A DNA stretch of 64,000 nt from Candidatus Poribacteria bacterium (lineage in GTDB: Bacteria > Poribacteria > WGA-4E > PCPOR2b): contig OZ242351.1 in NCBI GenBank assembly GCA_965208675.1, forward strand, positions 896,001 through 960,000. Reading direction: 5' to 3'. Positions 1 through 64,000 of the stretch are shown one piece after another (positions within the stretch are counted from its first letter, which is position 1; every line of letters starts with the position of its first letter). A model generated the notes under the pieces. It saw only the letters and a program-made list of their open reading frames with translations, searched no databases and was not told the DNA's origin. Position numbers and translations under genes: made by a program.

Positions 1-647
1 CCGAGCGGCTTCATGTCTTCCGCAAGGCCGCAAGCCTCCCGGATGCCGAAGTATACGCCCCGGCCGGTTGCTTCTTTCCTTCCACGGATACCGCCTTGCG
101 ATATCGGTTTACCGGTGACACATGCCATAACCTCCAACTTCTCAGAAGCCAACGCGTTGTACGTACCGAACATCCACGCCATTTCTCGAGCACCTGTTCC
201 GTAGTCCGGTGCCGGTACGTCTACGCCTGGACCGATGAAATTCTTCATCACCATTTCATAGGTAAAGCGCCGTGTTATTCGTTCTAGTTCTTCAGTAGAA
301 TATTTCCATTTTGCAATTTTAATCCCGCCTTTGGCACCCCCGAACGGTACATCAACGATGGCGCATTTGTATGTCATTAGTGCCGCGAGCGCCATTACCT
401 CATCTTCATTGACCAACATACTGTAGCGAATGCCGCCCTTGGTCGGCAGTTTGTGGTGGCTGTGTTCAGCCCTCCATGCGTGAATCGTCTCGATTGTACC
501 GTTGTCCTTTTCGAGAGGAAATGTTATGTGATAAACGCTGTTACAGATTTTAATCTGCTCTAACAGGCCGGGATGATGGGGAGTTAGCCTAGCGGCTCGG
601 TCGAAGTTCAGATTGACCTGTTCAAAAAACGGGGTTGTCTCTGGCAT
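1..647 (-). CDS. Glu/Leu/Phe/Val dehydrogenase (glutamate dehydrogenase), 3' end outside window; missing from ORF track
   Basis: Manual translation from ATG at 647: [19 protein letters not shown]...[20 protein letters not shown]...[21 protein letters not shown]...DVPAPDYGT...ATGRGVYFG, all GDH signature motifs; AGGAG RBS upstream. Confidence 0.92.
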
Positions 648-1420
648 AGCGCACGCTCCTGTGAAAAATATTGCCCGGTGTAATTGCGAGGCGTATGATG
701 ATTCTTGCTAATTACACTTCCGCTGTATTGCTCAACTACATCCTAAATAGTTTGGACTCTATCATAACACAAACGGATAACAAAAACAACGGTTCGATAG
801 TCCCTTTATACAACATCTAACGCCTAGAGCCCACGAGGCAAGCCGTAATTCCCTTATTCACTGGACAGCGATGAACAAGGTGGAAGGCGGATTCCGGCGC
901 CGATTTGGTCAAGTTGAATCGCCGGAAATCATGCGTAATTCACATCGAGCGGAATTAGAAAAAGGAGCCATAGCCGGAAAGTTAACTGTCATCCGGGAAT
1001 GTGGCTAGGAGAAGAGGATAGAAACGGGTGAAGATTGGCAATTATGGGCATGAAGGGTAAATGAGGTAGGCGCGTCCCCTGCCAAGCCCTCTCGGTTGGG
1101 TAGGTTGAATCAGAGGGCTTGATAGAGAGAGGTTATTGTTTTAAATACGTAATCGTATTCTAATTAAGTGAGATTATTGCGCCGGCGTGCGGCGTTAGTG
1201 CCCGCGGTTCATGATCACGGGGTTATTGAAACCGTGATTTCTTATTAAGCCCGTGTCTAAACGATTCGGTAATCACAACAATGCGGACACCGAATCGTCG
1301 AGGGACACCTTGGTTATCGCACATGGGCGGTCCTTTTAAATTCCCATAGTGAATCGCTCGCACATCAATGGTGTCAATGTTCCCCTAATCCCCCGGTGCG
1401 ATTTTTACGCCGTGTTTCAT

Positions 1421-3034
1421 TCACTCTACTCGCTTCATTTCTCCGGATTTGTAGCGGCCCCAATAGTCTTGCACTTTCACCAGAACTCTTGGCGCGAGAA
1501 TTATGCTGCCTACTATATTTGGAAATGCCATGCTGAGAATTAGCAAATCAGAAAATTCAAGTACATCTGTCAATGTGTTTACCGCTCCGAGAATAATAAA
1601 ACCGACAAAAATGATTCTGAAAACGATGACCGATTTCAAACCAACCCCGCCGAAGTGATCCAACAGATAAACCCAACCGCGTTCGCCATAGTAACACCAA
1701 GCAATCATCGTGGAATACGCAAAAAGCCCTATGCTGATGGTGAGAATATATGGGAACCAGCTAATTGCACTGCCAAATGCGGCTGTCGTTAGCGCAACAC
1801 CAGCATTTTGGGGAATGCTCGGATTAATCCAAGCGCCCGTGATAATCACTACTAATGCAGTCATCGTGCATACGATGATGGTATCAATGAAAGGACCAAT
1901 CATGCCGATGATGCCTTCCCGGACAGGTTCATCGGTCTTCGCCGCGGCATGGGCGATAGCTGCACTGCCAAGCCCGGCTTCGTTGGAAAACGACGCTCGT
2001 CTAATTCCCCAAACAAACACGCCGACAAAACCGCCATAGAACGCATTTTCGGTGAACGCCATACTAAAAATCAAACCGATAGTCGCAGGCACCTTGGTAA
2101 TGTTTGAGAGAATGATGAAGAGCGAAGCTACTACGTAAATGCCGCACATCGCCGGAACGATTTTGGATGTTGCTGCGCCAATCCGCTTGATCCCGCCAAT
2201 AATTACTATCCCGACTAACACCGCCATGATGATGCCAATTAGCCAGTTGAAGCTCTCCGAAATCCCGAACGTACTCCGAAACGCTTCGGCAGTTTGGTTG
2301 GCTTGGAACATGTTGCCGCCGCCGATTGCGCCGCACATAATCATGAGCGCGTACATCACGCCAAGGACTTTCCCGATCGGCTTCCAGGACCCACCCATCT
2401 GTTTCAATCCCAGGTCAACATAATACATCGCACCACCCGAAATAGAACCATCGGCGTTTACCCGGCGGTACATCTGCGATAGAACGCAGGTGCAGAATTT
2501 TTCGGACATCCCGAACACTGCAGCGAACATCATCCAGAATACCGCGCCCGGACCTCCCAATTGAATCGCGATAGCGACACCTGCGATGTTGCCAAGCCCA
2601 ACTGTGGCAGAGAGCGCGCTTGTCAAGGCACGAAAATGGGAAATCTCGCCGGTGTCTTCCGGCTTGTCATACTTCCCGCGAATGACATCAATTGAGTGTT
2701 TTAGCCCTCGCACATTGATCCAGCGATACCAAAACGTGAAAAAGATACCTCCTAAAATGAGAAGCATTACGAGAAATGGAACTGGAATAACGCGCTTCGC
2801 CGGATTACCCATCTCGTCGTAAATCGGCATTCCCTCCCGATCCACTTGGTCTAGCTGGACTGCGCCAAAGGCGATATCAAAGAACAAGACGGCTGAAACG
2901 GCTTTATTTACCGTAGCAAGGACTGTCGGTGATTCCTCCGCTTCTGCCCACGCGGACGTACCAATTAGAATTGTCAGCAATACCAGAACTACAGCTAACA
3001 TCTTACTGTAAAGCAATAAGGTTTCTCCTTTCAT
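1421..3034 (-). CDS. Alanine/glycine:cation symporter (AGCS family)
   Basis: ALSATVGLGNIAGVA, GGPGAVFWM, FSNEAGLGSA, FIDTIIVCTMT motifs; many TM helices. Confidence 0.93.
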   Translation of the reverse strand: MKGETLLLYSKMLAVVLVLLTILIGTSAWAEAEESPTVLATVNKAVSAVLFFDIAFGAVQLDQVDREGMPIYDEMGNPAKRVIPVPFLVMLLILGGIFFTFWYRWINVRGLKHSIDVIRGKYDKPEDTGEISHFRALTSALSATVGLGNIAGVAIAIQLGGPGAVFWMMFAAVFGMSEKFCTCVLSQMYRRVNADGSISGGAMYYVDLGLKQMGGSWKPIGKVLGVMYALMIMCGAIGGGNMFQANQTAEAFRSTFGISESFNWLIGIIMAVLVGIVIIGGIKRIGAATSKIVPAMCGIYVVASLFIILSNITKVPATIGLIFSMAFTENAFYGGFVGVFVWGIRRASFSNEAGLGSAAIAHAAAKTDEPVREGIIGMIGPFIDTIIVCTMTALVVIITGAWINPSIPQNAGVALTTAAFGSAISWFPYILTISIGLFAYSTMIAWCYYGERGWVYLLDHFGGVGLKSVIVFRIIFVGFIILGAVNTLTDVLEFSDLLILSMAFPNIVGSIILAPRVLVKVQDYWGRYKSGEMKRVE

Positions 3035-3052
3035 TTTTGTTCATGCAGAACA

Positions 3053-3856
3053 TTACTCTTCTACAGCAACGACCTGGCGAAAATCAAACTCAAAATCAAC
3101 TTTTGACCGACTCCCTTCCCCATTCATTATTATGACATTGGGAATGATAACGCTCACATCCGTTGCCTCAAGATCGAGCCGATCAAACACCAATAGCCCA
3201 CTGCGTTTGGCACCCCGAAAAAGTTTCCCGCCTTCGAAGATAGTGTCTCGAGCAACACTTCGGGCGTCGTTTAAATCATATGAGTCTGGATAGGTGTGGT
3301 ATATTCGGTAAGGTGGATGATAACGGTAGCGATGAAGATGTCCGTGGAAATAGTGGCGGTAAGGGCTGCGGTAAAGTGAACGAGGATACGGATAAGAATA
3401 CCGATATCCAATATCGTGATAAACTACTGTCCGAGGACTCGGAGAATCGTAGACATCACTAAAAAAGCTGTACGGCAATGAAGCATACTGATCGCCGTGC
3501 GCATCAATTAAAAATCCGGTTTCGTCAATAACTACCCGCCTATTATCGACGTTACGTACGCGAACGCCAAAGACTGTATACAAAGGTACTAAGTTTCGCC
3601 CATCCGAAACTATGTAAGGGTTGATGTTAGGGTGTTCTATTAGCTCGGCTAGCTTGGCTGAATCGAGCGGTTCAAGCGTAACACGGACACCCTTCTGCTC
3701 GACCGTTATTGAACCCGCCTGGGGATTGATTTGAGCATTCTCGCCCTCAACGACAGGCTCCATGTAGACATCAATATGCTGTTTGAGACCACAGCCCGTT
3801 AGATAGCTCGTGGCCGCCACCAAGAAAAGTAAGCCCCAAAACTTTCGGTACATCAT
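3053..3856 (-). CDS. Hypothetical lipoprotein with Tyr/His/Arg-rich insert
   Basis: GGAGG RBS before ATG 3856; signal peptide with lipobox LTGC; beta-rich body. Confidence 0.7.
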   Translation of the reverse strand: MMYRKFWGLLFLVAATSYLTGCGLKQHIDVYMEPVVEGENAQINPQAGSITVEQKGVRVTLEPLDSAKLAELIEHPNINPYIVSDGRNLVPLYTVFGVRVRNVDNRRVVIDETGFLIDAHGDQYASLPYSFFSDVYDSPSPRTVVYHDIGYRYSYPYPRSLYRSPYRHYFHGHLHRYRYHPPYRIYHTYPDSYDLNDARSVARDTIFEGGKLFRGAKRSGLLVFDRLDLEATDVSVIIPNVIIMNGEGSRSKVDFEFDFRQVVAVEE

Positions 3857-4156
3857 TTTTCGTTCCTCCGTTAAGAAATTGAGTATATTGCTGCTTCTAC
3901 CGACACTGAGCAATTTAGATGCCATCATTCACTCAATCAATGACTAGGGCTAAACGGGGGTTATAATATGGCACATAATATCTACTGTGGCAAGCACGAT
4001 ACAATACTGTAGCAAAAAAGTAACTAGAAATGTCTTTCGGATTACGATTGAATCAACGCCGAATGTATAACAGAATTAGGCGTACGCCCATTTCACGAAT
4101 GCTCTTAGTTTAACACAGCGCGGGAAAAATTGCAATTGCTTTTCATTTTCTTTCAT

Positions 4157-4729
4157 TCAGCCGTACTGCCGCCATAAAAATCGTCCTACTATCAGTCCAA
4201 CGACAGCAATAATTGCGGTGAGTGTGCGTTTTTCACTCTTTAACGCGCGGGAGAAGGAAAAATCGTGCTTGGAAGGATTGGCATATCGGTGAATTTTAGG
4301 AAGGAATTGAGGCACTGCCGCAAAATAGGATTCATATACTGAACCACAGAACTTGCGCAGGTAAGCCTCTTCAGAAGCGATAATTGGGAGATACTGGGCA
4401 GCGTAGCCAATGAAGAGTAAGATTATCATCCAGTAGACATTAGCGATTAAACAGACACCGAAACTTAGGAACAGATTTCCCAAGTAAAGTGGATTTCGGA
4501 CATAGGCGTAAGGGCCTGTTGTAATGAGGTTGCGCGCTACGCCTAAATCTTGGGCGCGGGTGGTGCCGCCCGCATAACCGGCGGTCCACAAACGAAGACA
4601 CTCACCAATACACAAAAAGGAGATTCCAATCAGAACAGAAATCGGCGTAGGCCGGGAATAATAGGCTAGGACGAGAACAAACGGAATGGGAGTCAGGCTC
4701 CGCAAGCGAAAGAGAAATCTGCCAATCAT
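4157..4729 (-). CDS. Isoprenylcysteine carboxylmethyltransferase (ICMT/PEMT-like) membrane methyltransferase
   Basis: LITTGPYAYVRNPLYLG and EEAYL...Y...VPQFLP motifs. Confidence 0.85.
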   Translation of the reverse strand: MIGRFLFRLRSLTPIPFVLVLAYYSRPTPISVLIGISFLCIGECLRLWTAGYAGGTTRAQDLGVARNLITTGPYAYVRNPLYLGNLFLSFGVCLIANVYWMIILLFIGYAAQYLPIIASEEAYLRKFCGSVYESYFAAVPQFLPKIHRYANPSKHDFSFSRALKSEKRTLTAIIAVVGLIVGRFLWRQYG

Positions 4730-4748
4730 ATTGGCCTGCCCATTACGC

Positions 4749-5810
4749 TCACTTGGGAGTTTTCCAAATCAGCACTGCTCCAATGATTGCATAAATTGTG
4801 TTTGCGCCCCAACACGCTACGATTGGTGAAAGTTTGCCGTTTTCGCCAAGTCCCTCAAGTGTTGCAAACGAAACACCCCAATACAAAAAACTGAGAAAAA
4901 AGGCAATCACCAAACCGGCGAAAAACCCGGCTTTGCCAAATCGTATAGAAATTGGCGCACCGATTAATACAACGACGAACGCTGCAAACGGATAAGCCAA
5001 TTTGTGCTGTATCTTCACCTGCTCACGCCGAATAGTTTGGCCCGCGCGCCTTTTATACCGAACCTGCTCCTGCAGCTCCGCAAACGTCATCGCGCGTATA
5101 TCTTTGTCGTTCCCAGCGAACCGCTCCGGATTTTCAGAGCGATTAATCTGCTTGGTATCGAACGGCTCAAAAGAAATTTCAACGTCTTTCTCAATGCGGC
5201 GTATAAAACCGTCGACGAGATGCCATTGGGTAGGTGACCATGTTACCGAATGGGCAAAAATCTCCTGCTCAAGATTTCCGATCGAATCAAACTCATAAAT
5301 TGTCATTTTATTGATGTTTTGGTGTTGGAGATCCAAATTTTGGATGTAGAACAGCCGATTATGTTGCCCTTTAAACACCACATTTCGACTACGGCGCAAC
5401 GGAATCTTCTTTTTCAATTGATTCGCCCGGTGGTAAGCAGGTGCAGCAATCTGATCGTAGAACAGTGAAAAAAGGATGCAAATTAGGAGAGTAGAAGCGA
5501 GAATTGGGGCGATAATACGATACACGCTGATGGTCGCCATCTTCATTGCTGTGAGTTCATTGTTTCTTGCCATGCGGCCTAAAACGAAGAAAGTCGCGAG
5601 AAAACTGGCGAGCGGGACAACCTCCATGATTCTGCGCGGCGCCTGAAATAAAACAATCTGGATTGCCGTGGTGTAAGGTACATCTTCATCAAATCGTTTG
5701 ATGTCTTTATCGAGCAAGCGAACAACAACTACAAGCGTAATAAAAAATGTAAGCGCCAACACAAAAGTTCTTATATATTCAGCAAAAATGTACCGGTCTA
5801 GGATTCTCAA
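4749..5810 (-). CDS. lptG: LPS export ABC transporter permease LptG
   Basis: MRILDRYI start, NELTAM motif, periplasmic beta domain, KLAYPFA; second of an LptF/G pair. Confidence 0.85.
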   Translation of the reverse strand: MRILDRYIFAEYIRTFVLALTFFITLVVVVRLLDKDIKRFDEDVPYTTAIQIVLFQAPRRIMEVVPLASFLATFFVLGRMARNNELTAMKMATISVYRIIAPILASTLLICILFSLFYDQIAAPAYHRANQLKKKIPLRRSRNVVFKGQHNRLFYIQNLDLQHQNINKMTIYEFDSIGNLEQEIFAHSVTWSPTQWHLVDGFIRRIEKDVEISFEPFDTKQINRSENPERFAGNDKDIRAMTFAELQEQVRYKRRAGQTIRREQVKIQHKLAYPFAAFVVVLIGAPISIRFGKAGFFAGLVIAFFLSFLYWGVSFATLEGLGENGKLSPIVACWGANTIYAIIGAVLIWKTPK

Positions 5811-5812
5811 TC

Positions 5813-7027
5813 TTATTCCCCGAGATGTTGTATTTCCGGATTTTTCAAAACTACTGGCGGATTTTCACCCCGCGTTCGCCACGCTGTCAATCTATCTTCA
5901 AAAATCGTCATTACGATGATTCCCATTCCAATCGCTCCTATAGTAATATTCGGCAACCAAATCGAAAATGCGGGCGGCAGCGTGCCATTTTCTCCAGCCT
6001 CCTGCCCGAACTGCAAAATCAGATAGTAAAACAGAATCAGTGTCATCCCTATTCCTGCCCCGACCATTTTGCCGCTTCGTTTCACTATCAACCCTAGCGG
6101 CACGCCAATTAAACCGAAAACAAAACACGCAAACGGGATTGAAAACCTCTTCTGATACTCTACCCGTGCCTTCCTTGACTTATCTATTATTAAGTCTGAA
6201 CTGTTCACCTGCGAAAGACGGCTTTCAAGTTTATTCACGTGGGCTCTGAGCTTTTCCATCGACATGGTCCGAGGACTTTCAAATTCTTGTTTCGTACGTT
6301 CCACTGTCTCGCTCAAATCGAGTGCGATTCGATGTTCAGCAAACGATGTCAGCCGGAAACCGTTAGGTGAAGAGGGAATAGGTTCATAGGTTAAGCCGTC
6401 GTAGAGTTTTAACCAAGCCTGACCGTTTTCAATCTCAATGTCCCCTCCAGTTGCATGGATAAAACGAGGCTGCCCCGACCAAATTGAATCCCACACCTTA
6501 ACGTCTTGCAGCCTATCCGTGTTTGAGGCTGTCGATTCGTACATCCAGAGTTTTCCCTCCCGTTCCAACTCCTTCATGATCACACCCTCTTCTAACACAA
6601 AAGCTGGATTCTGCCTGTTTATATCGCGCTTTAACGAAGCATAAGCCACATTGCCGCGGGGCAAAGCGTAGTCCATGAAGAAAAAATCAAAAACGCCAAT
6701 TAAGCTTGCAACGACCAACAGCGGCAAAAGGATTTGATGAAATCCAATTCCGTGCGATTTCATAGCGGCAATCTCATTGTCTGTCGAGAGTCTTCCCAAG
6801 GCAAGCAGGATTCCAACGAGGGTTGCCATTGGGATAGTCAAGACTAGTATCACCGGCAAGACATAAATCAGCAGTTCAATCAGATAACCGAGGTTGATTC
6901 CCTTTTCTACAAAGCGTTTTGTGAGTCGGAAAATTTCGTCAAGTAACAGGATGGAAGTAAAACAGAGTAGCGCAAGAAAGAAGGGTGGGAAGAACTCTTT
7001 TAGTGCGTATCTAGTTAAAATTTTCAA
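5813..7027 (-). CDS. lptF: LPS export ABC transporter permease LptF
   Basis: KILTRYALKE, LGRLSTDNEIAAMKSHG, KRFSIPFAC, WLPN motifs; TTG start. Confidence 0.85.
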   Translation of the reverse strand: MKILTRYALKEFFPPFFLALLCFTSILLLDEIFRLTKRFVEKGINLGYLIELLIYVLPVILVLTIPMATLVGILLALGRLSTDNEIAAMKSHGIGFHQILLPLLVVASLIGVFDFFFMDYALPRGNVAYASLKRDINRQNPAFVLEEGVIMKELEREGKLWMYESTASNTDRLQDVKVWDSIWSGQPRFIHATGGDIEIENGQAWLKLYDGLTYEPIPSSPNGFRLTSFAEHRIALDLSETVERTKQEFESPRTMSMEKLRAHVNKLESRLSQVNSSDLIIDKSRKARVEYQKRFSIPFACFVFGLIGVPLGLIVKRSGKMVGAGIGMTLILFYYLILQFGQEAGENGTLPPAFSIWLPNITIGAIGMGIIVMTIFEDRLTAWRTRGENPPVVLKNPEIQHLGE

Positions 7028-7736
7028 GCCTATAAAACTCCGATTGCCTGCACAATGTACATCATATTGTTGGTTTATTTTACACCACGCAAGTCAATAT
7101 ATGCAAGATATTAGTTGCTACGCAAAAGTTGAATCTTCAGTTACACAACACCTTTGACCGTCAACGAGAAATTTCCCGCGTCCCTTTCTACTGAGTCATC
7201 TTGTTCCAGACGTAAAATCATGTGCGCACATTTGCCAATTGCATTTTAAGTCTAACGCCTTTTCACTGCACAACGCACGTTTCGCATCCATCCATGCCGG
7301 CGAGAAAAACCATTTGGCCCAACAACGGCTCTAGCACATAATTTTCAAACAGGAATTAAAGCAATGCACTATCTGCGAGAAAATTCTCTCTTATAGGCGG
7401 AATTTTCGCTAAAAGTGCATCCGAATCTGTGTTGCAGTAAACGACTGTAAAATTGTCTTCTCAACAGCATTTATACAAATAATATACGTCGCGCAATCAT
7501 CCATGACAGCGAGAAATACAATTACCTCGTCGCCCATGCATGAATCCCACTTTAACACGGACGCGGCGGTGACAAAAATTTACCAATATGCGTTTTTGGG
7601 GTTAATTTCGTTGTGCAATTGCTAACATCTACAATGGACAAACAAAACAGCTAGGATATTACCCAATGCGAGAGGCTTTGGACCTTACGGCAACGGGAAA
7701 GGTTTGATGCAACTCACGTATCATCAGGAGAATGAA

Positions 7737-10147
7737 ATGAGAATGGATTTAAATAATGTGCTTCAACGTTCAACGAGCGTACGGGTAGAAGCCCACTGGG
7801 AACCGATTGCGGATTCTTCGTTTAATCTGCATAACGAATATCGTGAGCACGCTGGGTTATTCGATCTGTCTCCAATCTACCCCACCAAAAAATATGAGCC
7901 GGACGCGTTTAAAGCGTTTCTTCCCTCCCGGCCGATGTTGGTAGGTGATGTATGGGAGCTCGACTCCGAGGGAGTTGTTCAGTTCCTTCGCCAATTCCAC
8001 TCTGGAGCGACGATGAAACTACATCATGGCACGGAAGGCGCCTACGCGTGCCTTCGCGCGCTTTCGTCAAAATATGCGGAAATTACATTTCGCATTCATG
8101 CAGATTTTGCCTTATCGAGTATCGCGTATGAAAATTGGCGGCGGGACAATTCGTTGAAGGAGGATGAGGGCAAAGCCCGCTTTATCCCATCACAATTTGC
8201 AGGGCGATTGGTAGTCAACCTTAAAGAGAGGACGGTTAGAGCGTTTTCACTTGCGTTGCCGCCCCGCAATAGCAACGTAGACATCAACGCCTACGGCGGC
8301 GCTGATATGGTTTTAGTACCGCGTATGGAACTCGTCGGTGCTAACGCCAATGACCAGTGTGAAATTGCGTGGGACACTAACATCACTGAGGATGAAGCGC
8401 GCAGGGCGTTGGAGTTGAAGTTCTACAAGTTCGCTGAAATTGAATGGCGGCCGGTTGAAGAAGCGGTTAAACTTGCTGTGGAAACGGGTCGTCCGATCCA
8501 TGCAATCCTTGTCTGGGGGGCGTTGGACGACGAATCATGCTGAGCGAACGGCAAACAATTGAGGGCGGGTCCGCTCTCCAATTCAGAAGTGATAAAGACG
8601 CTCAACCAGAAGTTCGTCAATACTTGGGTGTTCCTACGAGAGTTGCCGGAACTAATAGGCGGCGCGAGAGGGGAAGGTGCGAGCCGCGTCGTGGCAAAAC
8701 TACAACAGCATTACTCCGATTCGGTAGATATATTGATGCTGTCTTCAGAAGCAGAGGTGCTGGCACATCAGCCGGAGATGGCGCTTCCTTACAGGGGCAG
8801 GACAGAAGCTTACTTAAAGTTCCTCAATCGAACTTTAGAATCCTTTGAAGGAAGATATTTCTCAAAATTAGATGCAAAACCCATCAGATTGGGGAGGAAG
8901 TTTAAGAGCCTGTTTGAAAAAGAAAAAAGATGTCTGAACGGTTGATGTTTACGTTTACTCACTGGAGCAGTTGATTCCGAACCAATGAAGGGAGTAAACA
9001 TGAACCGAAAACGTTATCCTAGTGATTTGACCGATGTACAATGGCAGAAACTGTCAGCGTTTCTGCCAACCCCTCAACCATTAGGTAGACCTCTAAAATG
9101 GGAGATGTACTTAATTGTCCATGCCATCTTTTATGTCGTCAAGTCCGGTTGCCAGTGGCGAATGCTACCATACGATATGCCACCGTGGCAAACCGTCTAT
9201 TACCATTTTAGGAAGTGGGAAGCCGACAATACATGGCTCTTGATTCATCAGGCACTTCACGAACAATCACGCTGTGATGGTGGCAAAGAACCATCACCGA
9301 CAGCAGCTATCATTGACAGCCAATCCATTAAGACAACTGAACTGGCGACGACTCGCGGTTTTGATGGTCACAAGAAGGTCAAAGGACGCAAACGACATCT
9401 AGTAACGGATACGACGGGTATTCCATTGATGGTCAAAGTCACTGACGCGAATGTCAGTGATAATCAGATTGCTATCGAGTTACTAACAGAAGTGTTTAGC
9501 TGGTACATAACCATTCAGTTGGTGTGTGCCGATGCCGCCTATCGTGGAGAATTGGAAGACTGGTTATATTTTGCTCATCAATGTCAACTGGAGATTGCAT
9601 CTACGCTAGGACGGGAGAAGTTTGAAGTTATCCCGTTACGATGGATTGTTGAGCGCACATTTTCTTGGCTTGGTTGGTTTCGTCGATTGACTTTGGATTA
9701 TGAACGCTATCCTAGGACTGCTGAGACTATGGTGTACATCGCTTCCATTTACTTAATGCAAAATCGAATCAAATGACTTTTCAAACAGGCTCTAAGGAGG
9801 TACTGTATGTTTTTCGCTCCTCGGGCACGCCAGATTACACGATTGTCGACATTGACACAACCTCTTTTGAACACGACGGGATACTCTACATAGAGATACA
9901 GGTCGGTGGGGGCGAGGCAGCAGGGACGTTTGAATTGTTCGATGGTGACACGGAACTTGTTACAGATGAATCTCCTGATGAAGCCCTGACTGGAGCGTGG
10001 AATATCCCGCCCGGAGGAACTGGACACATTATGTACGGCTTCAAACGGGGGCAGCGTTTTAAGTTGACTGCTGCCGGGGGTATATCAACCAAGGCGGGGT
10101 GCATCAACGCATTTATTGCGCATATTTATGTGGTCAACGAGGCGTGA
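7737..10147 (+). CDS. Selenoprotein N (SELENON)-like selenoprotein, Sec at TGA 8541-8543, interrupted near the C-terminus by IS5 (8906-9792)
   Basis: AGGAG RBS before ATG 7737; ORFs 7704-8543 and 8559-8945 share a frame across a single TGA; HAILVWGALDDESC-U-ANGKQLR matches the SELENON active-site region as recalled ([22 protein letters not shown]); removing IS plus one TSD fuses ...GRKFK to EVLYVF... in frame (~506 aa). Confidence 0.88.
8557..8583 (+). promoter_or_regulatory. Putative bacterial SECIS element
   Basis: Hairpin AATTG-AGGGCG [GGTC] CGCTCT-C-CAATT; apical loop starts 24 nt after the in-frame UGA and begins with GG, like the GGUC loop of the E. coli fdhF SECIS. Confidence 0.75.
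8906..9792 (+). mobile_element. IS5-family insertion sequence (IS1031-like subgroup), 887 bp
   Basis: Perfect 15-bp TIRs GAGCCTGTTTGAAAA (8906-8920) / TTTTCAAACAGGCTC (9778-9792); 3-bp TSD TAA (8903-8905, 9793-9795). Confidence 0.95.
9000..9776 (+). CDS. IS5-family DDE transposase, intact single ORF
   Basis: YPSDLTDVQW, GCQWRMLP, AIIDSQSIK, GRKRHLVTD, ADAAY, RWIVERTFSWL motifs; GGAG RBS before ATG 9000. Confidence 0.95.
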   Translation: MNRKRYPSDLTDVQWQKLSAFLPTPQPLGRPLKWEMYLIVHAIFYVVKSGCQWRMLPYDMPPWQTVYYHFRKWEADNTWLLIHQALHEQSRCDGGKEPSPTAAIIDSQSIKTTELATTRGFDGHKKVKGRKRHLVTDTTGIPLMVKVTDANVSDNQIAIELLTEVFSWYITIQLVCADAAYRGELEDWLYFAHQCQLEIASTLGREKFEVIPLRWIVERTFSWLGWFRRLTLDYERYPRTAETMVYIASIYLMQNRIK

Positions 10148-10313
10148 AAGTATTGGGAGGCTCCGCAGTAATCCATTTGACGCCTTGGTTCTGTCGGTTT
10201 ACAGCCCAGAAAGATTGTACACGTTGCTGCAAACTGCGCGCGTAATCCAGGCGAACGTAAATAGACATTTAGGACTTTACTCTTGTAGTACAGCGAATTG
10301 TGATACAGCGAAT

Positions 10314-11582
10314 TTAATTCAACGACTGCAATACATCAAAGTAAGTCGGGAAGGTTTTGTTGACGCAACTAGGATTTTTTATTCGAATACCCGGCACTTT
10401 CAACCCAATCAGAGAGAAACTCATGGCGATTCGGTGGTCGTTATACGTGTCAATTGCCGCAGGCGTAATCCTCGACGGAGAAATTTCGACACCGTCCTTA
10501 CCCTCGACAACTTTCACACCCAGTTTTCGTAGTTCTGTGACCGTGGCGTGAATGCGGTCTGATTCTTGCCAGCGAGTATGCCCAATATTGCGAATGCCCA
10601 CTTTGCTGGCGGCGAAAGGAGCGATTGCAGCCAACGTGGGCCAAGTGTCCGAAATTGCGTTCATGTCTATATCTATCCCCTTAAGCTGCTTAGCTCCAAT
10701 TACTTCACACCCACCACGTTTCCAATTGACCTGGCACCCCATTTTTTCCAGCACATCTACGAAATGCACATCTCCCTGAACAGAGTCCGAATTGAGGTTA
10801 TCTACTTGGACGCGGCCGCCTGTGAGCGCAGCGGCTGCAAAGAAGTAGGATGCGCTTGAGGCATCTGGCTCAATTAAAAATTCGCAGGCTTGATACTTCT
10901 GCCTACCTTCGATGAGGTAGGACCGATAGTTGTCGTGGGTCACAGTCACACCAAACGCCTTCATTACGGACAGCGTGATGTCAATATACGGCGTTTTAAT
11001 TTTGTCAGTGATTTCGACCTCTATACCTTTTTTTGTATATGGTGCAACGAGCATTAGCGATGTCAAGAACTGGCTACTTTTATTTGTATTCAGTCGGGAT
11101 TTTCCACCCTCAAATCCATTTGCATTGACAATGGCAGGAAGAAATCCGTTGTCGTATACTGAGCGCACATCAACGCCGAGTTGCCGCAGCGCATCCAGCA
11201 GATTAGCGATCGGACGGGTGCGGCGCATGGGTTCGTCGCCATCAATGACGAAATTGCCTTTCCCGAGCGCAACATAACTCACAAGTGACCGCGATGTCGT
11301 TCCGGAATTGCCGACGTAGAGTTCAGCGTGATTGACAGGGATTTTACCGCCGTTGCCAGCAACCCAAAATGTACACCGATCTTCGTTCGCCTCGATCTCT
11401 ACCCCCAGTTCTCGCAGGGCGATGCACATGTAACGGGTGTCATCGCTGAAAAGCGCCCCTGTCAGCTGAGAACGGCCTTCAGCGAGCGCAGCAACCAACA
11501 GCGCCCGGTTTGTGAAACTCTTGGAACCGGGAATTGCGACTGCGGCATCAATTGCGCTCTTAACGGGTTGAATCTCGATCAT
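10314..11582 (-). CDS. aroA: 3-phosphoshikimate 1-carboxyvinyltransferase (EPSP synthase)
   Basis: PGSKSFTNRAL, GNSGTTSR, SSQFLTSL, ESDRI, DHRIAMSF, KTFPTYF motifs. Confidence 0.95.
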   Translation of the reverse strand: MIEIQPVKSAIDAAVAIPGSKSFTNRALLVAALAEGRSQLTGALFSDDTRYMCIALRELGVEIEANEDRCTFWVAGNGGKIPVNHAELYVGNSGTTSRSLVSYVALGKGNFVIDGDEPMRRTRPIANLLDALRQLGVDVRSVYDNGFLPAIVNANGFEGGKSRLNTNKSSQFLTSLMLVAPYTKKGIEVEITDKIKTPYIDITLSVMKAFGVTVTHDNYRSYLIEGRQKYQACEFLIEPDASSASYFFAAAALTGGRVQVDNLNSDSVQGDVHFVDVLEKMGCQVNWKRGGCEVIGAKQLKGIDIDMNAISDTWPTLAAIAPFAASKVGIRNIGHTRWQESDRIHATVTELRKLGVKVVEGKDGVEISPSRITPAAIDTYNDHRIAMSFSLIGLKVPGIRIKNPSCVNKTFPTYFDVLQSLN

Positions 11583-11731
11583 GCTTTTGCGGTTTTTCGG
11601 CCTAAGTCAGTGTATATTTCTTGTCGGCTCGATTTCACCATTAAACCTTGTGATACTGTCGAATCCACAGAATGAGGGATTGAGTTTGACTTTCCATAGT
11701 CCAAGAATTAACCGGTGAATATTAGCAATTT

Positions 11732-12628
11732 TCAGACTAGTCCGTGGTCAACCAACAGCTTTCTCAATTCACCTTTCGCGCCGTCATTGAGCGGCATTAG
11801 AGGGCTCGTCGTGTACTCACGGCAGATGTCTAGGATTTGCATGCAAGCTTTCATACAACTGACTCCTGCGCCATACGTGTAGAGCTCGCTAAGCTTTAGC
11901 ACCCGTGCTTGCAAACGCTGCACCTCATCAATATTTCGGTTTTTCGCCGCGTCATATAGCTGGACAGAGGTTTTCGGATCAATATTCGATATTGAGATTA
12001 CCGCACCTTCTGCGCCGAATGTAATCGCCGCACCTGCCATTGTGTACGAGCCAATCAGAATTGAAAAACGTCCATCATCTCCTAGATAGGTAAAAATTTT
12101 GAGAAAATTTGTCCAATCCCCGGAACTATCTTTGATTCCAACGATGTTTTTATGCCGTACCGCCAAGTCTCTGACAATCTCTGGCTTAATCGCGGTTTTG
12201 ACCATCATTGGAATGTTGTAAATGACAAAAGGTAAATCGGTGCTCTGGGCGGCCGTACTGTAAAAAGTCTTGATGTCATCATCGCTGCTTGACGGGTAGT
12301 AGTATGGAGGCGTTGCGGCAACCGCATCAACCTTGAGTTCTTGCGCCATCTCGATATTTTGAATGACGCGACGGGTACTCGAATCCATCACCCCACAAAT
12401 AATCGGCACACGTCCGCCGATTGTGTTTACCGCAATTTCGATTGCCCGTTGACGCTCCGCATTGGTGAGCGAAACGAACTCGCCGGAACTGCCCAGCAAG
12501 TAGATGCCGTGTACACCGCTGTCGATTAAACGGTTGAGATGCCTTACAAACCCTAATTCATCAACGCGCTCTTTCGCGTCTAACGGCGTTATCGTAGGTG
12601 TAAAAATGCCTTCAAATCGTACGTCCAT
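11732..12628 (-). CDS. DHDPS/NAL-family class I aldolase (KDG-aldolase/YagE-like)
   Basis: LGSSGEF, YNIP, VGIKDSSGD (Schiff-base Lys). Confidence 0.88.
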   Translation of the reverse strand: MDVRFEGIFTPTITPLDAKERVDELGFVRHLNRLIDSGVHGIYLLGSSGEFVSLTNAERQRAIEIAVNTIGGRVPIICGVMDSSTRRVIQNIEMAQELKVDAVAATPPYYYPSSSDDDIKTFYSTAAQSTDLPFVIYNIPMMVKTAIKPEIVRDLAVRHKNIVGIKDSSGDWTNFLKIFTYLGDDGRFSILIGSYTMAGAAITFGAEGAVISISNIDPKTSVQLYDAAKNRNIDEVQRLQARVLKLSELYTYGAGVSCMKACMQILDICREYTTSPLMPLNDGAKGELRKLLVDHGLV

Positions 12629-12755
12629 GATGATAATCTCCTCATTTTATGCGATTATAAACTTAGTTTAACAAAAAAATTAGCCGAGTGTCAATAACTT
12701 GCATTGGGCTACTCTTTCCAAATATAGAATCTCATTGGCATGCCCTAAACGATTG

Positions 12756-12784
12756 TTGACTTACCCAATAATATGTGGTATGAT
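12756..12784 (+). promoter_or_regulatory. Sigma70-type promoter for the RLP operon
   Basis: TTGACT-17 bp-TATGAT with TG extended -10. Confidence 0.6.
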
Positions 12785-12899
12785 TGGATTTGCCTGACAG
12801 TCAATTTCACAGTCCAATTACACCCGTTCCCATAGCGGATTCCACGACTCGAATCGTTACCGTTATTAACTCTTAAACGCACACAAAAAAAACTGCATT

Positions 12900-14327
12900 A
12901 TGACACTCGTCGAAACCACAAAGCTTGAATTACTCTGGAGCGACGGAGACGCGCGTGAAATGTGTCTCCGCGAGATTGTCGGAGAACGGCTCACAACAAC
13001 ACCGCCACCGGTTTTGGAGGGTTACATTGTAGCGACCTACTTTCTGTCGCTCCGCACACTAACACTGCAGGAGGCGGCCGAAGAGATTAGCTATCACGCC
13101 AGCAGCGGTGACAGATATCCGCCAGCAGGTTCATTATTGGAAGAGTGCACCGCCAAGGTAGCCGGTGTTGATGAGTTCGATTCCAGCAAACGGCTGGGTC
13201 TGTTGCACATGGCATTTCCCTTGAAAATGATGTCCCAACCTGACGGTCATGTGACCTCTTGTGACATGCTCCACACAATGGCAGGCGCAATTATTTTTGA
13301 TGTTTATGAAAATCAGGATGCCCGGCTAGTTTCCTTGAATATCCCGGGGAAGGTAATCCAAACCTTTCCGGGGCCAGCGCACGGCATGAGTGGAATTCGG
13401 CAGCTTACGGGATTTCCGTCCGCCCAACCCGCTTTTGGCACAATCCTAAAACCGACCGCCGGAATTACTCCGACTGAGGTTGGACAGCTTGTAGAAGAAG
13501 TAGCGAGATGTCCTCTGTTTCTCTTCGTTAAGGAAGACGAAAACCTCTACCCCAACCTAGATTATTCCCCGGCCGCCGAACGCACACGACAAGCTGTGGC
13601 TGCCATTGAGCGCGCCCAGGATGAGCGTGGTGGACTAGGACTCATTTTCGCACCGCATATCAGCGGTGCGCCGCATGAGATTTTGGAAACGGTACATGCC
13701 GTGCTAGATGCGGGTGCCAGCGGTGTTATGTTCAGCGAGACGTTTGCAGGCGGAACGGTTCGCATGGTGCGCGAAGCCACAAAAAACCTAAGTACACCCC
13801 CAATTATCTATGGCCACAACGCGGGAATTGGTGTAAAGACGCGGGCAATATGGCGCGAGATTATCGATCTGCTAGCGCGGCTAGACGGAATTGATTTACG
13901 CCAGACATCGCCGGTACGACCGGGAACACCATTTTTGCGACCTTACGGCGCAGAATGGGAGGCATCCGAGGAAATTCTTACCCGCCGGTTGTCTGGCATT
14001 CACCCAACCGGAATCGTTCGTGCGGGTTCATTAGATCAGGGCAACATTTGTATCAACCTGGCAGACGCCGAGAAACGCGGACGCCGCGAAAACGTCATGT
14101 TTGTGTCGGGGTCCGCAATTAACTCCATCAAAAATTCAGCAGGCAAAACCGACCCAAGAATTGGCGTGGAAGCGATGCTGCAAGCTATAGAGGTTCATGA
14201 CTCGAATGAATTACGGGACGTACCAATGGTGGATCACGTCGCAGCGCTGATGGCGACTGCCGAACGCAAACAGCTCAAGGCTTTACGCGAATCGCTGCGT
14301 CAACGGTATCCCGGTAAAACAGTTTAA
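12900..14327 (+). CDS. RuBisCO-like protein (form IV), divergent
   Basis: FPGPAHG, GTILKPTAG, FVKEDENL (KDDE-equivalent), IYGHNAG; no small subunit or PRK nearby. Confidence 0.85.
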   Translation: MTLVETTKLELLWSDGDAREMCLREIVGERLTTTPPPVLEGYIVATYFLSLRTLTLQEAAEEISYHASSGDRYPPAGSLLEECTAKVAGVDEFDSSKRLGLLHMAFPLKMMSQPDGHVTSCDMLHTMAGAIIFDVYENQDARLVSLNIPGKVIQTFPGPAHGMSGIRQLTGFPSAQPAFGTILKPTAGITPTEVGQLVEEVARCPLFLFVKEDENLYPNLDYSPAAERTRQAVAAIERAQDERGGLGLIFAPHISGAPHEILETVHAVLDAGASGVMFSETFAGGTVRMVREATKNLSTPPIIYGHNAGIGVKTRAIWREIIDLLARLDGIDLRQTSPVRPGTPFLRPYGAEWEASEEILTRRLSGIHPTGIVRAGSLDQGNICINLADAEKRGRRENVMFVSGSAINSIKNSAGKTDPRIGVEAMLQAIEVHDSNELRDVPMVDHVAALMATAERKQLKALRESLRQRYPGKTV

Positions 14328-14360
14328 CTTCGTCGCTGACCAGTTACTTCAATTTTTATC

Positions 14361-15434
14361 ATGAGCAGAGAAACACGACGTTTGCGAATCGGCGTATTGG
14401 GGTGCGGTCCGGTCGCGCAGATTGCACACCTTGACGCCTGCCGCAAAGCCCGCAACGCAGAACTTTATGCTATCTGTGATGTGGCAGAGGACTTGCTGGA
14501 AAAAATGTCCGTAGTCCACGAACCGCGAGTTGTCTATCGGGATTACGGAGATATGCTCGCTGACCAGCAGGTAGACGCAATCATCATAGCGGCAGCAGAC
14601 CAATTTCATGTACCGCTTTGCCGTCAGGCGGTCGTTGCGGGAAAACATGTATTCATCGAAAAACCCCTCGGTGTAAATGTTGAGGAATGCGAAGATTTGC
14701 TGCGCCGGATTCAAAACACCGGGCTAACGCTTCAAGTAGGTAACAACAGGCGTTTCGATCCTGCAATAGACCACGCACACTCATTCATCAAAGAGGAACT
14801 AGGACAAATCATTGCGCTCAAGTCGTGGTATTACGATTCGACCGACCGTTATACCATGACCGACAACTTACAGCCTATCCCTGTGGTTAGCGTGAGCGCG
14901 AAACGTCCCGAAGGTAATCCAAAGGCTGACAAATATCCATATTTCTTACTCGGACACGGCAGCCATTTAGTGGACACCGCGCGTTTTCTGGGCGGAGAGA
15001 TTTTGAGTGTTCATGCCCGGTTTCTTGAACGGTTTGGGAGCTACTGTTGGTTTGTGAGCGTCGACTTTACAAACGGCAGCTTAGGACACTTCGACTTAAT
15101 CATTGCCATACGCGGGGATTTTGAGGAGGGGTTTCAGGTTTTCGGCGAACATGGCAGCGTCCGGGGAAGAATTTACCTGCCGTGGTACCACAAGTCTGGC
15201 CACGTTGAATGCTTCTCGGTTAAGGATGGATTGTTTCGCCGCCCACTGGGGGCAGACGCCTACACCTACAAACTACAAATCGAGGGGTTCGCAGACACAA
15301 TCCTTAATGGGGCTCCTATGCACGGTGCAAGTGTTGAGGATGGCGTCGCTGCTATTCGGGCGATGGTTGCTATTGCCCGTTCAGCAAAAACCGGCGAAAA
15401 GGTACGGTTATCGGATGTCACCGGAGGTGTCTAA
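14361..15434 (+). CDS. Gfo/Idh/MocA family oxidoreductase
   Basis: IGVLGCG, GKHVFIEKP, GNNRRFDP, GSHLVD motifs. Confidence 0.9.
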   Translation: MSRETRRLRIGVLGCGPVAQIAHLDACRKARNAELYAICDVAEDLLEKMSVVHEPRVVYRDYGDMLADQQVDAIIIAAADQFHVPLCRQAVVAGKHVFIEKPLGVNVEECEDLLRRIQNTGLTLQVGNNRRFDPAIDHAHSFIKEELGQIIALKSWYYDSTDRYTMTDNLQPIPVVSVSAKRPEGNPKADKYPYFLLGHGSHLVDTARFLGGEILSVHARFLERFGSYCWFVSVDFTNGSLGHFDLIIAIRGDFEEGFQVFGEHGSVRGRIYLPWYHKSGHVECFSVKDGLFRRPLGADAYTYKLQIEGFADTILNGAPMHGASVEDGVAAIRAMVAIARSAKTGEKVRLSDVTGGV

Positions 15435-15695
15435 TGCAAATCCGCATGCTAGGCTCACGTCAATTTTTCACATATTTAGATTGATTACGAAGAAGTTTAA
15501 TGGCTTTAACCAGAATCATGCTAGCACGCCGGTCGGCGAAAACGAGTGTTATTCGACGACATTACATGGTCTCACTGAACGCTTGAAATGGTCCATCTGG
15601 AGAGTTGACAGCTGCCGTATTACATTGAATTCAGCGAAGACGTTGGGAAATCGTCCGATAAGATTTTAGCCACATATACTAATTGGTGCCCTCTA

Positions 15696-17297
15696 ATGAG
15701 TCTCCAGCGACCGGCTAAAAATTGTGCGTGTGTTGAAGTGCGGATTCGCTTGAGCTTGTATCCAACACTGGGGTACGTCCTTTCGGTAATTTTGATTGGG
15801 GTGGTGCTAACTACAAAATTAGCTTTTGCGGGCGCAGCCCGGACGGAGCATATAGTGAAACGGCACTTCGAGCAGGGGGTGCATTTTGTTGAAATTGGAT
15901 TGTACGATAAAGCCCTCGCTGAGATTCAAAAAGTGTTAGAACTCCAGCCGGATAGCAGCGAGGCCTTTTGCTTCCTTGGCGACGTGTATCAATACAAGGA
16001 GATGTTTAATGAGGCGGCAGACGCCTATCAACGCGTGCTTACACTAAATGGATCAAAGCAAACACGTGGGATAGCAAACTGGTGTCTAGGCATCATCTAC
16101 AATAAGCAGGGTAAATTCTTAGAGGCGGAGAAATACGGAACGGAAGCCGTTTCATTGCTTCCTGACGCGGCTTGGACTCACTATAGATTGGGCAATATCT
16201 ACACACAGCGCGGGAAATTAGACGAAGCAATGGGGGCGTATCAAAAAGCGATTCAATTGAATCCGGAACTAGCCGAAGCTTATCGCGGACTAGGGCGTAC
16301 AGCGCTAATGCAGGATGAACCAGAGACCGCAATTCAATATTATCGCGGCGCAGTTCAGCGAAACCCTTATGAGGAAAGTGCATACTACAATCTTGCCAAA
16401 GCGTACCGGCGCGCAAATCAATTTGAACAGGCGAAATCCCAGATGGAGCTATTCAAGGAGGTTAAAGCGTACCAAGATACTGTCCAGGACTATCGAAAGA
16501 AGCTGAAGAAGAACCCCACTACAGTCGGTTTGTACGCGGAATTGGCGAAGGTTCATCTCGAAATCAATAACATTGAGGCAGCCATCCAAGAGTTTAATAT
16601 TGTGACATCTTTGGCACCTACCCTTGCACTCGGTTATTACAATCTGGGCGCGCTCTACATGCAAAAAGGCGAGGTACAGCGGGCAATTGAAGCGTTCCAA
16701 AAAACAATTGAATTGGATGAAAACGACACCGAACCGTACATTCGTCTCGGATGGATTTTTGCCAGCCAGAAAAAGTTTGATCTTGCCAAGTTCTACCTTC
16801 AAGGCGCACTTCAACGCAGTTCAACGTTGGGGGAAGCTTATCATGGTTTGGGTGAAATTTATGCTCAAGAAGGCGCCCTGATTGACGCGATCACAGCATA
16901 TAAAGCGTTGACAGAAATACAACCCAAGTCCGCCGCGGGCTGGCTGCGGCTAGGTACGCTACAGGTTAAAGCCAAACAGTTCGACGAAGCTGTACACGCT
17001 TTCCAAACGGCTATCCAAACGGATCCTGACCTGCCAGATGGCTATAATAATCTGGCATGGCTTTACGCCGACCGGAACATGAATCTAGCCAAAGCTGTGA
17101 CATTAGCAGAGAAGGCGGTTGCATTGAATCCGTCAGCTTCAAATCTTGACACACTTGCCTATGCCCACTACCAAAACAGAAATTATCCAGAGGCAGAGCA
17201 TATGATTCAGCGCGCCCTTGAAATCGAACCCAACAAGGATCAATACCTCAAACTCTTGCAAGAAATCCAAAACGCACAGAAGATTAACGGTAAATGA
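15696..17297 (+). CDS. Secreted tetratricopeptide-repeat protein (start uncertain)
   Basis: Hydrophobic N-terminal segment followed by more than 10 TPR units; YNNLAWLYA and LDTLAYAHY terminal repeats. Confidence 0.88.
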   Translation: MSLQRPAKNCACVEVRIRLSLYPTLGYVLSVILIGVVLTTKLAFAGAARTEHIVKRHFEQGVHFVEIGLYDKALAEIQKVLELQPDSSEAFCFLGDVYQYKEMFNEAADAYQRVLTLNGSKQTRGIANWCLGIIYNKQGKFLEAEKYGTEAVSLLPDAAWTHYRLGNIYTQRGKLDEAMGAYQKAIQLNPELAEAYRGLGRTALMQDEPETAIQYYRGAVQRNPYEESAYYNLAKAYRRANQFEQAKSQMELFKEVKAYQDTVQDYRKKLKKNPTTVGLYAELAKVHLEINNIEAAIQEFNIVTSLAPTLALGYYNLGALYMQKGEVQRAIEAFQKTIELDENDTEPYIRLGWIFASQKKFDLAKFYLQGALQRSSTLGEAYHGLGEIYAQEGALIDAITAYKALTEIQPKSAAGWLRLGTLQVKAKQFDEAVHAFQTAIQTDPDLPDGYNNLAWLYADRNMNLAKAVTLAEKAVALNPSASNLDTLAYAHYQNRNYPEAEHMIQRALEIEPNKDQYLKLLQEIQNAQKINGK

Positions 17298-17338
17298 AGC
17301 GCCCATTATTATAACGCCTGGAGGTTGGGGATTGAACG

Positions 17339-19159
17339 TTGCAATCGCTGAAGGTTTGGAGACCGCGCCAGTCGCGTAAATTGGATTCAACAGCCAATTC
17401 TAAATGGCATTTGCCGTTCCAGGCGATGGTTTCAATCAGTTCTGCTGCTTTGCTCAAGCCACCTAAACAAACCTCCAATTCACTGCACGCGTTTACCTTC
17501 ATACTCGTTTGTACGCTCTTTTGTCCTTCCTCTGCAAACACCCTCCAATCGAACGCTGCCTTCATCAATATAGCGACCGACGCTGGGATTGATTTTGAAC
17601 ACACCGACGGCAAGAGCGAATTGCGTCTCTTCAATGAATACCTCGGTGCGGGCGGCGGTTTTTTCGACTATAACAATGACGGACATCTAGACATCTATCT
17701 CGTAAACGGCGCGCTTCAGACCGATCAGCGCAAACACATCCAATCGTCCATTCCGACAAACGCCCTGTATCGAAATAACGGAGATGGTACGTTTTCTAAT
17801 GTTACAGGCTCAACTGGTGTAGGCGACACCGGCTACGGCGTTGGCGCCGCAGTCGGCGATTACGACAACGACGGAGATTTGGATTTATATGTGACAAATT
17901 TTGGTTCCAACGCCTTCTACCGCAATAATGGAGACGCGACTTTCGACGAGGTGTCATTAAACGCCGGCGTTGCAAATACACAATGGGGGACTAGCTGTGC
18001 GTTTGCCGATGTTAACAACGACGGCTACCTCGACCTATACATTTCGAACTATGCGGATTACGCCATTGAACGGGACAAGCCGTGCGTTATCAGAGGAATA
18101 TGGCAATATTGCGGTCCAGGTACGTATCCGCCTGATACAGATGTCCTTTATCATAACAACGGTGACGGCACATTCTCTGATGTGTCGAACACAAGCGGGG
18201 TTTTGAACGTGCCAGCCTATCACGGCTTAGGGGTGGTTTTCGGCGATTACGACAACGACGGAGATCAAGATGTCTATGTCGCAAATGATCAGGATGCAAA
18301 TTTCTTATTTCGGAATCGCGGGGATGGGACATTTGACGAGGTGGCGTTATCGACAGGCGTTGGGTATAGCGACATGGGTAAGGAGGAGGCGGGGATGGGA
18401 ACCGCTTTTGGCGATTACGACAATGACGGCATGCTGGATTTGACGGTAAGCAATTTTCAAAATGAAACCAATACGTTGTATCACAACCGAAGCGGAGAAT
18501 ATTTTACCGATGAGACGATAACATCCGGAATTGGCGAGGTGACGTATAGCTACCTAGGGTGGGGAATTTCTTTTTTCGACTATGACAACGACGGCTACAA
18601 GGACGTATTTGTCGCAAATGGGCACGTTTTGGATAACATCGCTGAAATCGATCGTTCCACATCGTACCCCCAGCAGAATTTGCTGTTTAGGAACCTTGGT
18701 AACGGGACATTTGCCGATGTGACAAATGAGACGGGTTCAGGGTTAGCACTCCGCAAGGTCAGCCGCGGCGCTGCATTTGGGGATTACGATAACGATGGCG
18801 ACATTGATATCCTGATTACAAATTGGAATCAATCAGCCGATCTGTTACGGAATGACGGAGGAAACCATAACAACTGGGTGCAGTTCCGAGCGGTTGGAGT
18901 AGATAGCAATCGATCGGCAATTGGGGCGCAAATCACAGTTACTTCAGGTCAATTGTCGCAATACGCAGAGGTCAACTCCAGCGGCAGTTACCTGTCCTTC
19001 AGTGATCTACGCGTTCATTTTGGACTCGGCAAGTCAGTAAAAGTAGATTTCATGGAAATCCGTTGGCCAAGCGGGCAAATTGATAGAGCGCATAATCTGC
19101 CCGTAAATCGACTGTACGTCGCAACCGAAGGGCATGGACTAACGGAATATAAAGAATGA
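17339..19159 (+). CDS. CRTAC1-family protein (FG-GAP/VCBS repeats + ASPIC/UnbV domain), start probably later
   Basis: Repeated GDYDNDGDxD and YxNNGDGTF; C-terminal SNRSAIGA, VHFGLG, IRWPSG. Confidence 0.9.
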   Translation: MQSLKVWRPRQSRKLDSTANSKWHLPFQAMVSISSAALLKPPKQTSNSLHAFTFILVCTLFCPSSANTLQSNAAFINIATDAGIDFEHTDGKSELRLFNEYLGAGGGFFDYNNDGHLDIYLVNGALQTDQRKHIQSSIPTNALYRNNGDGTFSNVTGSTGVGDTGYGVGAAVGDYDNDGDLDLYVTNFGSNAFYRNNGDATFDEVSLNAGVANTQWGTSCAFADVNNDGYLDLYISNYADYAIERDKPCVIRGIWQYCGPGTYPPDTDVLYHNNGDGTFSDVSNTSGVLNVPAYHGLGVVFGDYDNDGDQDVYVANDQDANFLFRNRGDGTFDEVALSTGVGYSDMGKEEAGMGTAFGDYDNDGMLDLTVSNFQNETNTLYHNRSGEYFTDETITSGIGEVTYSYLGWGISFFDYDNDGYKDVFVANGHVLDNIAEIDRSTSYPQQNLLFRNLGNGTFADVTNETGSGLALRKVSRGAAFGDYDNDGDIDILITNWNQSADLLRNDGGNHNNWVQFRAVGVDSNRSAIGAQITVTSGQLSQYAEVNSSGSYLSFSDLRVHFGLGKSVKVDFMEIRWPSGQIDRAHNLPVNRLYVATEGHGLTEYKE

Positions 19160-19205
19160 ACCTTGCATATTTCTTGTGGTTGGGAAATTCACCGTTGAAA
19201 TTCGG

Positions 19206-20081
19206 TTATCTCGGCCAGCGGTAAGGTTGAGCTCCCTGTGAAAACTTGAGTGCAAATTCCCACCTTTGGCACCACGTCGTGTAATCGGTCTGTAGCGCAT
19301 TCGGCCGTGACTGGCTGCGCATCAAGAATGCGGGATAGTAGGGGCGCCCCGTCGGTTGATAAGCATCGTGGTAGCGTAAGTCAAAACTCCATCGCACTGT
19401 GTCAGTTTTATTTAATAGCGAGTGGTGCATCGTGTAGTTGTGGAATAGAAGTATGCCGCCAGCCCTCACCGGAAGCGGCATTGGTTCTATAAGAGGGCGT
19501 TCTTCGAGCGGTATGTCCAGCCCATGGGGCGAAAAAACGTGCTTCCGAAGCCCTTGTTTATGGCTACCGGGTACCACTTCAAGACACCCATTATCCAAGG
19601 TCACATCTACGATGGGTATCCAAATTGTGAGGATAAAAAACGGGTCGGTTTCAGGCCAACAAACACCAGCGTCCTGATGCCAGGGAGTCGGCCCTTTAGG
19701 GATTTTACCGTGCGGTAGTGTAGCTCGGATGTGTTGTATGGGGTTGCACAGAATCTCCGACCCAACGAAGGATTCCGCCAGATCCAAAATTTTGGGGTTT
19801 TTTAAGAAGTTGAAGGACGCCTCGCCGCGTGCTTGCATGATGTCCAAATTGTCAGCAATCTCTGGAGCTTCTTCAGCTAAGCAAACTAGTCGGCGCGTAA
19901 ATGGTTCATTTTCGTGCAGCGAGCTAACTCGTCCTTGTGCATAATACCGCCGCGCACGTTCGTCAATGATAGCGGAATACTCGTCAATGACCGGTTGCAG
20001 TTCGTCCGCGTCCAGCCAATCCTCTAGCAATAGATATCCGTTTTCATAGAAAGACGAGACTTGCGATTCCGTTACATGCAT
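19206..20081 (-). CDS. Phytanoyl-CoA dioxygenase family (Fe/2OG)
   Basis: FYENGYL, TPWHQD, NGCLEVVPGSHK, HHS...RWSFDLRY. Confidence 0.9.
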   Translation of the reverse strand: MHVTESQVSSFYENGYLLLEDWLDADELQPVIDEYSAIIDERARRYYAQGRVSSLHENEPFTRRLVCLAEEAPEIADNLDIMQARGEASFNFLKNPKILDLAESFVGSEILCNPIQHIRATLPHGKIPKGPTPWHQDAGVCWPETDPFFILTIWIPIVDVTLDNGCLEVVPGSHKQGLRKHVFSPHGLDIPLEERPLIEPMPLPVRAGGILLFHNYTMHHSLLNKTDTVRWSFDLRYHDAYQPTGRPYYPAFLMRSQSRPNALQTDYTTWCQRWEFALKFSQGAQPYRWPR

Positions 20082-20296
20082 GATAATCGTGTCCTAACGT
20101 AACAACTTAAAGTCCGCGCGCCTTAATCTTCAGCAGTCACCTTCAACTGATTGCGTGCGAGTTGCCGGAAATACCGTTCAAGACAAACTCAACCTCGGGC
20201 ATCGCCGCAATGAAAGTAACCGCGGAACGCGGTTCGCTGCTGTTGCTCGATTGAAAGAATCAGTATCAGATTGCCGCTGATTAATCGGGTTCTACA

Positions 20297-21094
20297 CTAA
20301 TCCCATTGAATTACACCTTGATTCCCCTTCAATGTGACGGTCGGCGTCATCAAAACCTCGCCTTCCTTTATATCAGGCATCCCAATCGGATCTAAAGCAT
20401 GGGCAATTCTGCGGGAGAGGTGTTTCCCCAAATCTGCCTCCATCTCACTATCGGTCTTAAATGTAACCTGTCGCCGCTGCTCTGTTTGATAGGCATACCA
20501 ATATTTTATATAGCCTCTGATTGAATCATTGAATATCAGTTGTCCGGAATTCGTATCAATCACCTTTATCCAAGCGCGCATGTAGGCACTCAGCCGTGTG
20601 CGAACAAAGGTTGCAGATCCTGATATCCCTGCTTGCCTCCCTAGCCGCTGGAGCAGCGTGTTATAATCTTTTCTAGCAAAGGTCGGCTCATCCAGTTTTC
20701 CAACCACAATCAGATTTGCGTTTAATTCTCTCCCTACTTTTGCGGCTAAGGCAGAGTCCTCAAACATGTGGTTCAGCGTTACGCCCATCTCTTCGAGCTT
20801 CGATGCAACCGGGTTTACACTCTTCGACTGATCATAAACGAACTGTATATCTTTGTCTGCATTCTTGAACTTCAGATCGAAGTTTTCTGCCACCCGAATC
20901 GGAACCCATCTCCCAAGTTTTTCAGCCATCTCCGCGATAAACGGAGCAATCGCAACTCCTTGCGCCTGTTCAATTGGAGGAGGAGTGGTGATTTTTTCAC
21001 CTTCGATCGCTTTAGTGCAGCCAGTAACTATAAGAAGTCCCGCCAAAATCAGAAAAACTTGAAACGGAACAGAAACCATCAACGCTCTCTTCAT
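20297..21094 (-). CDS. Hypothetical lipoprotein (possibly CsgG/TolB-N-like fold)
   Basis: Lipobox VTGC; AAKVGRELNANLIVVG and IKVIDTNSGQLIF patterns. Confidence 0.65.
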   Translation of the reverse strand: MKRALMVSVPFQVFLILAGLLIVTGCTKAIEGEKITTPPPIEQAQGVAIAPFIAEMAEKLGRWVPIRVAENFDLKFKNADKDIQFVYDQSKSVNPVASKLEEMGVTLNHMFEDSALAAKVGRELNANLIVVGKLDEPTFARKDYNTLLQRLGRQAGISGSATFVRTRLSAYMRAWIKVIDTNSGQLIFNDSIRGYIKYWYAYQTEQRRQVTFKTDSEMEADLGKHLSRRIAHALDPIGMPDIKEGEVLMTPTVTLKGNQGVIQWD

Positions 21095-21158
21095 GATTCA
21101 GTTTCACTCCTTACCTTGAATGAATAAAATGCGAACTCGCTTTTTTGGAAACGCACAG

Positions 21159-21187
21159 ATTATAGCACAGTTAGATTCCTATGTCAA
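21159..21187 (-). promoter_or_regulatory. Perfect-consensus sigma70 promoter for the lipoprotein gene
   Basis: Minus strand TTGACA-17 bp-TATAAT with TG extended -10, 64 bp upstream of the start. Confidence 0.8.
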
Positions 21188-22222
21188 TCATCTCCATGAA
21201 AACTTGACAAAAATGTAAGGCAGGTACTGAATGCAATCCATTTCATATGGAATGCCAGAAAGAGTCGTACAAACAAAGACTTTAGAACAGTTGTCAAAAT
21301 ACTTTTGCCAAATTGCGGTAACGCATTTTTGTCTACTGTACCCATATGTTTACAACGTCCGCACGCCTGATTTATTCAGGGTTCTCGCGACCTTCGCCCG
21401 AATCTTACCGTAATTCTGTCAAAAAAATGTTACACCCGTCTCCATACTCCGTCAGTACGCTATCCACTAGACCAAATAATTTCAAACTGCCCGGATGCCA
21501 TGGTACATGCGGATTTTCGACTCCAAACCGAGTCTAAATTGAAGTGGATTGTTGGATTTGGCATATATTTTGCGAATTAAAACCTATATTTTAAGTAATG
21601 GATTAAGCCCAATAGTATTGTTCTGTTTACTGATTCTGAAGCGGTTGAAACAGTATCATCTTGGAGAAAATTTAACGATTTAACGTTCGATACTACATGG
21701 GCTTCACTAAAAAAGGGTTGACTCAACGGAGGTGACGACGTGAGCGCTAAACGCAAGACACAAAGATATTTTCGCAAGATAATTAAGCGGTACCTAAAGC
21801 GGCAAAATCCTAGGATGCAGGTAATATACCGAAAGACAACCGAAAACTACTAATCGCCGCGAGAGATTTCAAGTAAAGATTTAAAATAGCGTATGCGGAT
21901 AGCTAGAGCATCTTCAGATGGTTATAAAGGCTGACTTCAACTGTTCAAATTTGCCGCACTTCTCTCTTTCAGCAAGCATAAACTCCAAATCAACCTACAA
22001 GATAAAACGCAATGGACTCGATACTGAAATGAGTGGCGAAGATGGAGCTATAAAGGTTCGCAGTAGCGCAATATGTTGTACGTTTTTGCGCCAATTATCA
22101 TACTAGGCGTCGTACAAGCAGGTTAAGAATGAATTGACGTGCAATCGATTGCGTTAATACAAAATGAACTGCGTAACCGCATGCATGCTTCAACCGCGAA
22201 AACATGTTGCGTCAATCACATT

Positions 22223-23014
22223 TTACTTACGGCTAAAGCCCATAATTCCTATGATACCGAGCAATGCTAGATTTGGGAATAGCAGCGGCGCAAGTATCGG
22301 TGCACCGTGGAGAAAGCTCTCTCTTAAGCTTTCCGCGGGCGCAGCGAGATTCGCCGACAGGTGCAGATAGAAGCCGACAACGCCCGTCAGACCGTTCAAC
22401 GCCAAGATTAAAACGCAGAACGCAAGAAACGATGCATTGCGCGGCTGCACGATTGCAGTCATCAAAAAACTGACAGCCATGGCGCTTGCATACACAGGAA
22501 TCCACTCGCGCCAATCGAAAAATCCGTTCTGGGCGTGGTCGCAAATTGACAAGATGAAGTTGCCAAGAAATCCGGCGCACGCCATGACCAGCACCCATCT
22601 ACCCCATTCCAGCGACTCTTCGTGGACTGTATGGTGCATGATTAACAGCAAACCAATGCCGGCAAAAGAGAGCGGTGCGATGAATGGCGCAGTGTACACC
22701 AGACTCCGAATGGTAAAATTGGCGAAGAATTGGCTATCAAGATGATACAGCATACCGACGACGCCGACCACAATGGAAACCGAACCAACCCCAACGCCCG
22801 TAAACTGGTTCGCCCACGTTCCTCCGAAGATGCGAGCAACCAATAATAACGGCACCGCGGCAATCGAAACAACGAACGGTATCCATTCCGCGCTATGTGC
22901 AAAGGCATTTATCGAGTGTGCAATGTAAACGTCTACAGCCAAAAAAGCTAAGTTAATGACGATGAAACACTCCAAAAACATTGGACACTTATCCAGCAAC
23001 TTACGGTTTTGCAT
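22223..23014 (-). CDS. Polytopic membrane protein with internal duplication, partner of the octaheme cytochrome
   Basis: About 8 TM helices; two halves each with H..N.F....EWIP and HL...AP..APL.F; start overlaps the end of the cytochrome gene. Confidence 0.75.
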   Translation of the reverse strand: MQNRKLLDKCPMFLECFIVINLAFLAVDVYIAHSINAFAHSAEWIPFVVSIAAVPLLLVARIFGGTWANQFTGVGVGSVSIVVGVVGMLYHLDSQFFANFTIRSLVYTAPFIAPLSFAGIGLLLIMHHTVHEESLEWGRWVLVMACAGFLGNFILSICDHAQNGFFDWREWIPVYASAMAVSFLMTAIVQPRNASFLAFCVLILALNGLTGVVGFYLHLSANLAAPAESLRESFLHGAPILAPLLFPNLALLGIIGIMGFSRK

Positions 23015-24236
23015 GGCGTTCTCGGAGTTCCGCCGCAATGTGCTCCATCTCTGTGGCCTTCAGGAGCAGTTCATAATTCCCATGCCACTGCACGAAATCT
23101 GCGCCACCCATAAATGCGCCGTGTTTAGCGGTCCGTCCATAATAATGCCACAGGTCGAAATAGATAAATTCTATCGGCTCATCGAAAGGATCGGGCGTAA
23201 GCAAACCCTCCTGCCGAAGTTCAGTCATTAACGCATTCGCCTCGGAAATCTTTGCATTGGTGGCTTGAACAACCCCTTCAGCTTCTTGATAGATTTTCTC
23301 GACGTGTGTTTGGGCGTGACATTTGAGGCAAGTCTCTTTCATCGCGCTCTGCGCCTGATGATAGGTTGGCCGCTGCTTTGACACCGGCGCGAATAACCAA
23401 TATGATAACCGCTCTGACGTGTCGTGCGTAACCTTCAAGCCTTCCAATCCGCTAAGGTGGCAGGTCGAACATGTGGGTACGGACATATCAGCGGTGGATA
23501 GATGTTTTGGATCAGCGCCGAGATTCATCTCGCGTTTCTGTGCGTTGTAAAGTACGCCGTGTTTCGACTCATGGAAAATCTCGATTTGCGAGTGATCCGG
23601 ACCCATGTGGCATTGTCCGCAGGTTTCGGGTTGCCGTGCGAGCGCGACTGATGTAGAGTGCCGCGCGTGGCAATGCGTGCAGGTACCGATTGATCCGTCC
23701 GAGTTCGGCTTGCCGATGTCGTGACAGCCTAAACATCCGATATCAATAGCGCTTTGCCCTTCTCTCTGCGCGAGTTGATTGGCAACACGATTGACCGCCC
23801 CTTCATGGTAAGTTTCCGCAAATTCAATCTGTTCAACCGTGAAATCCTGCTTGCCTCGGACGGCTGCCCAAGCCGGCGCGCCGTGGCGGCTCTTGATAAA
23901 CTGCTGGTACTCAGTCGTATGGCACTGGCTACAGTTTTTCGCCGTAAGTTCCCCGGCGATGGTGAATCCGTTATGCGCCTGATGTTCTTGCCCCTCTATA
24001 GCTTGGTGACAATCGAGGCAGGTCACGCCGCTGTTTGCATGTCGGCTTCTTTCAAATTGATGTACGACCGCTGAGGTCTCTCTTCGATGGCATGTTGCAC
24101 ACTTGCCCGTCGCTCGCACAAACTCGGCTTTCGGCTGCTCCGTCTCGTGAGCCGGGCGTCTTGCATTGAAAAGAACCGCGCCCACGATGAAGGCTGCGCC
24201 CACAACCACGCTGATGAAAATTGCTCTGAACGTCAT
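23001..24236 (-). CDS. Octaheme c-type cytochrome, hydroxylamine oxidoreductase (HAO)-like family
   Basis: Eight CxxCH motifs (CATCH, CLDCH, CSQCH, CLGCH, CTHCH, CGQCH, CSTCH, CLKCH); CHMGPDH..IEI..ESKHG; N-terminal TM anchor. Confidence 0.88.
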   Translation of the reverse strand: MTFRAIFISVVVGAAFIVGAVLFNARRPAHETEQPKAEFVRATGKCATCHRRETSAVVHQFERSRHANSGVTCLDCHQAIEGQEHQAHNGFTIAGELTAKNCSQCHTTEYQQFIKSRHGAPAWAAVRGKQDFTVEQIEFAETYHEGAVNRVANQLAQREGQSAIDIGCLGCHDIGKPNSDGSIGTCTHCHARHSTSVALARQPETCGQCHMGPDHSQIEIFHESKHGVLYNAQKREMNLGADPKHLSTADMSVPTCSTCHLSGLEGLKVTHDTSERLSYWLFAPVSKQRPTYHQAQSAMKETCLKCHAQTHVEKIYQEAEGVVQATNAKISEANALMTELRQEGLLTPDPFDEPIEFIYFDLWHYYGRTAKHGAFMGGADFVQWHGNYELLLKATEMEHIAAELRERHAKP

Positions 24237-24475
24237 TTGTGCTCTCTGATTATTTTCTGCCTATTCCCCGGAATTCCCATATGTGAAAGGTACCTGTACA
24301 TGCTACCGAAACCGATATTGGCCAATCCAACATCGGAATCTGAAGCAAACTGCGCTTCCACCTATGTGGGGTGATAAGGTTAGATTTAGAAACTATTGCA
24401 TGGTGCTGCAAGTAATTTACGCAAATTATACGACAAGAAGTCACGTAAGATCAAGTTGGCTTCCACGAGTTTTGA

Positions 24476-24504
24476 TTGCGCAACACATTTGATCGCATTA
24501 TAAT
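24476..24504 (+). promoter_or_regulatory. Putative sigma70 promoter
   Basis: TTGCGC-17 bp-TATAAT upstream of the dehydrogenase gene. Confidence 0.5.
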
Positions 24505-24630
24505 ACCCTATCTGTAATTTTCACTGAACGATAAATTCTATAAGTGCCTATCCGCCAAAAACGCCGCCTGTTCTATACGAAAACCGCAGTTAATCCCTCA
24601 ATCCCGTAAATTACCAGTAATTAGGAGATC

Positions 24631-25410
24631 ATGGTTAGCGAAGAGGTTACAAACGGCTCGCGAGTCGCAATCGTTACAGGGGCAGCTAGTGGAATTGGAC
24701 GCGCTATTGCCGAAGCGTTCGCACTTGACGGCATCCAAGTAATCGTAGCCGATATTAACAGAGAACGGGGACAGGCTGTCGCTGACGCGGCGGGCGGCGA
24801 TTTAGTAGCTGTGGATCTCGCCGCAAAAGAGGACTGCCGCCGTTTGGTGCACGAAACACTGGCACTCCATGGCAGAATTGACATTTTGGTCAATAACGCA
24901 GGGATGCAGCATGTTGATTCTATTGAGATGTTTCCCGAGGAGATTTGGGATAGGATGCTGGCGGTGATGCTGACCGCTCCGTTTTTACTCACCAAGTATG
25001 TTTGGCGAACGATGACAGCGTCCGGTTGGGGGCGCATTGTGAATATCGGCTCGATTCACAGCCGTGTCGCATCGCCCTTTAAGAGCGCCTACGTGACAGC
25101 CAAGCACGGCCTCATCGGTCTCACGCGCACAGCCGCACTGGAAGGCGGTGCGCACGGCATTACCGTTAACGCAATTTGTCCCGCTTATGTGGATTCCGCC
25201 CTTACGGAAGACCAAATCGCCGATCAGGCACGTACGCGTGCACTCTCTCCCCAAGAAGACGTTGAGCAAGTTATGTTGGAACCTGCTGCAATCAAACGGC
25301 TCATTGCACCTGAAGAGGTGGCGTCGCTAGTCGCCTACTTGTGTTCGGACGCCGCTAGCGCCGTCACTGGGTCGGACTGGACGATTGATTTAGGCTGGAC
25401 GGCGCGCTAA
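24631..25410 (+). CDS. bdhA: 3-hydroxybutyrate dehydrogenase (SDR)
   Basis: [41 protein letters not shown]. Confidence 0.85.
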
Positions 25411-25527
25411 CCGAGAAAAACCGTAAACCTGATGAGTCAACACGAGCTGAAGAAGCGAATTTAGGCCTTGTACATTCAACTCAATGCATGGATTCGCAAC
25501 GTCTTTCTTTCGCGTGGAGGAGGTAAT

Positions 25528-26658
25528 TTGCCTAAAGACATTTACGATGCGATTATCATCGGCGCTGGAGGTATGGGGAGTGCAACAGCATATCACCTTG
25601 CCAGCTCTGGCGCCAAAACGCTGGTATTGGAACAATTTTCCCGCGGACATGCACTCGGCAGTTCGCACGGAGATAGCCGGATTATCCGTCTTGCCTACGA
25701 GAAAAAGTTCTATGTGGAGTTGATGAAATCTGCATACACCGAATGGCGTAAGTTGGAGTCGGCGTCGGGGAAGAAACTGCTATACGACACCGGTGGTATT
25801 ACAATTGCTCCTAAAGAGCACGATTATATCATTGGTTTGCGTAACAGCTTAGAAGCGGCGGGCGTTGAATCGGAATGGTGGGACAGCAGGCAGGTTTCCC
25901 GGCGTTTTCCTCAATTTGAGATTAATGGCAACGTGTGCGTGCTGTGGCAAGAAGATACCGGTTTCCTCTACGCATCCGAGTGCGTTTCAACGCATTTGCA
26001 GCTGGCTGAAAGTCACGCCGCTGAGATTCGAGAAAACACCTGTGTCAGCAAAATCGACTGGCAGCGCAGTGTTCCTCAAGTAATTGCTAATGGTGAATCT
26101 TTCAAGGGAAGAAACGTGATTGTAACCGCCGGACCTTGGGCAGCTTCCATTCTCAGCACACTTGAACTCCCCTTGACAGTAACCCGTCAGCAGGTCGTTT
26201 ATTTCCGTCCCACAGACGTAAACCTATTCCATCCGGTAAAATTCCCTGTCTTCATCGAAATATCACAAGGCGAGTTCATCTACGGGATACCTGCCTTCAA
26301 ATTTGCCGGCATAAAGGCTGCCCGGCACGGGTTGGGGGAAACGGTATCACCGGACATATGCGACCGCAACCCTAGCGCCGATTATATAGAGCATTTGCGC
26401 GCTTATCTAAAGGCACGCATTCCCGACGCCGCCGGCGAGTTGCTTCACGCAGAAGTTTGCTTGTACACGGAGACTCCCGATGGCGACTTTATAATCGACG
26501 CCCATCCTGACTGTCCGCAACTCATCTTTGCGGCGGGGTTTTCAGGTCATGGGTTCAAGTTCTGTAGTCTTGTGGGGCGGATTCTTGCGCAATTAACCTC
26601 TTCCGGTAAAACGAACCTCGACGTTCGGCCATTCAGTGTGGCGCGATTCGCGCCGTGA
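25528..26658 (+). CDS. solA: Monomeric sarcosine oxidase / N-methyl-L-tryptophan oxidase family
   Basis: GAGGMG, GSSHGDSRIIR, CLYTETPD, GFSGHGFKF; GGAGG RBS before TTG 25528. Confidence 0.88.
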   Translation: MPKDIYDAIIIGAGGMGSATAYHLASSGAKTLVLEQFSRGHALGSSHGDSRIIRLAYEKKFYVELMKSAYTEWRKLESASGKKLLYDTGGITIAPKEHDYIIGLRNSLEAAGVESEWWDSRQVSRRFPQFEINGNVCVLWQEDTGFLYASECVSTHLQLAESHAAEIRENTCVSKIDWQRSVPQVIANGESFKGRNVIVTAGPWAASILSTLELPLTVTRQQVVYFRPTDVNLFHPVKFPVFIEISQGEFIYGIPAFKFAGIKAARHGLGETVSPDICDRNPSADYIEHLRAYLKARIPDAAGELLHAEVCLYTETPDGDFIIDAHPDCPQLIFAAGFSGHGFKFCSLVGRILAQLTSSGKTNLDVRPFSVARFAP

Positions 26659-26755
26659 GGGCAAACTCCAAAATTGACTCAGTAAAACTTCTCAGAGCAT
26701 ACGTCCGCTCCTAAATTAATCTCGTCGGAGTTGGGAGCCAACCACATCAGAACCC

Positions 26756-27325
26756 ATGAACACGCAATCACATGTGATTATCAATGCCGCACTGCTGAAT
26801 CGGAAGGATAAGCCGCATCTGCAGCGCTACTTGCTTTTGGGTGCATTGATACCAGACCTGCCGATGTTTGTCTTTTTCGTTGTCGAAGCATTCATGTTTG
26901 GACATCCTCAACAACAGATTTGGTCAGAACGCTATTTTCTCCCGCAATGGCAAAACTTCATTGACATTTTCAACGCCGTGCCGCTCATACTGATTGTTCT
27001 CGGAATTGGTTACCGCCTCAAATCCGAGGCGCTTATATTCTGCTGCTTGAGCATGCTGTTACATTGCGCCGCGGATTTTTTCCTGCATCACGACGACGCC
27101 CATCGGCATTTTTTCCCATTACTCCAATTCAGATTCAGCAGCCCAATCTCATACTGGGATACAGCCCGTTACGGACGCGTTGTTTCGCTCGTTGAAATCG
27201 TGATAACAATCTTGGCTTCCATCCACCTTTTTCCTCGACTACGTTCCCGCATCACGCGAGGCGTTTTGATTGCCGTGAATTCCCTCTCCGTCCTCCTCTA
27301 CATCGTTTTTGCAGTCGTGTATTAA
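26756..27325 (+). CDS. Membrane metal-dependent hydrolase-like protein (YdjM-like)
   Basis: MNTxSH, GALIPDLP, LHxxxDFFLHHDD, SPISYWD motifs. Confidence 0.7.
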   Translation: MNTQSHVIINAALLNRKDKPHLQRYLLLGALIPDLPMFVFFVVEAFMFGHPQQQIWSERYFLPQWQNFIDIFNAVPLILIVLGIGYRLKSEALIFCCLSMLLHCAADFFLHHDDAHRHFFPLLQFRFSSPISYWDTARYGRVVSLVEIVITILASIHLFPRLRSRITRGVLIAVNSLSVLLYIVFAVVY

Positions 27326-27361
27326 CTGACCTGTGGCGTCCATTTGGCAGTGAGCCGATGG

Positions 27362-28243
27362 CTACACATGTAGTCGATTAATCAAGGCAAGCAGGTTTCG
27401 CATGCAGTGTCGCGACGCTTCTTCTCCAGCTTGGGAGAATTCGGCGCCACCCGGGCGATTAAGCTGGTCGTCGTCGATTCTCAGACTTGGGCGCCAATGC
27501 GTTTCCAAACAGAGGTGTCCACGATACCCGTCATCAACAAAAGCCTGAAGTTGCCCGTGCCAATCAACCGTGCCTTCACCGACAGGGACACATTCAATTT
27601 TACCGGTCACAGGGTTTTTTAGCGCGTCCTTCAAGTGAGCATGAACCATTAGTGTTTTGAGGCGGTGATAGGCGTTAGGGTAAGGTATTTCTCCATCCTT
27701 ATCCGCATGGGCTTCATTTGCTGGGTCCCAGATGGCGCGGACGATTGGCGAATTGATTTCGCGCACAAATCGTTCCGTTAGCTTGGCCGTCGCGAGTGAA
27801 GTAGAATGTTCGTTTTCCATACCCAAGATTACCCCTGCACTTTCGGCAATCTGCACCGGTTCATAATAGGCGGCGACAATTTCAGGCCAACGCTCCTCCG
27901 TGTTATCCGTTTTCCAGAATGCGAAGGTGCGAACCAGATTGGTGTCAAGTGCCTTCGCTAGCTTGATACACCGCTTCAGTATATTCAGATGCTCCCTACG
28001 TTCATTTTTATTGTCAATGTCACATTTCAAGAACGGCGAAGCGATTCCGACAATCTTGAGGTTTGTCCCTTTCAAAATCCGTTTCATTTCACCGATGTCG
28101 GTCTCGGACAAATCCTGCGGCGGCTTTCCCCACACGGTCCTAATCTCAATGGAATCGAGTTTGAACGACGTTGCAAAATCTACAACCGTTTGAAAGTCCT
28201 GAGACACCTCGTCACTGATAACGCCAATTTTGAACATCTGCAT
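27362..28243 (-). CDS. Sugar-phosphate isomerase/epimerase (xylose-isomerase-like TIM barrel)
   Basis: ISDEV, MENE, WDPAN, HAHLKD, GEGTVDW, LETH. Confidence 0.88.
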   Translation of the reverse strand: MQMFKIGVISDEVSQDFQTVVDFATSFKLDSIEIRTVWGKPPQDLSETDIGEMKRILKGTNLKIVGIASPFLKCDIDNKNERREHLNILKRCIKLAKALDTNLVRTFAFWKTDNTEERWPEIVAAYYEPVQIAESAGVILGMENEHSTSLATAKLTERFVREINSPIVRAIWDPANEAHADKDGEIPYPNAYHRLKTLMVHAHLKDALKNPVTGKIECVPVGEGTVDWHGQLQAFVDDGYRGHLCLETHWRPSLRIDDDQLNRPGGAEFSQAGEEASRHCMRNLLALINRLHV

Positions 28244-28259
28244 CTACTCCAAGAGTAAG

Positions 28260-29885
28260 TTAACGCATAGGGTCGCCTTTATGACGATGGCGGAGTGCCT
28301 TCTTGTCGAGTTTTCCCACACTGGTCTTCGGAATTTCATCTACGAATGAAATTTTGTCGGGCAACCAAAATTTTGGGAACTTTGAATCGAGGTGCAAAAC
28401 TAGTTCTTCTTCGGTTACGGCGCCGGCGTCCGAATCCAAAACAACAACTGCAAGCGGCCGCTCAATCCACCGTTCATCGGGTATTGCAATGACTGCGGCT
28501 TCCCTTACCCTGGGGTGATCCAAAAGTGCGTTTTCGATTTCGAGGCTTGAAATCCATTCACCGCCGCTTTTTACTAGGTCTTTCGCACGGTCGACTATCT
28601 GCATGCACCCATCGGGGCTAATCACCGCCACGTCGCCGGTACGAAACCATCCATCCGTAGTGAAGTGCTCTGGACTGGGCTTAACCTTGTAATAGCTATT
28701 GGCAACCCACGGCCCGCGGACTTGCAGTTCGCCCATCGCAACACCATCCCAAGGTAATAATTCGCCTGCCTCGTCCACAATGCGCATCTCGACACCCGCA
28801 AGGGGATAACCCTGCTTTGCTTTGATATCCCATTGCGCAAGTTCTAAGATTGCGCTATGATGGCTCTGCAGATTTAACAGCGTTCCAACGGGTGATGTCT
28901 CTGTCATACCCCATCCTTGCATCACATTGACATGCAACTCTGTCTCGTAGGCTTGAATAAGTGGACGGGGCATAGCGGCGCCTCCTACCGCCAATGTGCG
29001 GATATGTGATGTATCCCTTGGTTTTGTTTTTAGCTCTTCATACAATCCTGACCAGAGCGTCGGCACCCCTGCGGGTACCGAAACCTTTTGGTCCGCGATC
29101 ATTTGTGCCAGATCGGAAGGTTTTAGATATTGTCCAGGCAAAACCATATCCGCTCCGGCAAATGCACAGGCGTATGGCAACCCCCACGCCATAGCATGGT
29201 ACATCGGTACAGCCGGCATGACCACGTCTTGTTCGCTTAAGGCGAATGCGTTTGCGTGGCTAATTCCCATCGTGTGCAGATACACGGATCGGTGGCTGTA
29301 AAGCACACCCTTTGGATTTCCCGTGGTCCCGCTCGTGTAACACAAGCCCATTGCCGCTTTTTCGTCCATGCCGCTCCATTCATAATCCTCGAACGCTTGC
29401 GCCATCAAATCTTCGTAAAAACTGACGTTAGGCAGTTTCGTTTGCACCCCGGAATCGACGTTGAACAAAACATAGTGCTCCACGCAGCCAATCTGATCGG
29501 CGGCCTGCTCGAATACCGGCAACACTGTCGCGTCAATAAACACAACCTTATCCTCCGCATGATTTACGACATAAGCGAGTAGTTCAGGAGATAGGCGGAT
29601 GTTCAACGTGTGACACACTGCGGCGGTGCACGGCACTGCGAAATACAATTCGAGGTGTTGAAAACTGTTCCATCCAAACGTGCCCACCCGGTCGCCCGAT
29701 TCGACGCCTAGAGCGCCCAACACGTTTGCCAGCCGTTTAACGCGTTGATAAAGATCGGCGTATGAATACCGGTGCATAGTGCCGCCGGCTAGCTTTGTGG
29801 TAACCTGCTTGTGGGGATGCATGCGGTAAGCGTGTTCCAAAATACGGTCTATTGTGAGTTGGTAATCCATCATTAGACCTTGCAT
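28260..29885 (-). CDS. Medium/long-chain fatty-acyl-CoA ligase (AlkK/DmdB-like)
   Basis: [42 protein letters not shown]. Confidence 0.92.
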
Positions 29886-30002
29886 TGATATTGCTCCTCA
29901 AACGAGTTAACCTGGTTAGCCGTAGTTCAACAATCAATCCTCGGATTCACCGTTCCGTGCACAGCGTCTTGCACGTGCCCCCCGTCTTCATCGTAATGGA
30001 CG

Positions 30003-33000
30003 CTAAGACAGTTCATTAAGCAGAGCCTTTGCCAGCTTGAGATCTGCAGTATCAAATCCCTCCTCGAACCAGCCGTAAACCTGGCTAAGCATGGTTCGAG
30101 CTTCCTCTTGTCTACCTTGCGTCTGCCACAGGCGGCTCAAACTTACTGCTGCCCGCAACTCTAAAGATTTTGCATTCTGCCGCCGCGCGATTTCGAAAGC
30201 TCGGCGGAAACACACCTCTGCATCTGATACGGCATCGCCTTCCAACAACAACAGTTCTCCTTTGATTCGATACAATTCGGCTTCAAATAAACGTTCGTCA
30301 CTATCGGACACTGCCACTAACGCATCATTCAGTACGGCATGTCCTTCTTTCGGCTTTCCCGCTTTCAAAAACGCTTCTGCCAACAGGGCTTGAAAATATG
30401 GGCGCAATATCTCCGCGCCGGTTGCACGCCAGTCCGCCAGCCCCTGTTGCATTTGTGCAATTCCCGCGGTTTCCATGCCCTGCTCGGATTGCGCCCAACC
30501 CTCGCCAAAGGTTCCTGCAGATGCCCAGAGCGTAAATCCTTGTTCAGTTGAAATCTTTTTCACGGCTTCCGCCTGCGCTTCGGCAGCTTCCACTTCACGC
30601 CGGCACTGATGGACCATTCCAGCGAAATACAACGCAACCGCCATGCTGAATGGGTGGTCAATTGATTTAGCAAGGACTAACACCTCATGAATTCTCCTAA
30701 AGGCCTGGTCCGGATAGCCGAGAACCCACAGTACCGCTCCTGAATAGGATAGACATGTGAGACGGGCATCCGCCAAATAATGGAAGAAAGTACGGGAACG
30801 GTGCTGTTGCGAGTCATAAAGTTTAATGCCCTTCTCTAAGTGTTCCTCAGAGGCAACCAAGTCTCCAAGATAACACAAAGTTGCCCCTAACGCCCGATAT
30901 GCTTCCAAAAGCAAAGCCCGGTCTTCAGTATGTTTAGCCAGATTTAGCAGTTGCTCTCCCAGCTCGCGCGCCGCCTGTAACTCCGCCCTTACCAAATGCG
31001 CCAACCACAGCCCGAACAGCACTGGGAAAAGTTGAGGAGTTTCACCCAACTCGTGGCAGAGCTCGCGTGCGCGAGTGTAAGCGTCTACCACTTCTGAAGC
31101 TGCATATCCTCTAGTGGCTATTAACGCCGGACCAAGGGTGGTTTGCAATTTGAGTTCATGCTGGGATTTTGCGGGACTATCCGGAAGGGCATTTAACAAC
31201 TCTAATCCTCTGGATACGTGACGAATTGCTTCTACGTTGGCTGACCGTTCAATGGCTCTCTGGCCTGCCCGCTGCCAATAGACTAACGCGTCATTGTCGA
31301 GGCTTGCTTCAGTGTAATGGTGAGCTAATACGCCAGGCTGAGTTTCGGCAACCTCCGGAAATTGCTCCGCCAGAACCTGTGCAATTTGCCGATGGTACTG
31401 CCCCCTTGCACTTTTGAGCAGTGAGTGATAAGCAGCCTCTCGAATAAGGGGGTGCTTGAAAAAATACAATCCCGATTGGTTGTGTTGCTGGTAACCGAGA
31501 AGCCCAGCGTCAACTAACCGAGATAATTCTTTGTGCAGCGTCTTATCGTCAAGCGGCGAGACCGCGCCGAGTACCTCGTCGGAAAACTGGCTTCCCATAA
31601 CAGCGCCTAGTTGCGCTAACTCTTTGGCTGTGCCGAGCTGATCTAACCGGGCGGTCAGCGAATCTTGCAGCGTCGTAGGAATTGCCAGCGACAAAAGCGG
31701 CTGCGTTAATTCATAACCCCCGTCCCGTTCCTGGAGGAGACCCGAATCTAAAACCATCTTGGTCAATTCTTCCACAAACAGAGGCACGCCATCCGTCTTC
31801 GAAACAATCTGTTTCATCACTTCGGACGGCAGCAATTTGCTCTTTGTGACGTGTTCAACCATGATTGCTACCTGTTTCCGAGTTAAGCGGTTTAGCGTAA
31901 TTGGTGTAACATACGGGCATGAAAGCCACGGCGGGCTAAAATCCGGGCGAAACGTCAGTAAGGTAAGCAGATTGGGAGTCGAACCTCGATCGACAATGAG
32001 GTCGAGCAGTTCTAGCGTGGATGGATCAGCCCAGTGCAGGTCCTCTACAATGAGCAAAACAGGCTGCCGGTTTGCCTGTCCTAGAAAAATCTCAAGCACG
32101 GCTTCAAGCGTTTTTTGCCGCTGTTGCTGGGGGGTAAGAAATTGAGGCGGGTACCGGCCATCATCATATGGTATAGAGAGGAAAGAAGCAAACAGAGGAA
32201 CGTTCTCTTCAACGGAGAGTTTTGAAAATGCAAGGAAATCTGTTAGTTTTGACAACTTTTTTCGCGGCGAATCCCCACGGTCAAACCCCAACACCGCACG
32301 CTGGAACATGTCAATAATTGGGTAAAGGGCGCTGTTCTGATGGTATGGCGAACAGCGGCACTCAATTATCGGTGAATTCTCCCACCATGCATCCGAAATG
32401 TCGTTTGGACGTTTCTCAGCGGATGTTCTACTTTTAACGTGCTCTTTTAGCATCTGCACCATCCGCGATTTGCCTATACCGGGTTCGCCGTTAAGTAGCA
32501 CGACCTGCCCCGCGCCCTCTACACTCTGCTCCCAACGCTCCAGCAAAAGGCCGACGACCTGCTCGCGGCCTACCAGCGGCGTTAGTCCGGTAGCTGCCGC
32601 CACATCAATGCGATTGCGAGCTTCACTCGCAATAACTTGATACACGCGAATCGGGTAGGATATTCCTTTGAGCGTTCGAGCGCCCAACGCTCGACATTCG
32701 AAGAATCCCGCAATGAGTCTGTAAGTTGCTGCGCTAACCACTACGGTATGCGGTTCCGCAAGTTCCTGTAAACGCCCGGCGATGTTTGGGGTTTCACCTA
32801 CGATTGCCATCAATTCCAACTCGCCGCTTTTGCCCATGTCTCCCGCTACCACCAACCCTGTGTGAATTCCAATGCGAACCTCCAACCGTAGTTCATTTTC
32901 CTGTTGAAGGCGTGCATTCAAATTCTCCATTCCCTCAATGATCGCCAATCCCGCGCGCACCGCACGCTGGGCGTTGTCCTCGTGAGCATGGGGGTAACCG

Positions 33001-33332
33001 AAGTAGACTAGGAGCCCGTCACCGAAATAACGGGCGATATGCCCCTCGAAGCGCCTGATGGCTCTTGCACATACCGCTTGGTAGTCGCCGAGGACATCGC
33101 GTAACTCTTCAGGGTCGAGTCTCTCGGAGAGTGAGGTTGAGCCAGCCAGATCGCAGAACATTACTGTCAACTGGCGACGGTCCGCTTCAGGAATTTCACG
33201 CGGACTCGAGGCGGTTTTGGCGGACGTTTCGGCAGGCGGCGCAGGTGCCGCGCGAGAATTGAGTTTCGTGCCGCAATTCATGCAGAATTGGGCTTCTTTG
33301 GGGTTGGCATGTTCACAAATCTGGCATCGCAT
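30003..33332 (-). CDS. Zinc ribbon + class III nucleotidyl cyclase + P-loop ATPase + TPR signalling protein
   Basis: CxxC..CxxC N-terminus; MFCDLAGST, GDG, NIAGRLQ; GEPGIGKS; VEDLHWAD; C-terminal FEEGFDTADL. Confidence 0.9.
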   Translation of the reverse strand: MRCQICEHANPKEAQFCMNCGTKLNSRAAPAPPAETSAKTASSPREIPEADRRQLTVMFCDLAGSTSLSERLDPEELRDVLGDYQAVCARAIRRFEGHIARYFGDGLLVYFGYPHAHEDNAQRAVRAGLAIIEGMENLNARLQQENELRLEVRIGIHTGLVVAGDMGKSGELELMAIVGETPNIAGRLQELAEPHTVVVSAATYRLIAGFFECRALGARTLKGISYPIRVYQVIASEARNRIDVAAATGLTPLVGREQVVGLLLERWEQSVEGAGQVVLLNGEPGIGKSRMVQMLKEHVKSRTSAEKRPNDISDAWWENSPIIECRCSPYHQNSALYPIIDMFQRAVLGFDRGDSPRKKLSKLTDFLAFSKLSVEENVPLFASFLSIPYDDGRYPPQFLTPQQQRQKTLEAVLEIFLGQANRQPVLLIVEDLHWADPSTLELLDLIVDRGSTPNLLTLLTFRPDFSPPWLSCPYVTPITLNRLTRKQVAIMVEHVTKSKLLPSEVMKQIVSKTDGVPLFVEELTKMVLDSGLLQERDGGYELTQPLLSLAIPTTLQDSLTARLDQLGTAKELAQLGAVMGSQFSDEVLGAVSPLDDKTLHKELSRLVDAGLLGYQQHNQSGLYFFKHPLIREAAYHSLLKSARGQYHRQIAQVLAEQFPEVAETQPGVLAHHYTEASLDNDALVYWQRAGQRAIERSANVEAIRHVSRGLELLNALPDSPAKSQHELKLQTTLGPALIATRGYAASEVVDAYTRARELCHELGETPQLFPVLFGLWLAHLVRAELQAARELGEQLLNLAKHTEDRALLLEAYRALGATLCYLGDLVASEEHLEKGIKLYDSQQHRSRTFFHYLADARLTCLSYSGAVLWVLGYPDQAFRRIHEVLVLAKSIDHPFSMAVALYFAGMVHQCRREVEAAEAQAEAVKKISTEQGFTLWASAGTFGEGWAQSEQGMETAGIAQMQQGLADWRATGAEILRPYFQALLAEAFLKAGKPKEGHAVLNDALVAVSDSDERLFEAELYRIKGELLLLEGDAVSDAEVCFRRAFEIARRQNAKSLELRAAVSLSRLWQTQGRQEEARTMLSQVYGWFEEGFDTADLKLAKALLNELS

Positions 33333-33389
33333 ACGCTAAACTCCAATAAGGGCAAGATGCTCAACTCTAATACACAATGAATTGTGCGT

Positions 33390-34826
33390 TTACCACCACC
33401 CGAGAAACTTCCACCACATCATGCCGACGCTCAACCAGATTGCTAAATGAAAGACAGACACCAAGAATCCGACACCGAACCATTTCGGCTGGGGTACGTA
33501 TCCGAGTCCAAAATAGATAATTAAGGGTCCGGTGGAATAATTTGTCACGCATCCGCACAAATTAGAAAAGTAAGCCAGTATCGCAACGGTTAGCATCGCA
33601 GGCGCACCAACTCCTAACGCTACCGCGAAAAAAGCGGCAACCATTGCAGCGATATGCGCGGTCAACATGGAAAAAAAGTACATTGAATAAAAGTAAATCA
33701 GTGCGAGGCTGATAATGATGGCTATACCGCTTAGGTCTTCAACCAAAAACTTCATGTTGCTTGCAAACCAATCGATGAATTCATAGGTCTTGAGACTGTT
33801 CGCCATAGTTAATAAGCCGCCCAGCCAGATTAGCGTATCCCATGCCTTGTCATTCCCCGTGATATCCTCCCAACTCTCGGTACGCGTTAAAAGCAATAGA
33901 CTGACGCCTATCCAAGCCACAAGCGTCGTGCTCATGCCGTGCAGGGCTTTTGTCGTCCACATGCCCAAGAGTATGATGAAGACCGCGCACATCACCTTTT
34001 CGCCAGATGACCACGGCCCCATCCTACGGAGTTCGTCTTGCGCCGTTTCTTGGGCGGCGTGCGTGTCCTTTAGTGTCGGTTTTGCGAGAAAATAGATTAC
34101 AATCGGGAGTAAACTTAATCCTACGAGTCCCGGAACGATTGCGCCGAGCGCCCATGTACCCCAACCGAAGTCAATTGCAAACACATCGCTTGCGGCCTTT
34201 TTGACGAGAGGATTCGCAGCCATTCCCGTCAGGAACATTGCCGCGGCGATAAGATTGGCATGGGCGCCGACCAGTGTCAAATACTCCCCAGCACGTTTGG
34301 GTTCTTTTTCCGGACGGGAATCTAGGGCTTCCGCTAAAGAACGCATAATCGGCGCCAATACTCCGCCGCCGCGAGCGGTGTTTGAGGGAACGAACGGCCC
34401 AAGCAGCAACTCCGCGCCGCACAAAGAATAGCCTAATCCCAAGATTGATTTTCCCAGCCAACTTACGAGCGTCAAAGCCAATCGGCGGCCAAAACCGGTG
34501 CGCACAACGCCGCCGGCAATCAGGAATGCGGCGACGACTAACCAAACTGTGCTGTCCGCATATCCTGCAAGTGCTTCGGATACCGTTAGCGTCTTGGTCG
34601 CCATCAGCACAACCAGTCCAAATAAGACCATCGGCCCATTTGGAAAGGGACGCAAAATGAAACCGACAATCACCGTGATAAACACGGCAAAGATTTTCCA
34701 ACCTTTCAAGTATAGTTCGCTTGGGTCAACCTCACGCGGCGCCGGAACCACCCACCACAGTATGAGCAGAAGGAGAACGCAGCCGCCAAGGCTTACGATA
34801 GGATGCTTCAGTATGTTGACTGGCAA
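33390..34826 (-). CDS. DASS-family di/tricarboxylate (anion) transporter
   Basis: PSNTARGGG, FLTGMAANP, WDTLIW, WWKFLGWW; GGAGG RBS before TTG 34826. Confidence 0.9.
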   Translation of the reverse strand: MPVNILKHPIVSLGGCVLLLLILWWVVPAPREVDPSELYLKGWKIFAVFITVIVGFILRPFPNGPMVLFGLVVLMATKTLTVSEALAGYADSTVWLVVAAFLIAGGVVRTGFGRRLALTLVSWLGKSILGLGYSLCGAELLLGPFVPSNTARGGGVLAPIMRSLAEALDSRPEKEPKRAGEYLTLVGAHANLIAAAMFLTGMAANPLVKKAASDVFAIDFGWGTWALGAIVPGLVGLSLLPIVIYFLAKPTLKDTHAAQETAQDELRRMGPWSSGEKVMCAVFIILLGMWTTKALHGMSTTLVAWIGVSLLLLTRTESWEDITGNDKAWDTLIWLGGLLTMANSLKTYEFIDWFASNMKFLVEDLSGIAIIISLALIYFYSMYFFSMLTAHIAAMVAAFFAVALGVGAPAMLTVAILAYFSNLCGCVTNYSTGPLIIYFGLGYVPQPKWFGVGFLVSVFHLAIWLSVGMMWWKFLGWW

Positions 34827-34869
34827 AGACCCATTCCTCCGATTTATGTGCAGCGGAAAAACATCTGCA

Positions 34870-36045
34870 TTACAGGCATTCAAAAATTCCTGCCGCGCCC
34901 ATTCCGCCGCCGATGCACATCGTGACCATGCCGTAGCGTGCATTCCGCCGGCGCATTTCGTTAATTAGCGTGATTGATAGCTTTGTACCAGTGCATCCAA
35001 GCGGGTGTCCCAGCGCAATGGCGTTGCCATTGACGTTGACTTTATCGATTGGAAGATTGAGTTCGTTGATTACCGCAAGCGCCTGTACCGCAAACGCTTC
35101 GTTCAGTTCAATCAGATCGATGTCGTCGAGCGTCAGCCCTGTGAATTTCAACGCTTTTGGAACAGCCGCAACCGGTCCAATTCCCATGATTTCTGGCGGG
35201 ACACCCGCAGTGGCATAACCAACAAACCGAGCAATCGGTTCGCATCCGAGTTCCGCGGCTTTCTCCGCAGACATAAGCACGACCGCCGCCGCACCGTCGC
35301 TCATCTGGGATGAGTTTCCGGCGGTGACACTGCCGTCCTCGCGAAATACAGGTTTGAGTTTTGCCAATGCCTGAATGGATGTATCTCGCCGAACGCCTTC
35401 GTCAACGGTGAATTCAAAGGTCCGCGTTTCTTGCACGCCGTTTTCATTCGCATGTGTTTCTGTCACGGAGACCGGTAGGATTTCATCCTGGAACTTGCCT
35501 GCATCGATTGCATCAGCCGCTTTCTGGTGGCTGGACATCGCGAACGCGTCCTGAGTTTCACGCGAGATACTGTATTTGCGTACTAGATTCTCGGCAGTCA
35601 GGCCCATACTCAAATATACATCGGGATAGTGCTCAACCAAGTATGGGTTCGGTGCCGACGTGATGTCGTAAGGAACGAAACTCATGCTTTCCGTTCCTCC
35701 AGCTACCACTACGTCAGCGAACCCGCACATAATACGTTCCGCCCCCATGGCAATCGTCTGCAAACCTGAAGCACAAAAACGGTTCACGGTCATTGCAGGA
35801 ACAGAAACCGGTATACCCGCACGTACGCAGGCAATTCGCGCGACATTCACCCCCTGCGGGCCTTCGGGCATGGCGCAGCCAATAATTACGTCGTCGATTT
35901 CTTCGGCATCAAGGTTCGGCACCCGATTGATAGCTTCTTTAATAACAAATGCAGCGAGATCGTCTGGGCGCGTATCTTTTAGCGAGCCGCGGTTTGCTTT
36001 TCCAACAGCCGTACGTACCCCCGCTGCAATAACTGCTGAATTCAT
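34870..36045 (-). CDS. fadA: Acetyl-CoA C-acyltransferase (thiolase)
   Basis: NRFCASG, ELNEAFA, GHPLG, MCIGGG. Confidence 0.9.
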
Positions 36046-36225
36046 TCATTCACTCCTAAACGTCGTTTTGGAATCGGAAAAGATATTTGAATCGCTCGGA
36101 AAACAACAATGTTTTAAACCTCTGAATCTTCATCTTTCCATCTGCACATGATGCTAATTTGGTTTGTTATTCATCGCCAACAACCAGTTACGCTCACTAT
36201 GCAGAACTCTCGTGTATTTTTTGTC

Positions 36226-38661
36226 TCAATTGCGAAGCGGCTTCCCTGTCTTTAAGGTAAACTCAATCCGATTCTGTGTCTTCTCCTCCCCGCACAGGCT
36301 AATAAACGCCTCTCGCTCAAGGTCGAGTATGTACGACTCGGAAACACGCTGCGGCGATGTAAGTTCACCGCCGCACAAAACGTAGGCGAGTTTGTTCAGG
36401 ACAGCGGCGTCATGCTCGCTGATATAATCAGCGCTACGCATCTGATGAATCTCCAGCTTGAGTTGCGCGAGTCCGTTACTTCCCGGCACCAACATCTCTC
36501 GCGGCTGCGGTTGGTGGTAGCCCTTCGCGGCGATTGAATGCACCATCTCTTTTGCATCGTAGAGATGGCGCCTGCGGTTTATTGAAATGTAATCCGTATT
36601 GCGAAGATACCCTAGCTGCCTCGCGTGTTGGCCGCTCTCGGACACGCTTGAGCGGGAAATCGTCTCAAAAGCACGCTTGAGGTACGGTAATCCCTCCACG
36701 CCGGAATCAATTGGCAGATTATCTTGGCAACGGAGAATCATCTCCTTTGTGCCGCCCGCACCCGGGATGAGTCCGACACGCACCTCGACCAAACCCATAT
36801 AAGTTTCTGCAGCGGCGCAGACCGCATCCGAATTGAGAACAACCTCACACCCGCCGCCGTACGTCATTCCCGATGGGGCGGATACGACGGGTTTCGGCGA
36901 ACTCCGCAGCGACATATTCGCCGTCTGGAAATTCAGGAGGATTTCGTCAATTGCGTCCCAATATTTGTTCCTCGCCTTTTCAAGCACCAAGACAAGGTTT
37001 AACCCCACCGAAAAGTTGTCACTGTGGTTGCCGATGACGAGTCCGACAAAGTTCCGATCGACCTCGTCGAGGGCGTTTAGCATCATCTCAAGCGTGGAAG
37101 TATTGATAATATTCATCTTGCTGTGGAACTCAAGGCAAGCTACGCCATCCCCAATATCAATTAGGCTGGCATCAGCATTGGATTGCACTGTCTTGCCGTC
37201 TGATCGGAGGTCCGAGAGAACGATGTCCTCTGAAGGAGTGTCGGTCTCTTGATAACTATTCGACCCGAGATCGAAATAAGCGCTCTTGGCGTGCGAATCT
37301 CCCGGATTGACCGCCCTGTAAAAGGACGTGTACCCCGAATCCAACAGATTGGCGGCGAGCGGCGGAATTAAACCGCCCTCGGACTGCATTCGTTCAACGG
37401 ATTCCGGCACGCCGATTGCATCCCAAATCTCAAACACGCCAAGCTCCCAATTGAAACCCCATTTCATGGCTTTGTCGACGCTCGCCAAATCATCCGAGAT
37501 TTCGGGGATACACGACGCAGCATAGCGCATTAAGTTACTCAGACTTTTCCACACTAACTGCCCTTCCCGGCTGTCGTTGTCCGTAAGTTCCTTGATTCGC
37601 GCTGCGGCATCCCTAATTCGCTTTATTGAGTCGAGCGTGCGAGATTGCATACTTTCACGAGGTACATATTCAAGTGTATTGTAGTTCAACGTCAAGATCT
37701 CACTGCCTTTTTCACCGGGACTTTTATGATAAAACCCTCGCCCTGTTTTGTCACCAAGCCAATTCCTCTCGATCATCTGCAAAACGAAATCCGGCACATG
37801 AAAAACCTCACGCCGTTCATCGTCAGGCAACGCTGTGTTAAGATTTTTTGCCATATCCACAAGAATATCAATCCCAATGAGATCGCCCAGCCGGAAGGTG
37901 GCGCTTCGCGGCCGCCCAATTAGAGGCCCTGTAATCGCATCGACCTCATCAATGGTATAATCCTCTTGAAGCATCAAATGGATAGTGTGCATCATTGCAA
38001 AGGTGCCAATCCGGTTGGCGATGAAGTTGGGCGTATCCTTGCAACGCACAATCCCTTTTCCGAGTATCCGTTCTCCGAAATCGGCGGCAAAATCAACCAG
38101 ATTCGCTCGAGTCTTCGCTGTTGGAATAATTTCAAGCAGGTGCATGTACCGCGGCGGGTTAAAGAAATGTGTGCCTAAAAAGCACTCCTGAAAGGTTGCA
38201 GAGCGCCCTTCGGAAAGGGCTTTGATGGAGATGCCAGATGTGTTAGAACTTACGAGCGTGCCGCGTCTACGGTGCCGGTCGATTAATTCGTGAACCTGTT
38301 TTTTTACCTGCAAATTTTCGGTGACTGCCTCAACAATCCAGTCCGCCTCAGCCAACCGGTCGGCGTGGTCGCTAAGGTTTCCCGCCCGAATCAACCGCGC
38401 CGCGTCGCGAACATAGAGCGGTGAACGGGTTTTCGCGTTTTTCATCCGATCCAGTGCAGACGCCGCGATTCGATTCCGCTCAACAGAGCCGCCGAAATTT
38501 TCATCCTTCATGCCGCCTTCGCTCGCGACGCCAGTGGGAACAACGTCCAACAAGTCGCACGGGATACCAACGTTGGCGAAATGGGCGGCAATCTGTGACC
38601 CCATCGTTCCGGCACCTAATACTGCAACTCTTTTTATTTTGCGATATAATTCTACGTGCAA
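36226..38661 (-). CDS. 3-hydroxyacyl-CoA dehydrogenase/enoyl-CoA hydratase (FadN-type)
   Basis: GAGTMG, SNTSG, HFFNPPRYM, DTPNFIANRIG, GGGCE, TGKPLRN. Confidence 0.92.
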   Translation of the reverse strand: MHVELYRKIKRVAVLGAGTMGSQIAAHFANVGIPCDLLDVVPTGVASEGGMKDENFGGSVERNRIAASALDRMKNAKTRSPLYVRDAARLIRAGNLSDHADRLAEADWIVEAVTENLQVKKQVHELIDRHRRRGTLVSSNTSGISIKALSEGRSATFQECFLGTHFFNPPRYMHLLEIIPTAKTRANLVDFAADFGERILGKGIVRCKDTPNFIANRIGTFAMMHTIHLMLQEDYTIDEVDAITGPLIGRPRSATFRLGDLIGIDILVDMAKNLNTALPDDERREVFHVPDFVLQMIERNWLGDKTGRGFYHKSPGEKGSEILTLNYNTLEYVPRESMQSRTLDSIKRIRDAAARIKELTDNDSREGQLVWKSLSNLMRYAASCIPEISDDLASVDKAMKWGFNWELGVFEIWDAIGVPESVERMQSEGGLIPPLAANLLDSGYTSFYRAVNPGDSHAKSAYFDLGSNSYQETDTPSEDIVLSDLRSDGKTVQSNADASLIDIGDGVACLEFHSKMNIINTSTLEMMLNALDEVDRNFVGLVIGNHSDNFSVGLNLVLVLEKARNKYWDAIDEILLNFQTANMSLRSSPKPVVSAPSGMTYGGGCEVVLNSDAVCAAAETYMGLVEVRVGLIPGAGGTKEMILRCQDNLPIDSGVEGLPYLKRAFETISRSSVSESGQHARQLGYLRNTDYISINRRRHLYDAKEMVHSIAAKGYHQPQPREMLVPGSNGLAQLKLEIHQMRSADYISEHDAAVLNKLAYVLCGGELTSPQRVSESYILDLEREAFISLCGEEKTQNRIEFTLKTGKPLRN

Positions 38662-38672
38662 TTTATTCGCCT

Positions 38673-40205
38673 CTACATAGAATCCTCAATACTATCTCTA
38701 CTGAATCGGGTGAGTGCATCGCCCATTTTGTCTTGTAGGGCCCGGCGTAAATTTGCAGAACCTTTGAAATTACTCATCAGGACGGCAAACGCCAGAATTT
38801 CGCCGTCTGCAGTCATAGTATAACCAGCGAGTGTCGAAACGCCTCTCATCGTACCCGTTTTCGCACGTAAGATGCCGCCTGCTCTCATGTCGTTCATCCG
38901 CCGTTTTAACGTCCCATCAACGCCCGCAATAGGCAGCGATGCAAGATAGTCGGGCATCATTGCAAAATTACTGAACATATAAGATAACAGATTCGTCAAG
39001 GCCGAAGCCGTGACTAGATTGTATCGGGAAACGCCCGACCCGTCAGCTAAGGTGTACCGTGAATTGTCCAACCCAATCTCGCTCAAAAACTCGCCGATAG
39101 CGACAATCCCTTTTTGCGCTGTACCGGGTGCGCCCTTTAACTCCGCGCCAACCGTTTTTAGGATGAGTTCCGCTGTTAAATTATCGCTAGATTTGTTCAT
39201 CCCCCAGAGAATGCGAGATAGCGGCACTGATTCATGGTTGGCGATTTTCAACGCCCTTTCGGGAACAACACCGTGACGTACCCTCCCCCGAAACATGATG
39301 CCTTTCTGCGCAAGCATCTCCTTCAATAGCGTCCCGCAATAAAGCGCGGGATCGACGACATCCACCTGTCGATTGACGTCAGCTTGTCCAATTTCCATTG
39401 ATCCGCGGATGGTCAACACATTTGCCTCCACCGGCTTCCACTGTCGTTTAATGCTCAATCTTGTGGCGTCTGAAGCGGTGACGGTCGCCGCCTCATTGAC
39501 AATTTTCATGTATCGCGTGGGCGGTTCAAGATGCACGTCAACGGGATCGTCTATATTGCGGCCCGGCGACACGCGGACGCGAACGCCGTTGTGATTGATG
39601 GTTAACGCGCTAAAATGCGAGTAATATCCGCCTAGGGGGCCGTCGTCCCACATCCACCCTTTCCCCCGCCGGATATCGTCGAAATAAGACTCATCCACAA
39701 CAATATCGCCGTCTACAGATTTAACACCCATCGCGGTCAGCTTTTCAGTAAATTCTTCCAGATCGCCGCTCTCGAACCTTGGGTCGCCCCGACCTTTGAG
39801 GTAAAGATTCCCCATGACGTTACCATCTTCGACACCATCCGCAAACAGGTTAGTGTGGAAACGATAGTTTGGCCCCAGTTTGGCGAGCGCCGCCGCAGCG
39901 GTAATCAATTTCATCGTCGAAGCCGGATGATACAGTTTATCGGCATCATTTTCATAAATTACTCTGCCGTTCGACAACGATACGACTTTAACCCCGACAT
40001 TTGAAGCGGCGAGCAGCGGGTCGCCCAAAATCGTTTCAATTTCACTCGCTAATACATGGGTCGGTTCAATCGGTGTTGGTGAGGAAACCGTCGCGCAACC
40101 GATGAGAACAACCAATAAACACAACAAAAACAGCGGCATATAGGTGGTGCCGGTGCCCGTTCGTTTCTTAAAGGTGACTCCCTTTATCCGGAGAATTTTA
40201 AACAT
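38673..40205 (-). CDS. dacB: D-Ala-D-Ala carboxypeptidase/endopeptidase PBP4 (start uncertain)
   Basis: PASTMK (SxxK), SDN, DGSGVSR, AKTGT; lipobox-like LIGC. Confidence 0.92.
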   Translation of the reverse strand: MFKILRIKGVTFKKRTGTGTTYMPLFLLCLLVVLIGCATVSSPTPIEPTHVLASEIETILGDPLLAASNVGVKVVSLSNGRVIYENDADKLYHPASTMKLITAAAALAKLGPNYRFHTNLFADGVEDGNVMGNLYLKGRGDPRFESGDLEEFTEKLTAMGVKSVDGDIVVDESYFDDIRRGKGWMWDDGPLGGYYSHFSALTINHNGVRVRVSPGRNIDDPVDVHLEPPTRYMKIVNEAATVTASDATRLSIKRQWKPVEANVLTIRGSMEIGQADVNRQVDVVDPALYCGTLLKEMLAQKGIMFRGRVRHGVVPERALKIANHESVPLSRILWGMNKSSDNLTAELILKTVGAELKGAPGTAQKGIVAIGEFLSEIGLDNSRYTLADGSGVSRYNLVTASALTNLLSYMFSNFAMMPDYLASLPIAGVDGTLKRRMNDMRAGGILRAKTGTMRGVSTLAGYTMTADGEILAFAVLMSNFKGSANLRRALQDKMGDALTRFSRDSIEDSM

Positions 40206-40462
40206 GTTAACCGCCCGTAATTGAAGGTGAATTCGCCGAGGTATGTTCTCACATAAGCGGTATGAAGTCAAGGTCTTTTTCGGCGGCGGCAATCCGTTAC
40301 TGTACCCATGCACGGTGATATGCTACAATAGAATGCACGTTGTATGAGGTTGTCGATACAACCCCGATTTCGAAATAGATTTAGGCATTGATTCACAAAT
40401 TGGCATGAAAGGCGAAATGTACTTTATAGCCGTTTACATTCATATTTACACAGATTTAGATA

Positions 40463-40490
40463 CCCCCCTGATAAGGGGGGCTAGGGGGTT
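40463..40490. repeat. Short GC palindrome (REP-like)
   Basis: CCCCCC-TGATAA-GGGGGG followed by CTAGGGGGTT in a divergent intergenic region. Confidence 0.4.
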
Positions 40491-40567
40491 GACACCTCTT
40501 TTTGATCGGATTGAAGGTAATGTGTAAATTTTAGTTGCAGTGACTATAAGCAAGGAGAAAACCCAAT

Positions 40568-41626
40568 ATGGCATACCCATTAAAAGTTGGCATCATCGGC
40601 GTTGGGGGTATCGCCCGCACCCACGTACCGGGTTGGAACGCCTCGCCGCACGCCGATTTGGCGGCTGGTTGTGATATCAGAGATGATGTCGTCAAACACT
40701 GGGGCGAAGCAAACCAAATAAAAAAACTGGCGACCAATCCGGAAGATCTCTTCAACGATGCGGATATTGATATCATTGATGTATGCACGCCGAACATGTA
40801 TCACGCGCCGCTGGCAGTTGCAGCGCTTGAATCGGGAAAACATGTCATCTGCGAAAAACCTTTGGCGCCGACTCCGCAAGACATCTACAAAATGATCGAA
40901 GCCCGCAATCAGTCCGGAAAGATGCTCATGACGGCACAGCATTTCCGGTTTGAACCTAAATCGAAAGCCGTGAAAGCCGAAATAGACAGGGGTGTGCTCG
41001 GCGACGTATACCATGCGCGCAGTTGGATGCTGCGCCGTAACGGTTTCTCACCAGGACCGGGATTCGTCCTCAAGAAAAACAGCGGCGGGGGACCATGCAT
41101 CGACATCGGCGTTCATATTTTGGATTTAACCCTCTGGTTCATGGGCAATCCGCAGCCAGCCGCTGTGACGGGGGTAGCACGGGCTGAGCTCGCACATCGA
41201 AAGGGCGCTTTCTGCGCATGGGGCGGCGAGATTCCGGAAGCGTTCGATGTCGAAGATTTTGCGGCGGCGTTCGTACGATTTGAGAACGGCGCCACCCTAA
41301 TCCTAGAGGTGAGTTGGCTGCTCCACCACGATATACGCGGCGAGGATATGCAGATGTGGCTTTACGGGACGGATGCCGGCGCACACTGGCCCAAATGCGA
41401 GTTTCTTGAGAGCAATGCCGCGACGAAGCAGCATTTCAATCGATCCTTACAACTTTTCCCAAATCTACTGGAACCGCATGCACAGGAGTGCGTCGAGTTT
41501 GCGCAGGCGATTGCAGAAGGCGCGCCCTCACCCGTGCCTGCCGAACAGTCGCTGCAGGTGATTTCCATTCTGGACGGCATCTACAGGAGCCAAGAACAGG
41601 GTGGAGAAGTGCGAGTCAATGCGTAG
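40568..41626 (+). CDS. Gfo/Idh/MocA family oxidoreductase
   Basis: GIIGVGGI, GKHVICEKP, GGGPCIDIGVHILD. Confidence 0.9.
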   Translation: MAYPLKVGIIGVGGIARTHVPGWNASPHADLAAGCDIRDDVVKHWGEANQIKKLATNPEDLFNDADIDIIDVCTPNMYHAPLAVAALESGKHVICEKPLAPTPQDIYKMIEARNQSGKMLMTAQHFRFEPKSKAVKAEIDRGVLGDVYHARSWMLRRNGFSPGPGFVLKKNSGGGPCIDIGVHILDLTLWFMGNPQPAAVTGVARAELAHRKGAFCAWGGEIPEAFDVEDFAAAFVRFENGATLILEVSWLLHHDIRGEDMQMWLYGTDAGAHWPKCEFLESNAATKQHFNRSLQLFPNLLEPHAQECVEFAQAIAEGAPSPVPAEQSLQVISILDGIYRSQEQGGEVRVNA

Positions 41627-41627
41627 T

Positions 41628-41724
41628 GTAGCAGGCAATCTCCGAGTGACGTGTCTTTAAAGTAGTAGGCATACTCCGTATGCCGTCATTTTAAAGTAGC
41701 AGGCACACGGCGTGTGCCTGCTAC
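41628..41724. repeat. Cluster of three GTAG-type REP elements
   Basis: GTAGCAGGCAATCTCCGAGTGAC (41628), GTAGTAGGCATACTCCGTATGCC (41662), perfect palindrome GTAGCAGGCACAC-GGC-GTGTGCCTGCTAC (41696-41724); 34-bp period. Confidence 0.85.
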
Positions 41725-41734
41725 TATGGTGCGC

Positions 41735-42925
41735 TCAAACGACTTTATCCCCGCGCAACTCCGTTATCGCATCGTCATCAAAGCCAAGTATTTCCTTGAG
41801 AACTTCAGCCGTGTGCTGGCCCAGCGTGGGCGGCGGCAGACGCATCTCGGCAGGGGTCATCGACAGTTTGAACGGCGTGCCGGCGAGTTTCACGCTGCCC
41901 GCAGATGGGTGCGGCATCTCGACGGTCATTTCCCGTGCGGCTGCCTGCGGGTCGGCGAACACGCTGTCAAGTGTGTTAACTGGTCCCGCAGGAACGTCGG
42001 CATCCGCGCAGATTTGCAGCCATTCGGCAACAGTCTTCCGGCGGAACAAGTTCTCCAACATAGGTATCAATACGTCCCGGTGTGCGACGCGCTGCGGGTT
42101 GGACGCAAACCGAGAATCCTTCCCCCATGCACTCACACCCGCCGCTTCACAGAATCGCTGCCATTGTCCGTCGTTGCCGATGGCTAAGGTAAGAAAATCG
42201 TCCGCCGCTTGAAACGCCTGATACGGAACGATGCTGGCGTGTGCGTTTCCCCAGCGCAGCGGCGTCTCGCCAGAACAGAGGTAACTGCTGCCGACGTTTG
42301 CCAGTAGTGCAATTTGCGAATCGAACAGGGATATATCAAGATGCTGCCCTTCACCGCTGCGTTCACGAGAATACAGTGCGGCAAGTATGGCATTGCACGC
42401 GAACAGCGCAGCCGCAACATCAACAATGGCAACCCCTACCTTCATGGGTGTCCCGCCGCGCTCGCCGGTGATGGACATAAACCCGCCGCGTCCCTGAATC
42501 AGCGAATCGTATCCCGCTAACTCACGGTCGGGACCGGTGTGCCCGAAACCGCTAATGGAGCAGTAAATTAATCGAGGATTAATTTCTTTGAGTTCGATGT
42601 ACCCTAAACCGAGTTGGTCGGCGCCTCCGATTCGAAAGTTCTCGATTAACACATCGCTGTTGCGCGCTAAATCCTGCGCAATGGCGGCGGCTCGCCTGTC
42701 CTTGAGGTTGAGGGTGATGCTTTTCTTGTTGCGGTTGCAGCATAGGTAATATGCCGACTCGCCGCCGACAAACGGGGGGCCCCATTGCCGTGTTTCGTCG
42801 CCGGCATCCGGACGCTCGACTTTGATAACTTCCGCGCCCAGATCGCCCAACATCATCGCGCAATAGGGACCGGCTAAATGCCGCGACAATTCCAGCACGC
42901 GCACGCCATCGAGCGCACCTGCCAT
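41735..42925 (-). CDS. Family III CoA transferase (CaiB/BaiF)
   Basis: LAGPYC..MLGDLGAEVIKVE, NRNKKSI, ENFR, PPTLGQHT. Confidence 0.92.
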   Translation of the reverse strand: MAGALDGVRVLELSRHLAGPYCAMMLGDLGAEVIKVERPDAGDETRQWGPPFVGGESAYYLCCNRNKKSITLNLKDRRAAAIAQDLARNSDVLIENFRIGGADQLGLGYIELKEINPRLIYCSISGFGHTGPDRELAGYDSLIQGRGGFMSITGERGGTPMKVGVAIVDVAAALFACNAILAALYSRERSGEGQHLDISLFDSQIALLANVGSSYLCSGETPLRWGNAHASIVPYQAFQAADDFLTLAIGNDGQWQRFCEAAGVSAWGKDSRFASNPQRVAHRDVLIPMLENLFRRKTVAEWLQICADADVPAGPVNTLDSVFADPQAAAREMTVEMPHPSAGSVKLAGTPFKLSMTPAEMRLPPPTLGQHTAEVLKEILGFDDDAITELRGDKVV

Positions 42926-44124
42926 TACGTGTCCTCCGCAAACGGATACGGCGGCAGTGATTGCGTTAAACGCTTGTCAGTTCGGTATCCGAGCGCATAT
43001 TCTGCCTGCATCAACTGGTGAATTTCCTGCGTGCCCTCGTAGATTAACGCCCCGCGGGAGTTGCGTAAGTAGCGTTCGACGGGGTACTCGTCGCTATAGC
43101 CGTTGGCGCCATGGACTTGCACAGCGTCATCGGCTGCTCTAAAGGCGCTCTGGCAATTCAGCCACTTTGCGAGACTCGCCTCGCGTGTACAGCGCGCCCC
43201 TCGATTCATCATCCAGCCAATCTGATAGTAAAGCAGCCGCCCGGTGTCGCGCCCGGCGACCATGTGGGCAATTTTTTGCTGAACGAGTTGGTGTTTCCCA
43301 ATCGGACGCCCGAACGTCTCGCGCGCCTTGACGTACGATGCACTCGCCTCAAGGCACGCCTCTATCAAACCGACCGCCCCAGCGGCAACTGTGTAGCGCC
43401 CGCTGTCCAATGCACTCATGGCGATTTTGAATCCTTCTCCCTCTTCACCGACACGATTCGCTGCCGCTACACGCACCTCTCGCAGTGCAATCCCTCCGGT
43501 TGCGCCGATACGTCCGCCCAGTTTGTGTTTGATGCTAGAGGCGCTGACACCCTCGAAGCTGCGTTCCACGATAAATGCCGAAATGCCGCGGTACTTGGCG
43601 TTAGGATCGGTGTAGGCGAAAACCAGATACTGGTCGGCGATGTCAGCGAAACCGATCCATGTCTTTTCGCCGTCGAGAATATAACTGCCGCCCTCCCGCC
43701 GGGCGGTGGTGCGAATACTCGAGACATCGCTTCCCGCATGCGGTTCAGTCAGCGCAAACGCCCCCAACTTCTCGCCGCGCGCCTGCGGCGCAAGATACTT
43801 GCCTTTTTGCGCGCCGCTTCCCCACCGAAACAACGTCAACGAGTTGAGGCCTAGATGCACGGACACCAACACACGAAACGCGCTGTCCGCACGCTCCAAC
43901 TCTTCACAGACGATGCCGAGGCTCAGATAGTCGCGCCCCAATCCGCCGTGGCATCGTGGAATGCAAACGCCGAACAGTCCCTCTGCCGCCATCTTCGGTA
44001 AAATTTCCCGCGGAAAGTTCTGTGCGCGGTCCCATTCTCGGACATACGGCAAAATCTCGCGCGCACAGAACTCGCGCGTCCTCCTGCGGATGGCATCGTG
44101 CTCCGATGTCAATGTGAAGTCCAA
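42925..44124 (-). CDS. Acyl-CoA dehydrogenase (glutaryl-CoA dehydrogenase-like)
   Basis: [33 protein letters not shown]. Confidence 0.9.
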
Positions 44125-44220
44125 AATTTAAATCTCCATGCGTGGGAAGGGGTTGACGGTATTGATTACAGTATATCAAATTCGAATTTTCTGATAAACA
44201 GAAAAAACCGACAATCACTC

Positions 44221-44248
44221 TTGACAAAATCTGCAATTTTCGTATAAT
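44221..44248 (+). promoter_or_regulatory. Consensus sigma70 promoter
   Basis: TTGACA-16 bp-TATAAT. Confidence 0.75.
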
Positions 44249-44258
44249 GGCATAAAAA

Positions 44259-44323
44259 GTAGCAGGCACACTACATATGCTGTAGCCTCTTAAAGTAGTA
44301 GGCACACTCCGTGTGCCTACTAC
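44259..44323. repeat. Two GTAG-type REP elements in a 5' leader
   Basis: GTAGCAGGCACACTAC... (44259) and palindrome GTAGTAGGCACAC-TCC-GTGTGCCTACTAC (44295-44323). Confidence 0.85.
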
Positions 44324-44366
44324 TAAAAAAGCATCTTCCTGCACACAGAGAAAAGGGAACAAATCA

Positions 44367-45266
44367 ATGCGAGTTTTTGTTACGGGCGGCACCGGTTATA
44401 TCGGCAGCGCTGTTGTATCGGAACTTGTCAAGGGGTCTCACCACGTAACCGGACTCGCCAGATCGGCTGAAAAGCAGACCGAACTGGTGAATCTCGGAGC
44501 GGCACCAGTTCGAGGCGACCTGAGAGACGTTTCCGGCTTCAAAGACCTCGCGGCAGAGCACGACGCCATCATCCATATCGGCTTTGAACGCAGCCCGGAA
44601 GGCTACGCCGCCGACCGCGCAGTCATGGAAGCGCTCCTCGCCGCTGCAAGCGCCGTGTCCGGCGCCCGCCATGTAATCTATACCTCCGGATTGTGGGTAC
44701 TTGGCACCGTAAGCGAAGACCCCGTAGATGAAGACGCCTCGACCGACCAGCCGGTTCCACTCGTCGCCTGGCGCCCGCCGCACGAAAGGCTGGTGTTGGA
44801 TGCCGATTCGGAATCAATGACTACATCAGTTATCCGCCCGGGGATGGTATATGGCGGAGACGGCGGAATCTTGGAGTCGTACTTCATATCGGCGGATAAG
44901 GGCGAACCGGTTGTGCATGTCGGCGATGGGGTTAACCGTTTCTGCTTTGTGCACCGCGAAGACCTGGCTGAGCTATACCGGCTCGTCGTCGAGAAACGGG
45001 CAGCCGGAATCTTCCACGGTATTGATAATGCATTTGTCACCATTGCCGATGCGGCGCGCGCCGTCAGCCAAGCCGCAGGCAAGGGCAGCCCGGTCCATAG
45101 CCGTCCAGTCGAAGACGCACGGGATGAGATGGGATTGTTCGCCGATGCGCTCTGCACCGATCAGGCGGTGGTTGCCCGCCGCTCCCGCGAACTCGGTTGG
45201 CAGCCGAAACATCCTCCATTTCCCGAAAGCGCCCGCGCAGCCTATCAGGAGTGGAAAGAAAGTTAA
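44367..45266 (+). CDS. NAD-dependent epimerase/dehydratase (atypical SDR)
   Basis: MRVFVTGGTGYIG, YTSG, RPGMVYG, VHREDLA. Confidence 0.88.
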   Translation: MRVFVTGGTGYIGSAVVSELVKGSHHVTGLARSAEKQTELVNLGAAPVRGDLRDVSGFKDLAAEHDAIIHIGFERSPEGYAADRAVMEALLAAASAVSGARHVIYTSGLWVLGTVSEDPVDEDASTDQPVPLVAWRPPHERLVLDADSESMTTSVIRPGMVYGGDGGILESYFISADKGEPVVHVGDGVNRFCFVHREDLAELYRLVVEKRAAGIFHGIDNAFVTIADAARAVSQAAGKGSPVHSRPVEDARDEMGLFADALCTDQAVVARRSRELGWQPKHPPFPESARAAYQEWKES

Positions 45267-45388
45267 ACTATTTGGGAGTTACGCGCTTCAATAGTGAACA
45301 ACGATCGATGTTCACTACGAAATGGAGAAAATACTGGGGTCTTTACCCTTGAAATTTTCGCGCCTTGTGACGATGAACCGCCTGTAAA

Positions 45389-45488
45389 GTAGTAGGCACA
45401 CTCCGTGTGCCGTAAGTTACATATACTACTTAGCGGCCGGATGGCGGCATCGGGACGAGGTTTGCGGCACACCGAGTGTGCCTACTAC
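45389..45488. repeat. Inverted REP doublet (REPIN/BIME-like)
   Basis: GTAGTAGGCACACTCCGTGTGCC (45389-45411) and inverted GGCACACCGAGTGTGCCTACTAC (45466-45488). Confidence 0.85.
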
Positions 45489-45744
45489 TATGCCTTGCGC
45501 ATTCAAGTGCTTACGTCCTATCCATTTTGAATTTTTGGTATGCGCTAATCCCTTGGGCTAAGGCGTGTTGACATTTTGGTGTTGCTAATGGGTCAAACGA
45601 CCGTGTGATTTGCCAAGAACCCAAACCCGGTGAGAAGTCCGACCTATGTGGGCAGCCACCAGGGTTGCTTCAATGTAGGGGCAGGTCTCGTGCCTGCCCA
45701 AAAACTCTCGGGACGTTGATGAGATAAACAATCGTCAAAAGAAA

Positions 45745-45951
45745 CTAGGGCGTGTTGACATTTGGCATCCCGTAGGTTGAATTGAACGGTTAAACGGCAG
45801 TCCCTATCAAGTACAAAGGAATCTTTTGTAACACAATCTTTTAGATTGTGATCCGAGCCCGCAAACTAACAGTTTGCGCTACTTATATCAGATTATCCAA
45901 TGGTGACAACGTTTGCCGAATCTGTAGCCTCAAAATGTCAACAGAACCTAG
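45745..45951. mobile_element. Putative MITE (~200 bp), non-autonomous
   Basis: Ends CTAGGGCGTGTTGACATTT / AAATGTCAACAGAACCTAG (16/19 inverted match, CTAG on both sides); second left end CTAAGGCGTGTTGACATTT at 45558-45576. Confidence 0.6.
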
Positions 45952-45983
45952 TAAAACCCGAAATTACACAAAAGGAGTGATTT

Positions 45984-46877
45984 ATGAGATTTGTATCTTT
46001 CGCAGCCGACGGCGGCTCACATTATGGTATTTTAAAAGATGACCGCGTCCTCGACCTGAACGTGGCGGGCGGCGGGGACTTTCCCAACGACATGCTCGGA
46101 CTAATCGACCTTGGGGCTTCCGGAATTGAGCGTGCACAGCAACTAGCGGACGAGTCGCCGGAATCCGCGTGGCAGCCGCTCGATCCCGCCAAATTGCTCG
46201 CACCCATTCCGGTACCCCGCCGCAACGTGTTCTGCTTGGGCATGAACTACGCCGCCCACGCAGCCGAAGGCGCTTTAGCGAGGGGTGTAGAGCCATCCCT
46301 TCCCGCAGTACCGGTATTCTTTACCAAAACCACGACTGCGGTCACGGGACCATATTCGGATGTCCCGTTCGACGCCGCCGTGTCCGATCAGATTGATTGG
46401 GAAGTCGAAATGGCGGTCATCATCGGCGGGCGCGGAAAGAACATCTCGCCCGAATCGGCGATGGACTACGTGTTCGGGTACACCGTCGTCAACGACCTGT
46501 CGGCTCGAGATTTACAATTCAGCCATAACCAGTTTTTTAAGGGCAAGAGTCTGGATGGCGGGTGCCCGATGGGACCTTGTATCGTCACCGCAGACGAAAT
46601 TTCAAATCCCCATGCACTGAACGTGCGCTGTACCGTCAACGGCGTCCTCAAACAGGACTCTAATACATCCGATCTCATCTTCGACATCCCAGCGACCATC
46701 GACTGGCTCTCGCGCGGGTTGACGATTCAACCGGGCGATGTTATTTCGACCGGCACCCCCAGCGGCGTCGGGTTCGCGCGCACACCACCGGAATTCCTCT
46801 TCCCCGGCGATGTCGTCGAGTGCGAAGTCGAAGAAATCGGAACTATCCGCAATCGGATGGTTGATGTTGGTGGTTGA
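45984..46877 (+). CDS. Fumarylacetoacetate hydrolase family protein
   Basis: CLGMNYAAH, DWEVE, NDLSARD, GKS, TGTPSGVG. Confidence 0.92.
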   Translation: MRFVSFAADGGSHYGILKDDRVLDLNVAGGGDFPNDMLGLIDLGASGIERAQQLADESPESAWQPLDPAKLLAPIPVPRRNVFCLGMNYAAHAAEGALARGVEPSLPAVPVFFTKTTTAVTGPYSDVPFDAAVSDQIDWEVEMAVIIGGRGKNISPESAMDYVFGYTVVNDLSARDLQFSHNQFFKGKSLDGGCPMGPCIVTADEISNPHALNVRCTVNGVLKQDSNTSDLIFDIPATIDWLSRGLTIQPGDVISTGTPSGVGFARTPPEFLFPGDVVECEVEEIGTIRNRMVDVGG

Positions 46878-47009
46878 TTCTTGTAAATTACGATTGGAAT
46901 CAAAATCTGGTGTCCGCAACTCACTCGCAAACCAATTTAGACAAGGTGTTTTGGAATTCCTGATTGATTACCAGACAGCAATCCATTACTACTGATTGTT
47001 ACGGAAGAC

Positions 47010-50000
47010 ATGATGAAACTAACCCTCGTTACTATGTCCTTGATGATATTTCTGCACTGCAGAACTCCAGTAGCAGAAATACTGACCCCTCCGCAAATTG
47101 CCGAAAAAGCGAAAGCAGCTACAGTGCTACTAGGCATGATAGACGCGGATGGTAAATGGCTTGGATCTGGAAGCGGTTTCTTCGTGCGACCGAATCTAAT
47201 TGCAACCAATTATCACGTGATAGAAGATGCCGCTAAGGTAGGGGCAAAGCTTGTAGATCAGAAAAAGGTTTACCCGATAGATCGCATCCGCGGACTCGAT
47301 GAAAAAAACGATTTGGCAATTTTGCAAGTGTCGGCTCCTGGAGTCCAGCCACTCCCTCTAGCCGATAGCGAGACCGTTGCCATAGGTGACTCGGTCTTCG
47401 TCATGAGCAATCCGCTAGGTGATTCACGATTGGAAGGTACCTTTTCGCCGGGACACATTAATCAGATTCGCACGAAGAGCGATTTTGGCATTGGCAAGCG
47501 TTTTCAACATGATGCCCAGACTGACAGTGGCAGCAGTGGCGGCCCTTTACTCAACAATAAAGGTGAAGTAATCGGCGTTCACGTGGGACATTATCGCAGT
47601 CCCAACGCCACAGGTTCCACTAGCGAGAAATACAATGTAGCTATCCCGTCAAATTACCTCAATAATCTCATTGTTCGACATTTGGGTCCAGCGAAACCAG
47701 CTAGGCCGAAAGTTACTCCCAAAAGACCTCAACCGTCAAAACCTGTTCAACCAAAAATGACCACACCAAAACCCACCCCTCAAGAGATTGCCAAAAAAGC
47801 ATTGGCCGCTACAGTGCACATAGGCATAGTGGATGCAAACGGTCACGCTTCAACCGGAAGCGGATTTTTTGTACGACCGAACTACATCGCGACCAATTTG
47901 CACGTGATTGATGGCGCCGAGGGCGGAGTGGCAAAACGCGTTGGTCAGAAAAAAATGTTCGCCATTAAGGGTTTTACCGCAAAAGACAAAGCGCATGACT
48001 TGGCAATTTTGCAGGTGTCCGCCCATGGTGTCCAGCCGCTTCCTCTGGGCGACAGTGACGATGTCGAGATAGGTGATACGGTTTATTCCGCAGGCAATCC
48101 GGGAGGGTTGGAAGGTACGTTTTCAGATGGTTTAATTAGTGCAATCCGGCCAGAGGGTAACGAACTGATACACGGTAAGTTGCTTCAGATGACAGCTCCA
48201 ATTTCGGCAGGGAGTAGTGGCGGACCTGTCTTAAACGACAGTGGCGAAGTAATCGGAATATCTGTCGGATTCAGAGAGGGAGGACAGAATCTCAATTACG
48301 CTATTCCTGTGAATTATCTCAAGGCTATGATAAACGGCCAATTGCGGTCAGCGAAACCGTCCACACCAAAAGTCACTCCCAAAATACGTAATGCGCCAAA
48401 ATCTGTTAGACCGAAACCGCCCTCGTCAAGAGACACCCCGCCGAAACCCATACCGCCAAAACCTGCCCCACAGAAACCTAAACCACCAGAACCTGTTCAA
48501 CCAAAACCGGCCGCCCCCAAAGACACTCCACAGAATCCTGAACCGCCAAAACCAGTGCAACCAAAACCGGTTACGCCAAGAGTCACACCGAAACCCACTC
48601 CCTCAATACCAAATCCTTCTCGCCCGCTTTCACCAATGGAGCTACTTCAAAAAGGCATAAAACAATATGAAGAGACAAAATTCACCGATGCGATAAAGTC
48701 CTTACAGTTGTCCTTAAGTGGGCTTGGGAACCCAGAACAGAGAGCTAAAGCTCATCTTTACCTAGGGTGTTCGATATGGGGTTTAGGAGAAGATGCCAAT
48801 CAGGTGCACCGAGAATTTCAGGAGGCGCTTCGCCACTATCCAAATCAAACCTTGCCGCCAAGGATTGGGGATGACCACCCCGTCTTTCAGCCGTTACTAA
48901 AAAAGGTGCGTTCGAAATCTGTTGGCGAGCTGACAATTTCCTGTTCATTACCCCAGTCGGAAATTTGGATTCACGGAAGCCTAATTGAAAGGAAAATGAT
49001 AGGTACTGGAACAACCAACATTCGCCTATTCATGGGTGACTACATTGTAGAGGGCATTTACGAAGACGTAACCCGAAAACAGACCGTTATCATCGAACCT
49101 AATGAACATGAAGTAATCGTCCTCGAACTGCCAGCTATAATCAAGCATGACACGCCCGGAAAAGTATCCATCGGCGAAACAATTGCACTGACATTGGATT
49201 TAATCTCCGCGGCGAGACCTACACTGGTTGAAGTTCGCTACAAAACCTACAGCAGAAAAGGGGACGAATTAGAACATGGGGTCAAAGAAATGCGTTTGTG
49301 GAAGGAGCACGCTGCCTCGTCGACATGGACTTATCGGGTGGAATTGTCGCTAAATAAGAACTTCGGAAAGGTTCACTATTTTATCGAGGCCGATGCGGCA
49401 AGGTCTCCAAAAACTGGTCATCATAGCGTCATAATTGAAGAGGACGAGCAAGATCGGAAGGAATTCGAAGGTGAACTCAAGGAAGTTGAAGACAGTTGGA
49501 AGCGGATTCATGACACAAATTCAGCGGCGCAACTTAAGATAAATGGTTTGTTGGAAACTACGGACTCAGTAATTAAATCTGCCGAAAGTACCGTAAACAT
49601 CCACAAATTTAACCAGCACCAGAACACGGCATCTGAGCAAATAAATGCATCGAGTGAATCGGTGGACGCGTTAGTGACGAGTGCGCCAATCGATGAACAG
49701 GAACTCGACAACCTGCTAAATTCCCTATCCCAACGGGAATTTGATGCCAAGGCCAACAGACGGCTATCGGACTCCTTTATTGAAACAACGACGACTTCAT
49801 TGAGAGACAAAATAAAGGGTACAAAAGACTCACTGAATGTGTTGGGTAACATGCAAATACGCTTGGATAATCAGGAAAGCCACTTGGCAAAAGTAGTTAA
49901 AGAGTTTAAACCGTTGCATCAGGGATTTTGGGCGGGTTTATGGTCAAATATGGTTTCGAAAGATGAACCTTCCACTTCTAATCCGGGCGGCGGTGATATG

Positions 50001-50489
50001 TTCAGCCTCATCTACCTGCGAGAGGGAAAAACCCATCGGGCGCGAGGGGTACGACTGGACTATTCCTACCAGAATCCCGTTAATACAAGCGTGACAGGTC
50101 TGTGGGAGCCGGATTTAGATTTAAGTAAATTAAGAGAAAATGCTATGGCGCTTACGCTCCTCGGCGGAATAGCAAGATACGGTATCAACTCCACGCAATC
50201 TGAAACGAATCAATTCACAACTGAAAAGGCAACACATACTACGCCCATAATCGGTGCGGGACTGCAGCTCTATCCAGAGCATAGAGTAACAGTGGATCTA
50301 AATGGTACAATCAAACTTCAGTCAGCAAATGACGGCGATCGTTTTATCAACAAACATCTTTACCACTACGAAGTAGGAGTTCGTCTTTACATTGCCCCGG
50401 CACTAAATTTAAGAGTAGGATATGGTCAATGGCACTTAGGTAATCGCGATGTTACCGGTCTGCAGATTGGGCTGGGCGCTCTTTTTTGA
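47010..50489 (+). CDS. Secreted double trypsin-like (S1) protease + Pro-rich linker + TPR-like + PEGA-like + helical stalk + C-terminal OM beta-barrel
   Basis: Two intact triads (TNYH/NDLAIL/GSSGGP; TNLH/HDLAIL/GSSGGP); PKP-rich linker; amphipathic strands ending GLQIGLGALF. Confidence 0.85.
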   Translation: MMKLTLVTMSLMIFLHCRTPVAEILTPPQIAEKAKAATVLLGMIDADGKWLGSGSGFFVRPNLIATNYHVIEDAAKVGAKLVDQKKVYPIDRIRGLDEKNDLAILQVSAPGVQPLPLADSETVAIGDSVFVMSNPLGDSRLEGTFSPGHINQIRTKSDFGIGKRFQHDAQTDSGSSGGPLLNNKGEVIGVHVGHYRSPNATGSTSEKYNVAIPSNYLNNLIVRHLGPAKPARPKVTPKRPQPSKPVQPKMTTPKPTPQEIAKKALAATVHIGIVDANGHASTGSGFFVRPNYIATNLHVIDGAEGGVAKRVGQKKMFAIKGFTAKDKAHDLAILQVSAHGVQPLPLGDSDDVEIGDTVYSAGNPGGLEGTFSDGLISAIRPEGNELIHGKLLQMTAPISAGSSGGPVLNDSGEVIGISVGFREGGQNLNYAIPVNYLKAMINGQLRSAKPSTPKVTPKIRNAPKSVRPKPPSSRDTPPKPIPPKPAPQKPKPPEPVQPKPAAPKDTPQNPEPPKPVQPKPVTPRVTPKPTPSIPNPSRPLSPMELLQKGIKQYEETKFTDAIKSLQLSLSGLGNPEQRAKAHLYLGCSIWGLGEDANQVHREFQEALRHYPNQTLPPRIGDDHPVFQPLLKKVRSKSVGELTISCSLPQSEIWIHGSLIERKMIGTGTTNIRLFMGDYIVEGIYEDVTRKQTVIIEPNEHEVIVLELPAIIKHDTPGKVSIGETIALTLDLISAARPTLVEVRYKTYSRKGDELEHGVKEMRLWKEHAASSTWTYRVELSLNKNFGKVHYFIEADAARSPKTGHHSVIIEEDEQDRKEFEGELKEVEDSWKRIHDTNSAAQLKINGLLETTDSVIKSAESTVNIHKFNQHQNTASEQINASSESVDALVTSAPIDEQELDNLLNSLSQREFDAKANRRLSDSFIETTTTSLRDKIKGTKDSLNVLGNMQIRLDNQESHLAKVVKEFKPLHQGFWAGLWSNMVSKDEPSTSNPGGGDMFSLIYLREGKTHRARGVRLDYSYQNPVNTSVTGLWEPDLDLSKLRENAMALTLLGGIARYGINSTQSETNQFTTEKATHTTPIIGAGLQLYPEHRVTVDLNGTIKLQSANDGDRFINKHLYHYEVGVRLYIAPALNLRVGYGQWHLGNRDVTGLQIGLGALF

Positions 50490-50941
50490 ACAACGTGCAA
50501 TTGAAACACCCGACTTTAAACTTGATTAGGACGACAATAGTCACCGCATCGGGTGGTTGAACGGTTAAATCGTATATCTATCAAGGTTAGCCTGAATGCT
50601 GTTCGCTACCGTCACTATTGCATAGTAAACGTATATCGTACCGAACTCCAAACCTAGCCAATGACAATTAATTATTGCGATTCAAGATATAGAAAACTTC
50701 AAGTAACATCGCACTTTGTATTTGTATCATAATGCTCGAAACTTTTATGTGCGATTATTAAACCAATTTAAAATCAAATTTGCGCCTAATCGGTTTAGCG
50801 GCTAATCCTCGTGCATTGTAGTCACCAACTGCTGTCGTTCATGAACGTCCATTTTCTCGCATATTCCCGATGAAAGCCACAACGTGAACACTACCTATAT
50901 CAACATAAAACCAACTCTAATTTAGCAAGGGAGACTACGAT

Positions 50942-51388
50942 TTGACTAAGCGTGATTGGGCACTTCTTGCTGTTGGGATTATCGTTATTGTCGTCATTAT
51001 TATTTCTATAGTTGCTGTTAAATCTTGTGGACAAACCCGTGGCGGGACTCCGCCACCCAAAACCGACCCAATTCCGATTACGCCTGAACCCACTCCTGTG
51101 GAACCACCTGCGACTTTGCACGTATCAGTTTCAATCAACGCTGTCCCGTGGGCAGAGGTTTTCATAAAAACCCCTGGAACAAACGAATTCGTAAAACCGG
51201 AATCGAAATTCTTCAAAATCAGACCTGAACCCAATGGAACGGATTCCAACATCACGCCAATACGGGGTGAATTAAGTGTACCTGCCGGCACGGAAATCAA
51301 GTTGATTTATGAAGGTAAAGCGGAAACCTTCCCTTACGAGTCTTGGAAGGAAACGAAGTCTATATCGCATGATTTTCTGGAGCGATGA
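50942..51388 (+). CDS. Membrane-anchored Pro-rich PEGA-like small protein
   Basis: One TM helix, PT/PE-rich linker, SINAVPWAEVFI PEGA-like motif; stop overlaps next start (ATGA). Confidence 0.65.
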   Translation: MTKRDWALLAVGIIVIVVIIISIVAVKSCGQTRGGTPPPKTDPIPITPEPTPVEPPATLHVSVSINAVPWAEVFIKTPGTNEFVKPESKFFKIRPEPNGTDSNITPIRGELSVPAGTEIKLIYEGKAETFPYESWKETKSISHDFLER

Positions 51389-53856
51389 CGTATTGCTCCA
51401 AGGACGCCGTTAGTAAATTTCTTGTGATTCCCAAGATGAGATTAACCGTCGTTTTCAGGTATTTGATGTTTTTAGTGGTCTGTAGAATCGCCGTTGCAGA
51501 TACTCCAACACCCGAACAGATTGCTAAAAGCGCGTTGGACGCTACTGTGCTCATTACTATGGTAGATGCCAGCGGCAAGGTAGCGCCGCGAGGCAGCGGA
51601 TTCTTTGTGCAACGAAATCTAATTGCAACCAATTTCCATCTGATTAACGAATTGACTAAAGGTGGAGCAAGAAACGTCGGTCAGGAAACGACTTACCCCG
51701 TAGAGAAAATTAGCGTTGCGGATGAAAAACACGATCTAGCAATTTTACAGGTGTCGGCACCCGGAATTGAACCGCTTCCGATTGGCGACAGTGAGTTAGT
51801 GGTGGTGGGAGATCGAATTTATGTAGTTGGCAATCCGCTAGGTGTCCTTGAAGGTACGTTCTCTGACGGGATTATCAGTGCGATTCAAGAGGTGGATGGC
51901 GTAAAGCTATTTCAAGTTTCTGCGCCAATTTTAGAGGGTAACAGCGGCGGCCCAGTGCTAAACGCCCAAGGCGAAGTTATAGGCGTTTCACAGGGAATCA
52001 TCCCAGCCGGAGAGAACCTCAATTTTGCAATTCATTCAATCTATCTTAAAGCGCTCGTCAATCAATTGGGACAAAAGACGCTTCAAAGCGGTATTGAACT
52101 ATATGAAGCCTCTCAATTTGAGGAGGCAATGAAATCTCTGGAGTCCGCACTGAACGTACTTTCCGACCCGCTAAAGCGCGCCATAGCCCATCTGTACCTT
52201 GGGTGTTCTAAACGAGGGTTTGGCGAATCCGATCGCAGCGTGAGTGCGGAGTTTCGAGAAGCGCTTCGCCACAATCCAAATCAAGCATTGCCACCGCGGA
52301 TAGGAGCAGATCACCCGGTTTTTAAACTGCTGCTTGAAAAAGTTCGCTCTGAGTCAACGGGGGAGTTGACAGTTACCTGTTCACTTCTCCAAACAGAAAT
52401 CTGGATTGACGGGAACGATATTGACAGGAAATTGATAGGCACCGGAACTTCTACCGTCCGACTATTTGTGGGCGGCTACATCGCGGAGGGGGTTTTGCAA
52501 GGAGTTTCCCAAAAGGAATCTTTCACTATAATTCCTGGTGGGCACAAGATAATCTATTTGGAACTGCCGCCAATTTTAAGACATAAACCCCCTGGTAGAG
52601 CGCTCGTCGGTGAGATTATCCCTCTTTCTTTGGATATAATCTGTCGCGATAAGCCAAATCATGTTCAGATTCACTTCATCCTCTACGACAGAAACGGGCA
52701 AGAAATAAACCGGGGAAATCAGGATATGCTTCTGCAGAACGAGCAACCCACGGAGTCCACATGGATTTACCGCTCGGATTTGCCACCGCAAAACACTGTT
52801 GGTAAAATGTCATATTTCATCGTGGCTGATGAAGCTAGGTCCCCGAACGAGCAACACCATGAAATCAATATTGTTGACGAAAATTTCCCACAAATCGTTG
52901 TGCTAGAACCACATGAATCCACCGAATTCACTGTCAACCAACCCATATCCGTTAGAGCAAGAGTAACTGATAATACCGCTGTAGATGAGGTTCGTCTTCA
53001 TTATGCTTTCTCGAATTCCGGCAGTTCAAAACCCTCGAGGGCAACTCCGTCTCAACCTTTGAAGAAGGATGCCTCAGACGACATATATTCCGGGCTAATC
53101 CCGCCCCAACAAAGCAGTCCCGGGTACATCTGGTATTATCTTACTGCGACCGATGAAGAAAAAAATGAGAGTAAGACAGATGAAAGAAGGATTGAAATTG
53201 TAAATGCAGGACGAAATGTTCCCTCTCCTAAGCCGAAAGATTCGAAGGAAACCGATACCACATATCCATTTCGCCAGGGGATCTGGGTGAGTCATGGATG
53301 GTCAGAGAACATACATGACAATGGCGAGTATGTTTCACAATGGGATAGAGGTGATATTCTCAGTTTCAGTTACCTGAGTGAAGGTAAAGGCCATCGCACG
53401 CTCGGGGTACAACTAGATTTTTCATATCACATTCCCGCCAATACTAGCGCGACAGTGCAGTGGTGGCCCGCGATAAAACAAAGTTCCGTCGGGTTTGCTT
53501 TATTGGGGGGAGTGGCGCGATACAGCGATGACGACTCTGCTCGCATTCAGTCAAGTTTGAATGGGTCAGCGACCGCAGATGGAGCAAATCACATTTCACC
53601 GTTTCTCGGCGCAAGTTTGAAATTCTTCCCGATGGACACCGTCACATTTGACGGTGCTATTTCGGCTAAACTTAGGCCGGCGGACTCATTTTCTGGCGAG
53701 GAATCAGATTCTTTCGCGAAATATCTACACCACTACGAATTTGGAACTCGGATTTATATTACTCCTGCGTTGAATCTGAAGCTCAGCTACGGAAAATGGT
53801 TTCTAGGAGAACGTGGTAGCACGACAGTGCAGGTTGGACTCGGTGTTACGTTCTGA
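51385..53856 (+). CDS. Secreted trypsin-like protease + TPR-like + PEGA-like + Ig-like + C-terminal OM beta-barrel (paralogue of 47010)
   Basis: TNFH/HDLAIL/GNSGGP triad; shared AHLYLGCS...LPPRIG.DHPVF block; ends TVQVGLGVTF. Confidence 0.85.
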   Translation: MTYCSKDAVSKFLVIPKMRLTVVFRYLMFLVVCRIAVADTPTPEQIAKSALDATVLITMVDASGKVAPRGSGFFVQRNLIATNFHLINELTKGGARNVGQETTYPVEKISVADEKHDLAILQVSAPGIEPLPIGDSELVVVGDRIYVVGNPLGVLEGTFSDGIISAIQEVDGVKLFQVSAPILEGNSGGPVLNAQGEVIGVSQGIIPAGENLNFAIHSIYLKALVNQLGQKTLQSGIELYEASQFEEAMKSLESALNVLSDPLKRAIAHLYLGCSKRGFGESDRSVSAEFREALRHNPNQALPPRIGADHPVFKLLLEKVRSESTGELTVTCSLLQTEIWIDGNDIDRKLIGTGTSTVRLFVGGYIAEGVLQGVSQKESFTIIPGGHKIIYLELPPILRHKPPGRALVGEIIPLSLDIICRDKPNHVQIHFILYDRNGQEINRGNQDMLLQNEQPTESTWIYRSDLPPQNTVGKMSYFIVADEARSPNEQHHEINIVDENFPQIVVLEPHESTEFTVNQPISVRARVTDNTAVDEVRLHYAFSNSGSSKPSRATPSQPLKKDASDDIYSGLIPPQQSSPGYIWYYLTATDEEKNESKTDERRIEIVNAGRNVPSPKPKDSKETDTTYPFRQGIWVSHGWSENIHDNGEYVSQWDRGDILSFSYLSEGKGHRTLGVQLDFSYHIPANTSATVQWWPAIKQSSVGFALLGGVARYSDDDSARIQSSLNGSATADGANHISPFLGASLKFFPMDTVTFDGAISAKLRPADSFSGEESDSFAKYLHHYEFGTRIYITPALNLKLSYGKWFLGERGSTTVQVGLGVTF

Positions 53857-54420
53857 GCTTGATTTTTCGGGAAATGTCGAATTATTCTTAATAGGACTAC
53901 ATCAAACATTTCGCGACAACCTTGACACCCATTTAACCTTGTCGTTACTCTGTTTGAGATTTAAACGGAGACTCGAGCCATACTACTTGACCATTTCCTC
54001 TTCGGCAGTCGCCCTTATATCACGGCGTTTGACGGTTTTCCGCCACAGTAAATAATGGGTTCTCCTCTCGGGCCATTTGCCGAGTCACTTGCAATCGATC
54101 AAGGGGACTAAGCTAGGAATCTTGGCGGACTTAGTAATCGAATGAAATACATTTTGTGGCAGTAAGGTGAAAACACCGCCGGCCTGGAAGTTGACCATGC
54201 TGTTTTCAATCAATCCTAATACAATCCGAAACTACAGCAGACGATTAATTTACCTTGATTAAATGGCGCAAATTGAGATCGTGTAAACTGATTTCAAATG
54301 TTTATCACCCTGAAATTATCAAACTAGGCTTGAAATGGAAAATACTGTAGGAATGCTGCATGCTTTGAGGCCAAACTACGGGCAGTCAACTTTATTTTGT
54401 CAGTGAAGGATTTATCTACT

Positions 54421-55824
54421 ATGATTAATAGGATTCAATGGTTTGTAGCAAGTTTAAGTTTATTTTGGATTACTTGTAATTTAGCTTTCGCTGCAAGGGA
54501 AGTGTCTGAAGAAGCCAAAATCTTCCGTGCAACCAGAGATGCGGTTTTTACAATCTACGGAGACAGAGGGCAAGGGAGCGGTTTCTTGGTAGACAAAGCT
54601 GGGTTAATCCTAACGAATTCCCATGTGATTTCCTCTTCTAACCGCATTTCAGCGCAGCTTAGTCCCAAAACTCGCGTCCCCGCTACTCTTCTAGTAGAAG
54701 ACAAACAGAAGGATATTGCTGTTCTGCGGATTGCCCCGGAAGTCGTAACTGACCTGCCAATCCTTAAAATTGCCGACAGACCGGCTGCCGAACTTGCATT
54801 CGAGGGCGAGAGAGTTATCGCCATAGGCAGTCCTCTAAACCAGATCCGTATTCTCACATCTGGCATCGTGAGTAAAGTTGAGGAACGCGCCATTATTTCA
54901 GATGTGAACATTAACTACGGAAATTCCGGCGGACCTTTAATTAACATGGATTCCGAAGCTATAGCTATCAACACCTTCGGGGACTTTCCATCAAGAGGCG
55001 GGCCCGGAGTTTCAGGCAGCGTTTCAATTTCTCTCGCTTTGCCTCTACTTGACCGAGCCCGCGGCAAAATCCATGAAAAACCGCCACCTTCCACCCTTTT
55101 ACCGGTTATTCCTGAAAACCCTTTTCCGATAGAAGGATTGAAATGGGCATCCGAACGGTGTGGCAAAGCCTCCAACTATACGCTAAAAGCACCGGGTTTC
55201 AATATAGAGATTCTAACTCCGACGCGCCGTTATTTTCTTACAAAGATCTCAGAGGGGCCTCTTACTGAGAAACGTCGGCGTAGGGAAGTTACTGCAGGTG
55301 TTGATCCCTCAGAAATGTACGATCCTTTAGGAGACCTTCTAAGGGAATGGGCCGAGTATGCGGGAATGTACAGCCCACTTGTGGAAATTCATGTACAGCC
55401 AGACGTTGGCGAAACTACCGGTAGCTTGCTACTAAATATACTTGGAGCAGCCGCCGCGGGGTACTCCGGCAACTATTACCTCGGTTCGTCGACTTACGAA
55501 TTTAAATCAGATTTGCAGGACCTTGAGCTATTGGATGGCAGTGAGGTTGTCCCGGCGGTGCTCAGGGGTATGCGGATGATGCCTGTTTCTATCTCTGAAA
55601 GATTCAGAAAGATGGAAGATATTGCGCAAAGAGGCGTGTTCATGTTTTTGCCGGAGGTGTTTAAATCTAGGAATCTTCAATTAAAGATTCTCGATCTAAA
55701 AAAACCGGGGCAGGTCATTAATGTTCCTATTCCACACGCTTGTCGCGAGCAAATCTTGGCAGATTTTGAACCGTATATAGACATGCAAAAGGCTACGGAA
55801 GCAAGACTCCGACTCATGAGATAG
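54421..55824 (+). CDS. Secreted trypsin-like (S1C/HtrA-type, no PDZ) serine protease with unknown C-terminal domain
   Basis: Signal peptide ending AFA; TNSH/KDIAVL/GNSGGP triad. Confidence 0.85.
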   Translation: MINRIQWFVASLSLFWITCNLAFAAREVSEEAKIFRATRDAVFTIYGDRGQGSGFLVDKAGLILTNSHVISSSNRISAQLSPKTRVPATLLVEDKQKDIAVLRIAPEVVTDLPILKIADRPAAELAFEGERVIAIGSPLNQIRILTSGIVSKVEERAIISDVNINYGNSGGPLINMDSEAIAINTFGDFPSRGGPGVSGSVSISLALPLLDRARGKIHEKPPPSTLLPVIPENPFPIEGLKWASERCGKASNYTLKAPGFNIEILTPTRRYFLTKISEGPLTEKRRRREVTAGVDPSEMYDPLGDLLREWAEYAGMYSPLVEIHVQPDVGETTGSLLLNILGAAAAGYSGNYYLGSSTYEFKSDLQDLELLDGSEVVPAVLRGMRMMPVSISERFRKMEDIAQRGVFMFLPEVFKSRNLQLKILDLKKPGQVINVPIPHACREQILADFEPYIDMQKATEARLRLMR

Positions 55825-55851
55825 CATTAAGATCGCAAGAGTGGATTTCAA

Positions 55852-56205
55852 ATGAACTACTATTCGAGATCCTTGCAGGAATATCAACAATGGGTTTTTG
55901 TATTAATCGCTGTGTGGCTCGCTGTATTCTTTCTAGGTTGTACAGTGCCTTATACCTATACATATGCAGGCCACTCTACATTTACAGAAGAAAATACGAA
56001 CCGGCTATATACCGGAATGAGATCAGACGAAGTTAGGGAACTTTTCGGCACTCCTGACAAGACGTATGACGCTTCCTTTGGTAAAAAGGTCGGGGAGCCA
56101 TGGACCGGTCGAGTTTGGCTGTATTTTACGAAGAGGGATCTCAATTCCAAACATGTAAAACGGTACAAAAAGAATCTGTTTGTGTTTTATCCACCCGGCG
56201 ATTAA
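55852..56205 (+). CDS. BamE/SmpA-like small lipoprotein, possibly truncated by a premature TAA
   Basis: Lipobox FLGC; L.TGM.S.EV.ELFGTP...W.Y pattern; frame continues MKLNHWIIEK after the TAA. Confidence 0.6.
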   Translation: MNYYSRSLQEYQQWVFVLIAVWLAVFFLGCTVPYTYTYAGHSTFTEENTNRLYTGMRSDEVRELFGTPDKTYDASFGKKVGEPWTGRVWLYFTKRDLNSKHVKRYKKNLFVFYPPGD

Positions 56206-56295
56206 ATGAAGCTCAATCATTGGATCATTGAAAAATAGCGCAAAAATTTCTACGGTCAATCCTACTTTCGCAGGCATTATGGATGTTTCAATTCA

Positions 56296-56652
56296 AGCGC
56301 CTCAGCCGCACCGGACAAACCCACACCCGAGAATCTACCGCCGCATACAACACAGAATCTGAAAATCATGTAAACTTCGTTGAACTTTTTAAACTTTTGT
56401 AAACTTTTCGCGAGTTATGTCTCATCAAATCAACCGCAATAGAACTTGAAATTCTCAAAATACCGCTCCTTTTTGCTAGCATTTACGGCGATCTGCAAAC
56501 AGGCAGCGGCTCACCTGCGCCGGACATACCCGCACCTGAGAATCTACCGCCGCATGCAGCATAGAAACTGGAAATCATGTAAACTTTGTTAAATTTTGTA
56601 AACTTTTGTAAACTTTTCACGAGTAAGTCTCATCAATTCTGCAACATAGAAC
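56296..56652. repeat. Two ~150-bp direct repeats (209-bp period), each with four ~10-bp GTAAACTTTT-like units
   Basis: Shared GAGAATCTACCGCCGCAT, AAATCATGTAAACTT, TAAACTTTTGTAAACTTTTC, GTCTCATCAA, ATAGAAC. Confidence 0.85.
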
Positions 56653-56835
56653 ATGGCACACGCCTAATCATCTTGGCATATAATCTTTCGCCGGATAGGA
56701 GATTTTTTTTTGTTAGAAACATTCATACCACCCGGTGCATCTATCCGTAAAACCTGCAGCACACAGTCCACTTAACCAAAGTTTCGCTTATACCCCAGAA
56801 CATGATCCAATTCTCATTTAAAGAGGGAGTGCGAT

Positions 56836-57321
56836 ATGACTAAATTTGTTAGAATGCTTTCAGCGTTCGCGGCTATAGCCGTTGTCATGCTTATTTTCAT
56901 CGTCACTCTTATACACAGCGACTCCTTTGTGCGTCCAACTTCATCTACGCCCGAGAGTGTTGAAGTTGATGCGGCAGAACAATCGCCAAACAATCTAGGA
57001 TTGTCTTCAAACGTGGACTTTCTGTTTGAGAGACCTAGATGGTTGCCGGGTGGGGTGATTCAAATTATACCAACTGTAGGTGTGGATTTTGGGTTTATTC
57101 GACCAATCGCATCTGGGTATGCGGTCGGAAGGTCATTCATGGTCGGTACGAGTACCACCCTTTCCGATGAAGAGTTAGGTTATAGCACAAAACATCGCGT
57201 TTCTTTTGAAACGGGAATGCGCGTGTACTTATCCCCTACGCAGTATGTGTTGATCACTTGCGGCAGACGGTACGAAAAGAATAGCGTCACGACAAACTTT
57301 AAGACTGCGTTGCGGCTTTAA
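56836..57321 (+). CDS. Hypothetical exported protein resembling the last strands of the neighbouring protease barrels
   Basis: GGGAG RBS; N-terminal hydrophobic segment; FETGMRVYLSP resembles YEVGVRLYIAP and YEFGTRIYITP. Confidence 0.6.
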   Translation: MTKFVRMLSAFAAIAVVMLIFIVTLIHSDSFVRPTSSTPESVEVDAAEQSPNNLGLSSNVDFLFERPRWLPGGVIQIIPTVGVDFGFIRPIASGYAVGRSFMVGTSTTLSDEELGYSTKHRVSFETGMRVYLSPTQYVLITCGRRYEKNSVTTNFKTALRL

Positions 57322-57370
57322 TGTTGGCGCGCTCCCAATTAGATGACAACGGTGCAATGACGATGCGTTA

Positions 57371-58582
57371 TTGGAAAGCATTCAGATAATTGTGCGAGGT
57401 TCCAGAGCAAATATAACCAAGTTCTATATCAGCTCAGCGCTCGGCGGCTTTACGTTATTTCACGGCGTGTTGGGCTTTTACATGCGGCAGATTGGGTTTT
57501 CGTACACTCAAATCTTATTTTTAGCCGCTCTGTACGAAATATTGGTATTTCTCTTGGAAATACCGACTGGCGTATTTGCTGACCGGTTCGGGCTTAAAAA
57601 GTGCGCAGTTCTAGGGCACTTCATCTCTGCCGCAAGTTGTTTTCCGATTGCACTGTTCTCGACATCTTACAGCGTATTCCTTCTTTGCCGTGTATTGTCC
57701 GCGATTTGCACGACTCTGAATTCCGGATCGGTAGAGGCGCTGCAATTCGAGTCTCTGCGAGACATTTCGCGCGAAGCAGAATACGCAAAGTTGCGAGGCA
57801 GATTAGCGGCAATCGGCGGGTTGTCAATGCCGGTTGGGGCTTTTATTGGCGGTATTCTCTGCGAAAATATTGGATTTGGAAAAGTAGCCGCGCTCGGAGG
57901 GTTAATAGGGCTGTTTACTACAGCAGTATTTGTTAGTATGAGCGAACCAGAGGGAGTTCAACTAGCACGCGAAAAATCCACATCTCAAAACATCTTGAAA
58001 GGGATAAGCGAAAACTTTCGGTTCATTAAAAGGGATAGGGAATTGACCGGTATTATCATCGCCGGATCGATAGTTTATGCAGCGTATCTTCTAATAAATG
58101 AATATTCGCAGCCGTCGCTGGAAGAGGTAGGAATACAGTCGTATCGAATTGTTGGCCTGGTTAGTGGAACCTTCATGGTGGTTTTCGCTGTTGTCTCATG
58201 GTGGGCGGGATATTTGACGCAACGCATCGGGGCGAAAGGCATTTTTGTCTGGTTGTCTGGCGTGCCAATTTTGAGTTTAATTGGCTTGGGAAGACTTAAC
58301 GGCATCACACTTTTAGCACCGCTCTATCTCTCCAGATTGGGCGAAGGCGTTGCGGAGCCTGTCATTTCAAACCGGTTGCTTCAGAAAAGCCCAGCGGGAA
58401 GAAGCGCAACACTCCTTTCCACGCATAGCCTTCTTACATCGCTGGTGTTTTCCATATGGAGCATGGCGAGCGGGTTTGGTCTGGACAACGTTGGTCGTTT
58501 TTTCACATTTTCTGCAGGTGCCGCCTTCGCGCTTATAATATTGCTGTGGAGCGGGCGGTGGGTGGTAAAAACTAACGACTAG
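57371..58582 (+). CDS. MFS transporter
   Basis: LEIPTGVFADRFGLK motif A; about 12 TM helices. Confidence 0.9.
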   Translation: MESIQIIVRGSRANITKFYISSALGGFTLFHGVLGFYMRQIGFSYTQILFLAALYEILVFLLEIPTGVFADRFGLKKCAVLGHFISAASCFPIALFSTSYSVFLLCRVLSAICTTLNSGSVEALQFESLRDISREAEYAKLRGRLAAIGGLSMPVGAFIGGILCENIGFGKVAALGGLIGLFTTAVFVSMSEPEGVQLAREKSTSQNILKGISENFRFIKRDRELTGIIIAGSIVYAAYLLINEYSQPSLEEVGIQSYRIVGLVSGTFMVVFAVVSWWAGYLTQRIGAKGIFVWLSGVPILSLIGLGRLNGITLLAPLYLSRLGEGVAEPVISNRLLQKSPAGRSATLLSTHSLLTSLVFSIWSMASGFGLDNVGRFFTFSAGAAFALIILLWSGRWVVKTND

Positions 58583-58652
58583 AACCCACTAAACCAAGTG
58601 TTGTCACGGGTTTTTTATTCCACGATGCCATTCCCATTTCAAGATTTACTCG

Positions 58653-58681
58653 TTGCAAAATAGCGGCGAAGATGTTATAGT
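58653..58681 (+). promoter_or_regulatory. Putative sigma70 promoter
   Basis: TTGCAA-17 bp-TATAGT with TG extended -10. Confidence 0.55.
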
Positions 58682-58756
58682 AAAAATTGCCCTCCAACCT
58701 TTCCAACTGAAACGCACCACCACGAACATGCGTGAGATACCGAACGGAGACGTTTG

Positions 58757-60619
58757 ATGAAATATCAGACCAAATTTCTCCCACTGTTGGTTGTCCTGCT
58801 GCTCTCGACCGTTAGCCACGCATCAACGCTGCGCGCACCCCCACTTGTACAAAAAGCGCTTACGTCAACTGTCGTCTTGGAGATTCGGAAAGAGGACGGG
58901 ACCAAATTAGGGCATGGTAGCGGTTTTTTCGTGGGACGCAACCTCATCGCCACTAACTTCCACGTCATTGACCGTGCAACTCAATGCAGTGCGAGGATTG
59001 TTAACACACGGACGGAATTTGAAATTGAAGGCGTAACCGCAATTGATGTTACAAACGATCTTGCGCTGCTTAAAGTTACGGCGTACGGCGTAACACCGCT
59101 CCCGCTTGGCGATAGCGACAGGGTTGATGTTGGCGAATCCGTTTATGTAGCCGGTAACCCGCAAGGCTTAGAAGGCAAATTCTCACACGGCGTCATCAGC
59201 GCTCGGTTCAAATTAGACGAGATAAATCGCTTTTATATGACTGCCGCGCTTTCGGGCGGCAATAGTGGGAGCCCCGTGCTCAACTCCAAAGGCGAAGTAA
59301 TCGGCATCGCTGTCGGACTCTCCTCTCCGGGCATTTCCATTTTCAATTTGCAAAACCGAAATGTTGCGATTCCATCAAACGTGCTTCAAAGTTTGCTCTC
59401 TCGGTCGGAGTGCGCAAAACCCCTGTCACATTTCAGGGAAGCTGCATCCGCTGAAATTTACGTCCAGCGAGGCAAAGACAAATTTGTTGACCGGAAGTAT
59501 AACGATGCAATTTCCGATTTCACTCACGCCATCCACCTCAATCCAAATTATGCCTTAGCATATAGCTATCGAGGACATGCCAAGCACGCGTTAGGGCTAC
59601 ACACCGCCGCAATTGATGACTACGACGTAGCAATTCGCATCAAGCCAAAGTACGCTTTGACCCTTTTCGGTCGAGCAGCTAGCAAGCACATATTAGGATT
59701 ACACACCGCCGCAATTGTCGATTTCGACCAAGCAATTCGCATAAAGCCAAATTACGCCATAGCCTATAGCAATCGAGGAAATGCAAAGCGTAAGTTAGGG
59801 TTGCACGCCGACGCAATTGTCGATTTCGACCAAGCCATACAACTCAATCCAGATTACGCCACAGCCTATTACAATCGAGGAAATGCAAAGTACAATTTAG
59901 GGTTGCACGCCGACGCAATTGTCGATTACGACCAAGCCATACAACTCAATCCAAAATACGCCGCAGGCTACAACAATCGAGGAAATGCAAAGCACAATTT
60001 AGGGTTGCACGCCGACGCAATTGTCGATTACGACCAAGCCATACAACTCAATCCAGATTACGACAAAGCCTATTACAATCGAGGAAATGCAAAGCACAAT
60101 TTAGGGTTGCACGCCGACGCAATTGTCGATTACGACCAAGCAATTCGCATCAAGCCAGATTACGACAAAGCCTATAATAATCGAGGATTGGCAAAGTACA
60201 AGTTAGAGCTACACACCGAAGCGATTGATGATTACGACCAAGCAATTCGCATCAAGCCAGATTACGACAAAGCCTATAATAATCGAGGATTGGCAAAGTA
60301 CAAGTTAGAGCTACACACCGAAGCGATTGATGATTACGACGAAGCCATCCGCATCAATCCAGATTACGACAAAGCCTACAAAATGCGCGGAGATGTCAAG
60401 AAAACGCTAGGATTGCACTCGGCGGCGATTGACGACTATGACACCGCCATCCGTCTTGACCCCGATGATGCCGAAGCCTATTACGATCGGGGCAAAGCCA
60501 AGCGCGAAATTTCACGATTTTTGGAGGCGGAGCAAGACTTCAGAACGGCTTTGAATCTCGCTAAACAAGCGGAAGATCAGAACCTTCAAAACAAAATTGA
60601 AGAGTATCTTAAGCAGTAG
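58757..60619 (+). CDS. Secreted trypsin-like serine protease with ~11 TPR repeats
   Basis: Signal peptide; TNFH/NDLALL/GNSGSP triad; AYxNRGxAK...AIxDYDQAI repeats. Confidence 0.92.
   Translation: MKYQTKFLPLLVVLLLSTVSHASTLRAPPLVQKALTSTVVLEIRKEDGTKLGHGSGFFVGRNLIATNFHVIDRATQCSARIVNTRTEFEIEGVTAIDVTNDLALLKVTAYGVTPLPLGDSDRVDVGESVYVAGNPQGLEGKFSHGVISARFKLDEINRFYMTAALSGGNSGSPVLNSKGEVIGIAVGLSSPGISIFNLQNRNVAIPSNVLQSLLSRSECAKPLSHFREAASAEIYVQRGKDKFVDRKYNDAISDFTHAIHLNPNYALAYSYRGHAKHALGLHTAAIDDYDVAIRIKPKYALTLFGRAASKHILGLHTAAIVDFDQAIRIKPNYAIAYSNRGNAKRKLGLHADAIVDFDQAIQLNPDYATAYYNRGNAKYNLGLHADAIVDYDQAIQLNPKYAAGYNNRGNAKHNLGLHADAIVDYDQAIQLNPDYDKAYYNRGNAKHNLGLHADAIVDYDQAIRIKPDYDKAYNNRGLAKYKLELHTEAIDDYDQAIRIKPDYDKAYNNRGLAKYKLELHTEAIDDYDEAIRINPDYDKAYKMRGDVKKTLGLHSAAIDDYDTAIRLDPDDAEAYYDRGKAKREISRFLEAEQDFRTALNLAKQAEDQNLQNKIEEYLKQ
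59690..60380 (+). repeat. Near-identical 102-bp intragenic tandem repeats (TPR-coding)
   Basis: AATCGAGG recurs at 59771, 59873, 59975, 60077, 60179, 60281. Confidence 0.92.
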
Positions 60620-60954
60620 ATTGGCTTTTAACTATCTCGGTTTTCTGATTTAGTTGTCGGGATTATCTAGTTACGGTGAAATATCAACTGGACCTAGACG
60701 ATTGGCGTAAGTACACAGGTTCAATCGTCTCTGCGGTCGGGTCAAACCGGGAAATTACGTTTGTGATAACTTCTAGGGCTGCACACATCGGCGTTATTGA
60801 GAGATTTTTATCACGGAATGAACCAACCTTCAATTTCAGTCCCGGCAAAGGCTGGAAACCGTTGTTTTCAATTCTTCTCACAATTCAATTGATCGGTCTG
60901 ATTGATGTGCTTTTCGCGGCGGAGGTAAACGGTAAGCGTGACGAGGAATCAACG

Positions 60955-62595
60955 ATGCAAAGTGAACAATTAATGGGAACACCCAACACCCTTGATTTGG
61001 TAGCGCGGGCGCGGTTTGCCATCAACGCGATGACGCGAAGCACCAATCCGGAAGCGGAGTACGCTGTCTACTTCACCGGGGTGCTTCACCGCAATCCGCC
61101 GACGCTCCTGAGGGAAATCCCGTTGTACGGAAAATTCATGGAAGGGTTGGCGTTAATGCGCATCATGACGAGCGGTGAATTTGACACACGTCCATCTACG
61201 CAACCGGTGGACTTTAACCGGCACGTGGACCGTGCCTGGCGGGATGCCTTTCTGCGCACGCTAGAGAATCAGGATCTCACATTGGTTGGCGCCGAAGGCG
61301 GACGGCAGCTCGCATGGTTGGCGATTCAATATAAGCAGACCCAAGACGCCATGTGGAAAGAACTCGGCGACACAGTAATCCAAAGGGCACTCAGAACGAC
61401 GATCCATCAAAACGGCTACTGCTATTTCCCGATTGACGCGGAAGGCACAATGCCGACGGCATGGGGGGCGACCTACCAAGGGTGGACGCTTCAGGGCGTG
61501 ACCCAGTTTTATTTGGCGACCGGCTCTGAAGCGGCGCTGGAACTGGCGGGCAAACTCGCCCGCTACTTAAAAGATCACTCCGGCATGTTTGATGCTGACG
61601 GGCGCTTTCTCGCACGCCACGACGTTGATGTTCCGCTCGACCCGCCGGCTACGCTTGGACCTGCGCTGCATTTTCACCACAACGGCAACACCATGGAATC
61701 GCTCTCGGAGTATGCGTGGGCGAGCGGCGAGGCGGAATTTGGCGAATTCGCGAAGAGATGTTACGAATACGCCCGTTCACTCCCCGACTCATCGCCGCTG
61801 GTCGGCTTTTTTCAAGAGTACATTGACGATTGGCCCGATAACCGCGGCGTAATAGACTGCGAAACCTGCTGTGTCGTTGACATGATGTTGACTGCGCTCT
61901 GGATGACGAAGGCGGGCGTGGAGGATTACTGGGACGATATCGACCGATATTTGCGAAATCAGTTCGCCGAGATGCAGATGACGTCAGGCGATTGGTTAAC
62001 CCGGATGACGGAAGAACTGCCGTATCGACCGCCGGGCGAGGGCGAGATTTCCATGCGTTCGCCGGACCGCTGGGTCGGCACCTTCGCCGGTTGGGCGACT
62101 GCCAATGACTTCTTCGCAATCGGCGCGGGTCCCGGCATAATGCACTGCTGCACCGGCAACGGATCACGGGCGCTATACTACTTATGGGAGAATACGCTAG
62201 AATACAAAGACGGAGAGTTACGGCTCAATCTGCTTCTTAACCGGCAATCTCCATGGGTGCAAGTCAGCAGCCATATCCCGTATGAAGGCAAGGTTGAGTT
62301 GAAGGTCAAGGCGGGGTGTGAAAATATTGCCGTTCGCACGCCCGCATGGGTCGGAAGTTCAAGCGGCGCACTGTCGTGCCGCGTTAACGGCACACCTCGC
62401 AAAATTAGTTGGAATGGCCGCTATGTTCACATCGGCAAAGCTGCGCCCGGTGACAAAGTTGATATCACGTTTCCGATATCGGAACGGACGGTGGAAGAAA
62501 CGGTAGGCGGTGTCGATTATACGCTTGTAATCCGGGGCAACAACGTGATTTCCATCTCTCCGCCGGGGAAGAATTACCCTTTTTATAACCGATAA
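60955..62595 (+). CDS. GH127-like (beta-L-arabinofuranosidase-like, Cys/Zn) glycosidase, copy 1
   Basis: GAGGA RBS before ATG 60955 (matches paralogue start); HFHH, CETCC, HCCTGN, PYEG.V, RTPAW. Confidence 0.7.
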   Translation: MQSEQLMGTPNTLDLVARARFAINAMTRSTNPEAEYAVYFTGVLHRNPPTLLREIPLYGKFMEGLALMRIMTSGEFDTRPSTQPVDFNRHVDRAWRDAFLRTLENQDLTLVGAEGGRQLAWLAIQYKQTQDAMWKELGDTVIQRALRTTIHQNGYCYFPIDAEGTMPTAWGATYQGWTLQGVTQFYLATGSEAALELAGKLARYLKDHSGMFDADGRFLARHDVDVPLDPPATLGPALHFHHNGNTMESLSEYAWASGEAEFGEFAKRCYEYARSLPDSSPLVGFFQEYIDDWPDNRGVIDCETCCVVDMMLTALWMTKAGVEDYWDDIDRYLRNQFAEMQMTSGDWLTRMTEELPYRPPGEGEISMRSPDRWVGTFAGWATANDFFAIGAGPGIMHCCTGNGSRALYYLWENTLEYKDGELRLNLLLNRQSPWVQVSSHIPYEGKVELKVKAGCENIAVRTPAWVGSSSGALSCRVNGTPRKISWNGRYVHIGKAAPGDKVDITFPISERTVEETVGGVDYTLVIRGNNVISISPPGKNYPFYNR

Positions 62596-62904
62596 TGGAT
62601 TTGCACCTTTCTTAAGCGAACTAAACTGAACGAATGCGACCTCAATTTGATTCATGGTAGTTTATTATGCGCCGCGCAATTCAACCTACCTACTAAAGTC
62701 AATGACGATGATATGACATATTGCAACGATTCACTAATCGGTCTTATAGAAAAAGTCTTATCAACAATGAGACGGTTATGCAATTTCAATCCCTCGAAAT
62801 GTTGGAAACTGAGACTCCCATTTTTTCGCGCGATTCTACCGCTCGGGTTGATTGCCGCGGTTTTCGTTTCGGGGGGCTACGGAAAGCTCAAGGAGGAACC
62901 AACG

Positions 62905-64000
62905 ATGCAAAATGAACAATTAGCAGAGGCACCCAACACGCTAGATTTGGTAGAGCGGGCTGGGTATGCGATTAACGCGATGACGCGAAGCACCAATCCG
63001 GAAGCGGAGTACGCGGTCTACTTCACCGGTGTGCTCCACCGCAACCCGCCGACTCTGTCGGGGCAAATCCCGCTTTACGGTAAATTCATGGAAGGGACGG
63101 CGTTGATGCGCATTATGACGAGCGGCGAATTCAACACACGCCCATCTTCCCAACCCAAGGATTTCAATCGACACGTGGACCGAGTCTGGCAAGATGCGTT
63201 TGTGCGGTTACTAACTGAAAGTAAGCCGGTGCTTACGGGGCCCGAAGGCGGACGGCAGCTCGCATGGTTAGCCATTCAGTATCGGCAGACGAAAGACGCA
63301 ATGTGGAAGGAACTCGGTGAATCGGCGATTCAGCGCGCGCTAGATGCGGCGGTCCATCAAGATGGCTTCTGTTATTTCCCGCACGGTGCAGAAGGGACGA
63401 TGCCGACGGGCTGGGGGGCGACCTATCAAGGGTGGACGCTTCAAGGGCTCAGCCAGTTTTATATTGCGACCGGCTCGGACGTTGCACTGGAACTGGCGGG
63501 CAAACTTGCCCGCTATTTGAAGGATCACGCCGGTGTGTTTGATGCGGACGGGCGGTTTCTATCGCGTCACGGCGATTCCATTCCGCACAGCCCGCCAGCC
63601 ACACTTGGACCTGCGCTGCATTTCCACCACAACGGCAATGCGATGGAAGGGCTGATGGAGTACGCGTTGGCAAGCGGCGATGCGGAATATGCTGAATTCG
63701 CGAAAAAATGCTATGAATACGCGCGTTCACTCCCCGATTCATCGCCGCTCATCGGCTTTTTTCAGGAGTACATTGACGATTGGCCCGATAACCGCGGCGT
63801 AATAGACTGCGAAACCTGCTGTGTTGTTGACATGATGCTGACGGCGCTCTGGATGACGAAGGCGGGCGTTGGCGATTATTGGGACGACATTGACCGGTAC
63901 ATGCGGAACCAGTTCGCCGAGATGCAGATGACCACCGGAGATTGGCTGGAAAAAATGAATGAAGGGCTATCATATCAACCGCCGGGCGAGAATGAGATTG
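62905..64000 (+). CDS. GH127-like glycosidase, copy 2 (runs off window; missing from ORF track)
   Basis: GGAGG RBS; MQNEQLAEAPNTLDLVERAGYAINAMTRSTNPEAEYAVYF... colinear with copy 1 including CETCC. Confidence 0.75.
   Translation, partial: MQNEQLAEAPNTLDLVERAGYAINAMTRSTNPEAEYAVYFTGVLHRNPPTLSGQIPLYGKFMEGTALMRIMTSGEFNTRPSSQPKDFNRHVDRVWQDAFVRLLTESKPVLTGPEGGRQLAWLAIQYRQTKDAMWKELGESAIQRALDAAVHQDGFCYFPHGAEGTMPTGWGATYQGWTLQGLSQFYIATGSDVALELAGKLARYLKDHAGVFDADGRFLSRHGDSIPHSPPATLGPALHFHHNGNAMEGLMEYALASGDAEYAEFAKKCYEYARSLPDSSPLIGFFQEYIDDWPDNRGVIDCETCCVVDMMLTALWMTKAGVGDYWDDIDRYMRNQFAEMQMTTGDWLEKMNEGLSYQPPGENEI

Follow-up and report, generated by a model that had tools for sequence, protein, structure and literature searches.

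A probable bacterial-type SECIS hairpin in a poribacterial homologue of animal selenoprotein N

A gene of a Candidatus Poribacteria bacterium contains an in-frame UGA directly after a cysteine codon and, shortly downstream, a hairpin, which raises the question of whether this hairpin is the signal for decoding the UGA as selenocysteine. The gene lies in a 64,000-nucleotide stretch of contig OZ242351.1 (positions 896,001 to 960,000, forward strand), called here the window, and resembles selenoprotein N, a human muscle-disease protein whose chemistry is poorly understood and which is usually regarded as an animal protein. An earlier note on the same DNA had proposed a bacterial-type SECIS within a eukaryote-type selenoprotein gene. 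Our analysis favors the same reading, as the hairpin agrees with the bacterial SECIS model on four counts, is conserved with compensatory changes, and stands in a genome encoding selA, selB, tRNA-Sec, and selD. From the sequence evidence, we assign a probability of roughly 0.87 to the hairpin at 8561–8578 being the bacterial SECIS for the UGA at 8541–8543 in a bacterial SELENON homologue.

As now read, the gene spans 7737–8945 on the forward strand (402 codons, with selenocysteine as codon 269). The ATG at 7737, with AGGAG 7 nt upstream, was inferred to be the start from paralog L018 (with stops just upstream of MRMDLNN), and the stop codon at 8943–8945 falls inside an insertion sequence. Read through the TGA at 8541–8543, the frame gives …VWGALDDESC-U-ANGKQLRAGPLSN…, and the codon, directly after Cys in S-C-U-A, aligns with the Sec site of SELENON. 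A search of the genome contigs for related loci returned no confirmed relative, and relatives were taken from a search across genomes instead. Among the 141 distinct homologous sites, drawn from 110 loci, the codon is TGA in 140 and TGG in one, where the hairpin is intact, and the preceding Cys codon is present in all 141. A profile built from 31 bacterial members matched hagfish "Selenoprotein N" (E value 2.7e-41) and the proteins of wombat (1.4e-51), Nematostella (6.7e-51), and a jellyfish (1.4e-46), while pairwise BLASTP against animal SELENON gave 30–31% identity (E values 1e-32 and 2e-29) and brought the Sec sites into alignment. With profile matches at 1e-41 to 1e-51, the term "eukaryote-type" holds, and the alignments show homology between this bacterial gene and animal selenoprotein N. 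The homology covers the N-terminal beta domain and the thioredoxin-like domain, with WGALDD before a Cys-Sec pair at the same site (SCUA here, SCUG in paralogs); the redox motif of SELENON is SCUG in the portion of PMC12839072 concerned with it. In SELENON, an EF-hand and an ER membrane anchor precede the core; Pfam gave no EF-hand in the bacterial protein, which starts about 20 residues ahead of the core, and no transmembrane anchor or hydrophobic N-terminus was seen by eye. Unlike animal SELENON, many bacterial members continue into an additional C-terminal domain of some 120 residues, and bacterial decoding would use SelB rather than SBP2/EFSec.

In this copy, the gene is cut after …RLGRKF by an IS5/IS4-family insertion sequence of 889 bp (8905–9793, forward strand). 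The element has perfect terminal inverted repeats of 16 nt (8905–8920 and 9778–9793) and a transposase ORF at 8985–9776 with the Pfam domains DDE_Tnp_1 (PF01609) and DUF4096 (PF13340), and the genome holds eight near-full copies of 99.55–100% identity. Contigs from two other sponge metagenome runs show the empty site, joining 8902 to 9793 without the element; the host is a sponge-symbiont bacterium. The severed 3′ part of the gene (9794–10147, forward strand) encodes a C-terminal domain of about 117 residues (KEVLYVFRSSGTPDYTIVDID…VVNEA, then stop) that is colinear with the uninterrupted paralog L018 (…LGKKLKEVLHVFRASETPDYTIVDID…) and matched no family in a Pfam search. As the insertion removed this domain, the locus may yield a shortened product or no protein at all, and the hairpin of this copy could be a relic, with the work done by an intact paralog at genome positions 2,542,661–2,543,872. 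The severed domain, the recent activity of the insertion sequence indicated by its eight copies, the uninterrupted form carried by related strains, and the presence in the genome of an uninterrupted paralog of 79% identity all speak for inactivation. We nevertheless consider it possible rather than likely: the frame upstream of the insertion, the UGA, and the hairpin are all intact, and natural paralogs of 377–400 residues do without the C-terminal domain, and a shortened product could therefore be functional. Inactivation would moreover concern this copy alone and not the nature of the element.

The conserved core of the hairpin, recognized from folding, conservation, and covariation, occupies 8561–8578 on the forward strand and consists of the 5′ arm GAGGGCG (8561–8567), the loop GGTC (8568–8571), and the 3′ arm CGCTCTC (8572–8578). 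In RNA, the loop is GGUC, which is also how the loop of E. coli fdhF reads. Counting from the UGA, the 7-bp stem starts at 17 nt and the loop therefore at 24 nt, the distance given in the earlier note. When the 60 nt that follow the UGA were folded, the hairpin was the minimum-free-energy structure (−12.7 kcal/mol), and the core persisted in a 141-nt context. The stem described earlier, AATTG-AGGGCG / CGCTCT-C-CAATT around a GGTC loop and downstream of an in-frame TGA, is therefore real, and its AGGGCG-side core is conserved. The lower part is a different matter. The extended form (8557–8583, forward strand) does fold in this copy, AATT at 8557–8560 pairing with AATT at 8580–8583 and C8579 being bulged, but across 79 distinct sequences 52.8% of the cells of this lower stem were paired against a shuffled mean of 49.3%, with 7 of 500 shuffles reaching the observed pairing and covariation signal absent. 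We rejected it as a conserved part and consider it specific to this copy.

The bacterial SECIS model of Zhang and Gladyshev, in the summary form given in PMC13188914, has an apical loop of 3–9 nt on an upper stem of 4–16 bp; a G in the first or second loop position, usually followed by G or U; a loop 16–37 nt from the UGA; and an energy of −7.5 kcal/mol or lower. In this bSECISearch-type comparison, the hairpin agrees on all four counts, with a 4-nt loop on 7 bp, the loop sequence GGUC, a distance of 24 nt, and −9.8 kcal/mol for the bare stem. The relatives have loops of 4–6 nt, stems of at least 5 bp, and a UGA-to-loop spacing of 22–24 nt in 141 of 141; judged by bare-stem energy, 115 of them fit the model in full and the other 26 depart from it in energy alone (−4.9 to −7.4 kcal/mol). 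An E-value scan of 7600–9100 against Rfam gave four matches to unrelated families (E values 1.5–9.2, all under the gathering scores) and neither a SECIS in general nor one of eukaryote type. The position within the ORF just 3′ of the UGA, the small apical loop with an early G followed by G or U, and the presence of selB are shared with bacterial SECIS elements. The E. coli element, in the section of PMC8659212 that describes it, is a 17-nt hairpin that starts at 11 nt from the UGA, bulges at U17, and has G23 and U24 in its loop. The hairpin studied here starts later, at 17 nt, its 5′ arm is free of bulges, and its loop G-U falls at nucleotides 29–30; by analogy, it may work like the fdhF element without being of that exact type.

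The genome appears equipped for such decoding. Matches to selA (595.6 bits), selB (367.5 bits, at genome positions 2,131,577–2,133,469), and tRNA-Sec (77.5 bits) are contiguous, and selD (375.8 bits) carries a TGA of its own and is Sec-containing. Further selenoprotein genes likewise have a hairpin after the UGA: in an FdhA-like gene, a stem of 7 bp closes the loop GGUCU at 18 nt, which the GGUC loop resembles, an AhpC/Redoxin gene (U-G-P-C) has the loop GGU at 17 nt, and a DUF3179 gene has CGUGU at 20 nt. The candidate hairpin at the TGA of selD is weaker and of a different kind, and we dropped it as a within-genome comparison. Co-occurrence with selB was likewise rejected as a test, since selB is present in 167 of the 176 genomes of the phylum and does not discriminate; the four genomes that carry SelN but gave no selB match are 81–83% complete. 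We infer SelB binding and actual Sec insertion at this site. With the UGA at 8541–8543 in the ribosomal A site, SelB loaded with Sec-tRNA(Sec) would attach through its C-terminal domain to the hairpin 17 nt further on, and selenocysteine would be inserted in place of termination. The product would have a Cys-Sec redox pair in the active-site position of a thioredoxin-like domain. The AhpC/Prx-like and DsbA/Trx-like UxxC selenoproteins likewise carry Sec in the redox position where helix 1 of a thioredoxin-like fold begins, followed by a bacterial SECIS; the U-G-P-C gene of this genome is one of them. The SelN-like family differs from them in its adjacent C-U, in place of UxxC or CxxU, in a large N-terminal beta domain, and in having no Pfam or NCBIfam model.

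Alternatively, the hairpin could promote redefinition of the UGA without SelB, as a physical or pausing element of the SRE kind, the SelB site being elsewhere or unneeded. Animal SELENON has such an element: according to the parts of PMC12936836, PMC3541580, and PMC8584023 that treat it, an SRE hairpin adjoins the UGA in addition to the 3′-UTR SECIS. The earlier statement that animal SELENON relies on a 3′-UTR SECIS is thus right as to the presence of that SECIS and incomplete in that the SECIS alone does not serve the gene. The patient mutations of the SRE listed in the corresponding part of PMC3541580 include Arg469 (in its numbering), which by alignment is the Arg whose codon forms part of the 5′ arm here. 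We nonetheless judge redefinition without SelB to be quite improbable. A bacterial SelB is encoded in the genome, the hairpin fits the bacterial consensus, and similar hairpins lie at 17–20 nt in the other selenoprotein genes. RNAalifold returned this stem alone, and we noticed no further conserved structure within 66 nt downstream of the UGA. In the bacteria studied, SelB needs an mRNA hairpin just after the UGA.

Taken by itself, the hairpin does not stand out from chance. Against dinucleotide shuffles its z score is −0.39, 62 of 200 folding equally well or better, and of 4,000 random in-frame sites in the long ORFs of this genome, 129 passed SECIS-type criteria and 51 were equally strong. 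With a chance pass rate of about 1–3% and an unremarkable position among shuffles, the case rests on comparison. We took as the proper null synonymous recodings of the same peptide drawn with the codon usage of the genome. Only 0.8% of 5,000 such recodings folded equally well (−11.1 kcal/mol against −4.3 ± 2.3 kcal/mol), and at least six contiguous pairs were found at 140 of 141 distinct homologous sites but in 18.4% of 2,820 recodings. Loss of the hairpin among UGA-containing homologues, named in advance as the outcome that would speak against a SECIS, was thus not observed.

Conservation extends to the loop and the pairing partners. The loops of the 141 relatives are GGUC (67), AGGU (50), AGUU (14), CGUG (2), and eight hexaloops, seven of which start with AG or GG, while the eighth, CGGGUC, comes from the mismatched copy L077. 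All 83 sequences of A1 have G in column 28. A single pairing register for the whole family was rejected, as three forms exist. One has 7 bp and a tetraloop; the other two have 6 bp, either closing a tetraloop in a register shifted by 2 or closing a hexaloop. In register 0, G21–C38 is replaced by C–G, C26–G33 passes through U–G to U–A, and G24·U35 alternates with A–U; the covariation score is 0.144 against 0.114 in shuffles, with 0 of 500 reaching it. A second paralog group (n = 73) was picked by peptide without the use of pairing. In it, 96.6% of cells are paired and both sides have changed in 18 cells, and its covariation score is 0.226 against 0.172, again with 0 of 500 shuffles reaching it. 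Sliding the partners by 1–3 columns left only 44–82% of cells paired. All the sequences compared are related paralogs and orthologs of one phylum, so that cell counts overstate the number of independent events, and the double changes are confined to two or three pairs per register. Covariation, proposed earlier as a check, thus supports a stem maintained by compensatory changes, some of them synonymous.

The synonymous changes bear on the possibility that the hairpin is a by-product of the conserved peptide LRAGPLS and of codon bias, with no function in RNA. LRAGPLS is present in 54 of 69 group-1 sites and its codons are G+C-rich, which together with the shuffling result would favor such an origin. 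The low pairing of the recodings argues against it, and so does a four-fold degenerate position that is limited to pairing bases and tracks its partner: among 64 group-2 sites chosen by their pairing, all 17 with AGA for Arg have U at the paired third position of the Ala/Val codon, and those with AGG have C (33) or U (14) there, never A or G. Amino acid changes also come in pairs that preserve the stem, the outer pair having gone from G–C to C–G in one lineage through Leu to Phe and Ser to Cys. Other paralog groups, whose peptides differ (RAVALS, RTGVLS), keep a stem as well, in a shifted register. A by-product is therefore disfavored and very improbable. The paired replacements agree with the earlier suggestion that residues after Sec are constrained by the RNA, and under the SECIS reading the L-R-A-G-P-L-S codons would serve both the protein and the RNA, since the signal lies within the coding sequence.

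In an AF2 model (pLDDT 89.9), the read-through protein comprises an N-terminal beta domain and a thioredoxin-like fold that spans the TGA, with C-U placed between a strand and a helix of that fold. Foldseek matched the model best to DsbH, thioredoxin, and UAS domains, and sequence searches of Pfam, NCBIfam, and PDB gave no match. That the TGA is a true stop between separate genes (ORFs 7704–8543 and 8559–8945) agrees with the way gene callers split the family, the best 120 database matches being 264–292 aa and ending at the TGA and 50 of 51 matches to the downstream part being pieces of 227–278 aa, but is refuted for practical purposes by the single fold crossing the TGA, by the conservation of frame and TGA at 140 of 141 sites, by full-length Cys (SCCGSGK, in a protein of 668 aa) and Trp forms among the homologues, and by the Sec of animal SELENON at exactly that place in the alignments and in the part of PMC12839072 describing the motif. 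Alignment and model thus suggest that the frame through the TGA encodes one protein.

The hairpin and the animal SRE share their setting. Both lie in coding sequence right after a homologous UGA, and both cover the codon of a conserved Arg, human R469, which is mutated in SRE-disrupting myopathy according to the reviews cited above for the SRE. This overlap in codons between the bacterial SECIS and the animal SRE makes it possible to test where the SRE came from. Identity of the two elements by descent is a doubtful proposition. It would imply that the gene passed between bacteria and an animal lineage, the bacterial-type SECIS staying on as a redefinition enhancer while a 3′-UTR SECIS took over, or the reverse. 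If so, SELENON would be a living intermediate between two modes of selenocysteine decoding.

As a bacterial SECIS, the RNA element is unremarkable, which cannot be said of its gene. By sequence matches, it belongs to a large paralogous family in Poribacteria, found in 131 of the 176 genomes of the phylum with up to 14 matches per genome, unlike the single SELENON gene of vertebrates. Term searches of the main text of two reviews of prokaryotic selenoproteomes did not find the SelN-like family mentioned by name, although their supplements may use other names, and our literature search for bacterial selenoprotein N found no description, although one may exist elsewhere. The family offers a bacterial system in which to study the Cys-Sec site. 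Gene callers split all its members in two, which leaves a set of misannotated genes to correct.

On the forward strand, a reading frame runs from position 7704 to a TGA at 8541–8543 and stays open to 8945, the probable start of the gene being the ATG at 7737 with AGGAG 7 nt upstream. Read-through translation around the selenocysteine (Sec) site gives …IHAILVWGALDDESC-U-ANGKQLRAGPLSNSEVIKTLNQKFVNTW…. Downstream of the UGA, the hairpin consists of a 5′ arm GAGGGCG (8561–8567), a loop GGTC (8568–8571), and a 3′ arm CGCTCTC (8572–8578), and is extended by a lower stem in which AATT at 8557–8560 pairs with AATT at 8580–8583 and C8579 is bulged, all on the forward strand. The earlier note had placed a hairpin with a GGTC loop 24 nt past the UGA, and the loop was found at that distance; folding the 60 nt 3′ of the UGA gives this hairpin as the structure of minimum free energy (−12.7 kcal/mol), and its core still forms when a 141-nt context is folded. 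The neighbors, identified by eye from their translations, are an LptF/LptG-like permease ORF (5813–7027) and an EPSP-synthase-like (aroA) ORF (10314–11582), both on the opposite strand, and the selenoprotein gene has no obvious operon partner among them.

Judged by shuffles and random sites, the window hairpin alone is not beyond chance: dinucleotide shuffling gave z = −0.39, with 62 of 200 shuffles folding equally well, and of 4,000 random in-frame sites in the genome's own long ORFs, 129 passed the same SECIS-type criteria and 51 were equally strong. The relevant null for the hairpin is the coding constraint. When the same peptide was recoded with the genome's own codon usage (1,106 long ORFs), the recodings averaged −4.3 ± 2.3 kcal/mol against the observed −11.1 kcal/mol, and 0.8% of 5,000 folded equally well.

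A protein search returned 588 relatives, the best 120 of which were all 264–292 aa long and ended at the TGA, one being labeled Candidatus Poribacteria; the post-Sec part was recorded as separate proteins of 227–278 aa in 50 of 51 matches. In six-frame searches covering 176 genomes of the phylum, the gene turned up in 131 genomes and 10 of 31 genera, with up to 13 matches per genome in one search and up to 14 in another. Among the matches listed, the in-frame TGA was present in all but 2 in one six-frame search and in every one in the second. We obtained 141 distinct Sec-site contexts from 110 loci, 140 with TGA and 1 with TGG, and a Cys codon directly precedes the site in all 141. The TGG (Trp) stands at positions 934–936 of a relative's locus (G025:C1:2214800-2216200) where the hairpin is intact, and a full-length metagenomic protein (P0173) likewise reads SCWG; the change could mean that Sec was lost recently, that the variant is tolerated, or that the assembly is in error. 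The window's own genome carries five gene copies, three of them tandem paralogs (C1:2539504-2543872) with one TGA apiece, and similar tandem arrays occur in many relatives, with up to three sites per 4-kb locus (e.g., loci L113, L110, and L122). Some paralogs contain two in-frame TGAs inside the match (e.g., G136:C44:502850-504076 and G132:C60:3385-4506), which may reflect a second Sec site or reading past the true stop.

Across the 141 sites, the hairpin takes three forms. Stems of 7 bp in the register of the window copy (register 0) close the loop GGUC in 67 sites and CGUG in 2, and 6-bp stems in a register shifted by 2 close AGGU in 50 and AGUU in 14; the third form, again in register 0, has 6 bp and a hexaloop (7 sites), and one register 0 site has an internal C·U mismatch. 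At least six contiguous pairs are formed in 140 of the 141 sites, compared with 18.4% of 2,820 recodings, and the hairpin is conserved in UGA-containing homologs. Covariation was computed from ungapped alignments of 83 and 73 sequences. In register 0 (79 distinct rows), 93.7% of cells are paired and three pairs have changes in both partners; 0 of 500 shuffles reach the covariation score of 0.144 (0.114 in shuffles). The second group (68 distinct rows), selected by peptide and not by pairing, has 96.6% of cells paired, 18 cells doubly changed, and a score of 0.226 (0.172 in shuffles), again reached by 0 of 500; when the partners are slid by 1–3 columns, merely 44–82% of cells pair. As the sequences are kin, the cells are not independent events. 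In one of the compensatory changes, Arg AGG becomes AGA and the Ala/Val codon that pairs with it has U in place of C/U as its third base; the A of AGA pairs with U in 17 of 17 cases, and the four-fold degenerate partner site is never A or G. Others are G–C to G·U to A–U via Ala to Thr with Ala to Val, and G–C to C–G via Leu to Phe with Ser to Cys. The stem described in the earlier note includes the AATT pairs; these form in the window copy but, unlike the core, are not conserved. Pairing in the lower stem extends to 52.8% of cells, where shuffles average 49.3% (7 of 500 reach the observed value), and there is no covariation signal.

The consensus for bacterial SECIS elements, as given in the review PMC13188914, has a loop of 3–9 nt on a stem of 4–16 bp, a G as the first or second loop nucleotide (in most cases with G or U after it), a distance of 16–37 nt from the UGA, and a minimum free energy of at most −7.5 kcal/mol. 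The window hairpin lies within all four limits (loop of 4 nt and stem of 7 bp, GGUC, 24 nt, −9.8 kcal/mol), as do 115 of the 141 sites by bare-stem energy; the remaining 26 miss the energy cut alone (−4.9 to −7.4 kcal/mol). Compared with the Escherichia coli element, described in PMC8659212 as a hairpin of nt 15–31 located 11 nt from the UGA with a bulged U17 and loop G23/U24, the window hairpin begins 6 nt further from the UGA and lacks the bulge. A scan of 7600–9100 against Rfam gave no family match for the element. The genome, a single contig of 4.89 Mb, encodes selA (595.6 bits), selB (367.5 bits), and tRNA-Sec (77.5 bits) contiguously on the reverse strand (C1:2131409-2134883), and across the phylum selB was found in 167 of 176 genomes. 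On the same strand, selD (C1:4649539-4650462; 375.8 bits) itself contains an in-frame TGA (…KCAG-U-ASKL…), with a hairpin candidate that is weak and unlike the window's. When the genome was scanned in a simple way for open frames in which a TGA adjoins Cys and a qualifying hairpin is present, 14 sites emerged, three of which were checked by Pfam: an FdhA-like molybdopterin oxidoreductase (C1:1611772, −; loop GGUCU at 18 nt), an AhpC/Redoxin lipoprotein-like protein with U-G-P-C (C1:4351517, +; GGU at 17 nt), and a DUF3179 protein with W-U-P-L-C (C1:4075205, +; CGUGU at 20 nt). Since other selenoprotein genes carry like hairpins, that of the window fits the organism's own repertoire. The consensus fit, the covarying conservation, and the presence of selA, selB, tRNA-Sec, and selD bear out the proposal of a bacterial-type SECIS, and on sequence grounds the element is very probably a true bacterial SECIS, carried by a bacterial gene for selenoprotein N. 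The SECIS is ordinary in kind; it is the host gene family that is noteworthy.

Our literature searches found nothing on bacterial selenoprotein N, and by term search of the main text, the name selenoprotein N is absent from two reviews of prokaryotic selenoproteomes. Searching 1.84 billion representatives with a profile built from 31 read-through members yielded 761 matches at E ≤ 1e-3, of which 199 had E ≤ 1e-30. Ten of the 150 matches listed were looked up, six being unnamed metagenomic proteins and four animal: a hagfish "Selenoprotein N" (2.7e-41), a wombat EF-hand protein (1.4e-51), and proteins of Nematostella (6.7e-51) and a jellyfish (1.4e-46). The Sec-site stretch in the animal matches reads …WGALDDQSC[..]SGRTLRE…FISTW. 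Two BLASTP alignments of the window protein with animal proteins, one of 249 columns (31% identity, 1e-32) and one of 255 (30%, 2e-29), match the Sec sites to each other and, together with the profile matches, uphold the assignment to a eukaryote-type selenoprotein. AlphaFold2 on the profile (pLDDT 89.9, pTM 0.86) predicted an N-terminal beta domain and a thioredoxin-like domain, placing C-U between strand 241–246 and helix 260–264. The best Foldseek matches in the PDB were DsbH-type, thioredoxin, UAS (UBXD7), and ERp19/AGR chains; no solved selenoprotein N was among them or found by PDB sequence search. Full-length non-Sec forms have Cys (SCCGSGK) or Trp (SCWG) at the site. One SCCGSGK protein (P0179, 668 aa) comes from a G+C-rich organism and has an N-terminal fusion resembling an ECF sigma factor.

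The contrast drawn in the earlier note, that animal SELENON relies on a 3′-UTR SECIS, is incomplete: according to PMC12936836, a hairpin just 3′ of the SELENON UGA, the selenocysteine redefinition element (SRE), aids Sec insertion and has been likened to the bacterial SECIS. Patient mutations in the SRE include, according to PMC3541580, G463V, R466Q, and R469W/Q, Sec being residue 462; the SRE and Sec site are further covered in PMC8584023 and PMC12839072. In the BLASTP alignment, R469 aligns with the Arg whose codon (8562–8564) sits in the 5′ arm of the window hairpin, and the bacterial hairpin and the SRE therefore overlie homologous codons. This shared position could reflect either descent or convergence.

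The window copy of the gene is damaged by an IS5/IS4-family element of 889 bp (8905–9793, +), which has 16-nt perfect inverted repeats, a transposase matching PF01609 and PF13340, and probably a TAA duplication at its flanks. It parts …RLGRKF from KEVLYVFRSSGTPDYTIVDID…, one continuous chain in an uninterrupted paralog (L018), and the present reading frame stops 13 codons inside the element. With 8 near-full copies in the genome, 99.55–100% identical, the element appears to have been active recently. In two sponge-metagenome runs, each from a different study, contigs lack it and pass directly from 8902 to 9793, and the near-identical copies and empty sites point to a recent and strain-specific insertion. 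Because paralogs of 377–400 residues naturally lack the C-terminal domain, the truncated product of the window copy might still be functional. Pfam gave no match for this domain of ∼120 residues (…DYTIVDIDTTSFEHDG…GGG…FKL…NAF…). It is conserved in the window (9794–10147) and at the C-termini of L018 and another paralog, L021, being present in some paralogs and absent from others.
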